From Callorhinchus milii (lineage: Eukaryota), in contig NW_024704742.1 of the NCBI RefSeq assembly GCF_018977255.1, forward strand, positions 56,980,001-57,044,000: a stretch of DNA of 64,000 nt, in the 5' to 3' direction. Every line of letters begins with the position of its first letter. Positions within the stretch are counted from its first letter, which is position 1. This document shows positions 1 to 64,000 of the stretch, piece after piece. The notes beneath the pieces are model-generated. The model saw only the letters and a list, made by a program, of their open reading frames with translations, did no database searches and was not told the DNA's origin. Made by a program: the position numbers and the translations under genes.

Positions 1-239
1 ACGTGATGGGCCGCATTTCCAAGATTCAACCTGTGAGAAATACGTGTCTCACACTGTGTTTGAAGACTAAGACTAACTTTGAGCATCAGAAGGCATTAAT
101 AAACCACTCAGCCATTGTATGAATTTAATCTATAGTGAGGACTTAAAAAGATCCATTAGAAGTTCAGCATCATTGACTGTTTAAATGTCTCTTTAATCCT
201 TTCTGTAGCTTTCTCCAATTACAGGACTGTTAGCATTTA

Positions 240-575
240 CAATAACAACTTGCACTTATATAGAGCCCTCCTCGCAGGATAGCATCTCAGAGCACTTAAC
301 AGTGGCGGAGCCTGACTCCTAAGCCGGGGGTGGGGGAGGGAGGTGGCTGAAAGCACGATTGAAGAGGAAGGTTTTCAGATGAAACTTGAAATAGGGGAGA
401 GAGGGACAAGGCAGAGGGATTGAGGGAGAGTGTTCCAGAGTTTCGAGACGTAGTGGCTGAAAGCGCAACCTCCCATGGTAGGGCGGAGGCTGCGAGGGAT
501 GAGCAGGAGGCCGTTGCCAGTTGAGCGGAGGTGCCGGGTGGTGGATTGGGGAGCTAGTGGAGCTTGGCCAGAACT
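240..575 (-). mobile_element. L2 3' end fragment
   Basis: LRSTGNGLLLIPR...KLWNTLPQSL; tail ACAACTTGCACTTATATAGAGC. Confidence 0.85.
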
Positions 576-1817
576 GGTGAGTTGTGGGTACGGAGTTTGG
601 TCCGTGTAAGTATGTGTATTACTTAAAAGTAAAAGTATTACATTTATATAGTGCCTTTCACATTCGAACGACATCTCAAAGCACTTCACAGAATTGGCTC
701 AGACCCCAAACTGGGGGTAGGGGGAGGAAAAGGGGAGGGGGTGAAAAAGGTGACCAAAAGCGTGGGGGAGAGGGGACAAAGTATTTAAGGTCTTTGTTAT
801 CCAAATTCAGACAATTTTTTATCAAAGAAAGATCTGAGTTACCATCAATCATCAGCTAACAGGTGACCTTTCTGCCAAGATTTGCTGCACAACTTTCATG
901 AGACATTTTCCGCAATAAAATGGAATTATTTCATCTAAATTCCATTGGAGCTCTAATGGAGGAGTGTAGGAATAAGAATGTGCAGAATCTACATAGCAAT
1001 GGATAGACTAATCATGCTCATCCACACTCCTCCTTCAATCTGCATGCTGGTTTACAGTAATAGGATTCAACAATGAGGGAAAAGAAACCTTACATCCATT
1101 TCCTTCACTCAGTAATATTGGAGTGGTTTAGGCAAGCACGTTCACTTAGCTTACAATAGCATCACTTCCAAAGCACACAGCAAAACAACACCCAATTTCA
1201 ATTCTCAATGCTATTCTGCCGGCCGGCATTCAAAGCTTCACCCAATTCCTCATGTTGCATTAATCCTTGGACACCACACCAACAGAACACCTTACTATTC
1301 CATAGGGCAGGCAAGTCCCTGTTGCCAATTTTCCATTTTCTTTCCGGCTTAAAGATAGTCAGCAGCTACCACAATGACGAAGCCCCTGATAAACGTCATA
1401 GTTACATAGAGTGATATGGCAGAGCCCAACTACTGTGTGCTGGTGTTTATAACTAAACACTGTGTCAGTCTTGAGCTAGAATTACAATCTTAAATATGAT
1501 GTTCTCTCATTTTCTAAAATGGATGGTAGTAAATGAGATAAGATTTGTGTTCAAGCATGCTTCCCACTGCACGACAACAGAACAGCAATGGCCACTGGTA
1601 ATTGCTGGCTGGGTTATCCCTGGTTCTTATCAACAACAGCTTGCATTTAAATAGCTCCCTATACTCAGGGTAGAGTCCCAAGCGACAACCTTATTGTGGA
1701 GAAAGAGGAATAAAATAGTCAATCTCACAATAAAATGTTTCACGTTTTATCTTCAATAAGGAACACCATAAGAAAAGTACAATGGTTGTATACTGCTGTG
1801 TTTATTGATAAACCCAC

Positions 1818-1949
1818 CTCGCTGCTGCTAATGGTGGCTTTCCACTGCCCCAGGTTCTCACACCACCAGTCTGTCCGGGTAATGTGCTGCTGGAGGTCAC
1901 TGTGCTCCTTTTCCATCGTGCAGATTTCATCCCTCAGTTTTGTAACAAT
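1818..1949 (-). CDS. SNX25: SNX25 exon preceding the PX domain (132 nt)
   Basis: gtttgtttcag|ATT GTT ACA...AGC GAG|gtgggt; IVTKLRDEICTMEKEHSDLQQHITRTDWWCENLGQWKATISSSE. Confidence 0.95.
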
Positions 1950-3049
1950 CTGAAACAAACCATTAATAACATTTATTGTTCAGTACTGTTCTTCACACAC
2001 GCTCTAGGGAGATCATAAAAATCATAGAATTATACAGCACAGAAGGAGGCCATTTGGCCCATTGTGTCTGTGCCGGCTCTTTGAAAAGAGCTATCCAATT
2101 CAATCCCACTCCCCCGCTCTCTCCCCATAGCCTTGCAAACTTGTCCTCCCCAAATAATTATCTATTTAGGGAGATAAAAAGGTTGCTCTAATTTCTGACT
2201 TTGCTTGAAGTCTACAGTTTAAGTTAAATCTCGGCCTCCCAACATGAAAGGCGCTATATCAAAGGCAAGGATTATTATTATATCATTCGTGATAGATTTT
2301 GTTTCTACCATTTCTGTTTTTCAGCATTTTAAAATTGTAGGTCGTGATCCCTCTCATTTTTTTTCTTTAATGTAAATGAGTCCACATACGTGGGTCTTCC
2401 TTACAGCTTTTCCATTAAGTCTGCATCTCAGTCACTCAGTTGTTATGATGACCGCTACTAAACTCTGGAGCGAACAATGATAGTGACAATCACTGCAAGT
2501 GTTTGCGATTCCCAAATAAAACACTTTAAATAATTATTTTCCTGCAACATTTTGTTTAGTTCCTCTGAAACTGAAACTCCCCTCCTTGAGCCACTCAGTC
2601 CCAGTCAGAGAAATCACAGAACAGATTGGTAACATGGGACCAGTGTGTGGTTTTGAAAGAAAGAATACTAGCTGGCATTCTGTTGCATAGTGCACAGTTC
2701 AACACCACTACATACAGGGTAGAGAACGAGCAACAAACAGCATAATACAGTATGTTCTAAATATGGAAGCAGTGAACTCAATTTTCTAGATCAAAACCAA
2801 AAAATTAAAACTTTTTTTCTTTGCAGTTATTTACTTCTTTGCAGTTACTTACAATTATTTTTAACTGTCTGTAAAGTAATGGTTTGGCCATTCGTAAAAT
2901 AATTCTCCATTTTCAAAACTCCACTGTTTGCCACAGTGGGCTTCAGCCAATCTCATTCAAGAAACTATCCATAGTTGCACAGAACAACAAAATAGACATT
3001 TCTGAAAAATCGCTAGACATTGGGATGTGAATTATTCAATTATGAAAAA

Positions 3050-3274
3050 CATAACAGTATTTCACAGATCTGTGACATATTGTAAATCATGCAGATTTCA
3101 TCCCTCAGTTTTGTAACAATCTGAAACAAACCATTAATAGCATTTATTGTTCAGTACTGTTCTTCACACACGCTCTAGGGAGATCATAAAAATCATAGAA
3201 TTATACAGCACAGAAGGAGGCCATTTGACCCATTGTCATAACAGTATTTCACAGATCTGTGACATATTGTAAAT
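3050..3274. repeat. Local duplication of 1917-2065 (at 3088-3236) flanked by 38-bp direct repeats
   Basis: 146/149 identity by eye; CATAACAGTATTTCACAGATCTGTGACATATTGTAAAT at 3050-3087 and 3237-3274. Confidence 0.95.
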
Positions 3275-3551
3275 TGTTCACGAAAAAAATTCATGCTTTG
3301 GCAGAAATCAAAAGTAAAGCTCTGGAAAATTATATTTTGTATTGAAACAATGAATCCTCCAGGCAAAGCTTATCCAAAAGAAAACAAAAGTCATAGATGT
3401 AATCCGTGAGAATATTACACAAGCACAGATCAGTTTATACAGTCTAGGAATATATTGAAAAGAATGGATTCCTTCCAAAGCATAACATATTGAACACTTC
3501 AAACACACTACTGCCACCAGGCAGCCATTACTCCAGGAGCCTGAATTATAC

Positions 3552-3716
3552 CTTCTTGTCAGGTTTTGGTGAATTCTGTATCGAGCCCAGAGCTTGTCTC
3601 TTGTATTCAAGTTTCTCATTTAACTGCCGTAGTTTGTTTACAGCGTAGCTGGCCTGCTCATTGATGCCACTGCTCCCCTCGTCCATCACCTCTTCGCCAC
3701 TTTCACACACCTGATT
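3552..3716 (-). CDS. SNX25: SNX25 exon, coiled-coil linker (165 nt)
   Basis: gtcttccag|AAT CAG GTG...AAG AAG|gtataa; NQVCESGEEVMDEGSSGINEQASYAVNKLRQLNEKLEYKRQALGSIQNSPKPDKK. Confidence 0.94.
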
Positions 3717-3749
3717 CTGGAAGACAAGAGACACAAGATGCTTAAATAA

Positions 3750-4005
3750 TTGGTGTGATGGGGGTACAGAGTTCAGTGAGGGCGAGAATACATGCAGTGG
3801 AGTTCTGAATCATTTGTGGGTAGTGGAGCTGGAGAGACCGGAGAGGAGGGCATTGGAGTAGTCGAGGCAGGAGGTAACAAAGTTGTGGACGAGGGTTTAG
3901 GCTGCGTTGGAGGTGAGGTATGGTCGGAGGCGGGCAATGTGACAGAGGTGGGCAATCTGACAGAGGTGGTGGAAAGCGGTTTTGGATGTGGGGGAGGAAC
4001 AAACC
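3750..4005 (-). mobile_element. Degenerate L2 internal fragment next to the exon 3552-3716 acceptor
   Basis: IARLRPYLT...FVTSCLDY...IQNSTACIL...PITP across frameshifts. Confidence 0.8.
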
Positions 4006-4397
4006 AGGAACACAGCAATATATAGGAGCGAAAAAGTAACATTCAACATCAGAATTATCACTTTATCGGGCGTTCCATCCCTGGTAATGATAGGTGGTCT
4101 TGGATTTTTGGGGGATCAGCTGGGCATGTGTAAACACCCATCACCTTCTCAACAGTTCTAAACCAAACAGAGTTCCATCCATCCCACTAAGACATGGAAA
4201 TTTTTCCATCTTGGATAAAGAATGATCTTTCTCCCTAATTTCGGCAAGTTTACTGGCCACAGAGTCATAGTCAACACTGTCATTCTTAACCATGTGTCCA
4301 ATGCCCCATTTATAATTTGACTGTCTCCAGAGAAGCACCAAGTGCAACCTCTCTGCTCAATCAACCCCAGCCTCAATGTTGGAGATGAGAGATGGCA

Positions 4398-4825
4398 ACA
4401 CAACAACAACAGTTCGCATTTATATAGTGCCCTCACGCAGGGTAGCATTCCAGAGCGCTTGACAGTGGCGGAGCATGACTCCGAGTTGGGAGGAGGGAGA
4501 GGTGACCGTAGGCGCAGTCAAAGATGAAGGTCTTCAAGCGTGACGTGAAAATGGGGAAGAAAGGGGCAAGGCGGAAGCCTGGAAGAAGAGTTTTCTAGAG
4601 GTTTGGGGCGCAGTGGCTGAAAGTGCAGCCACCAATGGTGGAATGGAGGGCACGAGGGATGCAGCCAGTCGAGCGGAGGCAGCAGGTTGTGGGTTAGCAG
4701 GTAGGAGAGGTAGGGAGGTGCCAGAGCATGAAAGGATTTGAAAACAAGTGTGAGGATCTTGAAATCAATCCATTCAGCGATAGGGAGCCAGTGGAGGCAA
4801 GCTAGAACTGGTGTTATGGGGGGAC
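4398..4825 (-). mobile_element. L2 3' end fragment
   Basis: (CAA)n tail plus GCATTTATATAGTGCCC; LHWLP region. Confidence 0.85.
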
Positions 4826-5234
4826 GGAGTTGAGTATTACCTCATTACTTTGTTGGTTTGTAGAATTACTAAACTTGCCAGTGTCAGGTTAGCATCAGTG
4901 CCATTAATAACGCACATTCCCAATTTACCAACCAGCAGAGGATGCACCCCCACACCCCTCCTGAGTGTCCTGATACTCCGATTTGTGCAAACACTTAATT
5001 TCTATCATATTATATGCAGTTCTGTCTGCATGTTTTAGGCCATTCTATTTTATCGATTGTGTTACAATAAGCAGGTTAGCCATGCCAAGAAAAAAGCATA
5101 GAATGCAGGCTTGCCCCTTCGAATAGTCAGTGGATGAGTTCCAATTCCCAACCTGATCATCAGGAAGATGTCCAGGGGAGAGGAGACCTCTCCAGTAGAA
5201 ATAGCCTGCAGAAGCAGAATCAATAGAAATGTTT

Positions 5235-5390
5235 TAAGAGATAGGCAGATATTTGGATAGCAAAGGTATTAAAGTGTATGGCGAAAAGGTGTGGCACAAG
5301 GATTAAAATATCCACCAAGATCTAATAAACTGGTAGAACAGGCTGGATGGGCTGAATGATCTCTTGCTGTTCCTGTTTGCCTATGTTTAT
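5235..5390 (+). mobile_element. CR1-clade LINE 3' end remnant
   Basis: ...GGCTGGATGGGCTGAATGATCTCTTGCTGTTCCT resembles CR1 3' UTRs. Similar remnants at ~15625-15900, ~30430-30920, ~38880-39360 and ~55620-56160. Confidence 0.55.
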
Positions 5391-6647
5391 AGCAAGAGAA
5401 AGGCCAGTTAAGATAGTGTTAATAGCAGAGTGCTAAAAAGGCAGGGGAGAAAATAAATTGGAAAAACTATTTGGTTTTCAAACATTTGGAATAAAGGAAA
5501 TGGTTACTTAATGAGTCCCAAAAAGTATTAAAGGAAATGGGATATTACTTGACTATAATCCTTTGATTTATCAGAATGCAGTGCAGCATATTAAAGGCCT
5601 GAAATTTACACAGACTAAGTCTGTTACCACCATTTTATCATAAAAATGAAGGTGACCTAAATTAACCTGGTTCGATTTAAAATTTTAAGACAAATAGATC
5701 ATTCCTGTTAAGAATAAATTGGAATTTCAGACCTCAAATCTATAAGTAAGCAAGTGGACAGGTGAGAGAGATGGTGTGATGTAGAAATAGTTGAAGTTAA
5801 AGGTCAAGGTAAACTGTATAAAAGGTGCAGGAAAAGAGCAAGAATTCTACTGAAATTTTACACATGCGGCTTACAACAGCCTCTGCATTTATTATAATAA
5901 TAATCCTTGCTTTTGGTGTAGTGTCTTACACATCAGGAGGATGTCCCAAAGCGTTTCACAGGATTTATTGGGAGTCACTGTGTACGTGTGGGCAAATGCG
6001 GCAGCTAATTTGTCCACAGCAATATCCCACTAATAGCCAAGAAACAAATGACCAATTTTATTTGTGCGATTTGTTGGCCAGGATACTGGGAGAAACTCCC
6101 TTCTCTTTTAGAATAGCGTCACAGGATTTTTAATGTCCACCTAAACAGGCAGACAGAGCCTCAGTTTAACCTCTCATTCAAAGCAAGGTAGCATCCACAA
6201 TGCAGGACTCATCCAATAGTGCATTGAACTATCAGCTTGAACCCACAATCTTCTGATTCAGAGGCGAGAGTGCTACCACTGAGCCAGAAGATGTTGGTAG
6301 AGTCTGGTACACCCTTTTGTGGTGGTTTAGGCTGAGGACTATTTAAGGATTTGCACATGCTCAGTCGGGTATTTCTGATTGGAAGTGAGGTGGTAGCCCC
6401 TCATGCTTGTTTTGACTGAGATAAAACAAACTTTATAATTTGTGTTAGGTGTGTAGATTATATTATAAATAGGGTCCCTAGCGAGAACTCTTCTCTTACT
6501 TGGAAGCAATGTTATAAGGCAAAGGACGGAATTTCAGCCGCTTTTGAAACCTTACACCCAGAACTCTAGCTTTATGACCTTAACTAGAATCCTGAACTAC
6601 ATCCGATTTTATGTCGGACATTCGACATCTACAAAACTGGGTCTTAC

Positions 6648-6923
6648 CACATCATCTCTGCTGTCAGGGCTGGATTGTAAAGTGCTTTTCTCCTCTTCTT
6701 TTTTAATAAGTCTTTCATACAAGTCGCTTACAAGGAACGATGGGTAATACCGGTCCTTTAGAGTTTCATAAACATCACTTTGAATCTTGTTGAAGACGTC
6801 CGTTCCTTTGTTACCCACGAGGCTTTGCTGAATTTCTTTATAAAGTGCCTTCTCCACAGGAATTTCTCGGCTTTCCACAAAATAATTCTGGTAGATTTCA
6901 CCGACCAGTTGAGGTATTTCGGT
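6648..6923 (-). CDS. SNX25: SNX25 exon, RGS domain (276 nt)
   Basis: gaccctag|ACC GAA ATA...GAT GTG|gtaaga; TEIPQLVGEIYQNYFVESREIPVEKALYKEIQQSLVGNKGTDVFNKIQSDVYETLKDRYYPSFLVSDLYERL...DSRDDV. Confidence 0.95.
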
Positions 6924-7631
6924 CTAGGGTCAGAAGACAAAAATGTTATGCATCAGCAACCGTGTAGCACAGCACACTGTTAGCCTCCTCTGAACTATTT
7001 TCCCATTGCTCTTCTAGCTCACGATTGGAGTGTGGCTCCACAGATGCCATTACCCCCTTCAACAGTAGCTTTCGCACATAGCTATTCTTCACATATGAGC
7101 TAAGACATTGAATAACACCATTTTTGTTGACTGCTTTGAGGGCATCACAATGGATTCTGATCCTTACCCAAGCATTACTTTCTAGATGGGATTAGTTAAC
7201 AGTCAGAGACAAAAACCCTGTCTTATTCTTTCCAACCTTCTTAATCTGTATACGTCGAGTCCAAAAGTTACAAATCTACCATAGTTTGAGAGCTGCTAAA
7301 TCAGCAGAAAACAAGATTCAGACCAGACAGAAAATAAGGAGGCAAGGATGTGGGGGGGGTGGGGGGGGAAAGCGACGTGATAGATCCACTTAATAACAAA
7401 GGATACCTGCAATGTCAGTGAGACATGGGTACAAACCTTTCAAATACATAAGAAAGTGATATACTATTTTTGAACATCCATTCAGAATTTTTAATACAGA
7501 AGGCTTGTGACAAATCTATGGTTTCTGGGGTATAAATAGCACCTCAGAAACCACAGATTTGTCTCTTTAATAAAAAAACTCATAAGATCAGAGCTATGAA
7601 TTGATTCACTGAAGCCAACATATCATTTTAC

Positions 7632-7763
7632 CTTGTTTGCATTTTTCAAGTATTCAACTGACTCCCAGAAGCTTATGAGAGCCCTCTTGTCCACCCTTTC
7701 CATGTACACACGGAAATGTTCCCTGTAGGATGGATTTGACAAGATCTCTTCAAGCTGAAGAAT
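7632..7763 (-). CDS. SNX25: SNX25 exon, RGS domain start (132 nt); not in the ORF track
   Basis: ctactgcag|ATT CTT CAG...AAC AAG|gtaaaa; ILQLEEILSNPSYREHFRVYMERVDKRALISFWESVEYLKNANK. Confidence 0.95.
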
Positions 7764-9194
7764 CTGCAGTAGAACACATTACACAAGATCAATCAGCAAC
7801 TTATTACAACTCATACAATACAAAACTACATTACGTCCCAAGGCACTGGATAGTCAGAGATTTGGATCTGAGCAAGGGGTGGGGGGGTGTCAGGGGGGTC
7901 AGGGAGGGTGGAGGGCGGAGGGCAGTGAGGATAGTATATTGTATCAATGATAATCCTTGCATTTGATATAGCGCCTTTTCACGTCTTTGAGGCGTCTCAA
8001 ATACTGTAAAGTGGGCAAAACATACTGGGCGAAATGTGGCAGCCAATAGCGCACAGCAGTGTTCCACAAACAATCGTGGATTGAGTGACCAAATTATTTT
8101 TTTTTTTGAAAGAATTATTACCCCCGGAAAAGCGATCCACCAATCAACTAACAAACGGGTTACTACTGTGAATGCGCCCCTGAATATTTTTTTCTACAGC
8201 AAAGATATACATGCCAGTCCATTTCTATTCTCAACAAAAAATGGCCCATTTAGTAGTGCTCTCATCTATAGGTCAGGAGGCTATGGGCTCACACTCCAGT
8301 TCAGTGCTGATGGTGCACTGTGAGATGCATCACCTTTTGGATGAGAGATTAAACTGGGGTCATGTCAGTACAATACTGAAGGATAATTATGTTGTCTGAT
8401 GGCCATCCTTCAGAAAGATGTTAACCCAGGGTCCCATTTACCATTATAGGTAGATGTTAAAAGCACCGTTGCATTGTTTGAAAAGAGAAGGGTGTCTGAT
8501 TCGGCTAACAAAAATTTCACATAAAATTGGTCAATCACTACCCGGGTGATAATGGAAGTTCCTGGTGCATAAACTGGCACCTCCAACAATACAGCATGCC
8601 TTCAAATACAGCCACTACCATCTGTGTAGAACTTAGAGATTTTTTTTAAAGTTATAAGCACTTTATCTACTGCAAGGATTATTATTAATATCTCCTCTAG
8701 TTTAAACCGATAGACTGTACCGCATTTCAATCTGCTTAGAAATACTATACTACAATGAAAGACCAATTTTCACATTAATTTGATTGCTTGTTTAGTTAGT
8801 GGCAGTCTCCTAACCGGGTCAGAGGTCATGGATTCAAGCCCAGCCTAAAGATTTGAAGTCAAATTTCAGGCTGACACACCAATATAGTACTGGGGAGTGC
8901 TATATTGTTGGAGGTGCTATCTTTTGAATGACAAATTAAAGGTACAATCTGTCTAGTTCATGCAGACGTTAAAGATCGCAAGACTTTATCCCATGCCTCA
9001 GATTTTTCTCATTCTATGGGCCTACAATCCTACAGGGAAATCAGTCATTCATCTCATGGCCGTTTGTGGGTCCTTACTCGCGCAAATGCCTCCCGCATTT
9101 GTAGGAAGTGAAACTAAACAGATCATGTTTTTTCAAAGAGTCGAGACTTCTGTGCTGAAAATTCTAAGAGTCAAAATTGTTAGTAATTGTTTAT

Positions 9195-9467
9195 CTTGGG
9201 TTCAATTCCAGGCAGGGTGAAACCTTGGGCAAGTTTCCTTACTCCACATGCCTAATAATAATCCCTCCAAAAAACAAAACAAAAAAAAATAATAAATTGG
9301 TCATTTCAATCCACGACTGTTTGTGGGACACTGCTGTGCGCAATTGGCTGCCGTGTTTTGCCCACAAATATACGGTCAGTTCACTTTACAGTCTATTCTG
9401 TGAAGCGCTTTGAAACGTTGCGAAGACGTGAAAAGCGTAATATAAAATGCAAGGATTATTATTATTA
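9195..9467 (+). mobile_element. 5'-truncated young tRNA/Deu SINE
   Basis: GGGTTCAATTCCAGGCAGGGTGAAACCTTGGGCAAG...(TTA)n. Confidence 0.88.
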
Positions 9468-10214
9468 TCTTAATTAGCACAAAGAATATGTAAATCAAAA
9501 CCTGCAAATTTCTTCCTTTTCTTAATTAACGACACACTGAGGACTTATCTACCCTGATCATCTTGTGTCAGGTCTCCAATAAGTCAAAACCTGGGATTTT
9601 AAGTTGGAAATTAAGTTGGTTTTCTTTACTAGAATGAGGTCAGCTGACCAGAGGAAGCCGACTGTAGGGGAAGGGGAAGGTGAGAACATTGCACAGAACA
9701 CAGGTGAATGCTTAAGAATGACATTAATTCAAGAATTAGTAAGACATGTGTGAATATTCCTTAAACTGTGTTAACACAAAACTGATTAACACAAGGATTG
9801 GGTTAAAGAATAATACAAATTTTGCCCCTATCATTCAATAACATATTTCCGGATCTCAACACAACAGTTTAATTTAAAAGCTAAATAATCAAAGTCCATC
9901 TCAAGACGTAACTCTTTGACCATGCTTTCGGTCATCTTTCTCTTCCCCCTTTGGGCCTAGCAGCAGCTCAGGTGCCCAGCCAGCAGTGTCAAGCGCTTTG
10001 AGATGACCTCCCAATGTGAAACCCATATAAATGTAAATTGTATTGCAATATATCAGCTACCGAGGAAACAGGTCAAAGAGGAGGATTTTGAGATGGGTCT
10101 TGTAGGAGGCAAGGGAGGGGTGAGGCGGAGATGGAGTTCCAGAGGATGGGGCAGAGTGGCGGAAGGCCTGCCAGCCAATAGTGTGGCAAGCGAGGCGGGA
10201 GACGTGAAGCAGGC

Positions 10215-10525
10215 CAGATAGTTGAGGATGAAACAAAGGTCCCGGACCTGCTTAGTAAGGTAAAGTGTGCAACCATGGATGGTGATGCTGCCAGCACCTG
10301 AGGTGAGGAGGCGCTGACGGGAGACAATCAGGAGAGCCTCGGTCTTGTTGATGTTCAACTGAAGAAAGTTAGCTCTCATCCAGGACTTGATGTCTGACAT
10401 TCTGTCAGGACAGCAGTGGTCCTGAAGTCAAAGGTGAAGGGCGAGAGGTAGAGTTGAGTGTCAGACGCATACATGTGGAAGTTGACCCCATGTCTGCGGA
10501 TGATGTCACCAAGAGGGAGCATATA
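10215..10525 (-). mobile_element. Degenerate L2 fragment
   Basis: [23 protein letters not shown]. Confidence 0.85.
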
Positions 10526-11974
10526 GAATCATAGGGGCAGATAAATTGCTCATTTACTTCATGGCTGTCTGTGGGACATTGCTGTGTGCAAATTTGTTTC
10601 CCTGCCGACCTACAAATACACAGTCACTATATTGGACAACAATTCTTTGTGAAGCGTTGGAGACATTTCAATGTTACCGTCACCTATATCAAATGCAGAT
10701 CAACTCTAGCAAGCCTCTTCACAACTTTTTCTCATGTCCAAATCACTTATATACAAGGAGAACAATTGGGCTCCCAGTGCAGGCCTCCTCCTCCCAGGCC
10801 ACGTCATTTGCTACATCTTGGCACTTCTGGAAACATCCATTTACTCCCACTCTTTGTTTCACATCCTTTAGCCCAACCCTGGAGCTACGGTGTCATTTTG
10901 CCTTTAATAGAATGGACATTATGTGCAAGAGTAATTTTTTTTATTTCTTCCAGCAGATTTCCTCTAATAGTCTTCTCATTCCACCTCCTCTCCTGAAGTT
11001 GTTTCTGACTCATTTTTCCATCTGCAGGTGTACAGTTTTACAGGAGCCTTTTTTGACTCCTCTAGATAGCCATTATTCATCTGTGAGCTTGACACGAGCA
11101 GGCTATTAAACAGTGGAACGGGGTGGGTGGGGCAAACTAAACTCTAGCATATCCACACTTAACTCATCGGCGTCCCAGTGGAGTCTCTGGATAGCATTTG
11201 GAACTGGATGATTTTCCTCTACTAATCCAAGGCACCAAGGCTACATGTAATGGTTTATCACTCATTGATCTGACTGATAATAATATAATCCTTGAATTTG
11301 ATATAGCGCCTTATTATGTCTTTGAGACGTCTCAAACCGCTTGAAAAAAAACTGTCAAGTGAATTGACTGTATATTTTGTGGGCGAACGCGGCAGCCAAT
11401 TGCGCACAGCAGTGTCTCACAAATTATCACTTTTTTAAAAAAAAACCTTGAAGGGTTATCGCCGAAAAAACGATCTGTCAATCAACTAACAATCGGGTTC
11501 ATGCTTACTGCTAACTCAGGATAGTCCATGATTCAAATCTGTCAATTCCTGGTCTAATAATTCATTGAGTGTTGAATTTACCCAATGGAAAAGGAAACTA
11601 AGAATAACTATTTCAAACAGTTTTTGAAAGTCCACAAGTAGAAATATCCGCTGTGTTCTCCTTAGCTACTTTTTTTTAAGTAACCTACTCCAAAAAGTTC
11701 TACAACCCAATTATATCCAGCTCATTTTCATTTCCTGCTCCCATTTTCCTTGGGTATATGGGCTAATGGGAACAACCTAAATATATGAAGATTTTTAAAA
11801 ATGTCCATTGAAATCCTCCAGCTCTCTCTTTGTTTACATCACCAGACCTGCATAGACTACTTTTATCTCCTTTTTTCCCTGGCCCTAAACTTCTCCACAC
11901 CACCCCCTCCTTCTGCCACAACCCTTACCACTCCCTCTCCCTACACTCCTTTGCCCCGATTACTCCCCTTACAA

Positions 11975-13295
11975 TTTACTGTCCCATTTCCAACCTGCCC
12001 TTCCTTGCCAAAGTTTTGGAACGTGTGGTTGCGAACCAGCTTTGCCCACCTTCCACAAGCCTCTCCATTCTAGTTTCCACCCTGCCCACAGCACAGAGGC
12101 AGCATCTGTCAAAGTCACAAACAACGTCCTCTCTCTCTGTGACCAGGGTTCCCTCTGCCTCCTCGTCCTCTTGGACACAGTCGACCACGCCATCTTCATC
12201 CACTGCCTTTCCTCCCTCATCCACCTCAGTGGACTGGCTCGAGTCCTACCTAACAAACTGCCTTCACTTTATCTCCTCAAATGGTTTCTCCTCCTTTCCA
12301 ATCAACTGTGGTGTATTCCAGGGCTCCATCCTTGGCCCCCTCCTCTTCCTCATCTGTATGGTCCCTCTTGGCAATGTCATCCACAGACACGTGGTCAACT
12401 TCCACATGTATGCAGATGACACACAAATTTACTTCTTCTTTCCAGTTGCAACTCCAAGTTCGTCGATGTTCTGTTGGCTTCTTTGGCCTGGATGAATGCA
12501 AACTTCTTGCAACTAAATGTTGACAAGATGGAAGCCATAGTCCTTGGCTCCCATCAATGTCTTCTGTCCTGGGGCTCTGACCTCTTCAATGTCCCCGGCC
12601 TATTCTTCAGACTCAATGAACAGGGGCGCAACCTAATCGTCAGGTTCAACCCACAGCTTACCCCACAACCAGTCCCTGACCAAGACGCCTTCCTCCACCT
12701 CCGCCACATTGCCCGCCTCAAACTGTACTTTACCCCAAATGCAGCCAAAACACTCATTCATGCATTTGTCACTTCCTGACTCGACTTTTCAAATGCCCTC
12801 TTTGCCAGTCTCCCCAGCTTGCCATCCACAAGATCCAGCTGATCCCAAACTCCACCATTTGTATACTCACTCGTATTGAACTCTGTACACCCATCACACC
12901 AGTTCTAGCCACGCTCCATTGGCTCCCTATCACCGAACAGATCAATTTCAAAATCATCACACTTGTTTTCAAATCCCTTCATGCTCTGGCACCTCCCTAC
13001 CTCTCCAAACTTACCACCCAGCCCACTACCCGCTGCCTCCATTTGACTAGCACCAGCCTCCTGCATGTCCCTCATTCCTTGCGTTCTACCATCGGTGGAC
13101 ACACTTTTAGCCACTACCGAAACTCTGGAAGACTCTTCCTCTATCCCTCCACCTTGCCCCTTCCTTCCCCATCTTCAGATCATGTCTGAAGACCTTCCTC
13201 TTCGACCGTGCCTAAGATCACCTCCTGCCTCCTCGGTATAGTGCTCTGCGACGCTCAAGCTCTCTGAGGGGCACTATATAAATGCATGTTGTTGT
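11975..13295 (+). mobile_element. Older degenerate L2 LINE, 3' half
   Basis: [25 protein letters not shown] and YADDTQIY; tail ...GCACTATATAAATGCATGTTGTTG. Confidence 0.92.
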
Positions 13296-15037
13296 GCAAT
13301 TCAATGAACATATGAACAGTTTTCAAGCGTTAATGGACCATTGGACCTTATTCCCAATCTCCAGGTTGACACTGTCCACAACTTTTACAGGACTTTAAGT
13401 CTGCAAAATGTTTATGTCTCTGATTTATTTTAGTTATATATGAAGTGTAAATAAACGTGCACAAGTCGCAACAGTCGGGACCATAACATTTAATACAATG
13501 CACGTCAAATAAGAGTTATGCATTAAGTTTACCTCGTAGAATTGGAGAATCCGGTACCTTTCCTGTTAGGTCTTTGTGACTATCTTGCATTTATTGTTTG
13601 GGGGCATGATGACGGGTAACAAGTGAACGATTCATTGACTGCATTGACTACACAATGCTCCTGTGATGCATCTCACGTGACCAGAGGTGCAAGTTAAAAC
13701 ATGACAAACTCAAAGAAATGCACCACCACATACGAAGGGGACTGACAACACAATAGGAAAAAACACTTAATTCAATTGATAATTTGATCCCTGACAGGGA
13801 AGTCAAAAATATTAAATAGAAAAATAAATCCTGGCATATGATCAGCACTTTTAAAATAAGAGTATTGTCATTTTATCAGAAAAATATTCTGCGCTCACGA
13901 TAAAGTAGTATCTCTAGACATGACCTCATTTACTGAGCTGTAGTGTTTCAAACATAGAAGTGTTTCATCAACGCAGCCAGTAGATGAGCTTGTGGTGATA
14001 GGAGATAATTTTCATTAGGATTTACATTACTTGGGATCAAAAAATCATTATGACTTAGTCATGTATCCGATTTGTAAAATTCAACTAGTGCAAAGAATTC
14101 AAAGTAATTTTTAGTAGAAAACTGAATGGGGCTTAGGTGCATGTACAACTTAGGCAAGTGCACTATTTATAATGAGATGATTTATACAAGTTCATTTATG
14201 TTGGTGTGTGACTTTGCTGTGTGCAAAATAACTGCTGTGTTTGCCTTCAACATTCACAGACACTTCACTTAATAGCAATTACTTGTGAAACCTTTGGGTC
14301 CATTTCTTGCTGAAAAATTATATATTAGTGATAAATATAATTCTTAATAGATTCCACCAATACATCTTTATTTCGACTTCCTTTCTGAAACCTTCTTATA
14401 GTTCCTTCTTCCACCACCTGTGCTGGTAGTTCGTTTCATGTGCCAAGAAATTATTTTAGTAAGAAATAATGTTATTTCAAAATTATTTTACAAAAATAAT
14501 TTCCTGTACATAACAACCAAATTACATTTGTGTAGCACCTTTCACGTCGGGAGGATGTCCCAAGGCACTTTCTATTCACTCTTGTTGTCCTTATTTTAAT
14601 GCTCCTCATTTGAGTTTTCCACAAAATAGAAAACCTTACCTGCATCCAAATTCTCTAAAGCCATTAATTTTAAACATGGGCTCTCAAGAAACTTCCTTTT
14701 CTTTTCAAGTAGTACCATGAGATCTTTAACATACATTTGAGCAAGCAGACGGGATCTCACTTTTATGTCTTGTTCAAAAAGCAGCACCTAAAAACAATGC
14801 AATGTACCACTGGATTGGAGTGTCAGCCTAGACTATGTAGATTCAAGTCCCGACATGGGTTTTCAACCCACAACCTTCTGACTCAGAAGTCTATCACTTA
14901 TCCTCTGAAGCTCTTTTGACGCAACCATCCAAAGTGAAAGGTGCTACATGAAATGCAAGGAATACAAGGATTAGTGTATTCCAACTAAGCACTCAGTGCT
15001 TACAGAAGAATTTTTCAGGTCTTCCCATAACAGGCAG

Positions 15038-15351
15038 AATAATAATAATAATCCTTGCATTTGATATAGCGCTTTTCACGTCGGGAGGACGTCCCAAAGC
15101 GCTTCACAGAACACACTGTAAAGTGAATTGACTGTATATTTGTGGGCGAACGCGGCAGCCAATTGCGCACAGCAATGTCCCACAAACAGTCGTAGATTGA
15201 AAATGACCAATTTATTATTGTTTTGGGTTTTGGAGGGATTATTATTAGGCGTGTGGAGTAAGGAAACTTGCCCAAGGTTTCGCCCTGCCTGGAATTGAAC
15301 TCAGGTCTCTCACTTGCAAAGCGAGTGCTCTAACCACTGAGCTACAGTCCC
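15038..15351 (-). mobile_element. Full-length young tRNA-derived SINE with Deu-like core and L2-like tail
   Basis: Head GGGACTGTAGCTCAGTGGTTAGAGCACTCGCTTTGCAAG...GAGTTCAATTCC (A and B boxes); core CTGTTTGTGGGACATTGCTGTGCGCAATTGGCTGCCGCG; (TTA)n tail. Confidence 0.92.
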
Positions 15352-16219
15352 TTTAATAGCATTAAAGGGACTGAAAGATCAGAAGTTAAACTGCCACGGG
15401 GAGAACAAAAAATCCTCCATACATCAAGTAAAATACCAAGAGAGGCACAGAAAACTGCTGAGAGGCATCATCAACATGATGAGTGACATGATGTTATCAC
15501 CACAGGCACAGTAACTCCGACTAAAGAAAACTCAAAAGTGTTCCCAGAGCTGTAAAGGTTGATGGAAACTTTGGTGTATGGATCATAGTTTTAATGACTG
15601 AGAAAACTGACTGACTCTCTTTCCCTATTTTTTCTTCATGTTCCTTACTTCCCAAGTCTTGATCAATCTATTTCCATTTTAAACATCCCAATCAATATGC
15701 GTTCTACATTCGCATAAACCTCTGAGTAAACAAAATTTTACTTCTAATTGGTTTGGATCAAAATCTAATACCATGTCCCCTTGTTTAGATCCTATCTAGC
15801 TAGTAAATTCCCCTCACTGTTTTAAACACACCTTCATCCTCCTCAGATCTTGGAAAACATTATCCAACCTCAATTGAACTAAACCTTTTCATCTCAGGTA
15901 TTATTGCTGAAGAGTTGATAATTACCGAGCATCTAAATGTTTCAGATATAAGTTCAGATGGTGTGTTCAGGAGCCTAACTGACACATCACAGATAAGTTC
16001 TTGTTCAGCCTTCATCTGCAGTCCTTACACACCATATCACCTTGCCACTGCCACTGTCTGGACAGATGAGGTCTGCTAACTCAGCATAATCCTAAATGCT
16101 ACAAACCAGAACCAATTGGCAATAATAATTTCACTCATTTGAGTAGAACTCGCTTAAGGTCTGAAGGAAAGTCCCTTTCAACTTCTCAAATTATGATACC
16201 TTGACTTTGTCTCTTTTAC

Positions 16220-16410
16220 CTTTTGGTTCGAAGGTGCATCTGTTTCATCGCAGACACCATCCTCTTGCTGGCCATACACTGGACCCCCCAGAGATTTTAT
16301 TCGCTTCTCACACTGTTTCTTGGCAACTGTGAGCTGGTTGATGTATCTCTTCATATTACGAGCACGCAGGAGATCTGCTTTCATAGCAGCAGCTTCTTTT
16401 CCTTTGCTAT
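16220..16410 (-). CDS. SNX25: SNX25 exon (191 nt)
   Basis: aatacag|AT AGC AAA GGA...CAA AAG|gtaaaa; DSKGKEAAAMKADLLRARNMKRYINQLTVAKKQCEKRIKSLGGPVYGQQEDGVCDETDAPSNQK. The 5' boundary could alternatively be 16401. Confidence 0.92.
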
Positions 16411-19396
16411 CTGTATTGGGCATTAAAGCAACAAACTTAATCATTGGGGAAAGTCCATAGATTCTGCACATCATACGAACCAGATTTCTAAATCAATTTA
16501 CACCAAATGTCAGCCTAAAACAACAACAAATTGCATTTACACAGTACTTTTCATGTCAAGAGGTCGTCCCACAGTGAGCAGTAAGTTAGCATAGTCAAGC
16601 CTGGAAGTGATGAAAGCATGGATAAGGGTCTTGATGGCCCAAGGCGAGAGTTAGTAGCAGAGGCAGGCAATATTGCAGAGGTGGAGGAAGGCTGAACGTG
16701 TCAAGGCACAGATGTGGCACAGATGCCTTGGTAGCACTTTCGCTTCTGAGTCATAAGGTTGCTGGAACACGATTTGGAGTCTTATAGGTTAGAGGCTACA
16801 CAATTCCAATGCTGTACTGGGGGAGTGCTGCATTGCTGGAGGTGCTCACCTCACTTAAGATTTTACATTGAGATATTTACTGCCTGCTCAGGTGGACATT
16901 GAAGATCTCATGACAATATTTGAAAAGAAAAGAGCATTTCTCCCAGTGTCCTAGCCAACAATTCTCCAAATAAAATTGGACATTTACTTCATGGCTATTT
17001 GTGGGACATTAGCTAGCTTGCATGAATTGGCTACTGCATTTGTCCGTAAGACTTCTTGACAACAATTACCAATATACATCCAATGTATATTGACAACAGT
17101 ATACAGTTGACAACAATATACACCCATGCAAGGATTATTAATTAAATGGGAGATTGGTCTGGTCTCCAAACTGCTGGGGCGTAAGAATAGTAATATTAGA
17201 AACTCAACCTGGGACAAGATTTATACTTCACATAACAGAGCATTTAATGAGTCGCAAATTATTAAATTTAGTTTTAACTTGAAGTCAATTTCTGCAGCTT
17301 GTTTTAAAAATTTACAGAAAACTGGGAATAAAAACTTGGATTATGATGCACCTTTATAATAATAACAATCCTTACATCCATATATCACCTTACCACATCA
17401 TTGAAATGTCTAGAAGCGCTTCAAAGGATTTACTGCAAAGTGTATTTGTAAGCGATCTTATAGGCTTCATCATGTGAAAGCATCTTATCGAGCTTCACTT
17501 GTAATTACTATCAAGTATAGGAAAACGTGGCAGACATTTGCACCAGTAGAAACTCCTATGAGATGATCACAAATTAATCTGAAGGCCTGCTGGCCAGGAC
17601 AAGGGGGAAACTCCCTCCTGTTTCTGATAAGTGCCATAACAGTTTGTTATGCAACCTCTGCACCTGCAGTTACCGGAATAAACTATAGTGCAAGTCCTCA
17701 GGGACCATGTCAGTGTACAATGTGGGTAATAGATCACAGCCAACACAGATCAAAATACAGGGGTAGAGATGAGGAAGTTACTTACTAATGCAAGTTTCTG
17801 TGTTTTTTTAAAACAATATTTGAATACCAGGGAGTGACTTCCAATAGTATGATTTGTACACTTCAAGCTTTGATGCTATTTGTGGCTATTCAGATTTCAG
17901 CCTGTGAGAAATGGAGATGTCTTGGTGAGGGCGAGCATGTCAATGTTTCCATCATCAATAAGGTTGTGTACAGTGAGGGCTTTGTTAGAGAGGGAGCGGA
18001 CGTTTTTGTATGGTGGTACGGAGGGGGCAGGTGGCAGAGGAATATGCGAGATGAGAGGGGGAGGATTGACCGGGAGGGTGGGAATGTCGTTGAGGGAGGA
18101 GGTTCAAACTGTGGGAGAAAAGAGAAGGGCTGCAACCAAAGAGCTTCACCCAGCAAACAAGGCCACCACATTTGGTCGCTCCTTACTTTTTAATCGTCCC
18201 CATGTTTAACAGACGTTCCTCATTCCATAGAAATAGTGACCTGCTTATGCAGAAGTAATGTACTTGTGGTTTCACAAGTTACCTTACAAGGCATATTTTT
18301 AAATGTTTCCTCATTTACTCTGCTGAATTACTTGGGATCTTAAATGGTTCATCATCAACTAACAGGATGTGTGTGCTTTGGTTGCTGGAGAGACATGTGA
18401 AAAGGTTTCACTTCCCCTCAGTGAGAAACCAATTCAAGACTCAAATTGTGACTCCGACCTGCAGCTGTCAATACATTGACCAAAGCATCTGTGTGCGATG
18501 GGCTAGGTTTGATAGAGGTCAACAGAACCATAAAGCTCAGGGCTTTGATCACAAGACAATGAGACTTCTGAGGCGCCAAATTCCAACCAGCCTTAGCCTG
18601 TAAGATCATTTTGTAGTACAATTTAAGATAGTGCAAAAATGTTTTGTTAAAAAGCAAATCCTTAAATTCTGCTTTAAATTAGAACAAATGGATCTTTTTT
18701 TAAAAAAGACTGCAAAAAAGAACTTTCAAATTAATAGTAAATTGAAGCATTTTCCAGAATTCTGTGCAATCTTAAATTTGAAGAAAAATTATCTTAAGAC
18801 CAGGAGAAATTGTAAACCTCAGAACTCATCTTGAACTTCAAAGGTGGAGCAAGCTGCTTTGTTCTGACATTTGAAGGAACAAAATGTTCTGACATTCTGA
18901 CATTCAGGAATGTTCTGATATTCCAAGGAACATGGAAAAGAAGTGCTCCATTTCTGGGGGGGGGGGGGGGGGGGGGGGCAGGGAGGTGTGCCTCTGCAAG
19001 TGTCAGATCAAAAAATATCTCACCTGCTAACTTTACGTCTTCAACTTTGCACCTTTACATTTTACGCCAGCAATAATGTTATTGTTATAATGAATCTCAT
19101 ATTTTACCCCTATGATTTACTAAATATTGTGTGTATATTGCACAGCAAGTTCCCAATCCTGGCCTGGCCAGCAGGGGGAGGCATCCAGCAGAGGTTTTCA
19201 CATTTTGAAGAGGGAAACAATAGCTTTCTTAATGTTGTGTGTAGTGGAGGGGAGCTCAAGGGAGTCAGGGGGTGGGAAGGAAGGCATGATTTAGGGTAAG
19301 GGTGAAGAGAGTTGGTGATGATGCAACAACTAATGGTAATGCCCCACACTGCCAGTAGAAAGCTTAACTCAAGACTTAATCCTTGGCTCCAGCCAT

Positions 19397-19740
19397 AATA
19401 ATAATAATCCTTGCATTTGATATTGTGCCTTATCACATCTGCAAGACGTCTCAAACCGCTTGTAAATGTACTGTCAAGTGAATTAACTATATTTTGTGGG
19501 CGAAATGCAGCAACCAACTGCGCACAGCAGTGTCCCACAAACAGTCATGGACTGAAGTGACCAATTCATTATTTTTTGAAGGAATTATTACCCCCGGAAA
19601 AGCAATCCGCCAATCGACTAACAACCGGGTTCCATTTACTCCTACTTACTGCTAGGTGAACAGAGGCGCGTGGAGTAACGAAACTTGCCCAACATTTGAC
19701 CCTGCCAGGAATCAAACTCAGGTCTCCCACTTGCGAGGCC
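19397..19740 (-). mobile_element. Young tRNA/Deu SINE
   Basis: Same family. Further partial copies at ~7950-8180, ~11278-11510, ~24245-24360 and ~28070-28240. Confidence 0.88.
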
Positions 19741-22700
19741 AACAAGGCTAACAAACACTGTACAACCCACTAGCTAAATGCAGGACAGTGAATTACTGTC
19801 ATAAATTATTTTTTCTGAATTTTAGTATTTAAATATAAATTCTTATTTCAATGTATCTTCTGCATAATTTAGATCTGAGAATAGAGTTGAGACAAGATTA
19901 TGTGCTGTATCCAACTAACTGTTACAAGTTGATGGTCAGAGAGATTTTAACTTGAAGATGTTTAAGAAATGCTGATAGAGTGGTGTTCTAGCTTAGCAAG
20001 GCCAACAAGATTTTTTCAATGTGTCGAACAACAAGTCACCTTTACACAATATAAAAATGTTCATCACTTTGTAAAGTTTGTTATTATTTGTCTGCCTCTT
20101 CCTCCCCCCCCCTCCCCAGACCTCACTCCATTTAGATATTTTTTCCATTCTCCTCTCTTCAGGCTTCAGGATATGGTCAGGACATTGATAAGGAATTATA
20201 TATTATGAGGAAATTGAAAAAATGCTTTAAAATAGATAACATTAAAATATAGGCTTAACGACCAGGGAAATGGGGCGAGGGAAGATAACTTTATCAGTCT
20301 GGCTCAGTTGGTAGTACTCATGCCTTTGAGTCAGTTGGGTATGGTTCAACCCCCAAGTTAGGACTTTAAGCTGATATCCATGGAACTATTCAAAAAGAAA
20401 AGTGAGTTTCTCCCTGTGTTTGGTTAACAATCCCCAAATAAAATTAGTCATTAGCTTTGCAGGCATTTGTGGGACATTGCTGTGCACAATTGGCTACTAC
20501 ATTCGACCACAAAAATACAGAGTCACTACACTTTACAGTGTATATCCTTGAAGCGCTTTGGAATGTCTTCCCAACATGAAAGGCGCTAAATCAAATGCAA
20601 GGGTTAATTATTATTATAGCTCCAATGGGGGAAGTTGACACTAGAACATATGTGATGGCTAAATGGCCTCCTCCAGTCATGTAACAATCTATAGGCTAAT
20701 CCTGATATAGTAGATTCATTTTACAGCATATCCAATGAAACTCTTTGAGACATGATGCAATTACGAAAGGTGCTATAACAAATCCCTGGATTATTTATGC
20801 ATTTATGTAAAGCAATCAATTAGAAACCTGTAAAACACAGATCTAAGAATATTTTAAGATTTAATTCTAAGCATTGCAACACTTCTTTTACATGCTGTTT
20901 ACTAGTTTTTTTTAAGAAGTGATGAATGAGCAGATGAATAAGTATTGTACCACTAAATAGCATAAATGTCTTCCTTCTGGTTCTGTGCTACCAACAAAGT
21001 TACTTCCACTGAATGAAAATTACAGCTCACCTCACCATCAAGATTCCCAATTCAGAATCAGACGATCTAGTTCAGACATCAGGCCATAAGAATGATGATG
21101 GCTTGCATAGGACATGGAGATCCTGATGCAGTAGGGGCGTTTATGTTTATTTTGTTTGGTCAGATTGGGTGTCCAACACAGGCAGATGCCCATCACCATT
21201 CTTGTAGCCAAACCAGATGAGTTCCACATTCGTATGCCACTAAGATCTGGAAATTTTCTATTCGCTTGGAACACAGTGCACACTCTTCTCCTTTGCTCAA
21301 AAATCATACTACTACCACAAATTGAACCATTTATAATATTTCATTGCCAGGCACGACACCTTGGAGCCAGCTCTGCCCTAAGGATACTCCATTTATCTCT
21401 TTCAGAGGATAGTCACTTACTGGTGATTGGACATCCAGGTTTGAATCATCACTAAGTAGATACCAGGAACTTCTTGCAAGCTCTGAACTGCAGGAAAGCA
21501 TTGTTACCACCCTGAGACACACTTCCTTACCCATCGAGCAAAGGCTACAACAGATGGAAGTGCAAAGTTAGAAGCAGCAGTTTCTGCATTCCAATCAAGG
21601 TGGATACCAAGCTCTGGATATATGAACAGGTCCTCACAAACCCAGACTCCAACTAACATCTTCTGGAAGCTGTTGTTTGAAGCCTCAGAGTTTCCTCATC
21701 AGCCTTGTGTGCACATTAAAAATAGTACATTTCCCAGCCAAAACATCCTTCACCTTTATAAACAAAGCGACATAAACACACAAACACATGCATGAATAAA
21801 CAAACATACCCACCAACACAACCAAACAGAGCACCCAGACTCACACACACACACAAACATCTGCAGACATTAACCCACATACACAAGCACACATTTTTTC
21901 CACTTCAGTTAAAACGCCCTGGATGGTAGCAATAAAGGTGATGCTGCCTTGAGTGATCTGATTTGATGGGCAGCTCTTTGAGCAATAACGTGCACTCCAA
22001 AGTCAATATCCTGTGAAGGAATATTTAAGCAGCGGCTGTGTTTGGAAGTTTTCTGACAGCTGCTCTCAAACCATTGCCACAGCTGTGTGAGCAGCAGGGT
22101 GGAATCACACTGCAGCAAGTGCTGCATCAGTCAAGCAGCCAAACTCCTCTGCCAAACCCCGACCCCTTTACTCACCATTTAACAGCAAATCAGCAACCTT
22201 AACTGTACATATTTGAACAGTCTGTACACCCCACCTCCCCTCCCGCACCCCCCCCCCCCCACACACACCCATTTCTCAATAAGCAATCTGACATTCCTCA
22301 TGGTCCTGTCCAGAGTTCTTAACATTTACGTTTGCGCAGAATTTTACAAAAGTTCTTAAGTTTCACCTTAATTTGAAACTGTTTTTCCCACAGTTCCCTC
22401 CACATTCTGTTATCTTTTATCCGAATTGAAGTATGGATCTTAAGCACTGCTGCTTAAGCACTGCAAGAAAAAACCCGGCTTCCAAATAAGGAGGATTTTT
22501 AATTTTTTTTTAAAGAATCTTGAACTTTGAGGTAATGGTGTTAAGGCTGAGTGCAAGAAGAATTTGGGGAACGGTAGTTAAGGAACAGGGATAGGTCAAG
22601 GGAAGGTTTTTTGAGGACGGGTACAATTAAAGCAGTTTTGAATAGGGTGGGATGGTGCTAGTGGACAGAAAGGTTGATGGTATCCTTTAGTAAGCAGGCA

Positions 22701-22994
22701 AGGAGGTGTAGCTGGGAGTCAGAAGAGGGAGAGAGCCAGGGCCAGGGTCAAGGGAGCAAGTGGTGGACTTCATTCGGAAGAGGGAAGAGGCGATGAAAGA
22801 GGGAGAGGGGTTGAAGATGTAGAGATAGGGTGAGGTTGGAGGGAGAGATTGTCCCAAGGCACTGGACAGTGCAGGATTTGTACCACCTCATAAACAAACC
22901 AGTAGCATAAAGAAGCACACTGTAATAAGACTGCACTCTTGTAAGGGCCAAAATGCATCTTGTCTCTGTTCAAAATGCCTAATGAACACAATCA

Positions 22995-23415
22995 ACAACA
23001 ACTTGCACTTATATAGCGCCTTCCACCCAGGGTAGCATCTCAGAGCGCTTAACAATGGCAGAGCATGAGCCCGAGCCAGGGTGGGGGAAGGGAGGTGGCC
23101 ATAAGCACGGTCGAAAAGGAAGGTTTTCAGACCAGACTTGAAAAGGGGGAGAGAGGAGGCAAGGCAGAGGGATTGAAGGAGAGTGTTCCAGAGTTTCAGA
23201 GCGTAATGGCTGAAAGTTGACTCCAATGGTGGAGTGGAGGGTGCGAGGGACGAGCAGGAGGCCAGTGCCAGTCGAGTGGAGGCGCTGGGTGGTGGATTGG
23301 GGAGTGAGGAGATTGGAGAGGTAGGGAGATGCCAGAGAGTGAATGGATTTGAACACTATTGTGAGGATCTTGAAGTCGATCCGTTTGGTGATGGGGAGCC
23401 AGTGGAGCCTGGCCA
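22995..23415 (-). mobile_element. L2 3' end fragment
   Basis: LARLHWLPITKRIDFKILTIVFKSIHSLASPYLSNLL; tail present. Confidence 0.9.
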
Positions 23416-25097
23416 GAAATCGATAACTAAATGAAGTGGGAGCCTTCTTATATAATAGGTTAACCACAATGCTATGTGCATTACACTCATAACTACTTTT
23501 TATGAGTGATGATTCAGACCAATGCCTATCTGAGTAAACAAATCTCATCATCACATCTTTCCAGTGTAGCATTTGTTAAATTTATCAGTGAAGGAAATAG
23601 GCTTGTCCAAAATACCTAATGGTGTAATAATCTACAGTTATGTCTTTATTAGTGTGATAATATTTCCATCTTAAAACATTAATGCCATTTGTAGTTACTT
23701 GCAATGCTGGCATTCAGTTTCACAGTTAATGACAGTACATGTGCCCGTTTTTAAGATGACTTAATTTCTTGGAAAAAAACAGTTGGGGAAATTCTGTGCA
23801 CATTCACAATAACTGTACAAAGATACTGTACTTCCAGTGTGAATGATTCAGTTAAATAAATGTCATGTAATGTCACAGTATATGGGTGTGAACAATTGCA
23901 ATCTTCCATGTGACAATGAAGTGATGAGGCTCCATATAAAGAACTGCCACTTCTCTTTGTATTTAAATCTGCCTTTCCTACAGATTTGTCTGAGGTTTGT
24001 TTTCAATCTTTCAAAATTCTTTTGTTTGGTATAATTCATTTTTTAACAGATTGTCCCCACCCCCTCCCACCACCATAAAAATATGATACACGTCAGTGAA
24101 TGGTGTTAAGCTCAGCAGGACCGCTGACTTGAAGTAGTTTGTGAGACTGACCGCTCGGGAGCTATAACAGCAACAACTCACATTTATATTTATGTGCCTT
24201 TCATGTAGGATAATGCCGTGGAGCACTTTACAAAGACAAGGGTCACTTCACAGAATATACCATAAAGTGAATTGACTGTATATTTTGTGGGAGAAATTAG
24301 GCAGCCAATTTCGCACAGCAGTCTTCCACAAACAGTCGTGGATTCAGTGACCAAATTATTATTCAGTTCTTGCTGTCAGGCTCAGTAACCCTATTAAAGC
24401 CACATCTTCATGACAGTACTAGTGAGCCCAAGGTAAAAAAAATATTAAAATATTTAAGTTGCAATGGACAGAACCAAAAGATTGGAATGTTACTCAATGT
24501 TGTTTGGAGCAGCTCGATTTTTATGAATAACGGCAGTGTTGACATTCCCTCCTATGCTTCTAGAAGTCACACCTCTGCTATAATTCACAGATTGCCTGGT
24601 CCCCATGGTGATGCATCATGTCTATGAGCTACCACAGTCGCAGCTCATAGGTTCTACAGATACTTAAATGCATTGTTTAGACAACTATACAAATGGATGA
24701 TTAGTTACATTTATTAGGGTGAAAATTCCAACCTGTGCTGTGTTAATCAGCACATCACTGAAACTTCCACCCAGTCAATAACACATTAAATGGGAAAAAC
24801 AGCTAGTGTGGCCTTTCCACTACTCCAGCACAATAGTTTTTTTTCTGAGTTAAGAAAGTGTAACATTAACATTGGGAGTCCAATGCCTCAATCCAGCTCA
24901 ATTTAAAAGCCGCTGACACGAGCACGTGAAGATACTACACACAAGGGAAATGGTGCTATATAAAAGTAAAATTGCCGGTGAATACTAAAAATTTACCAAT
25001 TAAAATTGGAAAAAGATAAGCCCAAGCATAGGGTGGCCACAAAGACACAGTGTAGAAATTATTCATGTGGCTATAGATAAATGGCACTTCATTTCTA

Positions 25098-25435
25098 CAC
25101 GGTGTTCACAAAGTCCCGTTACCCCGTTTTTGTTTCTTACAATGAATTTTCATTTTCTGTTTGCTAATGAGTCAAGTGTAACAATGTCTGATACCAGTAA
25201 CTTCCTCATCACTCCATCCATGTTACGGTAGATTTCACACCGAATATGGTGACAGATCATTATCTGGCATGAAAATGCTGGTGCTCACACCAATCCTCTA
25301 GATGTCTAAACGGTTGTACTGAATACAATTAAGTACTTCTAAATGCAATAATCATCATTCATCCACAAGTTTCTGTTGGGCAATGCACTGCATACAAATA
25401 AGCCATGGGGGTAACAGGACTTTGTGAATACCCTG
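25098..25435. mobile_element. Tc1/mariner-type MITE (338 bp)
   Basis: TIRs CACGGTGTTCACAAAGTCCCGTTACCCC and CAGGGTATTCACAAAGTCCTGTTACCCC (25/28 match), TA on both sides. Confidence 0.88.
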
Positions 25436-25491
25436 TACGGGTTGCTTATAGATTTACATAGAGAATAGGTGGAGCTCATTAGATCACTTAC

Positions 25492-25562
25492 CTTTTGACT
25501 TCTTCATCTGTGGCAAGCTGCTGATTGTAGTTGCCTGAATTATTTCAACGACAATTTGATAC
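25492..25562 (-). CDS. SNX25: SNX25 exon (71 nt)
   Basis: aaaacag|G TAT CAA...AAA G|gtaagt; YQIVVEIIQATTISSLPQMKKSK. Confidence 0.93.
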
Positions 25563-28500
25563 CTGTTTTTTTGTTTAAAAAAGAGAGAAATTGAAATTTT
25601 ATTATTGATTATTACCCTAACAGTGAGTACTGTACAAATTTTATTTCCATGCAACTGTAACGTCGGGGCATTCAATTCTCAACTGGGTCACCAACATCCA
25701 TTTCCCTGTCTCCGTGACGTACTTGCATGCCTCCAGGCAGCATGTTGCACACTCTCGATGGGTCAAGGGATGGGGGAAAACTGTCTGGTACTGTTTAAGG
25801 GTGTGGAATGATTGACCAAGGAATGGCACTGATGCAGACTAAGGAGACTGGATTGCCTCAAATCACGGGATAGCACAAATGCTGGGAGGTGAAGGTAGAC
25901 AGAGTAAAACAACAGCAATAAAATGAAAGATACTATTCCAGTCAAGAAGGTCATATGAGGCAACTCAAAACATTCCAAAGATCAAGTGAGATTAAAATCA
26001 CTCTTACACATCACCGCACCAACCAAGCACCTCAAAATCAACTTCTAATTCACAGCACAAAGGAAGGAAAATACTTTGCCTACTAAAAGCGGCCAACTGA
26101 AGCAGGAATAATAAATACATTAAAGTATTTACAGCACTAACATAACTGAAAGTATCATTGCTTGGATTAAATTCTATAAAGGTTTGCATAGGATTTATTT
26201 CTTGAGCTATTTTTCACATTTCTTTCACCTGCACAGATTGGAAATCCTCTATTATTCAGGACTGTCTCTAGGAAGGAGCTGAGGTGACGTGATCGATCAC
26301 CTGAACATTTCTGGAGCAAACATTGTATCGTCTGCAAATAAACAGCTCAGTGAAGACTTGCTATCAATTTGTGAGCCTTCCTGGAGGATCTCTGAATGTT
26401 CTTAAATTTATTCAAGAAAGTTATTTTGGGATTAATCTGCTATAGTTCTTGAAGGGATTCCATATTAAAGAATACGTTTAGAATTTATGACAGACCTATG
26501 GAACTAGAAGGTGATCTGGATTTCCCATGGGTCAATGTGACATGCAGTACTGTCCTTTAACAGAAGGAGCCTCCGTTTACTGCAGCGAGGATTCCCTATT
26601 TACAATCCTGTTTAAATGAATAAAACAGTAATAATCTTTGCATTTGGTATAGCACCTTTCAGGTAGGGAGGACATCTGAAAGTCCTTCACAGGATTTACT
26701 GTGAAGTGACTGTATTTGTAGGTGAACAAGGCACACCAATGTCCCACAAACAGCTACGAAACAAATACCCAATTTACTTTTGTGGGATTATTGGCCAGGA
26801 AACCGGAAGAATCACTTTTCTCTTTTCAAGGAATGCCATGGGATCTTTAACTTCCACCTGAAAAGGCAGATGGAACCTCAGTTTAATATCTCATCTGAAG
26901 AACAAGATCTCCGGCAATGCAGCAGGATAGCAGTGAAGTGTCAGCCTAGATAGACTGCGTCAGTTCACGTCCCAACATGGGGCTTACGATTGAGTGGTGA
27001 GAGTACTATGAACTGAGCCAGACTGACAACTACTTTGTAGGCTCTGAAATAATAAAAAATAGCCCCTATTCATTGTCAAAATAGACTACACCAGGTAATT
27101 AACAGATTATCTTAGAAGCACAGTCTCTCTGCCACCTCAGAAACATCTCTCCCAAAAGATATCTGGACAACCATTTGCTACTAGGAAAAAATTGTTCTGT
27201 TATTTGCATCAAGCATATAATCTTTGCATTTTTATAATCCTAGCATTTCATATAGTACCTTATCATGTAGTCCAGGTGCTCAAAGCTCTTCATAGGATTT
27301 CACTATGAAGTGTAGTGACTGTGTATTTGAAAGCAAAAGCAAAATCCGATTTACACACAACGAACATTCATGGTGAATGACCAATATTATCTGCCTATAC
27401 AACACAGTCATAACACTTCACAGTAAATTTGTAAAGCACTTCGAGACCTCCTCCCAAAATGAAAAGTGCTACATCAAATGCAAGGATTACATAATAAAAA
27501 TTGGTAACTGATGTTATTGCTCCACTAACCACCGGAATTAAATAGACCACATTCAGAAAGTGTACCATTGCTCATTCAGTACAGGAAATTCAAAGGTTAT
27601 AAATTCAATGACAAATTGGTTTTGCAACATGAAGTGTTCTAGGGGAAATGAGTCTGTATAGCAAAGCATAGCCAGAATATTACAGCAATACTGAGAAAAA
27701 AACAAAATGAGGTCTGCTTATCTTTCCAAACTAATCATTTGGTTGAAAGAATTGTAATTTTGGAAACAGCAGATGGCTACAATGCAAATGGTATTCTCCC
27801 CTCCCCTGCCCAGTTAGCATATTTATCACTACAACAGACACGAAAACCATCTGCAGCTTTGCAGCGCAATCAAAGGTGCATGGTTTGAATGTTTTATCAT
27901 CTTGGCTTTTCACTGACAGCAGCAGAGATATGAAGCCATTACTTATTAAATGAACCAGAAGAAATGAGTTGAATAATATCTTTATTTTATAATGGGACCG
28001 GGATGTGCATGTTAACAGTGAAAGTGTGTGTGTATGTGTGTGTGTGGTTATATGTACATTATAAAAAATAATAAATAATCCTTGCATTTGATATAGCACC
28101 TTATTACATCATTGAAATATCTCAAAGTGCTTCACAGGATATACTGTAAAGTGGATTGACTTTTTGATTTTGTGGGCGAAACGCAGCAGCCAATTGCACA
28201 CAACAATGTCCCTCAAACAGCTATGGAGTGAATGACCAATTACATCGACAAGCGAGACTTCAGCTGCGACCAAGGCATCATGAGAATCAAAGTCTTGTGT
28301 ATGGCGTGACATACAAGAGGCTCACAGAAAATACAGTTCATGGGGCACTTTTTTGCAGTGGTTCTGCCAATCAAAAAGCTATTTCAACCCCACTAGCAGC
28401 ATTAACTTGTACAATCCATTCCCATTATAAGTAGAGAAAGACAGTCGATTATAAAAACATCCAATCACTGAATCTTGTCACACTGTGTCACTCAGTGCAC

Positions 28501-29032
28501 CTGCATCACACCACATTTTGTGAGCGTTTCTGTGTGGTTGGGGGTGTAACACTGTTTAGAAAAGGTTTATTGAAATGCTATTTTGTTAGGTGCTTGCTGG
28601 TTTATTTTCCTTGTTATAATTGATCGGAAAATAGATGTATTTTGGCAGCCTGCAGGAAGCAGATCTGTTTTTTTCAGGAGTTTTTTCAGGACTCAGATGT
28701 CCATGGCTGTTGTTTTTAACCATGACTAATCCAGGATTTGCCAAACAATTTGCCACAACAAATAAATAATACAAGCCTATTGACCATGCATTTGTGAAAT
28801 TAACTCAGACCCTGTTGGTACATAATGTTGCCGTACAATTATTTAAACCAACTTCATTGAGCGAGTAGTAAACATATGGAACAGGCTCTCTGAGTTGACT
28901 GTGGAAGCGGAAATATTGATTTTTTTCAAGAACGAATTATATGGATTTCTGTTGGGAAATAATATTTTGGGATACATATATAGTTTGGGACACAACGTAT
29001 CATGCAACTGCCAGGATGGTGGAAGACAAACT

Positions 29033-29985
29033 GAATGGACTTTGGTCTTCTTTCGCCTAGCAATTCTTATGTTCTTAACTCAACTGCTTCAATAGACTAG
29101 GCTCGAGATTGATGCTGCTAACATGTTTACAATTTTCAGTCACACGGTTACCAAGGAAAAGGCACAGATTACAATTCAGCTCCGGCACCTCAGCCTTCAG
29201 CTGATCGAAAGGGTATTTAAATAGATGCACGAGGCAAGGAGCATTCCTTTCACTTATGCACTGACATTGTATAGAAATTTCATGGATGATAATGACAAAG
29301 AGAAACAACACATGGAATAATAGGTGACCGGCAGCAAGTTCAAGGCATTAACTCTATCAGGCGTTTGTAACAACGGGCTGCAAGCGCGCAGCTTGAGGAG
29401 CTTATGAACGTCAGCACAAGTGTATCTAATTGAATTACTGCTTCAAGCTCCTGCTGGTTATCGTTTGTCCTTCAGTCCAGAGTTAATTTTATTTTTTGTT
29501 TTAAAAAAATTAAACTTATTGTTTAACTGTTGGGCTGCCAGCAGGTCCGCAGAAACTCTCGTCTCAGTGCGCCAAACATTTCTGCCTATTTCTCAGCATA
29601 TGGTGGCATTAAAAATGTTTACAGAAATAAAAGCTATTCATAAGGTTATCGTTGTTACTGTAATAATAAATACAAGCCAACAAAAGTGCCTTATCATGGC
29701 CTTATCATGCACTGAGCAATTTAAAATAAAATATCTTGAACTTTCTTCAATGCAGTGCTTCATTTTTCCCCCTTTCTCTTTCTCTATTTTAAAGCATTTT
29801 CCGATTAGCTACAGTCTGAAGGTTGAAGTGTTGCAGCTGAATTGTAATCTGTATTTTCCATGGTAACTGTTTAAGTAAAAATCATAAACATATTAGTGGC
29901 AACAGGCTGAGCTAGAATTTAGGAATGCAACTTAGTTAGGAACATAGCCTTATTACTTTTTCACACTTTTTTTTAAAGTCAATTC
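29033..29985. repeat. Long diverged inverted repeat (palindrome) centred near 29500
   Basis: Perfect 18-bp core ACAGATTACAATTCAGCT (29164-29181) against its reverse complement (29835-29852), within arms 29068-29224 and 29784-29946, plus further symmetric blocks. Confidence 0.85.
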
Positions 29986-32172
29986 TAACTTTTTGTTTTA
30001 TTTCTAACTTTCAAAGGTCTCACTTGACTTTCTTGTAGCTGAAATCAACCATTTAGAAGGAGCAAGTTGGTCAAAAACTTGCTTCCATTGCTCTAATCGG
30101 GGTTGTTAGTCGATTGGCAGGTCGCTTTTCCGGTGGTAATAATCACTCCCAAAATAATAATAATTTGGCCACTCAATCAACGGCTTTGATGGATTTTTCC
30201 ATGAGCCTCTGTAAATCTATTATGTTGAACATGTGCTCAGGTACGTAAAGATAGAGAGATGGCAGGTCCTAATTGAAAACCAGAGAGTCAAATTTGAATA
30301 TATACAGCAGCGCAGATAAAGACCGTTTCACGTTATACAATGATTCCTTTATTGTAGAGATGTGGGGTTGGAAGTTTCTTCTTCATTGACTTGAGTTAAT
30401 CTGACATGTCGATTTCGAGTACCAAAAGATTCTTTCAACAACATCTATCCGATCATCTGATAACCTGAAATCCTTTTCATTTCCAGGAACTTGTCCACTT
30501 ATATTTTTAACCCCCTTGTCGTTCTTTACTCCTGGTTACTAAACAAAAAAAATCTCAGGCACCTTGCTATTCTTGAATATTGAATCCATGAACCCTCCCC
30601 ATATTTCTACCCAGGAGAAAAGGTGATCGTCGTCCTTCAGAATTTTAAGTATTTCAATCAGGTCTGCCCCTCGGGCTTTTCTTTCAAGAGAAAATAAGGA
30701 CTAGGCCAGCCAACTTTTCTTTGATCAGTCAGGTATCTCACGTACACCGAATGCCATCACCATGCTTATAATTACTCAAACCACAGAGTTCACATATATA
30801 TGCCGAGAGCAATGCAACCACCCTTCTGTCAAATCTTGTAAGCTTACATTTCTCTTTACTAATTTGCATCTGCCACCTTTCCACCCACATATCCAGCTTT
30901 TCCATATCCCTCTGAGTTTGTGCTCATGATAGATAGATCACATGGAGATGAGCAAGGACTTTCACTTTCGAATGATGTCCAATTGATTTAAGGGAAAATA
31001 GCATTGCTAATGAAAGTAGTAACATTACTGGTGTGTGGACAAATATTTCCTGATGCAACTTTCAGCGGTGAATTCCTTGTAGTTCACAGCAACTTGTAAG
31101 ACTCCAGCCACCAATGAGTCCTTGAGTCAGATCCAAGGCATCACATTATGAGTGACATACCAACAAATTCCCTACTGAATTGTAGTTTACATTAGCTTTT
31201 TCAGGCACCAGTATTATTGCTGCCTTCATCAATGTAATTTTTTAAGCACAAAGCACCCTCCAGTGGGGTGCAGCGAGGAGAAATCTTGATCCTAAACTTA
31301 CTATTAAGTGGGGCACAGTCTGTCTGACCAGAACACTAACTAGCTAAAAGCGCTCAATAGGTTATTATGCTAGTATCCCAACAGAATTAGTGCGGAATAC
31401 AATTGACGGAGTGAAATTGTGCTGATTCATCCTAAGCCCATTGTGTTACAAGATTAGTTGACATCGTGAAGGGAGATGTCTCAGGACTTAAAACAGGAGA
31501 GGAGGGCCTTGAAATGGGTCTTGAAGGTGGCAAAAGGCCCACCTGCCAATGGTGGGGCGGGCGAGGTCACGGAGCCTGGTGCAGGAGAGGACACGTGCTG
31601 CAGAGTTCTGGATGCTCTGCAGCCTATGGAGGGAGGAGTTGGTGAGGCCAACAAGCAAGGAGTTTGCATGTCAAGCCTGGATGTAATAATGAACAGGATT
31701 TTACATGGGCAAATCATTCATAAAATCTTAGCATATTTTACAATGTTTGTAGAATATGAACATGCTTACTAAGTACATATAGCTCTCAGAGAGCAGGGAT
31801 GTGCAGTTTATTTCGTAAAACTTTGTTGGTGGAGTAGACTAGCAAAATGAGAAACTGGTCTTTTATCACAACATTTTGCAATGTTTGTGCTGCATGGTTT
31901 ACAGAAGGAGACGTAGTCTTTCTCTCACTGCCATGAGTGCTGGCATCAGACACCTCATCACCACACTTGCTCCAGAAGCTATTAGGAGTTCAAAACTAAT
32001 AGGCTGCTGATTTAGTGCAAAAATTTAGTGAAAATTATTTCAATTCCAACTCAAACATCAACTTGAAACAAAACACCAGACTCTTCAGAGAAACAAGCTC
32101 CAGAAAGCAATCCCTCTAACTTCAAACAGAGCATTCGCTTTTAATCTTGATTCATTGTCAAGTCCCCTCTCT

Positions 32173-34110
32173 ACAACAACAAGATTCCATTTATAGAGCG
32201 CCTTTCACGTCCCAAGGCGCTGTACAGTTGGGTCAGGACAGGAGCAGGGGGGAAATGGTCAGGGTGAGGGGAGGGAAGGGAAGGAGCGAGGAGGGGGTAG
32301 AGAGTCGAGAGGGGAGCTGAAGGAACGGTCAAAGAGAAAGGTTTTGAGGCCGGCCTTGAAGGAGGAAAGGGAGGAGGCGGCGAAGGCACTGGGGGATAAA
32401 GTTCCAGAGCCTCGGGGCTGAGAGGCTGAAGGCCCGGCCACCGATGGTAGGGCGGGGGATGTGGAGCAGACCGGAGCCAGAGGAACGGAGGGTACGGGCA
32501 GGTAGGTAGGGGGATAGTAGGTCGGAGAGGTAGGAGGGAGCAAGGCCGTGAATGGCCTTGTAGGTGAGGATGAGGATCTTGAATTCAATCCTCTGGGGGA
32601 TGGGGAGCCAGTGGAGGCGAGCGAGGGTGGGAGTGATGTGGTCCTGGTGCGGGACAGTACACGAGCTGCAGAGTTCTGAATGACCTGCAGCTTGTGGAGG
32701 GAGGTGCCGGGAAGGCCGGCGAGGAGAGAGTTCCCATAGTCCAGCCTTGAGGTGACAAAGGCGTGAACCAGAGTTTCAGCAGCGTGAGGGGTGAGGTAGT
32801 GCCGTAGTCTGGCGATATTCCGGAGGTGATGGAAGGCGGTGCCAGTTGTGGCGCGGATATGAGGGAGAAAGGACAGCTCAGGGTCGAACAGAACACCGAG
32901 GTTCCTGACCGGCTTTGAGAGGTGGAGAGTGCAGCCTTGGATGCTGATGGTGTCAGCGCCTGAGGTGCGGAGGCGCTGACGTGAGCCAATCAGGAGGGCC
33001 TCAGTTTTGCGCACGTTGAGCTGAAGAAAGTTGTTTCTCGTCCAGGACTCGATGTCGGACAGGCAGCTGTCAGGACATCGGTGGTCGTGGAGTTGAGGGT
33101 AGAGGAGGAAAGGTAGAGTTGGGTGTCATCCGCATACATGTGGAAGTTAACCCCATGTCTGCGGATGATGTCACCGAGGGGGAGCATATAGAGGGTGAAG
33201 AGGAGGGGACCGAGGACAGAGCCTTGAGGGACACCGCACGAGACAGTGCGGGGGCTGGAGGAAAAGCCGTTTGTGGAAACAAAATGAAGACGGTGGGAGA
33301 GGTACGACCTAAACCACTCAAGGACAGGGCCTTGAAGGTTTAGGTGGGAGGACAAGCGGTGGAGGAGGATAGCGTGGTCGACCGTATCGAATGCTGCCGA
33401 TAGGTCGAGGAGGACGAGGAGGCAGAGGGAGCCCTGGTCACAGATGGTCAGGATGTCATTGGTGACCTTGACCAGGGCAGTTTCTGTGCTATGGGCAGCA
33501 CGGAAACCCGACTGAAGGGGTTCGAATAATGAATGGGTGGAGAGGAAAGAGCGCAGCTGGGAGGCAACAACTCGTTCCAGGACCTTGGACAGGAAGGGGA
33601 GGTTGGAGATGGGCCGGTAGCTTGATAGCTGCGACGCATCAAGGGAGGGTTTTTTCAAGGTGGGAGTGATGGTGGCAGTTTTTAAGGGAATGGGAACAGA
33701 GCCAGAGGAGAGGGACAGGTTGACGATGTCTGTGATATGTGATATGTGGGGCAAGGAGGTGGAGCTGAGAGATAAGGAGTGGAGTGGGGATGGGGTCAAG
33801 GGAGCAGGTGGTGGGTTTCAGGGATAGGATGAGTTTGGTGTCAGAGGGTGGGGAAACGGGTACGAACGTGTGTAGGGGAGGATGGGTAGGAGTCGGAGTG
33901 TGGGAGGGAGTGGGTGGGGTGTGGGTGGATGTTGGAGGGGAAGTGACCGCGGAGCGAATTCCCTTGATTTTGGATTCAGGGAAATCCAGCATCTCCTCGC
34001 AGTTAAGGTTGGAGGAGATGACCTGCGCGGGGTGGCTGGGGGGACGGAGGAGTCAGGATGTGGTAGAAAACAGTAGCCTGGGGTTGTTCTTCGCCTCCAG
34101 GATTATCCTC
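32173..34110 (-). mobile_element. Young 5'-truncated L2-clade LINE (~1.9 kb, RT region to 3' tail)
   Basis: [49 protein letters not shown] and YADDTQLY motifs; (TTG)n tail. Confidence 0.96.
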
Positions 34111-34554
34111 TAAGGGCCTGCAGACTCCTTCAATCTCCTTGCATTCATCAGAGCTCAGCAAACCTAAGTCAGAATTTTGATTACTGCATATCCTGGAGGA
34201 ATCTGATGGTAAATCAGATCTTTAATTACAACAGCACCATATTAACATTCGGAGAACAGGTTCACCTATAAATACTCACACTTGTTAAACAGATATCTGT
34301 CACACAAGGGCAACGGGCTAATCAGAATACACGCACGTAATATCCTTAAAATGACTTTCAGACGACAGAAGAAGATTAAACACAGTTTATGGAACGGGTA
34401 ACTGGGGAAAATAAAATAGCTTTGGTTTTCTTCTTGTGATAATCCATACTCATTAGAGTATGGATTATTAGAGTTGTTTTCTAACTTTTATTCACAGGAC
34501 TATATAAGAAATCGGAAGCAGAAAAGGAAGATAATTCCCCTTCCAGACCTGCTG

Positions 34555-34918
34555 TATTGTTCAAATCCTTTCACTCCCTGGCATCTTCCTACCTCTCCAA
34601 CCTCCTCAATCCCCAATCCACCACCCAGCGCCTCCGCTTGATTGGTACCGGCCTCCTGCTCATCCCTCGCACTCCCGCCCCACCATCAGAGGTCGCGCTT
34701 TCAGCCATTAATGCCTTGAAACTCTGGAACACTCTCCCTCAATCCCTCCGCCTTGCCCCCTCTCTCCCCTTTTCCAAGTTCTGCCTGAAAACCTTCCTCT
34801 TTGACCGTGCCTACGGCCATCTTCCCCCCGGCTTGGAGTCAGGCTCTGCCACTGTTAAGCGCTCTGAGACGCTATCCTGCATGGAGGGCACTATATAAGT
34901 GCAAGCTGTTCTTGTTGC
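34555..34918 (+). mobile_element. L2 3' end fragment
   Basis: KLWNTLPQSLRLAPSLPFSKFCLKTFLFDRAYG; tail present. Confidence 0.9.
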
Positions 34919-35604
34919 TCACAAAAAGGGAGGTGTGAAAACATCTCACTCACTCCCAAACATCCAGCGTTCGGCTTTGAAGGTAGTCAATTGTATTTTT
35001 CTCTTTCTCAGAGTTAGACAAATTGCATCGAATCGTTTCCCACCAGATTTAAGATGAACTTAATACCACTAAAACCAATGAAACAAACTTACTTTCCACC
35101 CACCATGGATTCTAAATACAGTGCTCCCATTTAACATAATAATACATACATTTGATATAGCGATTATCATGTCTTCAAGCCGTCTCAAAGCGTTTCACAG
35201 AATATACTGTGAAGTGATTTGACTAATATTTTGTGGGCGAATATAGCAAAACATACAGATTATACGAGGAGGGAGTATCCACCTAACGCATGAGAAGGTA
35301 GTGGTATATTACTTTAATTGTTGAATAATGATTACAACAGTAATAACCCTTAAATTTGATATAGCACGTTATCATTCTCACAAACATCTCGAAGCACTGA
35401 ACAGGGTCTTACTCTAAAGACCAATGACTGTATTTGTTGGCAAATAATTAACTAGTAGCTGTGTTTAGGCATCAAAGTATTGTAATGCTATCAGAGAAAT
35501 GATTATTCACTGAGGTCTATTATTTGTGTAAAGAAGCTTGTATTCTGGTCTTGCATTACTATATGTACACAGACAGAATTTTACAGATTTGCCTAATTTT
35601 GCAA

Positions 35605-35993
35605 TTGTAATAATAATACAATAAGTCTTGCATTTTATATAGCGCTTTCATGTTGGGAAGATGTTTCAAAGGATATACACTGAAGTGTAGTGATTGCATT
35701 TTGTAGGCAAACATGACAGCCACTTTATGCACAGCAATGTCCCACAAACAGCCATGACCAATTTTTTAAATTCCCTTCTCTTTTTGAATGGTGCCATATC
35801 CGATCGAACAGGTGAATGGGATTTTGGTTTAACATTTCATCCTAAGAATGGCACCTCCAACAATACAACACTCCCCCAGCACTGCACTGAAGTGTCAGCC
35901 TAGATTACGTGAATTCAAAGTCCCAATATGAAGCTTGAACCCACAACCTTTTGACTCAAAGGTAAGAGTGACACCAACTGAGCCAGGCTGACA
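35605..35993 (-). mobile_element. Older DeuSINE (SacSINE1-like), near full length
   Basis: TGTCAGCCTGGCTCAGTTGGT...GGTTGTGGGTTCAAG...AGGCTGACACTTCAGTGCAGTGCTG head. Relatives at ~5895-6295, ~8790-9100, ~16730-17140, ~20295-20618, ~26627-27027, ~47024-47311, ~61630-62040 and ~63650-63930. Confidence 0.8.
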
Positions 35994-37764
35994 CACAGCT
36001 GACAACCAGTGAACAGTTGTCATTCACTGGTTAGTGAGATGAGCTTTATGCTGACTCATGTAAGCTCTGTCCCAAAAGCTAATTGGGTCAGAGCAAAGTG
36101 TTCCCAGGAGGATTCTGTATTTATATAAACCCGTTTCAAATATCAAGACTTCAGCCTGAAAAATTCCTAAATTTTATAATCAATATGTAACTGTAGGAGT
36201 GTTTCTTCTTTCTCTCTGCACCCCTTCTTTCCAACTGCACACGCAAATCATTTCTCAACAAAAAGCAATACAATGTACATTTAACATCAGCTAGTTCATT
36301 TTTGAAAACTATATAAAGAATGTAACCAAACATTTTTAAAGCACAAATGTGTTTCCTCTGAATAAATTGTGCACTGATTCAGGGCAAGCAGTGTGTGCGT
36401 TGTAGTTCGATCGGAACAGTCTTCTCATCTCTGCTCATGTTTCATTAAAACCATGAGCTGCATTAATAAAACAGCCAGGATTACAGATGCCTTCTCACCC
36501 AAACCACTACCTCGGATAATCCACAAATCCCTCAGCGACAAATCCGTCCAGAGTTCTGACAAACCATTGCTCATCTGCTTGGTTTTCTGTACTAAACAGA
36601 GGCCTCAAAACTCAGCCCATCTGCACATTCAGAAGTGTTTCCTGAATTGTGGACTGAATTCTATACATTAAAAATTCTTATCAGAGGAGATCGGTTTCTC
36701 ACTCAGCAGTCCTGACAATATCTTGCTTCAGTGTACGAAATCAATTCTGGAAAACAGAGACTCATGTGTTTAGATCTGATAAATCCTTTCACTGGGGTGG
36801 ATTTTACCATGAAACTAATTTTCTTGTGTGAGTTGCTGCTAATGAAATAAGGAAGAGAAAAAAAAGAGCAAAAATCAATTTGCAACAAAAATTTCCATTA
36901 AGTTTCAAACAACCGGTTGTTTGGCCATACAGTCAAGGCTTGGCAACCTCAGGGCTACAAAGAGGATAAAATTCAAGAAGAATATGCAGAATAAAATCTT
37001 GGAATTTTTAACAATATCCACACTGCCTCTTGAACACCACTGATACTGCAGTGAATCCCCAGTAGAGAATAAGAATAACATAAGCACCCGACATCCGTGA
37101 TTCCTGCAGTCACCACTGTACACAGCTCCTCAGGATACTGCAATCTGATAGTTCTCACACAGTGAAAACTCACAATCCAAATACCACTGCTGATTTCAGC
37201 CTTCACTGAGGTTGTGGCTTCAGACCTGTAATTCTCCCACAGCAAGTTCCTGTTCTTCGCAGAGCCATTGGAAAACGGAGGCTTTCTTTTCTTTTCCCCA
37301 CCCCATCACCCTCCTCCTAGCCTTCACTGAGGTCTGAATACACCTGCAATGTGGACTACTGCCGCTTTCACATCCAAAACACAATTTACTCTTCAATCTC
37401 ACACCCATCAATACAGCGAAACTTAGATCAGCAACAACATTTCAAGTTTTCTGTGTAATTTCTAATTTTACATCCAAATATCTTCCATTAATTTCCCCAC
37501 ATTTAAAAGACGAATTTAACACAATTCCTCACTTGCATTTTGGTTGGGGTGGGATTAAGATTTAAACTGTGATAATTAATTTCCTTCGAAACAACAGGTA
37601 TGAAGCCACAATCTGTGGCCCAGTGTTTCCATATCCCTCTGCACAATGTCTCCATACATCTCCACTCTACACAACCAAATTTACTGTATGTTCCTCCCCA
37701 GTCGTCCTGTGCATCACAAAAGTACCACCTATAAAAAACACACACCTTAAAAGGGTTGCCAATC

Positions 37765-38155
37765 CCTTTGAAATCCCTCCACGGCCTTGCCCCACCCTAC
37801 CTCCATGACTTCCTACAAAGCCTACCAACCCAGCCACATCCCTTCGCTCAACAAACCCTGGCCTGCTTCACGTCCACCGCTCTATCCACCCAACCATTGG
37901 TGGGTGAGCTATCAGCCATTCTGCCTCTCTTTGGAACTCCATCTGGACATGGTTCTTGTGACTAGTCCTCTCAATCCCCACGTGCAAAGTCTGCCTCAAT
38001 TTATTTCTTTGCCTGCGCTTTCGGTCACTTTTCCCCACCTACCGTCTTTAGCTGCGACCCACCCACGCACTGGCTCGGGTACCTACGTAACAATGTGAAG
38101 CACTATGAGACACCCTCCTGAAGTGGAGCTCTACATAAATGTAAATTGTGTTGTA
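37765..38155 (+). mobile_element. Old L2 3' fragment abutting an SNX25 donor site
   Basis: KSLHGLAPPYL...; tail GCTCTACATAAATGTAAATTGTGTTG. Confidence 0.75.
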
Positions 38156-38159
38156 TTAC

Positions 38160-38346
38160 CTCAGCTGCTTTAAGAAGTCCACGTCGAAGCTGCTATTGAT
38201 AAGTTTGATGAATTCCTCGTAGGATGGAGAGTAGGAGTAAGCCTTCTTGTGGTGCTCGTTCACGTGCTCCCTGTGCTCCATCTGAGTGAGCAGCATTCGA
38301 TTAATGTAGTCGGGATCACTCAACATCTCCACCATGGGCTTCAGCA
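38160..38346 (-). CDS. SNX25: SNX25 exon, PXA C-end (187 nt)
   Basis: gttgccag|TG CTG AAG...CTG AG|gtaata; VLKPMVEMLSDPDYINRMLLTQMEHREHVNEHHKKAYSYSPSYEEFIKLINSSFDVDFLKQLR. Confidence 0.95.
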
Positions 38347-40039
38347 CTGGCAACAGGACATTCAGGAAAGAGGTTATTACAGGCGATTCCCATCAGATAA
38401 TTCCCATCATCTACTGAAGTACGTTTCCCTAGAACCTTTCTCCTCCTCTCTGAAAGTGGTCGCTCATGCTGGTGTTTGGTTCTGCTCATATTAACAACTT
38501 CTGGACATTTTGTTTGTGGCCATCTTTCAAAGGAGGACATTATAGCTAATTTCTATCTTGTGGTGATGCGGACACCATGCATTGCACTGTCTGGCATCTT
38601 TCGTGCGCTGTTACCCTGGGGCTCATCTGTTTGGTCAATGTTAAAATTGGTCATTTACATCACGGCCGTTTGTGGAACATTGCTGCGTGCAAATTGGCAA
38701 CCACATTCAGCTACAAACAAAATGCCTACATTTCACAGTAAAATTACATCTAAGGCATTATATCAAAATAATAATTATTTTAAATTATACATTTAATATT
38801 GTATAAAACATAATATATCTGTTAAGCCATAATATCAAAATGCAAAATTTCCATAGTTATTTTTTTTCTTAGAAGTAAATTGCAAGGGAATGTTCAATGG
38901 CGCTATTCATTTTAAAGGAATGAAGTGTTAAAGGTAACAGTGGTACTGGCTCAAGGGTCTGAATGGCAATAGAACATTACAATGCAGAAGATGGCCATTC
39001 AGGCCTTTATGCCTATGCTAGAACTATGAATGAACAATCCATTCAGTCCCATTTAGCTGCCTTTTCCCCATACCCTTCAAATTATTTTTTGGATACCTAT
39101 CTAGTTCTCTCTTGAAAACTAACATGGATCCTGCCTTGCCCATCGCTCTCTGCAGGGCAGCCCACATCCTAACCTTTCCTCCTAATCTCCCCTTTTTGCT
39201 CCTCCAGTCTTTGCCCGTAGCTCAAACCACCCATCCCTGATATCATCCTTATAAGATTCCTCTCCATCCTCTCTATGGGTGGGTGATCAAAACCAGAAAC
39301 AATATTCAAACAACACCTTAACTAATGATTTATACTAGTTTGCTAAAAATTACTGTATCTCTACATTTCCCTTGATATCTGCCCAGTGTGAAGGGCGCTA
39401 TATAAATGCAAGATGTTGTTGATATTTCAGGCAGATCTAAGATGAGGTTCACAACCTAACCTAATCTTCCAGCACCCGAGGGTGCACTGCTCAGTGTGCA
39501 ATTGTGCTCACAAATTTTAATTACCCTCAAGTTAGGTTTGACAATGGGAAACAATATTTACTGGCATCAATTCCAGCCAGTGATAAAAAATAAACCAATT
39601 TGTTGGAAAAAAATCAATTTAATTCTCATCCTATAGATAATGCAATATAAGAACACAGAAAAACGAATGAACAACCTTTATTGGATTGCAGCTTCTTGCC
39701 AATGGTGCTAGTTTATGTCCAATATTCCCAGGTTCACTTGTTACATTAATCAATGAGAATCTCTCAAGGAGCCAATGACCAAAAAAACAATAATGATCCA
39801 AGAAGTGTATTTCTTACCCCTCCCAATGAATTGTCTGCACATTCAGGCATTGCTGTTTCAATACCCCTAACCTCTGAAACTCCCTATCTGTCTTTAAATC
39901 CCACGTAAAGCCTCTTTGACCACACCTATAGTCACCTCTCCTTATTGCTCACCGTCTGAAGCTATTATTGTGAAGCACTCAGACATTATTCTATGACCTA
40001 CGCAAAGAGCGCTACATGAATGAAAGTGGCCAGGATGGT

Positions 40040-40850
40040 AGGAGGTTAGGAGGTCGCAGAGGTAAGGGGGAGCGAGGCCACGGAGGGCTTTGAGGGCGAG
40101 GACCAGGATCTTGAACTGCATCCTCTATGTGATGGGAAGTCAGTGGAGTCGGGCGAGGATGGGGGTGATAGGGTCACGGAGCCTGGTGCGTCAGAGGCCA
40201 CGAGCTGCAGAGTTCTGGATGATCTCCAGCCTGTGGAGGGGGTTGTTGGGGAGGCCGATAAGCAGTGAGTTTGCATAATCATGCCTCGATGCAATGAAGG
40301 CGTGTATGAGGGTTTTGGCGGCCTGCGGTGTGAGACAGTATCGGAGTCGAGCGATGTTGTGGTGGGGGAAGGTAGAGCGGGTCATGGCCAGATGTGGGGT
40401 AGAAAGGATATTTATGGATCAAACAATATGCCAAGGTTCTGGACTGGCTTAGCAAGGTGGAGTGTGCAACCATGGACGGTGATACTGTCAGCGCCTGAGG
40501 TGAGGAGGCGCTGACGGCAGCCAATCAGGAGAGCCTCGGTCTTGTTGACATTCAACTGAAGAAAGTTGGCTCTCATCCAGGACTTGATATCTGACAGATA
40601 TTCTGTCAGGACAGCAGTGATCCTAGAGTCAAGGGAGGAGGCAGAGAGATAGAGTTGGGTGTCATCCACACACATGTGGATGGGGACCCCATGTCTGTGG
40701 ATGATGTCACCAAGAGGGAGCATATAGATATTGAAGAGGAGGGGACCAAGGACAGAGCCCTGAGGAACGCCGCACAAAACAATACAGGGGCTAGACGAGA
40801 AGCCGTTTGTGGAGATGAAGTGGAGGTGGTGTGAGAGGTACGATTTGGGA
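40040..40850 (-). mobile_element. Degenerate L2 fragment
   Basis: [21 protein letters not shown]...[16 protein letters not shown]. Confidence 0.9.
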
Positions 40851-42977
40851 GAGTCATTCTGAGCATAAAGTCTTAAAGTGGCACGGATAGGAATACAGAG
40901 ACCTGTCTCTCAGCCTAACTCATGTTCACACTGCTTCGATAAGCAATAGCTTTGCTTTTCAACATATGCACCAAGACACAAAGCTCCAGGTGGCAAGTGA
41001 CAACAAGGGAATACAAGAGGGGTTGAGGAATGATGGTGATTCACAAAGTATAAACACCAGCACGACGAGTTGGTCTGAATGGCCGGTTTCCATGCTGTAA
41101 CAGGTTGTGTAATTCTACAACTATGAAATGTCATGTTGCACTTCTCCAGTCCTTTCAATGTAAAGATGAGAATCATATAAATAAACTTGCGCTCCCACTG
41201 TACACGCATGCCACAAAACAGCCAAAGGGAAACTTCCTCCACATTCAGGAAGCTAATCGGTATTTACTAGGCTTACAGAACTTCAGTAGAAATTAAATAG
41301 AATATTTTGTACCTAGATGAGCAGGATTTGAGAACACAATTACCCAGAAGTATGTATGTGCAGTGGCTTTCATTGATCTAATTAACAACAGTGTTATCAT
41401 TGATTTGCCCACATTTTGAGGTCTGGAGGCTACAATTAAACCGGAGAATTCTGCAGTTGGAGAAACCCACAACTGCCATCAGCAGAAGTATTGAGCCCAG
41501 GATTAATGAGCCCGGGAGCAATGGGACCCAAGGCTGCAAATAATTGGATTGGATAACTGTATCCCAGGACAAGGAGGATTTAAGAATAATAATGAATCTA
41601 CAAATCACCTCCCCCCACCACCCCTCCCCGAACTTGCTACAGATTACCACTCAAATGTTAAAAATGTTACCACTCAAATGTTACCCCTTCACATGCTACA
41701 AGTCGCCAAATTTATTACAAATAAACAATGTCATGGTACCAATAACCCAATAACATGATGCAATTACAAATTTAAAGCTTCAAACTTTGTTCCACCAGAA
41801 CGGGAAAAACAAATCTTTGCTTAATAGTCCAACGGCAGTATGGAACATTGCTTGTGACTGCACATTTCATCTAATTTTGCTTGATTTATGAATTACTCAG
41901 TCATATTGAATCACAGGCACTTTTATCATTTAAATACTTAGTTGGAATACATCACACAGCGTACAGATTTCCAAACATTGGTTTCAAAGTAATAATAACA
42001 TTTCTGGAAGATCAGCACAAAAGTAACATGGCTGGCTAGTTAATTAGGGTTCTTTTGGCAGCACCTTTAAGATTCACTTCATTAGCTATTTCTAAATATT
42101 ACCTACAAATCTTTTCACGCCAGCACCTCCCTGTCTCTGTCATCTCCTACACCACTATTCTGTTTGCCCCCTCCGACAGAAGACCTGCGACAAATCCTCC
42201 AACCCACCCACCTCACCATCAGTGGAAAAGCCTTCAGCAACCTTGCCCCACTCTTGGAACTCCTCTGTACCCCTTAGTCTCGCCTCCTCTCGATTGGTCT
42301 TTAAATGCCAGCAAAACAACTACCTCCTCACTCATACCTATTATCACCACCACCTCAACCCTCACTCAGCATCTAATACTATCCCTGTGAAGGGTTCCAA
42401 GACATTATCCTGTATAAATCCAAGACGTAATTGGTGTTGTATTGTTTCTCAAGCTGAAGACCAGCTTAGCTTATCCAAGAGTAGGAGCAGCAGCACCAGT
42501 AAAATTAAATGATTCAGTGCATGACCTGGTTACAAACTTGAATCTGTCAACTGTTGGCCCATATTAATCCAGACAACTACCTGATGCAATGTATCATGGA
42601 GAGTTAAGCTGTTATTGATCAGACATCTCCAGAGAATGAAAGTCAAGGTTACAAAGCTAGAGCTTTTTTGAAAAAAACTGCAAAAGGTTCCCTCTCTCCT
42701 GTTGGAAAAAGACACTGCTGAGTTTGGCACTGAGCTCTGAACAACACAAACCGTAAGGTTCCTAGGTTTAATCCGCAATCTCAGCCCACGTGGTACTATA
42801 ATTGATCTTATTGCTCCTGGCCTTGGGAGAGGGAAATACGATTAGGGCTTTCACAGCTTATTACAACTATTGGTACTTCTACACAGTAAGTCAGATCCCT
42901 TTAGCACAATAATCGTGTTCACATGATGACTGCGAATGTATTATCTGGACCAGATAGTTTCTCTATCATAACAATGA

Positions 42978-44595
42978 AAACAACAACAACAACAAGATTC
43001 CATTTATAAAGCGCCTTTCACATCAGGAGGACGTCCCAAGGCGCTGCACAGTTGGGTCATGACCCGAGCAGGGGGGAAATGATCAGGGTGAGGGGAGGGA
43101 AGGGAGGGAGCGAGGAGGGGGGCAAATGGTCAGGGTGAGGGGAGGGAAGGGAGGGAGCGAGGAGGGGGGAAATGGTCAGGGTGAGGAGGGAGGGAGGAGG
43201 AGGGGGGAAATGGTCAGGGTGAGGGGAGGGAAGGGAGGGAGGAGGAGGGGGGAAATGGTGAGGGTGAGGGGAGGGAAGGGAGGGAGCGAGGAGGGGGAAG
43301 AGAGTCGAGAGGGGAGCTGAAGGCTCGGTCAAAGAGAAAGGTTTTGAGACCGGCCTTGAAGGAGGAGAGGGAGGAAGCGGCGAAGGCACTGGGGGATAGA
43401 GTTCCAGAGCCTCGGGGCTGAGAGGCTGAAGGCCCGACCACCGATGGTAGGGCGATTGGGGCGGGGGACGTGGAGCAGACCGGAGCCGAGAGGAACGGAG
43501 GGTACGGGCAGGTAGGTAGGGGGATAGTAGGTTGGAGAGGTAGGAGGGAGCAAGGCCGTGAATGGCCTTGTAGGTGAGGATGAGGATCTTGAAATCAATC
43601 CTCTGGGGGATGGGGAGCCAGTGGAGGCGAGCGAGGGTGGGAGTGATGTGGTCGCGAAGCCTGGTGCGGGACAGTACACGAGCTGCAGAGTTCTGAATGA
43701 CCTGCAGCTTGTGGAGGGAGGTGGCGGGAAGGCCGGCGAGGAGAGAGTTCCCATAGTCCAGCCTTGAGGTGACAAAGGCGTGAACCAGGGTTTCAGCAGC
43801 GTGAGGGGTGAGGTAGTGCCGTAGTCTGGCGATGTTCCGGAGGTGATGGAAGGCGGTGCCAGTTGTGGTGCGGATGTGAGGGAGAAAGGACAGCTCAGGA
43901 TCGAACAAAACGCCGAGGTTCCTGACCGGCTTTGAGAGGTGGAGAGTGCAGCCTTGGATGCTGATGGTGTCGGCGCCTGAGGTGCGGAGGCGCTGACATG
44001 AGCCAATCAGGAGGGCCTCGGTTTTTCGCACGTTGAGCTGAAGAAAGTTGTCTCTCGTCCAGGACTCGATGTCGGACAGGCAGCTGTCAGGACATCGGTG
44101 GTCGTGGAGTTGAGAGTAGAGGAGGAAAGGTAGAGTTGGGTGTCATCCGCATACATGTGGAAGTTAACTCCATGTCTGCGGATGATGTCACCAAGGGGGA
44201 GCATATAGAGGGTGAAGAGGAGGGGACCGAGGACAGAGCCCTGAGGGACACCACATGAGACAGTGCGGGGGGTGGAGGAGAAGCCATTCGTCGAGACAAA
44301 TGAAGACGGTGAGAAAGGTACGACCTAAACCATTCAAGGACAGTGCCTTGAAGGTTGAGGTGGGAGGACAAGCGGTGGAGTAGGATAGCGTGGTCGACCG
44401 TATCGAATGCTGCCGATAGGTCGAGGAGGATGAGGAGGCAGAGGGAGCCCTGGTCACAGATGGTCAGGATATCATTGGTGACCTTGACCAGGGCAGTTTC
44501 TGTGCTATGGGCAGCACGGAAACCTGACTGAAGGGGTTCGAAAAGTGAATGGGTGGAAAGGAAAGAGCGCAGTTGGGAGGCGACAACTCTTTCAA
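42978..44595 (-). mobile_element. Young 5'-truncated L2-clade LINE, same subfamily
   Basis: YADDTQLY and LHWLPIPQRIDFKILILTYKAIHGLAPSYL; near-identical to 32173-34110; (TTG)n tail. Confidence 0.96.
43070..43300. repeat. G-rich minisatellite (about 5 imperfect ~40-47-bp units) in an L2 3' UTR
   Basis: Repeated GGGGGGAAATGGTCAGGGTGAGGGGAGGGAAGGGAGGGAG(C)GAGG. Confidence 0.85.
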
Positions 44596-44864
44596 AACAT
44601 CAGTTCCATCACATTAGTAACATAATCATTTATCTACAACTACAGTCACTACACGTTATGATAAAATCCAGCAAAGCACTTTGAGATGTTCCAATGCTAT
44701 AAGTTATTATATCAAATGCAAGGATTATTATTATATTATATAGAAATTGTAATCATTTTGTTTCCAATAAAGGGTAAAGCCAAGTCACAAAGCCTAACTT
44801 AACCAGAACCCAAATCCTCAAACTTCAGCACCTTTTGCATATCAAAAGGTGGTTAGCAGATCAA

Positions 44865-45220
44865 TGGTTGGAGCACTCGCCACATAAGCAAGAGACCTGG
44901 GTTCGATTCCCGATAGGGCGAAACGTTAAGCAAGTTTCCTTACTCCATACGCCTCTATTTACTTAGCAGTAAGTACGAACCCGGTTGTTAGTCAATTGCC
45001 AGATTGTTTTTCCGGAGGGAATAATTCCTTAAAAAAAATAATAAAATTGGTCACTCAATCACGACTTTGGGGACTGCTGTGCCCAATTGACTGCCGCTTT
45101 TCACCCACAAAATATACAGTCAAATTCACTTTACAGTATATTCTGTGAAGCGCTTTGAGACTTCTCAAAGACGTGATAAGGTGCTATATCAAATGCAAGG
45201 TTTATTATTATCATTATCAT
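44865..45220 (+). mobile_element. Young tRNA/Deu SINE
   Basis: GGTTGGAGCACTCGC...GGTTCGATTCC; tail ATATCAAATGCAAGG(TTA)n. Confidence 0.88.
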
Positions 45221-46578
45221 CAAAGTGAGACGGCGGTGTGCTCATATCACAACTCAAAGAAAAAATTAAACTGTACAACATCTCATTTTGTACCAGTTTA
45301 ACACGTTTTTCTTCATGCCAACTTAGAACTAAACGCACTCTCCATCACCAGTTACATCATTATTAAAATGGACATCAGACTCCATCTGATTGCCTTTGTA
45401 TCACATGCTACCATTAACATTGCACATTACAGTAATGATTCATTAACTGCCTATTTGTAAATATATTGTATGCCTTCCAATCCTTAACTTATTCCTAATT
45501 GGTTTTTAGGTCCAACATGCTAAGAAGTCTTTTTCATCTCTCGAGAGTTTCAGCCTACTGAGAATGCCTCCAAAGCACCTTATCACATATCAGCCTCCAA
45601 AAAGACACAGAAAGGTTAAAAGTAAAATAGAACTAAAAAGAGCAAAATCTAGAACACAAAGTTCCCTGAAAATTATTGCGATCCATTTCTCACTCGGTCT
45701 TTGTGAAACTCTTTACAAGACTTTCTCCCAGACTGAATGACTATACAAGTGTAAATTGTTGTTGATCTGGAGAATGCCATTTCTTTCATCCCATCAACTA
45801 CAATCTCAATTTCTGAAGAACACAGATGCTGGTTTACAGAACCTCAGACATAAGGGAACTTCAAAATGTACATTGCTAGAATTGAATCAGCTATAAGCAC
45901 ACAATTTGTTAATTAAGAGGCACGTTTAATGTTTTCTGCAGCACATCAAACTAGAACAAACCATTAGTGTCAGGGATATCAGGAGCTGTGGCAAAAGAAT
46001 GCTATTCACCAAGTGATACCCTCCAAGTGTCACTGATGAGGCTGGCAGGCTTGTCGATCATTAACAGTGCCCTGGAATACTTTGCTCCTGCCTGCCTCAA
46101 GTATCAGGGAACAGAGTTCACCATAAAGAGTTGAATCAGCTCAACTCTCCCTTGACCAGGCACATCACCATGGAGTTCAACGCCTGAGAAATCCAGTTTG
46201 GTCACAAGTTGAGATCGAGTGTAGATTCAGCTATCACTAAATAGTACCAGGAACTCCCTGAGCAGCATGGTAAAGCGACGCAGCTACACAAAAATAACAT
46301 CCAATAAAAGTGTCATACACCACAACCAGTGAATGGTCTTCATCATCAAATTCTGCTTCAGGTTGGCTCCTCTGTCACCAGCAGCGCCTTGGAATACTGC
46401 TTACCTTCCTGGCTCAGACTACCGCCCGCCACAGAGGGATGACTCAATCCCAACATTTCAGACTCCCGATTACCAGGAAGTTTAATAAAATATCTACATC
46501 GATAGAACAAAACGACAGATTGAAGTACATCCAATGAAACCGATAACTGAAGATGTAATATACCATGGCAACATATAC

Positions 46579-46751
46579 CTTTCATGGCTAATATTTCTGC
46601 AAGAACAATTCGCAGACTGCGAGAATGGACATCTTTTGTGGTTAAAAGACAGAGCACCAGCACTCGTGAACATGTGCGCAGGAATCGGCTCTCATCTTCG
46701 GGGCTCTTCAAGCATGGGTGTAGGGCAAAAGGCTTGGGCTGTTCCTCCTGC
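46579..46751 (-). CDS. SNX25: SNX25 exon, PXA domain (173 nt)
   Basis: tctttctag|G CAG GAG...ATG AAA G|gtatat; QEEQPKPFALHPCLKSPEDESRFLRTCSRVLVLCLLTTKDVHSRSLRIVLAEILAMK. Confidence 0.93.
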
Positions 46752-49119
46752 CTAGAAAGAACAATATTTAAATCACATACATCAAAGGTCAGCATTATTC
46801 CAATAAAAAAAATTACATTTCACCTACACTATAGTGCCTTTCACATCAGGAGGACATCCCAAAGCCCTGAACAGTCAAGAATTTGGACCTGAGCAGGGAT
46901 CAGGAGGGGTGGAGGCCAGGGATAGGAGGGTGGCTGAAGGTGCGGTCAAAGAGGGAGAGAGCAAAGCTGTGGGATGGAGTTCCAAAGGTAAACTTTAAGA
47001 CAATCGTCCTAAACTAATTAAATGATTCTTGCATTTGATTTGCATTTTACATCAGGACAACGGGATATATTGTAAAGTGGAGCAGCTGCGTATTTTGCAG
47101 GCAACATGGCAGTTAATTTGTGTACAAGAATATCCCATAAATCAGCACAAAGTGAATGACCAATTTTATTTGGGGATTGATAGCCAGAACACTGGGAAAT
47201 ACTTCCTTCTCTTTTTGAATAGTACCATGGGATATAGTACCGATATCGGGCTTGAACCCACTGCCTTCTGACTCAGATACAAGAGTACGACCAACTGAGC
47301 CAGGCTGACACCTAAATTGTGAGCTGCAGAATTTCAGAAAATTCCTAAATCTAGTTTTAATTTAAAAGGCATTTTTCTCCAATGCCAAAAAATATCAGGG
47401 GGAAAAATAGGATAGTGAATTTTCCCAAATTCTGCACAATTTTAACATTGAAGTCTTAAGGATATGAACTGGAGAAACTTCAGGCCTGTGGCTTCTTGCT
47501 TGCCGGGTGCATGTTGGGAGCCATTAAGCAAGTGCCCGGCTGTCTCTAACCAGTAGCAATAAGGTATTAAAAGAGTTAAAAGTGGGAATGAATGAATGTG
47601 ATAATTACACAGGTATCTTCTTCTTCACAACAGATGTAACAAACCAGTAGTGCCCGACAGTATTCACAGGTCTCGGGAGTACTAAACACAGAAGCCACTC
47701 CATGGAATGTGCATAGCAGAACCAAACCTAGTTATTTCAATTATTTCAAAGATCTGCAAAGGTGATCTTACTAGGGATTTATCTTACTTTTGTTACAGCT
47801 CTTTCAGCAAGGGAGGCTGGTAATAAGCTCATTATAATCCGGTTTGCAGCAGAGGTCCTGATACAGTGCATCAGCAATGCTCCTTTTCAACATTGGCGAA
47901 CACCAGGCAATACCCAACACTGGTTAACAAACTGACCTCTTCTCAGAGCTTTCAGAGGCAAAGATAAACAACAGTGACTAAAGACAAGTGACCGTTAGGT
48001 CAAATTCAAGAGAAAGGCAGCCTGACCTGGACACATGTATGTGGCCTGTACTAAAAAACAATATCTATACCATCTCAAGTCTGTACTTCGAACTGTACTT
48101 TATGATGAAATGCTAAGTCTCACTAGAACAATTTAACAGCTTTTATACCGGTAGAGTTAACGGTACAAATGGATTAAAAGTAATAATACTGGTTTGTAAT
48201 TATTGCAAGATACCTTCACAAATCACTGCTCAATGATAACCAGAAGTGTTAAATAGACAATGTTATCAGAAAATCAAACTGAATTAATTATTTTATTTCA
48301 CTGAGAACAGGAAACCGAGAATCAAATTCCATTTTGCTGAAACTTTGAAAAGCTGTGTATCTTGCGAGGCATACAAGATAGGTTTGTAGAAGATTGATCC
48401 ACTGGATGTCTGCATGTGTGGATATTAAGTGAAGGCAGGCTGAGGTGCCCCTATGATTGAACAACCTGCCAAAACTCACAATTGAGGTTCAGAAATTGAG
48501 AATGGCCACTTTGGTGAGGTGCCTGAGGGTGACCAGTAGCTGTGGAATTATACCTTCCAGCAGAAGAAAAATGAAGAAAGAGTCAAACTGCTGGAGGAAA
48601 GTGAAAGAGAAATTACACAATTAATTTAGAGACAGTAATAATGTCAGATAAGGTCACTGCTGAGCTCACTGAGAATTCCAAACATAAGTGTCCTGGACGG
48701 TACAGGTCAGAACAACTGACTCACTTAAAAAACAGTATGATGGTGTGATGGTAGGGTGGGATGTTCTGGAAGGATGAGATCAGATAAGCTGCAGGGCCTT
48801 CTTCATCCAAACCAATCTTGTGAGTAGTTGGGAAAGAGGGATGAAGGGAGAAGAGCAGAATCCTGATTCAAACAGCAAAACGTTATACATAGCATCTTCT
48901 GTGAATATTATTTTCAAATTTATTCAGACTTGCCTCTGGCCCCAATCATCTTGAATATGGGGAAGTGGCCACAAAAGAGTTGGTCTTTATTTTGCTCATA
49001 TATGCAAAGAAAGACGCCTTAATTTGACGAATGGTCTTTGTATTAGAAAAAGTTCAGAACAGACCAAGCAGATTGGTCTCAAATAGGACTACAATATTCA
49101 ATGCAATTTACACTATACG

Positions 49120-49640
49120 GTGGCTTTCACATTTGGAGGACATCCAAAGAGCTCGATAATTCTGGTTCTCAATCGGAGCTGAGGGTGTGGGCCAAGGGTG
49201 GGTGAGGAGGAGGAAGATGAACGAAAGAGAGGCCAAAGAGGTAAGTTTTTAGGAGTAGCTTATAAAAAGTGGAGGAAGCAAGTCAGGGGAACCTGGAAAT
49301 GGCATTCCAGAGAGTGGACACCAAGTGGCTGTAAACCGGCCTGCTGATAATGGGACAGATAGAGCAGGGCACATGGAGTAGGTCAGTGTCGACAGAGAGA
49401 AGGGAACAGACAGGTTGGTATGGGTGAAGAAGATAGAGTAGAGTTAAACCATGGAAGGATTTAAATGTGAGAACAAAGATCTTGAGCTCCATCCCTTGGG
49501 GGCATAGAGAGTCGGTGGAGCTGAGCAAGGATGGGTGTGACAGACTCGCAGACACTGGCACAGGAGACAACACAGACTGCAGAGGTCTGGACAGTCTGCA
49601 GCCTGAGCGGGGAATAGCTGGTTGAGTCCAATAAGCAGCG
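49120..49640 (-). mobile_element. Old L2 3' fragment
   Basis: LKIFVLTFKSFHGLT...STLWNAI. Confidence 0.7.
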
Positions 49641-49815
49641 AAGAAAGATTTAAAGATTAAGATTCACAGTCTAGAAAACAGCAGTTACAGAAAGAATACA
49701 TCAAGTACATAAAATAATGATTATAGATAGGAAACTCAGACTCTTACTTCAAAGTAAGACCGGAGGATATAAATGATAAATGCACAAATTAAACCTAGTT
49801 TGAGCAGCGCATTAC

Positions 49816-50032
49816 CTGGCATTTGCAGCCTTGAGGTCACAGAAGTGGGTGAGTAGAGTCCGAACGACATCATTACAAACAACTTTAACTATGTCGATAT
49901 TCATCAATCGAATGCGCAGTTGCTTTGCTATTTCCCAGAAATCTTCGGATAGCATGTGGTACAGCTGTCCTTCATCTTTGCTGATCTCCACATACCAGGA
50001 AAGAACATAGTCCCTGTAGCTGTAGTCAAACA
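49816..50032 (-). CDS. SNX25: SNX25 exon, PXA domain N-part (217 nt)
   Basis: tgtttcag|TG TTT GAC TAC...GCC AG|gtaatg; VFDYSYRDYVLSWYVEISKDEGQLYHMLSEDFWEIAKQLRIRLMNIDIVKVVCNDVVRTLLTHFCDLKAANAR. Confidence 0.95.
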
Positions 50033-51166
50033 CTGAAACACAAAATATCACAGAAACAGCCAGATCAGTCAGAATTTTTGAAAGGTTAGGCACAAAATTC
50101 CGTTAAGGTTATACATGCCCCCTGCACTTGTTACATCAGATGTTGAAAGTGAGTGACTGAACTGGATTCGAATGCAGGCCAAATGATCCTTGCATTTGAT
50201 ATTTTGTAGTGGAGTGACAGTGTATTTGTGGATGAACGTGGCAGCCAATTTACATGCAGCAATCAACAGCAACAAGATTCCATTTATAGAGCGCCTTTAA
50301 TAATCCTTGCATTTGATATAGCGCTTTTCACGTCGGGAGGACGTCCCAAGGCGCTGTACAGTTGGGTCAGGACCCGATCAGGGGGGAAATGGTGAGGGGA
50401 GGGAAGGGAGGGAGCGAGGAGGGGGTAGAGAGTCGAGAGGGGAGCTGAAGGCACGGTCAAAGAGAAGCAATGTCTCACAGAAAGCCATCAAGTAAATAAC
50501 AAACTTTTTCTGGGGGATTGTTGTCCAGATGACCGGAGGAAACTCCATTCTCTTTTTGAATTTTTACTATGGAACCTTGAGCGCCCACCCAAACAGGCAC
50601 AGATGGGGCCTTGCTTTAAATCGTTCAAGATGGCACCTCCAACCATGTAGTGTAGATGAGATGGTACAGGGATAATATAATACTTTTCAGTCACTGAGAA
50701 GTGGATTCAGATCTAGCGCTGAATGAAGAGACAAAGTGATCTTGTACAAATAGTTTTGTAAGCAATGAGCTGGGCCAATGGAAAAGTGCGGGCGCACATT
50801 TTCTGCATTTTCCGCCAAAACGGCCCTCATCCGCTACAAACAGCCCCTCAGGTAATAACCTTTACACACAGTGCGCCAGGCCCCAGGCCACTCGCATTGT
50901 TTGCTCAGTGATACTACTATGGTCCGCACATGCGGTGGCCTGCGGTGAATTTTGGGATTGCGGAAGCGGCATGTGCGGAAAAACCACTTCGCTGGTAAAT
51001 AAACCTCGATACAAAAAGCAGCCGCGTCACACTACTGCGACAAACTCGTGGTAAGTGCTGTACTATTAAAATATTTAGTATCTTAAACATAAACTGCATT
51101 TTCAGGAAATATATACCTATAGTTTTAATCCGTGTTGTTTTACTTTTTAGGTTGTACAATACAAAA

Positions 51167-52420
51167 ATGTCCAAACGTTTTTGTAAACCCCGTGAGGAAG
51201 CCCAGGGGCAGCCGTCTCATTATCCGTCAGTCCCTCAGATTGAACTGTAATCTATCCAGATGAACTTTATAAAGGGGGGCAGTTGTTCTGCCGCATTTGC
51301 TGTCACGCAATTTACCATGTTTACAAGTGCACCATTGATGACCACGTGAAATCTCTGAAACATTGTGAACCCAAGGCAGCAGCAATAAAGAAAAAAAAAT
51401 GAAGGTAAAATACTTTTGATATACTTAATATTAAATGAAAATGTATCATTATTTGCTTTCACTATCATTTTGAAAGAAAATCTTAATCACCTCTCGGCTT
51501 GACTTCTCTAACGCCCTCTTTGCCGGTCTGCCATCCACCACCATCCATAAAAACCAAATCATCCAAAACTCTGCCATCCGCATTCTCATCCGCTTGAAAC
51601 TCCGCTCCCTGATCACCCCGGTCCTTGCCAGACTGCACTGACTGCCAATCCCAGAGAGGATCGATTCCAAGATCCTCACCCTTGTATTCAAGTCCCTGCA
51701 CTCCTCTGCACGCCCCTACCTCTCTGACCTCCTCTCTCCTCAAACCAGTACCCGTTGCCTTTGTTCTTCCAGGTCTGGCCTCCTCCTCATCCCCCAAGTC
51801 CTCCGCTCCACCCTTGGCGGTCGTGCCTTCAGCCACTATGCCGAGGCTCTGGAATTCCCTTCTTCACTCCCTTTGCCTCGCCCCCTCTCTTCCTACTTTC
51901 AGGTCCCTTCTGAAGACCTTTCTTTTCGACTGCGCCTTTGGTCACGTTCCTCTCCCTCCCCCTGGCTCGGCCCCGGGATTTGTTTCTGTGAAGCGCTCTG
52001 AGACGCCGTCCGGCGTGGAGGGCGCTGTATAAATCCAAGTTGTTGTTGTTGTTAATCCCAACATAAAACAAACACAGCAAACAAAAACAAATAGATGGAA
52101 CATTTCTAATGACAAATGCATCACGAAGATCAATTTTTTTTTTTTCCTTTCTAGGTGGTTCTGCACCTCAAAGACAACTTGATCCGACAACCTGCTTCTC
52201 TAGAGCCTCTGCATCATCAACGGAGAGGAAAGAATTCAAATTGGACATTGTGCGGTGTTTGACTAGAGCAGACATACCACTTGAAAAGCTCCTGCCTTCC
52301 AAGAGTTTCTATGCAACTGCACGAAACAGGGAGGGAGTATTCCAATACCAGCAGCTTCGTAATATATACTTATTCCTGAGCATGAAGTATTTTTGAAGAA
52401 ACATGTTGAGGACACGAATG
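51167..52420 (+). pseudogene. Degenerate CGGBP1-like transposase N-terminus (zf-BED plus IPLEK/GGSIP domain), two coding exons ~51167-51404 and ~52155-52420
   Basis: VSPSD*TVIYPDELYKGGQLFCRICCHAIYHVYKCTIDDHVKSLKH (51226-51363), then DIVRCLTRADIPLEK, PAFQEFL...KQGGSIP and QQLRNIYL across frameshifts. Resembles human CGGBP1 as recalled. Contains stops and frameshifts. Confidence 0.8.
51486..52053 (+). mobile_element. L2 LINE 3' fragment nested in the intron of the hAT element
   Basis: Degenerate [11 protein letters not shown]...KTFLFD with a (GTT)n tail; TTAATC at both junctions. Confidence 0.9.
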
Positions 52421-52548
52421 CAAAATGCGCTTCTCAGTAGCACCAATCCAGCCCTCCGCAATTTTCCGCAAATTTGTGAAGCACTCCGCAATTTTTTAGC
52501 AAATATTTATTTCTGCACTTTTCTTTTGGCCCAGGCAATGTGTAAACC

Positions 52549-52656
52549 TAGCAGGTCAGGCAGCATCTATGGAGAAAGGAAAGTGGGTAATGTTTCGGGT
52601 CAACAACCCTTCACCTGTTCTGGTTTCAGATTTCCAGCATCTGCAGTATTTTGCAT
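52549..52656. mobile_element. Short non-autonomous retroelement remnant (Penelope-like type as recalled from shark genomes)
   Basis: AGCAGGTCAGGCAGCATCT...TTTCCAGCATCTGCAGTATTTTGC flanked by the 12-bp direct repeat AATGTGTAAACC (52537-52548, 52657-52668). Confidence 0.55.
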
Positions 52657-55600
52657 AATGTGTAAACCCGTTTGTATTAGGAGAGTTGTACAATCCTTTT
52701 CATTGGTTAAAAATAGATTGCTTCGAAGCATGATGTACTTTCAGTTCACAGAGCTATCTTTGTTCACCAAACTTTAAAAACATCATTAAAAATCATAATT
52801 ATGACCTCACTGTCGGGATTGTTTGAGGGGATCTCAACTTCGATTTGCGCAATACTTGAATGTATTGAATGTAGGCTCTGGACGTAGCTCATCTACTTAT
52901 GCTTCAAATCCTAGAAGCAAAATTTTTAATTAGTCACTAAAAATGCCAAGAATACACAAATAACCCTTTGAAAGTAAGTTATTGAAAATTCACTCTCTAT
53001 ATTGCAAATCTAGCATTTTGAGAAAAGTTAACAGTTAAAGAATCCCACTTTTGGAAGCTACTCTGATCTACAATTAGACTTCTTGTAAAAAGCTGCCTTC
53101 TATTCCTGAATATAGTATAACGAATGGTTAATAATCATACTTATTTTCAAATATCCCTCTTTTGTCCATTTCATATCTTCTGGCGACAAATGTACATAAA
53201 CTTCCATTCATCTGCACTGTATACCAGTTTCCATTCTTTTCGACATACAAATACATTATTTTGTCCAGTTCCCTTGCTTTTTCATGTACACTTGTCAGAG
53301 TCACGTAGCTTGGCACCAACACTAAATTTCATCATGATGCAATAAACACTTGTCGTAGACTGTCGTACTGGGCATCTTATTTGCATTTGCAAATTTTAAT
53401 TTTAATTCATAAAATACAACAGCTTTAAAATATCTTAAAGTGATTAAGTCACAACGCAGAAGATTAGATTTGGCTCTTTAATAGCTCGTAGTGCTATTTA
53501 TATAGTGCCCTTCACACGGGGTAGCGTCGCAGAACACTTCACAGTGGCGGAGTCTGATCCCAAGTCAGGGGTAGAGGGATATGGGATAGAAAGGAAAGCG
53601 GGGGATCAAACCTGACATCTAAATTGGGCATAGGTTTGGTGAGTCTGAGGGAGAGCCAGGGCAGGTTGTGGAATTGAGACCCGCAGGAGTGAAGATGAGG
53701 ACAGGAGCCAAAGAGTATGGTTTCCGTCTTACCGACATTCAGCAATGATACTGGTTTGCTATGAGTAATTTCAAGACAATAATCTGGTTGACATCTTAAA
53801 ATGTCATAAACTGCAGGAATACAGATAGAATTCACTGAAAGCTAATCAACAGAACCGAGTATAGAGGTAATTTCAGGAATATGTGACCTACAATTTTATC
53901 AGGGCATGTATGACAGTGATTCACAGCAAAAGTTATGATCATGAGTATATTGTATATCTAGAATTCATTTGACAGCTCGCAGAGCATTTCTGAGGCAGTG
54001 ATGCACAGAATTTCAACAAGCATCCTGACAATACACTGAAATCTCAATATCCCACTGAAAAAACAATAAAACTTTTTAAATACTTCACCTGACCAAGCAT
54101 TACAAAGATTTGTTGCCTCAATATACTATTATTCTTTCAGTGCGAGGTCAAAGTACCAACAGCAATAAATGGCAGAACAAAGAAGAATCACTCCAGCATT
54201 CTCTACATACAATAAAACTCGTATAAGTCTTATCTTGATAAATTATATAATTTCATAAGTTGTAGATGCGCTCGAGTCCCATTCAGTTTCCTATAAAAAA
54301 CACTTTGATTTCTTTGCACTAGTCACATTTATCATCTTGTAACTCATAAAGCCCCTCCCCTATCCTCCATTACTCCGGCCCTTAATGGTTGCATTGAATC
54401 GCGGGAAATGACATCCTGACCGATCACCACATGTGCACTTACCGGCTGCATCAAATGACACGTGCGCTGTGTAGATTGATTCAATCGGATTTTATACGAC
54501 TATAGATTGCCTGAAACTTGGACTTCATATATTAAATATCATGGTCCAGACTGATACGAATTATGAGAGTTTTATTTTACGACAAGAAATATACTTGATA
54601 TGGTATTGTGTCCAGTGAACATCGTCTAGTTAGCTTCGTGTACTTGAAAATGTCAATTAAAAATCCAAAATGCAAACAAGATCAGAAATATGTGGTGTGG
54701 CCCACACTTACTTATATAGACTCTTAGTCCATTAAATCATCGCATTGGTGAAACCAGTCGCAACAAACTCAAATCGAGCACTATGGAATCATTATTGTGG
54801 TGACATTTATTAAGTAAGCAATGTCGAACCATTCCAGGCTGGCTGGAAATCATCACAAGTCCCAGTTTGTTTATTATTTTACCAGATCAGCAGTTGCTAA
54901 GCAACCAGTGCAGTCTACATGAGATAGAAAACACTGTCCTTTTGACAGGAAAACTGCATGGCTTATGGCACAATTATATCAGAACATAATTCTTCTTGGC
55001 ATCTACAATATCAGAATGAACTTTGGAAGTCATTCTAAACCCTGCTTTCTAGATTGTGGGTACTGAAAGGAAATGAGACCGAAGGCCATGAATATTAATA
55101 AATATATTACAGGTGTTGCTGAGATTATGTAGGTACCAGCTGCTTAGCAAGAAAAAATTCAGGTCAGAGTTCCATTGGGACTAGGAGTTAACCACAGGAT
55201 TCACATCTCTGCTGCAGAGTTTCTACAGCAACAGAATTAAAGCCACTTGGGAACGATTTTACTACCAGCAATACTGTACAATGAGTTTAATTGACACCAC
55301 AATTAATATTAATTGCAATACTTGCTTAGCCTGTTCTGTGGTCTAAGATGCAACAAAGCAAAATGTTGTATTTTGTTAGAAAGTTTCTTTTTCCATCTCT
55401 TTAGCATCCATTACCTGACTCAGATGATAGGTGGCAATGCATACTACTCAGACCCTGTGGTATGTCCGGGTAGTTGAGTGTGGGAGAAGGAATTGGTCTT
55501 GGCTCCCTGCCTAAGGTGAAAATATTATATCTCTCTATCTGAGATATCAGAACTTCTATTTAGAGTGCTGAAAGCACTGTCCACTTCCTAGCACACCACC

Positions 55601-57894
55601 TGATCACACAGATAACAAGAGATGATCAAATGATGCAGGCTCATCAGCCTATTTGATCTCATCCTTCCAGAATGCAAAAGAAGGAGGTCTCCCCCCATGT
55701 CCTGGCAACTGGCTGCTGCGGTTTGCCAACAAAATACACGTCAATCCACTTTACAGCATATCCATTGAAGAGCTTTGAGATGCTTCAATGACATGAGAAG
55801 GCGCTATATCGAATGTAAGCATTATTATTATTTTTTATTATAATTCCTACCCTACAACAACAACTTGCATTTATATAGCACTGTTCATGTGGGGTAGGAT
55901 CTCAAAGCACTCACCTTCTTTCCATCACAGCATCAAGCTGTTTTTTTAAACAGGTACAGTGTCTTGGACCACCAGCCTCAACCAGCCTTCCTGTTCCAGT
56001 TGTTATTTACCCTCTGGATAAAGAAAAAGGGTTGTTTTTTTGGGGGGAGGGAGTTGTCCTGAAACTGTCCTTTGCAAACCTGTGTCCTCTTGTTCTACTG
56101 GTCCATTGCATCTGAAAGTATTGTTCTAATTTCTCAAACCCTTTGAAAATCTTGTACATTTTGGTAAATTCCCAACCCAGTGCCAATATCCACACAAACA
56201 TTCTTCGCAAAATACAATCCAACTACAGTAAAATTTGCATAAGTCTGATCTGTATAAATCATATAATTGTATAAGTCATACATCTGCCCAAACCAGTTGA
56301 AGAGTTTATATTCTATGCAAGTTTGACATAACCTATAAGTCATATTAAATGTATGGTCCCAACTGATATGACTTGTGAGGATTAGTGTACAAGAATCTCA
56401 CATCATCTGAAGCTGATAAAACAGTAAGTGCTGTAATGAAGGTTGCAATGAAGGTTCTCTTTTCAAATTCAGTCCCAAGATCCTGAATACTGAGCAATGG
56501 CTTTGTACGTTACACATAAACGGAATCTTTGTAATATTTTCATGTTTCGCTTGAAGCCTTTGAGCCCACAACTATTCAATAACAACAACAATTTGCATTT
56601 ATACAGCGCCTTTCACATAGGGAAACAACGATTCATTATAGTAGCCAATACTAGGGCAAAGAGTAATTGTAGGGCATCGAAGCTTAAGATTTCATGCATA
56701 ACAAACCTACAAACACACAATAACACATATTCAACTAATAGAGCTTCAGAGCAGTTACTAAATGGAGGATATGGTGTATGAGGGGGAGGGGCGGGGAAGA
56801 GAAAAGAAAATTACAAATGAACACTAAGACTAGTCAAACGTCAGCTTGGATGTAGTACAGTGTAAGGAAAGGCCTTCATTTATATAACAAACTGACTTTG
56901 TGTGAAGGGAATTAAACTGGCAATGCAATATAAAGCACAGCAGTACTGTTGTGTGACTACAGTGGTTATATTAACATCACAATTTTACCAACAACAAACT
57001 GACAAGGTCCAATGAGACACTTAGACAAGAGAAAGGGAGTGGGGGGAATGATTCTCCTGGTCTCTTTGACAACAATACTCTAGAATAATTGGTCATTCCC
57101 CTCTGGTTGTTTGTGGGACTTCACTGGCAAAAATGGCTGCATATTTGCCCACAAGAAAGAGTTAATATACTTGTCAATAATTACCAACAAAACACTTTGG
57201 CATATTGATATTGATTAGCCATGAATCAACATAATGGTGGAGCTAGCCTCATGTGCAGAATGGTCTATTCATCTTTCCATGTTCTTATGATATACTATAA
57301 AAATCCAAATTGTTTCCTTTGGCTAGCAGCATTGAGATCAGTAATCAATAGGGTCTTTAGTTTAAAGCTGTAAATGGTCTAAAATGTAGTATTAGATCTG
57401 CATACTTTAAACAACACTGTTAGCAACATTGCTAACATCACAATTGTTCTGCCAGCAAACTGACCATTAAAAATATACACTACTGTCTGGGCTTCTGTCT
57501 GCATCGATTCAGACCGGGCTGATATGTTCAGTTAAAGAGCATCGATAGGACAAAAGAAAGGGGTAGATGCTATTAGTGAGAAAAGTTTCCCTTTCCCTTC
57601 CTTCAGTGGTCAGTACAAAATGCAAACATACTAAAAATACACACACACAAAAGTAATGTGACTTTTCTTAAAAATAAAAAACACTAAATATTGCAAATTG
57701 GAGCAAGCCATTTAATTCCAAACTGCATTGCTGTGATGATGATTGGCCAATCTCCAGAATCCCTGATGACAGCATCAGGTAACTCCACAGTTGGTCTGAA
57801 GCACTATATGCTGCTGCTCTGTAGCTCTGACTTATTCTTAAACCATTGTCTCCAAATCAGACAACAAAGACAACTCTCATTTACATGGCACCAA

Positions 57895-59084
57895 TAACAA
57901 CAACAACAACAACATTCCATTTATAGAGGGCCTTTCACGTCGGGAGGACGTCCCAAGGCGCTGTACAGTTGGGTCAGGACCCGAGCAGAGGGGAAATGGT
58001 CAGGGTGAGGGGAGGGAACGGGAGGAGGCGAGGAGGGGGTAGAGAGTCGAGAGGGGAGCTGAAGGCACGGTCAAAGAGAAAGGTCTTGAGACCGGCCTTG
58101 AAGGAGGAAAGGGAGGAGGCGGTGAAGGCACTGGGGGATGGAGTTCCAGAGCCTCGGGGCTGAGAGGCTGAAGGCCCGACCACCGATGGTAGGGCGGTTG
58201 GGGCGGGGGATGTGGAGCAGACCGGAGCCAGAGGAACGGAGGGTACAGGCAGGTAAGTAGGGGGATAGTAGGTCGGAGAGGTAAGAGGGAGCGAGGCCGT
58301 GAATGGCCTGTAGACGAGGATCTTGAATTCAATCCTCTGGGGGATGGGGAGCCAGTGGAGGCGAGCGAGGGTGGGAGTGATGTGGTCCTGGTGCGGGACA
58401 GTACACGAGCTGCAGAGTTCTGAATGACCTGCAGCTTGTGGAGGGAGGTGCCGGGAAGGCCGGCGAGGAGAGAGTTCCCAAAGTCCAGCCTTGAGGTGAT
58501 AAAGGCGTGGACCAGAGTTTCAGCAGCGTGAGGGGTGAGGTAGTGCCGTAGTCTGGCGATGTTTTGGAGGTGATGGAAGGCAGTGCCAGTTGTGGTGCGG
58601 ATAAGAGGAAGAAAGGACAGCTCAGGGTCGAACAGAACCCCGAGGTTCCTGACCGGCTTTGAGAGGTGGAGAGTGCAGCCTTGGATACTGATGCTGTCAG
58701 CGCCTGAGGTGCGGAGGCGCTGACGTGAGCCAATCAGGAGGGCCTCAGTTTTGCGCACGTTGAGCTGAAGAAAGTTGTCTCTCGTCCAGGACTCGATGTC
58801 GGACAGGGAGCTGTCAGGACATCGGTGGTCGTGGAGTTGAGGGTAGAGGAGGAAAAGTAGAGTTGGGTGTCATCCGTATACATGTGGAAGTTAACCCCAT
58901 GTCTGCGGATGATGTCACCAAGGGGGAGCATATAGAGGGTGAAGAGGAGGGGACCGAGGACAGAGCCTTGAGGGACACCGCACGAGACAGTGCGGGGGGT
59001 GGAGGAAAAGCTGTTTGTGGAAACAAAATGAAGACGGTGGGAGAGGTACAACCTAAACCACTCAAGGACAGGGCCTTGAAGGTT
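57895..59084 (-). mobile_element. Young 5'-truncated L2-clade LINE, same subfamily
   Basis: [13 protein letters not shown] and YTDDTQLY; near-identical to the two copies above. Confidence 0.96.
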
Positions 59085-60478
59085 GCTTAGAGATTTACAA
59101 AGAGGTGTTTGTACATAAGTTGGTGGTGGTGGTGGAGGGGGAGAAATGAGGGAGATGATCATTGACATGGTCAAAGAAGTGAGTTTTAAGTTAGGACTTA
59201 AAAACATAAAAACAGATAGACAGAAGTAGAGTACTTCTGAGGTTTGGGGCAAAGAATCTGAAGGCTCGGCCATTGACATTGGTGCAGGGGGGGTTGGGGG
59301 GAGAAGACACTCACAAACACATGTATCCAGCCTAAGTTAGCGATGCGGAAGGGGTGAGCAAGGAAGTGGGATAAAGAGATAGAGAGGCGCTCGGGCATGA
59401 AGAGATTTATAGGTAAGAGTGAGGTCCTACAAAACTGATCTGTTAGGAGACATGGAACCAATGGAACCTGTCTAGGACTGGAATTAAAAACTTGCTGGTG
59501 ACAGACCAGGCAGTGAGCCCAAACCCTAATGGGTGAGGTGACCTTTGCTGGACAAGCATTGGAAGATTGTCAGATAGTGCTTTCAGTAGTTTGAGCTGGT
59601 TAGCTCCAACACAGTCTCTGGGGATTCCCAGCCCTTGGACCATGACAATTTGTGCCTCACATTCTCCGGAATTAGATAAGCATGGTACACAGCTCCAAGG
59701 AGAGACTTTACTTTCCATTACAGACACAGGTAAATTTCCAACTCTAAGTGGCATGCGGAGGTGGTACACTCAGTCGGGTTGGATATTCTTATGCATTGGT
59801 TTCCGCATGCGCCAGATACCTGGCTGAACAAAAAAAAATCCTTTCCAGCTGGGAGGATAGAATGGTCAAACATCTTCTACCAAGTCAAGGCTGGTAGAAT
59901 GAATTGACATCAGCAACAAACTACAGTACAATATTCCACTTCGCTGCTTACAAACACTCCCTTGTTTAAGCTATCTCCAAACCGATGTTGTGACTGAACA
60001 CATGCAAAAAAATGCCATGGTTACCAAATCATTTTAACACAGAATGTTTATAACTCTCATAAACACATTGAACCTCACTGTTAAAGCATCAAGCACAGCA
60101 GCATCAAGGGCGATCATGTCCCTTTGCTTGGCCCAGGTTTACTGAATCATTGTTTACATCATAATCCACCAAAGCAGAAATCTAGTTATTTTACAGACAG
60201 TTACTAAAAGTACTTACAGTACTTACTAAAAGCTGCAGCAATAGACACAATAGGTTCATGTGTGCATGAAAGTCATTCGCTGTGAAAGTCCCTCGAATTT
60301 AAAGAATTCCTCAATTAAAACAAAGCAAAAATAACCAAGGTAGGAAAGCAAGTAGAGTACATTAAGTTTCTATGACATAGGAATTCCTAACTCCTTAAAC
60401 AAAGATACCGTACTGCTGGCTGGAAATAGTGCAGGTGGCCATTAGGTGGCCCAGAATTCCCCCTAATTTTGGCCCTAT

Positions 60479-60790
60479 GGGTGTCCTGTAGCTCAGTGGT
60501 TAGAGCACTCGCCCCGCAAACTAGAAACCTGGGTCGATTTCTGGTAGGACGAAACCTTGGGCAAGTTTCCTTACATCATATGCCTGATAATAATCCCTCA
60601 AGAAAAAAAACAATGATAAAATTGGTCACTTCAATCTATGACTGTTTGTGGGACACTGCTGTACGCAATTGGCTGCCGCGTTTTGCCCACAAATATACCG
60701 TCAATTCACTTTACAGTATTTTCTGTGAAGCGTTTTGAGACATGAAGACGTGAAAAGCGCTATATCAAATGCAAGGATTATTATTATTGT
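60479..60790 (+). mobile_element. Full-length young tRNA/Deu SINE
   Basis: TGTAGCTCAGTGGTTAGAGCACTCGC head; same core and tail as 15038-15351. Confidence 0.9.
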
Positions 60791-62938
60791 TCCCATTTCT
60801 GGCTAACCATAAAATGAATTTAAATGACTGCTCCAGTCCAAACAGTTCACCTTCACTGAATTGTAGTCTATTGTGTGAATTCTCCTTTGGTGCGACTATT
60901 ATTATTATTATGATTATTATTATTAAGGCCAATACCTTATAATTCAACATGCAGAATTTTATAAAATGTATAAAGTGAAAGCCGTTTTTCTGCAGTTGTT
61001 AAAAAGAAAAGCAGCTTCCAAATTAAAGACTGCAGTTGGGAATTTGCAAAAATTCTACATGATCTTACATTTTTATTGTGACAAATATTTTTTTCAGGAG
61101 GCATTTTGGACAGATGTGTCAAGAAGATATGAGTTGCTTGCAAACATCCTGCTCTAATCTGCAAGACTAGCTCTGCCAACTCCCACCAGATACTTTTCTC
61201 AATAAGGCAGTTTCCTTTAAACTTTACAATGAAAGGCTTGGGACCTGCAATGAGAACTATCCAAGCGATTTAGTTTTCCTCTCAGAGCCAGGACACTGAG
61301 GAATCTTTATTTTTCATCTGAATTCTTCCCATTAGAGACGTACGTTAATATATCAGCCAAGAAATAAACAAGACACCCTTGTTTCAGTAGCATTTGGCCC
61401 ATATCTGCAAATTAACATCTTCAGACCATTTGACAATGGAAACTGGCTCATTTATATTCAGAACAGCTAATATTAAAAGCTGCAGGATCCATCCATCATC
61501 ATCACATGCCAAAATAGGATTCAGGCTATCTGGGTAATAAACCCAGAGAGTGAAGTTCCTACAATCTGTACAGACACAAGAATCTCTTAGTTGTACTGTA
61601 GTACGTTTCTAGAACTGTACTGCATTGTTGGAAGTGCCATCTTCATTAGGATAATAATGCTTGCCTATCAAATCAGGACGGCACCTTAAAGTGGTTCACC
61701 GAATTCACTGTACAGTGTAATGATTGTTTATTTAACTCCATAGACAAGCAATGTCCGACATACAGCCAAGAAGTGAATAACTGAATGTTATTAGGGGATT
61801 GCTGACCAAAAGATTGGGCGAAACTCCCTTCTTTTTTTAAATAACACCGTGGGATCTTTAAAATCTACTTGAACAGGAAGACAGGTTCTCGGTTGAATGT
61901 CTCATCCGAAGAACAGCACCTCCAGCAATCAGTGCTCACCCATCACTGCACTGAAATGTCAGCCTATACTTATGAGTGCAGTCCCAAAATGGGGCTTAAA
62001 CACACAACTTTAGGACTCAGAGGCAAGAATGCAAACTGAGCTTTGGATGAGAAGATAAAATGAGGTTCCACCTGCCTGTTTTGGTAAAGATGCCAGAACA
62101 TAATTCTAAAAGAGAAGGGAGTTTGTCTCAGTGTGGTTATCTTTCAAGACTGCTTGTGGCCATCATAATTTATGTTCTACAAATTCACAATGACTACATT
62201 TGACAGCAGTTACCTGTGTAGCTCTCTGCAATGTTTTAACTGTCATGGGGGCTATATCAAATGCAATATTGTTATTATAGCTATTAAAATACAAACATGA
62301 AAATGCATGGAGATAGAAAGACCACTCCTTCTACTTGCCATGTGAACACATAGCCTATTGTGCATTCCAACTTCCTGGTAGTTGTTTGGTATCAGTAACA
62401 TTCCAAAACTGAGGCTTATTTCCCCCTGTCAGAATGCTTAGGCTAATTATATCACCTCAGCTACTTCTCTGCTGAGAACTCAGCATAGAGTCAGATCTGA
62501 ACCTGCAAATTCCAATGTGTACTCCAATTGCTGCAACCTTATCTCAGCTTGCAACAATTGGGGTACAATTGGGCTCAGCTTGTCCAACTCAGAGTGGGGA
62601 GGGAAGGAAGGGGGGAAACAAAGGACAAGAATGAATGAAGCTATTTTAATTTACAGGACCAGAAAAGGTCACTGTCGTCTTTCTGACCGGTTTTAAAAGT
62701 AAACTTTATTTTTCTTAAATGGTCCTACACTTGTCGCTCTCTCATACTCCTCAGTTGAATTATTCACAAAACAGCAACCGCCGTCCTCTGAATTACAGAG
62801 GTCTGGTCACTTGTCCTATGTCTCTCAGCAATGAACAAGAAAATGATTTTAAACGAGACAGGCAATAAATCACTTCAGTATTATATCATCAATATGTTCT
62901 TTTGTCACCTAGCTCTATAACATCAGTAGAGTTTAGAG

Positions 62939-63093
62939 CAGTGGATGCCAACCTTTTTGGTCTAACAACAAAATGAATCAATAAATATTCAAACAAGAAA
63001 ACAATAGAAACAAAACGTTGATTTAAAACAGATTCATCTAGATTGGTGTGAATATTTGGCGGGCCATTTCCAACCATGGGTTGGCCACCTCTG
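62939..63093. mobile_element. hAT-Charlie-type MITE (155 bp)
   Basis: TIRs CAGTGGATGCCAACC and CAGAGGTGGCCAACC (12/15 match); perfect 8-bp TSD GTTTAGAG (62931-62938, 63094-63101). Confidence 0.85.
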
Positions 63094-64000
63094 GTTTAGA
63101 GATTCAGCTTAAACCACTTGTGGCACAACACCAGCTCCATTAGAGTCAATTTGAATTTCAAGAGCAACATACAGCCAGTTCGTGAGAGACAAGTTGCTGC
63201 ATCGCTACATTCCTGAAGAGATTTGCAGAAGCACTCTTCACTGTCTGCTCTGCTTTAGTTCTCGTTGCATTTGCATGCATTCTGTGTCTAGCTGCTTAGT
63301 GCTGTTGGCATTTGATGCCCTTTTAGTTTAATTGATGATACAAGCAACTATCACCATCAGCTCCCTGGTTTCATTATGATCCCTGGGTAGCCAGCAAAAC
63401 CTGAATGGAACTGTTATCGTTCCTCAACCAAGAGAGGGGGCATTGGAAATCAGCTCACTAATAAAATCATGTCACACACATATTTTCTTTCCAGCACCAA
63501 CCTTCAAATATTGCTTGATGGTGAAGATTAAATTCTGCTTAACATTCACATAGATTATTATTACAGTATACATCTTAAAAAACTTATGAAATTGCATTTT
63601 CAAGCAACTTAATCATGAATAATTACTGTCAAACATAATAACTTGTTTTGTTGGAGGCGAATGCGGCAGCCATTTGCACACAGCAGGGTCTCACACAGTC
63701 ATGAGGAGAATGACCAATTAATCTGGAGGATTGTTGGCAAGGACACCAGAAGAAACTCGCTTCTCTTTTCAAATATTGCGACGGGATCTTTAATGCCTAC
63801 CTGAACAGGCAGACGGGACATTTCATTTTAACATTTCATCCGAAGGACAGCACCTCGGACAATCCAGCACACCCTCAGCACTGTACTGGAGTGTTAACCT
63901 AGACAATGAACTCAAAGCCCCGCCATGGGGTAAGAGCAGAAAGAAACAATTATACATTTACCTTATACGCTGCACAATTATTTAGAGATGGATACAGTTC

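Follow-up and report, generated by a model that had tools for sequence, protein, structure and literature searches.

An intron of SNX25 in Callorhinchus milii holds a real but heavily decayed palindrome of about 880 bp (29068–29949). We tentatively read it as what is left of a non-autonomous DNA transposon of MITE or foldback type, palindromic, present in one or few copies and with a PIF/Harbinger-like end. Inverted duplication of local DNA is a close rival of this reading. No description of the palindrome was found in the open-access literature. Positions are those of the window, by which we mean the whole stretch of 64,000 nucleotides that was analysed. The features are listed in Table 1.

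Table 1. Features of the palindrome and its surroundings (window positions)
Feature	Position	Strand	Remarks
Host intron of SNX25	25563..38159	-	12,597 bp; probably intron 4, a numbering that presumes that the first 120 SNX25 residues (absent from the window) form a single exon
5′-truncated 3′ end of very high-copy LINE	28851..29077	+	Read depth, translation
Left outer arm (alignable part)	29068..29292	+	First 10 bases common to the LINE tail
90-residue stop-free frame	29078–29347	-	Pfam Nairovirus_Gn, 18.7 bits (cut-off 26.5), E 9e-4
Perfect 18-bp core, left half	29164..29181	+	Partner 29835–29852
Inner region	29293..29701	.	Four exact colinear 8–9-mer pairs, unequal spacers
Right outer arm	29702..29946	-	In inverted orientation to the left arm (reverse complement)
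Perfect 18-bp core, right half	29835..29852	-	Partner 29164–29181
Candidate right terminus	29934..29952	-	...CATAGCC to 29949, then TTA 29950–29952

Location and extent of the palindrome

Comparison of 122 SNX25 proteins with the window by tblastn located nine coding exons, all of them minus-strand and none within the palindrome. The peptide of the exon at 6923–6648 (minus strand) is 100% identical to SNX25 of Callorhinchus milii. The preliminary description had placed the palindrome in an SNX25 intron, and these matches confirm both the gene and the intronic placement. The intron acceptor is 3.5 kb and the intron donor 8.2 kb away. A hidden exon within the palindrome was considered and rejected, the lone tblastn match with the same 122 proteins (bin 28800) having an E of 0.87. 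Elsewhere in the window, a recent direct duplication of 151 bases (1915–2065 and 3086–3236; 98%) carries the acceptor and exon start at 1952 over to 3123, a possible decoy exon start. It is bordered by a 38-base direct repeat (3050–3087 and 3237–3274).

The core arms of the palindrome (29068–29200 and 29816–29946) are 74% identical over 135 columns (E 3e-13), and softer scoring lengthened them to 29068–29282 and 29737–29946 (68% over 225 columns, E 4e-19). Aligned with 29946–29753, the stretch 29068–29263 matches at 141 columns and mismatches at 40, with gaps in another 28. The arms thus mismatch at ~22% of positions (~11% per arm), with transitions about as frequent as transversions. All 14 motifs that were checked, from six previously noted block pairs and both halves of the 18-bp core, were found in place (14/14). 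The extent of ~950 bp given earlier was too long. Its outermost pair (29033/29975) is a chance match, as 291 of 1,000 shuffles scored equally high, and the left half of that pair sits within the 3′ end of a high-copy LINE. Repeated subterminal motifs were not clearly seen in the palindrome. A 13-base motif (29147–29159 and 29855–29867) is common to the two arms and has no other occurrence in the window; we take it to bear a loose and weak resemblance to an RFX site.

A high-copy LINE overlaps the left tip

Contigs of four public runs (X1, X5, X7 and X11) were aligned to 28245–30098 at 80% likeness. From X1, 3,246 records aligned. Their summed depth was 11.5–13 outside bins 28803–29112 (with one flank bin at 26) and reached up to 44,564 within these bins, where loose ends occurred at 28851 and 29077. 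No contig of X11, which is from organism B, aligned anywhere on 28245–30098, the high-copy LINE stretch included, and this run is uninformative. The LINE ends in a short tandem tail and has no second copy in the window. It could not be named by Pfam, by word search or by Atlas; from its C-terminal ORF2-type peptide and its tail repeat we take it to be CR1-like. With CR1-type 3′ fragments it shares the 5′ truncation, the very high copy number, the tandem tail and the ORF2-like C-terminal peptide, and it is a separate element outside the palindrome. The elephant shark genome is dominated by CR1, L2 and SINEs (PMC5381603). The preliminary description had stated that no SINE or LINE had inserted. 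The flat depth over 29113–30098 bears this out for that part; the left edge, however, carries the LINE.

The LINE tail and the left arm share 10 bases, the last of the former and the first of the latter, and the tip of the right arm matches 9 of these 10. CR1 and L2 elements show microhomology between 3′ tail and target. PMC4760211 deals with 5′ junctions. Upstream of the LINE, homology to the palindrome was not significant under any of three scorings (P 0.26–0.36). Compared with the majority of its relatives, the LINE copy has a different letter at no fewer than 15 of 227 sites (~7%, a lower bound), among the 40 matches listed (10 more stand outside the count) and with only pieces more than 80% alike counted. 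As this is less than the ~11% per arm, the LINE is weakly placed after the palindrome.

The overlap also bears on the close rival, which we regard as quite possible, namely that ~440 bp of unique intron DNA was copied backwards with almost no spacer in a local fold-back (template-switch) event. Inverted duplication of unique DNA by template switching or fold-back (ODIRA type) is a known mechanism. The copy possibly ends in the tail of a pre-existing LINE and would have been neutral since, its centre eroded by indels. A fold-back origin directly explains the 9/10 match between right arm tip and LINE tail. It is at odds with the LINE copy being somewhat less diverged than each arm and, if the LINE came second, with the absence of homology past it.

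Inner blocks and probable uneven decay

The centre of the palindrome is near 29498, and a loop is almost absent. The exact colinear pairs of the inner region are 29367/29658, 29401/29644, 29450/29545 and 29483/29513. This four-block chain was matched by 4 of 20,000 dinucleotide shuffles and by none of 6,280 other window centres. The result varied with word size: among 3,140 other centres, none matched the chain at k=8, whereas k=7 gave 48 such centres, k=6 gave 127 and k=9 gave 637, so k=8 is the most favourable size for this test. When the inner part was aligned locally in the ordinary way, the score was not significant (70 of 500 shuffles were as good). With cheap long gaps, only 2 of 500 shuffles beat the score, and the resulting alignment consists of short blocks separated by gaps of 13–31 bases. 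The four spacers tested inside 29293 aligned no better than shuffles (P 0.47–0.99). Judged from these alignments, homology of the inner blocks is likely rather than certain.

When uniform decay of a palindrome was simulated, four exact islands together with such poor overall alignment were obtained in 0 of 500 runs in each of five settings. A further simulation of uniform decay yielded the same pattern in 0 of 600 runs in each of six settings. We conclude that decay was uneven, the centre having decayed in another manner than the outer arms. This would be compatible with selection on the islands or with extra indels near the palindrome centre; palindrome centres are unstable and prone to indels.

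Selection would mean that the palindrome is now conserved regulatory sequence, a duplicated enhancer or exapted transposon with motifs in both arms under purifying selection and with SNX25 or a neighbour as target, HELT having been suggested earlier as a possible one. We hold this to be unlikely; the argument for it is essentially the island pattern, with exact islands between unalignable spacers that uniform decay does not reproduce. It is also in keeping with the restriction of the 13-bp motif to the two arms, with the lack of high-copy repeats in 29113–30098 (30% of the window is self-repetitive) and with Xenopus MITEs that can become enhancers (PMC12676858). However, the significance of the islands changes with word size, the indels of the long-gap alignment explain much of their pattern, and the window has many other repeat-free stretches as long as this one. 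Moreover, X1 shows two substitutions and one insertion within the palindrome and no difference in 620 bases of left flank, numbers that are very small.

A candidate terminus at the right end

From outside to inside, the sequence at this edge of the palindrome is TAA followed by GGCTATGTTCC, the boundary lying 3 bases beyond the last aligned base. By its letters, this is a possible PIF/Harbinger-type terminus with a 3-bp target duplication, on one side only. The pattern TWAGGC occurs at 33 of 128,000 window sites and a longer pattern at 2 sites, the terminal motif having been noticed after the fact. We presume that the first bases of the right end resemble vertebrate Harbinger ends. The target duplication TTA/TAA characterises Harbinger/Tourist elements (PMC3014272 and PMC5172404). 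A published table of vertebrate Harbinger ends like this terminus was not found, and the texts of PMC9392472, PMC4122938 and PMC2836001, taken apart from their supplements, offered no TIR sequence for comparison. On the left, the arms are inverted up to 29068/29946, and the flank has been replaced by the LINE, which overlaps the tip; no match to the last 3 bases was present upstream of it. The earlier statement that the palindrome has no clear TIR or TSD is therefore to be revised for the right side, where a candidate terminus is flanked by TTA. Fold-back duplications, like the palindrome, are single-copy with head-to-head arms and a tiny loop, but they predict no transposon-like end with TWA, of which the palindrome has a candidate. 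A fold-back origin would leave to chance that TAA followed by GGC (33/128,000 sites) stands exactly at the arm end.

The Xenopus MITEs Harbinger-N12A_XT and Kolobok-N2_XT have palindromic interiors (PMC12676858). With Harbinger-N12A_XT, as described there, the palindrome shares the non-coding, imperfect full-length palindromic structure, the GG start and TWA beside the right end. It differs in length (880 versus 342 bp), in having no copies at 80% likeness and in having one visible end; Harbinger-N12A_XT begins with GGGC (PMC12676858), versus GGC-TA here. The likeness to Harbinger families is one of layout and end motif. Eulor and UCON repeats have a palindromic shape. According to PMC5753468 and PMC9004415, members such as Eulor12_CM, Eulor12B_CM and UCON84 are, like the palindrome, old, degenerate, non-coding and probably transposon-derived; UCON84 is a Harbinger-derived ancient vertebrate relic (PMC9004415). 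What defines such repeats is the presence of several copies with conservation across vertebrates, and the palindrome is likened to them by general character alone. In PMC5753468, the words palindrom, hairpin and inverted repeat occur 0 times.

A more far-reaching proposal is that the palindrome is Harbinger-derived and of gnathostome age, was exapted as a mirror-image double enhancer and is conserved at SNX25 in cartilaginous fishes and perhaps bony vertebrates. We consider this improbable. If true, a Harbinger-derived element survives in a lineage reported to be without detectable Harbingers, and the motif islands of the arms are under selection. In PMC9179366, Harbingers went undetected in the elephant shark in a survey of copies longer than 80 nt with more than 80% identity.

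Copy number and age

Over 29113–30098, X1, a run of whole-genome size, contained a single contig at a flat depth of 11.5 (80% likeness), and the 64-kb window had no further copy of the palindrome. The preliminary description had named a high-copy lineage-specific MITE as an outcome that would speak against it; X1 contained no further copies at 80% likeness. As X1 and the window have no other copy at least 80% alike, which is the reach of the search, a young high-copy MITE is excluded. The palindrome had also been called ancient. An age beyond that of ordinary repeats was not borne out, as 51 of 120 window repeat pairs are equally or more diverged than the arms (alignments of at least 120 bp; median identity 75.4%, with 51 at or below 74.1%). 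The elephant shark genome is rich in old degenerate elements (PMC5381603). The single copy at 80% likeness and an arm divergence within the ordinary repeat-pair range fit a fold-back origin, as do three smaller self-palindromes in low-copy DNA of the window.

Ten of the 24 public runs listed contain the stretch; all ten carry one organism label, and neither an RNA run nor another species is listed among them. This search detects near-identical DNA only (a run must contain 1/20 of the words), extends to a part of the public runs and says little on conservation. A metagenome scan with the two-arm pattern gave 0 matches and had low power. With the 18-mer core there were 15 matches, and at 15/15 loci the match did not extend beyond chance (best E 0.005).

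The window also contains other inverted and repeated sequences. The self-palindromes at 7509–7563, 14430–14520 and 62491–62593 are small, decayed and 69–80% self-complementary, and lie in low-copy DNA; that at 7509–7563 is ~60 bases downstream, on the sense strand, of the exon at 7766–7626. A low-copy inverted repeat (14205–14349 and 15040–15184) is 65% identical over 148 columns, its arms ~700 bases apart. At 27230–27494, 1.6 kb from the palindrome, head-to-head SINE-like fragments form a 265-base inverted repeat. Young LINE copies with reverse-transcriptase frames (32173–33340 and 57903–59084) are 94% identical over 1,189 bases, and tRNA-derived SINE heads are found at 15280–15351 and 60482–60552.

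RNA folding and coding capacity

The whole region folded better than shuffled sequence on both strands (z -7.4 on plus and -6.3 on minus; 0 of 20 shuffles as good on each), as any inverted repeat would. In the predicted ensemble of the SNX25 sense strand, three outer anchors pair with probabilities of 0.94, 1.0 and 0.75 and five inner anchors with probabilities of 0.0–0.01, the inner blocks staying within 0.0–0.03. The inner region alone has a z of -0.5 on this strand. The preliminary description had proposed a long dsRNA in the pre-mRNA; the outer stem of ~200 bp is upheld by these predictions and the pairing of the inner blocks is not. As modelled, the outer arms can form an imperfect pre-mRNA stem of ~200 bp as a by-product of the palindrome.

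That this structure is itself selected, for A-to-I editing or for splicing control of SNX25, is very improbable. The pairing of the outer anchors (0.75–1.0) and the sense-strand z of -6.3 would be expected of such a structure. Against it, the inner blocks are predicted to be unpaired, and among the 40 arm mismatches G-U is balanced between sense (11) and antisense (10), the remaining 19 being transversions. The arm mismatches, free of strand G-U bias, are as for neutral DNA drift. The loop contains no exon and no strict splice-like site, the splice sites of the intron are kilobases off (3.5 and 8.2 kb), and Rfam yielded no match in the region (best E 1.6). Contigs of X5 and X7, which cover the left arm only (29030–29367 and 29030–29445), were identical to the window over their 338 and 416 bases. 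Both runs are from one study and were guessed to be RNA, and their contigs, which drop rare variants, are silent on transcription and editing.

We scanned 8 of the 18 listed stop-free frames, and none reached the Pfam cut-off. For the Nairovirus_Gn match of the 90-residue frame (Table 1), none of 86 control frames had an E as low as 0.001, and a single one came to 0.01. This frame matched nothing in PDB or by word search, and 0 of 47 viral contigs were confirmed. The longest left-arm frame had 0 matches when compared by phmmer with 1.84 billion proteins. We rejected a viral glycoprotein relic in the left arm as a cysteine-rich chance match, which is sub-threshold and was followed by four further blank searches. 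A 152-aa frame (29408–29866, plus strand) had no match in Pfam or Atlas.

Origin of the palindrome

Taken together, an old palindromic transposon stays the best origin; the preliminary description had offered one, in exapted form, as one of two possibilities. Several findings argue for it. The palindrome spans the whole length with almost no loop, which is the layout of Harbinger-N12A_XT and Kolobok-N2_XT (PMC12676858); the arm homology stops 3 bases before TAA followed by GGC, a rare motif in the window; and no coding relic was found by Pfam or phmmer. The weak placing of the LINE after the palindrome, the old degenerate elements of the elephant shark genome and Harbinger relics such as UCON84 point the same way. 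On the other side, a second copy is absent from the window and, at 80% likeness, from X1, and there is one terminus with one putative target triplet only, its motif noticed after the fact and unlike the GGGC start of Harbinger-N12A_XT. Furthermore, the survey of PMC9179366 saw no Harbingers in the elephant shark, 880 bp exceeds the palindromic MITEs compared (342 and 496 bp; PMC12676858), and the simulations require uneven decay. The transposon reading needs a LINE strike on the left tip, and sister copies that are few or too old.

Under the transposon reading, a full-length palindromic MITE or foldback element would have entered the intron of SNX25, with TWA as its target. The arms would then have diverged by ordinary point mutation, as suggested by ~22% mismatch free of strand bias, and larger indels, which the long-gap alignment displays, would have fragmented the centre. 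Later, a CR1-like LINE may have entered the left tip by way of the 9/10-base match to its own tail. Its insertion would have deleted or masked the left end, with which it overlaps. Most likely, the palindrome is without function today.

As it stands, the finding means little beyond one decayed inverted repeat more in a genome that evolves slowly. Sister copies, if found, would reveal that a chimaera has an old family of palindromic MITEs, in a lineage in which the survey saw no Harbingers (PMC9179366). If the palindrome were also conserved, its two arms would provide an internal control that separates constraint on DNA motifs from constraint on RNA pairing at one locus.

Follow-up and report, generated by a model that had tools for sequence, protein, structure and literature searches.

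A dead deletion derivative of a CGGBP-type hAT transposon in Callorhinchus milii and the clustered breakpoints of its family

CGGBP proteins arose from hAT transposons, mainly those of the hAT-19 group, dozens of times, and most of them bind CGG-type motifs in subterminal DNA (PMC8097297); the hAT-19 origin is also supported by PMC9004415. The link between hATs and CGGBPs is already published. The closest described relatives of the family presented here are the CGGBP-type hATs of the Repbase hAT-19 subclass (hAT-19_Crp, hAT-13_LCh; Yellan, Yang and Hughes 2021, PMC8097297), with which it shares the zf-BED plus Hermes-type N-terminus, the CGG/GCG-type subterminal motifs and an element length of 2-3 kb. 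It differs from them in its host: Table S1 of PMC8097297 names no cartilaginous fish and our family comes from one. With this family, the range of species carrying CGGBP-type hATs comes to include a cartilaginous fish, and our literature search found no paper on it in a chimaera or shark (it may be present in Repbase or Dfam).

Three other systems invite comparison. Host CGGBPs (human CGGBP1 and those of fish and coelacanth) possess the same two domains and are similar in length to the product after deletion, but the element described here still lies between terminal inverted repeats (TIRs) and a target site duplication (TSD), is dead and neutral, and has an intron between the finger and the second domain; the reading frame of human CGGBP1 (167 residues) is contained in one exon (PMC11575156), so that this coding intron is not shared. 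Ac/Ds-type deletion derivatives and microhomology-mediated miniaturisation (PMC3814204) have in common with our elements the retention of both ends, 1-8 matching bases and amplification in trans, but here the left breakpoints are concentrated within 180 bases next to predicted hairpins. Finally, the KP form of the Drosophila P element (PMC4938643) likewise has a frame that keeps the DNA-binding front and ends soon after the junction, but it belongs to another superfamily and is one intact functional form, whereas here we find many junctions and no intact copy.

The window, that is the whole stretch of 64,000 nucleotides analysed, contains an element which is almost certainly a dead deletion derivative. 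A first-pass annotation had read it as a hAT derivative that lost the catalytic domain and kept a CGGBP-like N-terminus, and this reading is borne out by a 2.8-kb parent, by the absence of about 1,499 bases of it and by profile matches, all detailed below. Its features are the following.

50762..50769, no strand: left TSD of 8 bp, GCAATGAG, with 7/8 identity to 52535-52542 and a central AT that fits the family preference
50770..50789, + strand: left TIR, pairing with the right TIR; 283 exact matches define the family, with 0 in the control
50790..51050, + strand: 5' subterminal region with the first non-coding exon; GCGG/CCGC motifs are frequent here and are likely bound by the transposase (inferred from PMC8097297)
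51051..51150, + strand: predicted intron 1, in the 5' UTR; GT in 42/45 copies, AG in 41/44
51167..51404, + strand: first coding exon, with a zf-BED-type finger at 51289-51363, a 1-base loss at about 51212, TGA at 51241 and an extra A in 51391-51399
51405..52154, + strand: intron 2, phase 1; GT in 45/50 and AG in 43/48 copies; about 230 bases long elsewhere; exact joins for two other copies
51488..52053, + strand: 3' fragment of a LINE with GTT tail, a later insertion not present in other copies, with very high repeat depth and LINE-like frames
52155..52419, + strand: beginning of the second coding exon, which encodes the Hermes-type part for DNA binding and dimerisation, with frameshifts near 52283, 52350 and 52368
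52419..52420, + strand: internal-deletion junction, about 1,499 bases of the parent gone
52420..52514, + strand: 3' subterminal region with three CCGCAA repeats
52515..52534, - strand: right TIR, pairing with the left TIR at 18/20
52535..52542, no strand: right TSD, GCAATGTG, 7/8 against the left flank

The TIRs (18/20, 50770-50789 and 52515-52534) and the 7/8 TSD had been noticed in the first pass and are confirmed. Since an inverted match of 18/20 also arose in 5/20 shuffles of the 3.5-kb region, the ends of the element are proven by the family and not by the TIR alone. The genome-wide search for further copies that had been proposed was carried out with a 21-letter TIR pattern, which has 283 exact matches in the 992-Mb assembly and none in the control, and short TIRs are indeed common to dispersed copies, as in hATs. 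The same superfamily is indicated by the 8-bp TSD, with 7/8 identity in the window copy and matching flanks of 6-8 of 8 bases in 14/19 copies first seen with both ends, the preferred target being centred on AT. The ends of hAT elements usually read CAG; those of the present family read CTGGG and depart from the usual form. The GCGG-rich character ascribed to the ends also holds: GCGG/CCGC occurs 12 times in both ends together against 4.45 in shuffles, and 9 times in the 5' subterminal region against 3.6 (0/500 shuffles in each case), the enrichment being confined to the two ends and lacking in the coding part. By analogy, these repeats inside both ends are putative targets of the finger and the Hermes-type domain. 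At a distance of about 0.7 kb from the element, which is on the + strand, there is an internal exon of a gene on the minus strand that encodes PXA and RGS domains and is presumably sorting-nexin-25-like; the element is thus likely intronic and antisense to this gene. The PXA and RGS exons of this host gene (a sorting nexin) occupy window positions 6609-50035 on the minus strand, in a region packed with LINE fragments.

In the majority sequence of 17 long copies the element is 2.8 kb long and has a single open frame, 595 codons in two coding exons, which passes through the motifs FLDETTD, CIAH, RW and ERSFS and runs to the hAT C-terminal domain. (A third splice donor after EDTDV, seen in the first majority sequence, was rejected as an artefact of mixed deletion classes.) The nearest named relatives of the family protein are a 585-aa protein of the teleost black sea bass, 44% identical over the full length and carrying a Pfam Dimer_Tnp_hAT match of E 4.8e-12 plus a match to DUF659, and a sea-urchin protein with Dimer_Tnp_hAT, 34% identical; the majority frame and the former match thus indicate an autonomous partner with the DDE catalytic part and C-terminal domain of hATs. 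Identity to fish proteins named CGGBP1 or CGGBP1-like is 29-33% over approximately 140-200 residues, and the protein P0003 is matched with an E of 4e-21 in a small database. The similarity of both window exons to CGGBP, on which the initial reading had been made to depend, was found when 14 CGGBP-like proteins of fish were combined into a profile (Prob 96.6 and E 5.9e-10 for the finger part, Prob 93.5 and E 2.3e-7 for exon 2), in agreement with a hAT-19, CGGBP-type element with a CGGBP-like N-terminus. Pfam returned nothing useful for six family pieces, as PMC8097297 also reports for CGGBP1; a word-index search with a 123-aa piece against longer proteins yielded no match, and a PDB sequence search with exon 1 only hits with E of at least 0.6. 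Amniote CGGBP1 did not appear among 15, 40 and 150 matches (10 of the 150 looked up by name) and the human comparison consequently rests on the papers cited.

The gene-like layout first described for the window copy is present at the sites named (donor 51051, acceptor 51150, ATG 51167, donor after 51404, acceptor 52154), as is the C-x2-C-x14-H-x5-H finger at 51289-51363. ADIPLEK, GGSIP and QLRNIYL all fall within exon 2 as claimed, but the frames alternate between them. That the copy is dead through frameshifts is equally correct, since it carries five of them together with a stop at codon 26; its changes number 4 synonymous and 27 non-synonymous. The positions of this stop (TGA 51241) and of the nine-A run at 51391-51399 are confirmed, but the suggested CpG decay of CGA is rejected in favour of an A>T change on AGA, the codon found there in 29/43 copies with letters at this place, CGA occurring in none. 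The same stop is common to two other copies, one long and one differently deleted, and thus may predate the deletion of the window copy. The approximately 1,499 bases lost in this deletion comprise the catalytic and C-terminal domains as well as the stop codon, and extend over most of the 3' UTR. Its junction was found once and lies 11-13 bases from a junction common to 8 copies; the window copy may have moved already deleted, or may have lost further bases in place. About 50 bases of intron 2 are also missing beside the LINE insertion (51488..52053), which we take to be an L2.

A check of the two introns in RNA had been suggested, and it succeeded for one of them. Two sequencing runs that are presumed to be RNA contain contigs in which exon 1 passes into exon 2 precisely at the predicted sites, while no join for intron 1 was seen among these contigs. 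The spliced contigs map to copies on C7 and C5, both long and dead, whose genomic sequence retains intron 2, and a DNA form lacking the intron and matching these contigs was not found; the window copy is represented in the RNA-type runs by unspliced pieces within the host intron only. Since full-length copies have the same two introns, the spliced layout is that of the transposase gene and not of a cassette.

For the census of the family, DNA searches with the two element halves gave 275 and 164 candidates, 40 of each being scored. In all, 68 distinct copies containing transposase sequence were gathered, and 17 of these are close to full length. An independent exon-1 pattern retrieved 12 copies, of which 9 had already been gathered, so that the set probably comprises most coding copies. 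Transposase sequence lies within 1.5 kb of 4/29 of the first distinct TIR ends. Most elements with the family TIRs are non-coding, 0.5-1 kb long or longer and about 70% alike, some with internal tandem repeats (L123-L152, e.g. L138, L142, L148 and L151); they are MITE-like partners of the family. Non-CpG divergence from the majority sequence has a median of 7.05% in 59 copies and amounts to 7.2% in the window copy; this divergence of about 7% and a nearly star-shaped tree point to a single old burst. Close relatives cluster on one contig in several cases, as expected from local hopping (C12 8.1-8.9 Mb, L023/L064/L024/L122; C5 44-46 Mb, L062/L068/L016/L105; C1 113-114 Mb, L060/L070; C4 37.6-37.7 Mb, L006/L121). 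The mobility attributed to deleted forms is sustained by two junctions common to 8 and 6 copies at separate sites.

A peculiarity of the family is a G>T stop at codon 107 (window approximately 52232), found in 21/51 copies, or about 40%, the next commonest G>T reaching 16%. It is present in 10/21 long and 8/30 catalytic-less copies, which indicates that templates already dead underwent amplification and deletion just as the rest did, and that deletions with the same breakpoints also occurred on templates unable to make the second domain. Its carriers are not one clade and no second variant clearly linked to it was found; it may stem from a dead master or from conversion between copies, and gene conversion could spread it across deletion classes.

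The notion of a CGGBP-only cassette as a working gene did not survive, given stops before the second domain, substitutions that look neutral and no intact copy at all. An intact frame was found in 0/32 copies with both exons (0/37 in another count), the window copy itself having five frameshifts and a stop, and there is no intact truncated frame of the KP type either. With the mutation spectrum taken from the element's own non-coding DNA, the rare-substitution ratio is 1.08 for codons 1-174, 1.30 in the 8 copies of the shortest class and 0.96 for the catalytic part, values that give no sign of the purifying selection expected of a domesticated gene. The uncorrected pN/pS of 0.68 for codons 1-174 and the number of rare stops (26 seen, about 36 expected after scaling) mean that there may have been weak past selection on these codons. 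A selected CGGBP function is nonetheless very likely absent, and the truncated frame is best regarded as a side product of the deletion.

As a whole, we consider it highly probable that the element is a dead deleted copy of a hAT whose transposase started with a CGGBP-type DNA-binding head. The deletion likely resulted from interrupted repair of an excision gap, in which the host would copy the element back from both ends, stall and join the strands at 1-8 matching bases; the copy was then likely moved by transposase from full-length copies. Stalling or breakage might be favoured at short hairpins where the DNA-binding meets the catalytic part, and most deleted copies would in that way keep a front end of CGGBP size.

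The distribution of the breakpoints is in line with such a mechanism. The whole catalytic region is lacking in 32/68 copies, 31 of which break at parent positions 1020-1200, and the earlier impression that the window copy kept the CGGBP region holds to this extent for the deletions of the family as well. These 180 bases form the end of the CGGBP part, adjoin the best-folding coding stretch and contain many different junctions. Among distinct large junctions starting downstream of exon 1, 20/29 begin in these 180 of 1,680 bases, the 29 being non-independent events partly gathered by a DNA query that favoured copies with such junctions; of copies picked by the exon-1 pattern alone, 9/12 break in the same zone. 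The junctions mostly carry 1-8 matching bases. In predicted folding, no 60-mer of the element has a lower energy than the one that begins at parent position 1181. As regards the coding exons, the best fold is that of the segment 1171-1260 (z -3.3, ranking third among 61 windows), and the two most frequent breakpoints, 1160 and 1189, fall inside predicted hairpins.

The main rival to a hotspot is the nesting of deletions around a few founders, whereby two or three early derivatives would have been amplified and later small deletions would have nibbled their junctions. We regard this as possible, at somewhat less than an even chance. Breakpoints are reused stepwise (1189/2503, 1189/2646, 1160/2645, 1129/2645, 1159/2658), the window junction is close to that of 8 copies (11-13 bases, as above), and a test on 6 copies of the commonest short class did not reject one origin for it (AU p 0.36). 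A single clade of catalytic-less copies is instead rejected (AU p 0.014; 23/48 rows, the tree having 48/59 rows with enough columns), at least 4 junctions cannot nest in each other, and there are pairs of closely related copies, one short and one long, that sit on the same chromosome arm. The short member of one such pair has 13 rare substitutions and 3 indels in common with its long neighbour, against 0-1 with other short copies. Clustering through many junctions, this short-long sister pair and the predicted hairpins would together point to a deletion hotspot at the DNA level and not to selection; we judge the chances of a hairpin-linked cause to be evenly balanced. That a built-in hotspot repeatedly and independently shed mobile, spliced mini-genes of CGGBP1 size is a more ambitious proposition and an unlikely one; if true, CGGBP genes, and repressors of the KP kind, would become available ready-made from such a hotspot, which would go some way towards explaining the dozens of CGGBP domestications.

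Selection would enter if the spliced truncated product of 140-190 residues, with finger and dimerisation part and without the catalytic one, had bound the ends or poisoned transposase multimers, damping transposition as a KP-like repressor and forming a step before CGGBP domestication. There is precedent in the 207-residue truncated transposase KP, which represses P elements in Drosophila (PMC4938643); all 15 junction types end the frame within 141-193 codons, 31/32 catalytic-less copies retain most of the CGGBP part, and splicing of intron 2 is seen for two copies. These two, however, are long and dead, substitutions are neutral with no intact copy, and the stop at codon 107 in 8/30 catalytic-less copies, like that at codon 26 in the lineage of the window copy, would have precluded the product. 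Moreover, the same stretch is a frequent end point for deletions in which the CGGBP part itself is lost (6 junctions, with ends at 1071-1230). We consider such a repressor improbable. The reading as a domesticated host CGGBP gene later turned pseudogene has in its favour a spliced layout and size resembling host CGGBPs and the gene models on other copies (A0A4W3HW17, A0A4W3I9B9, A0A4W3GIQ4), but it is already contradicted, and hardly credible, in view of intact TIRs and TSD, a divergence equal to that of the family, the 4 synonymous versus 27 non-synonymous changes and the mapping of those gene models, at 96-100%, onto copies with frameshifts and stops.

The window locus itself matters little, being one dead intronic copy; the clustering of breakpoints is the one lead worth pursuit, and the mapped junctions provide material to test DNA structure against selection in the cutting of hAT transposases to CGGBP size. 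The generality of a hairpin hotspot is spoken against by a second CGGBP-type hAT of the assembly, in which no matching fold is predicted at that place.

The UniRef entries A0A4W3HW17, A0A4W3I9B9, A0A4W3GIQ4 and A0A4W3HSA0 are gene models over decayed copies of the family (L007, L010, L055, L092). Several 'uncharacterised' CGGBP-like gene models of C. milii are therefore dead transposon copies, which calls for caution in counts of domesticated CGGBPs. A search with carp CGGBP for a separate, intact host gene gave 7 matches, none of this kind: they correspond to two small contigs that carry the second element, to a decayed element and to two copies of the family. The second CGGBP-type hAT (L111:2275-5691 on C400, and L112 on C429) is different from the first; its ends are long and match each other, and its three coding exons are open. 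It is 76-84% identical to teleost-type proteins and approximately 30-35% to the window family, and lies within a Gypsy-type element on two small contigs richer in GC and CpG. It has either come in recently by horizontal transfer or belongs to fish DNA contaminating the assembly. The decayed element (L191, C5:62150417-62153599) is a piece of a third CGGBP-type hAT family, in which the finger and the second domain are recognisable with stops.
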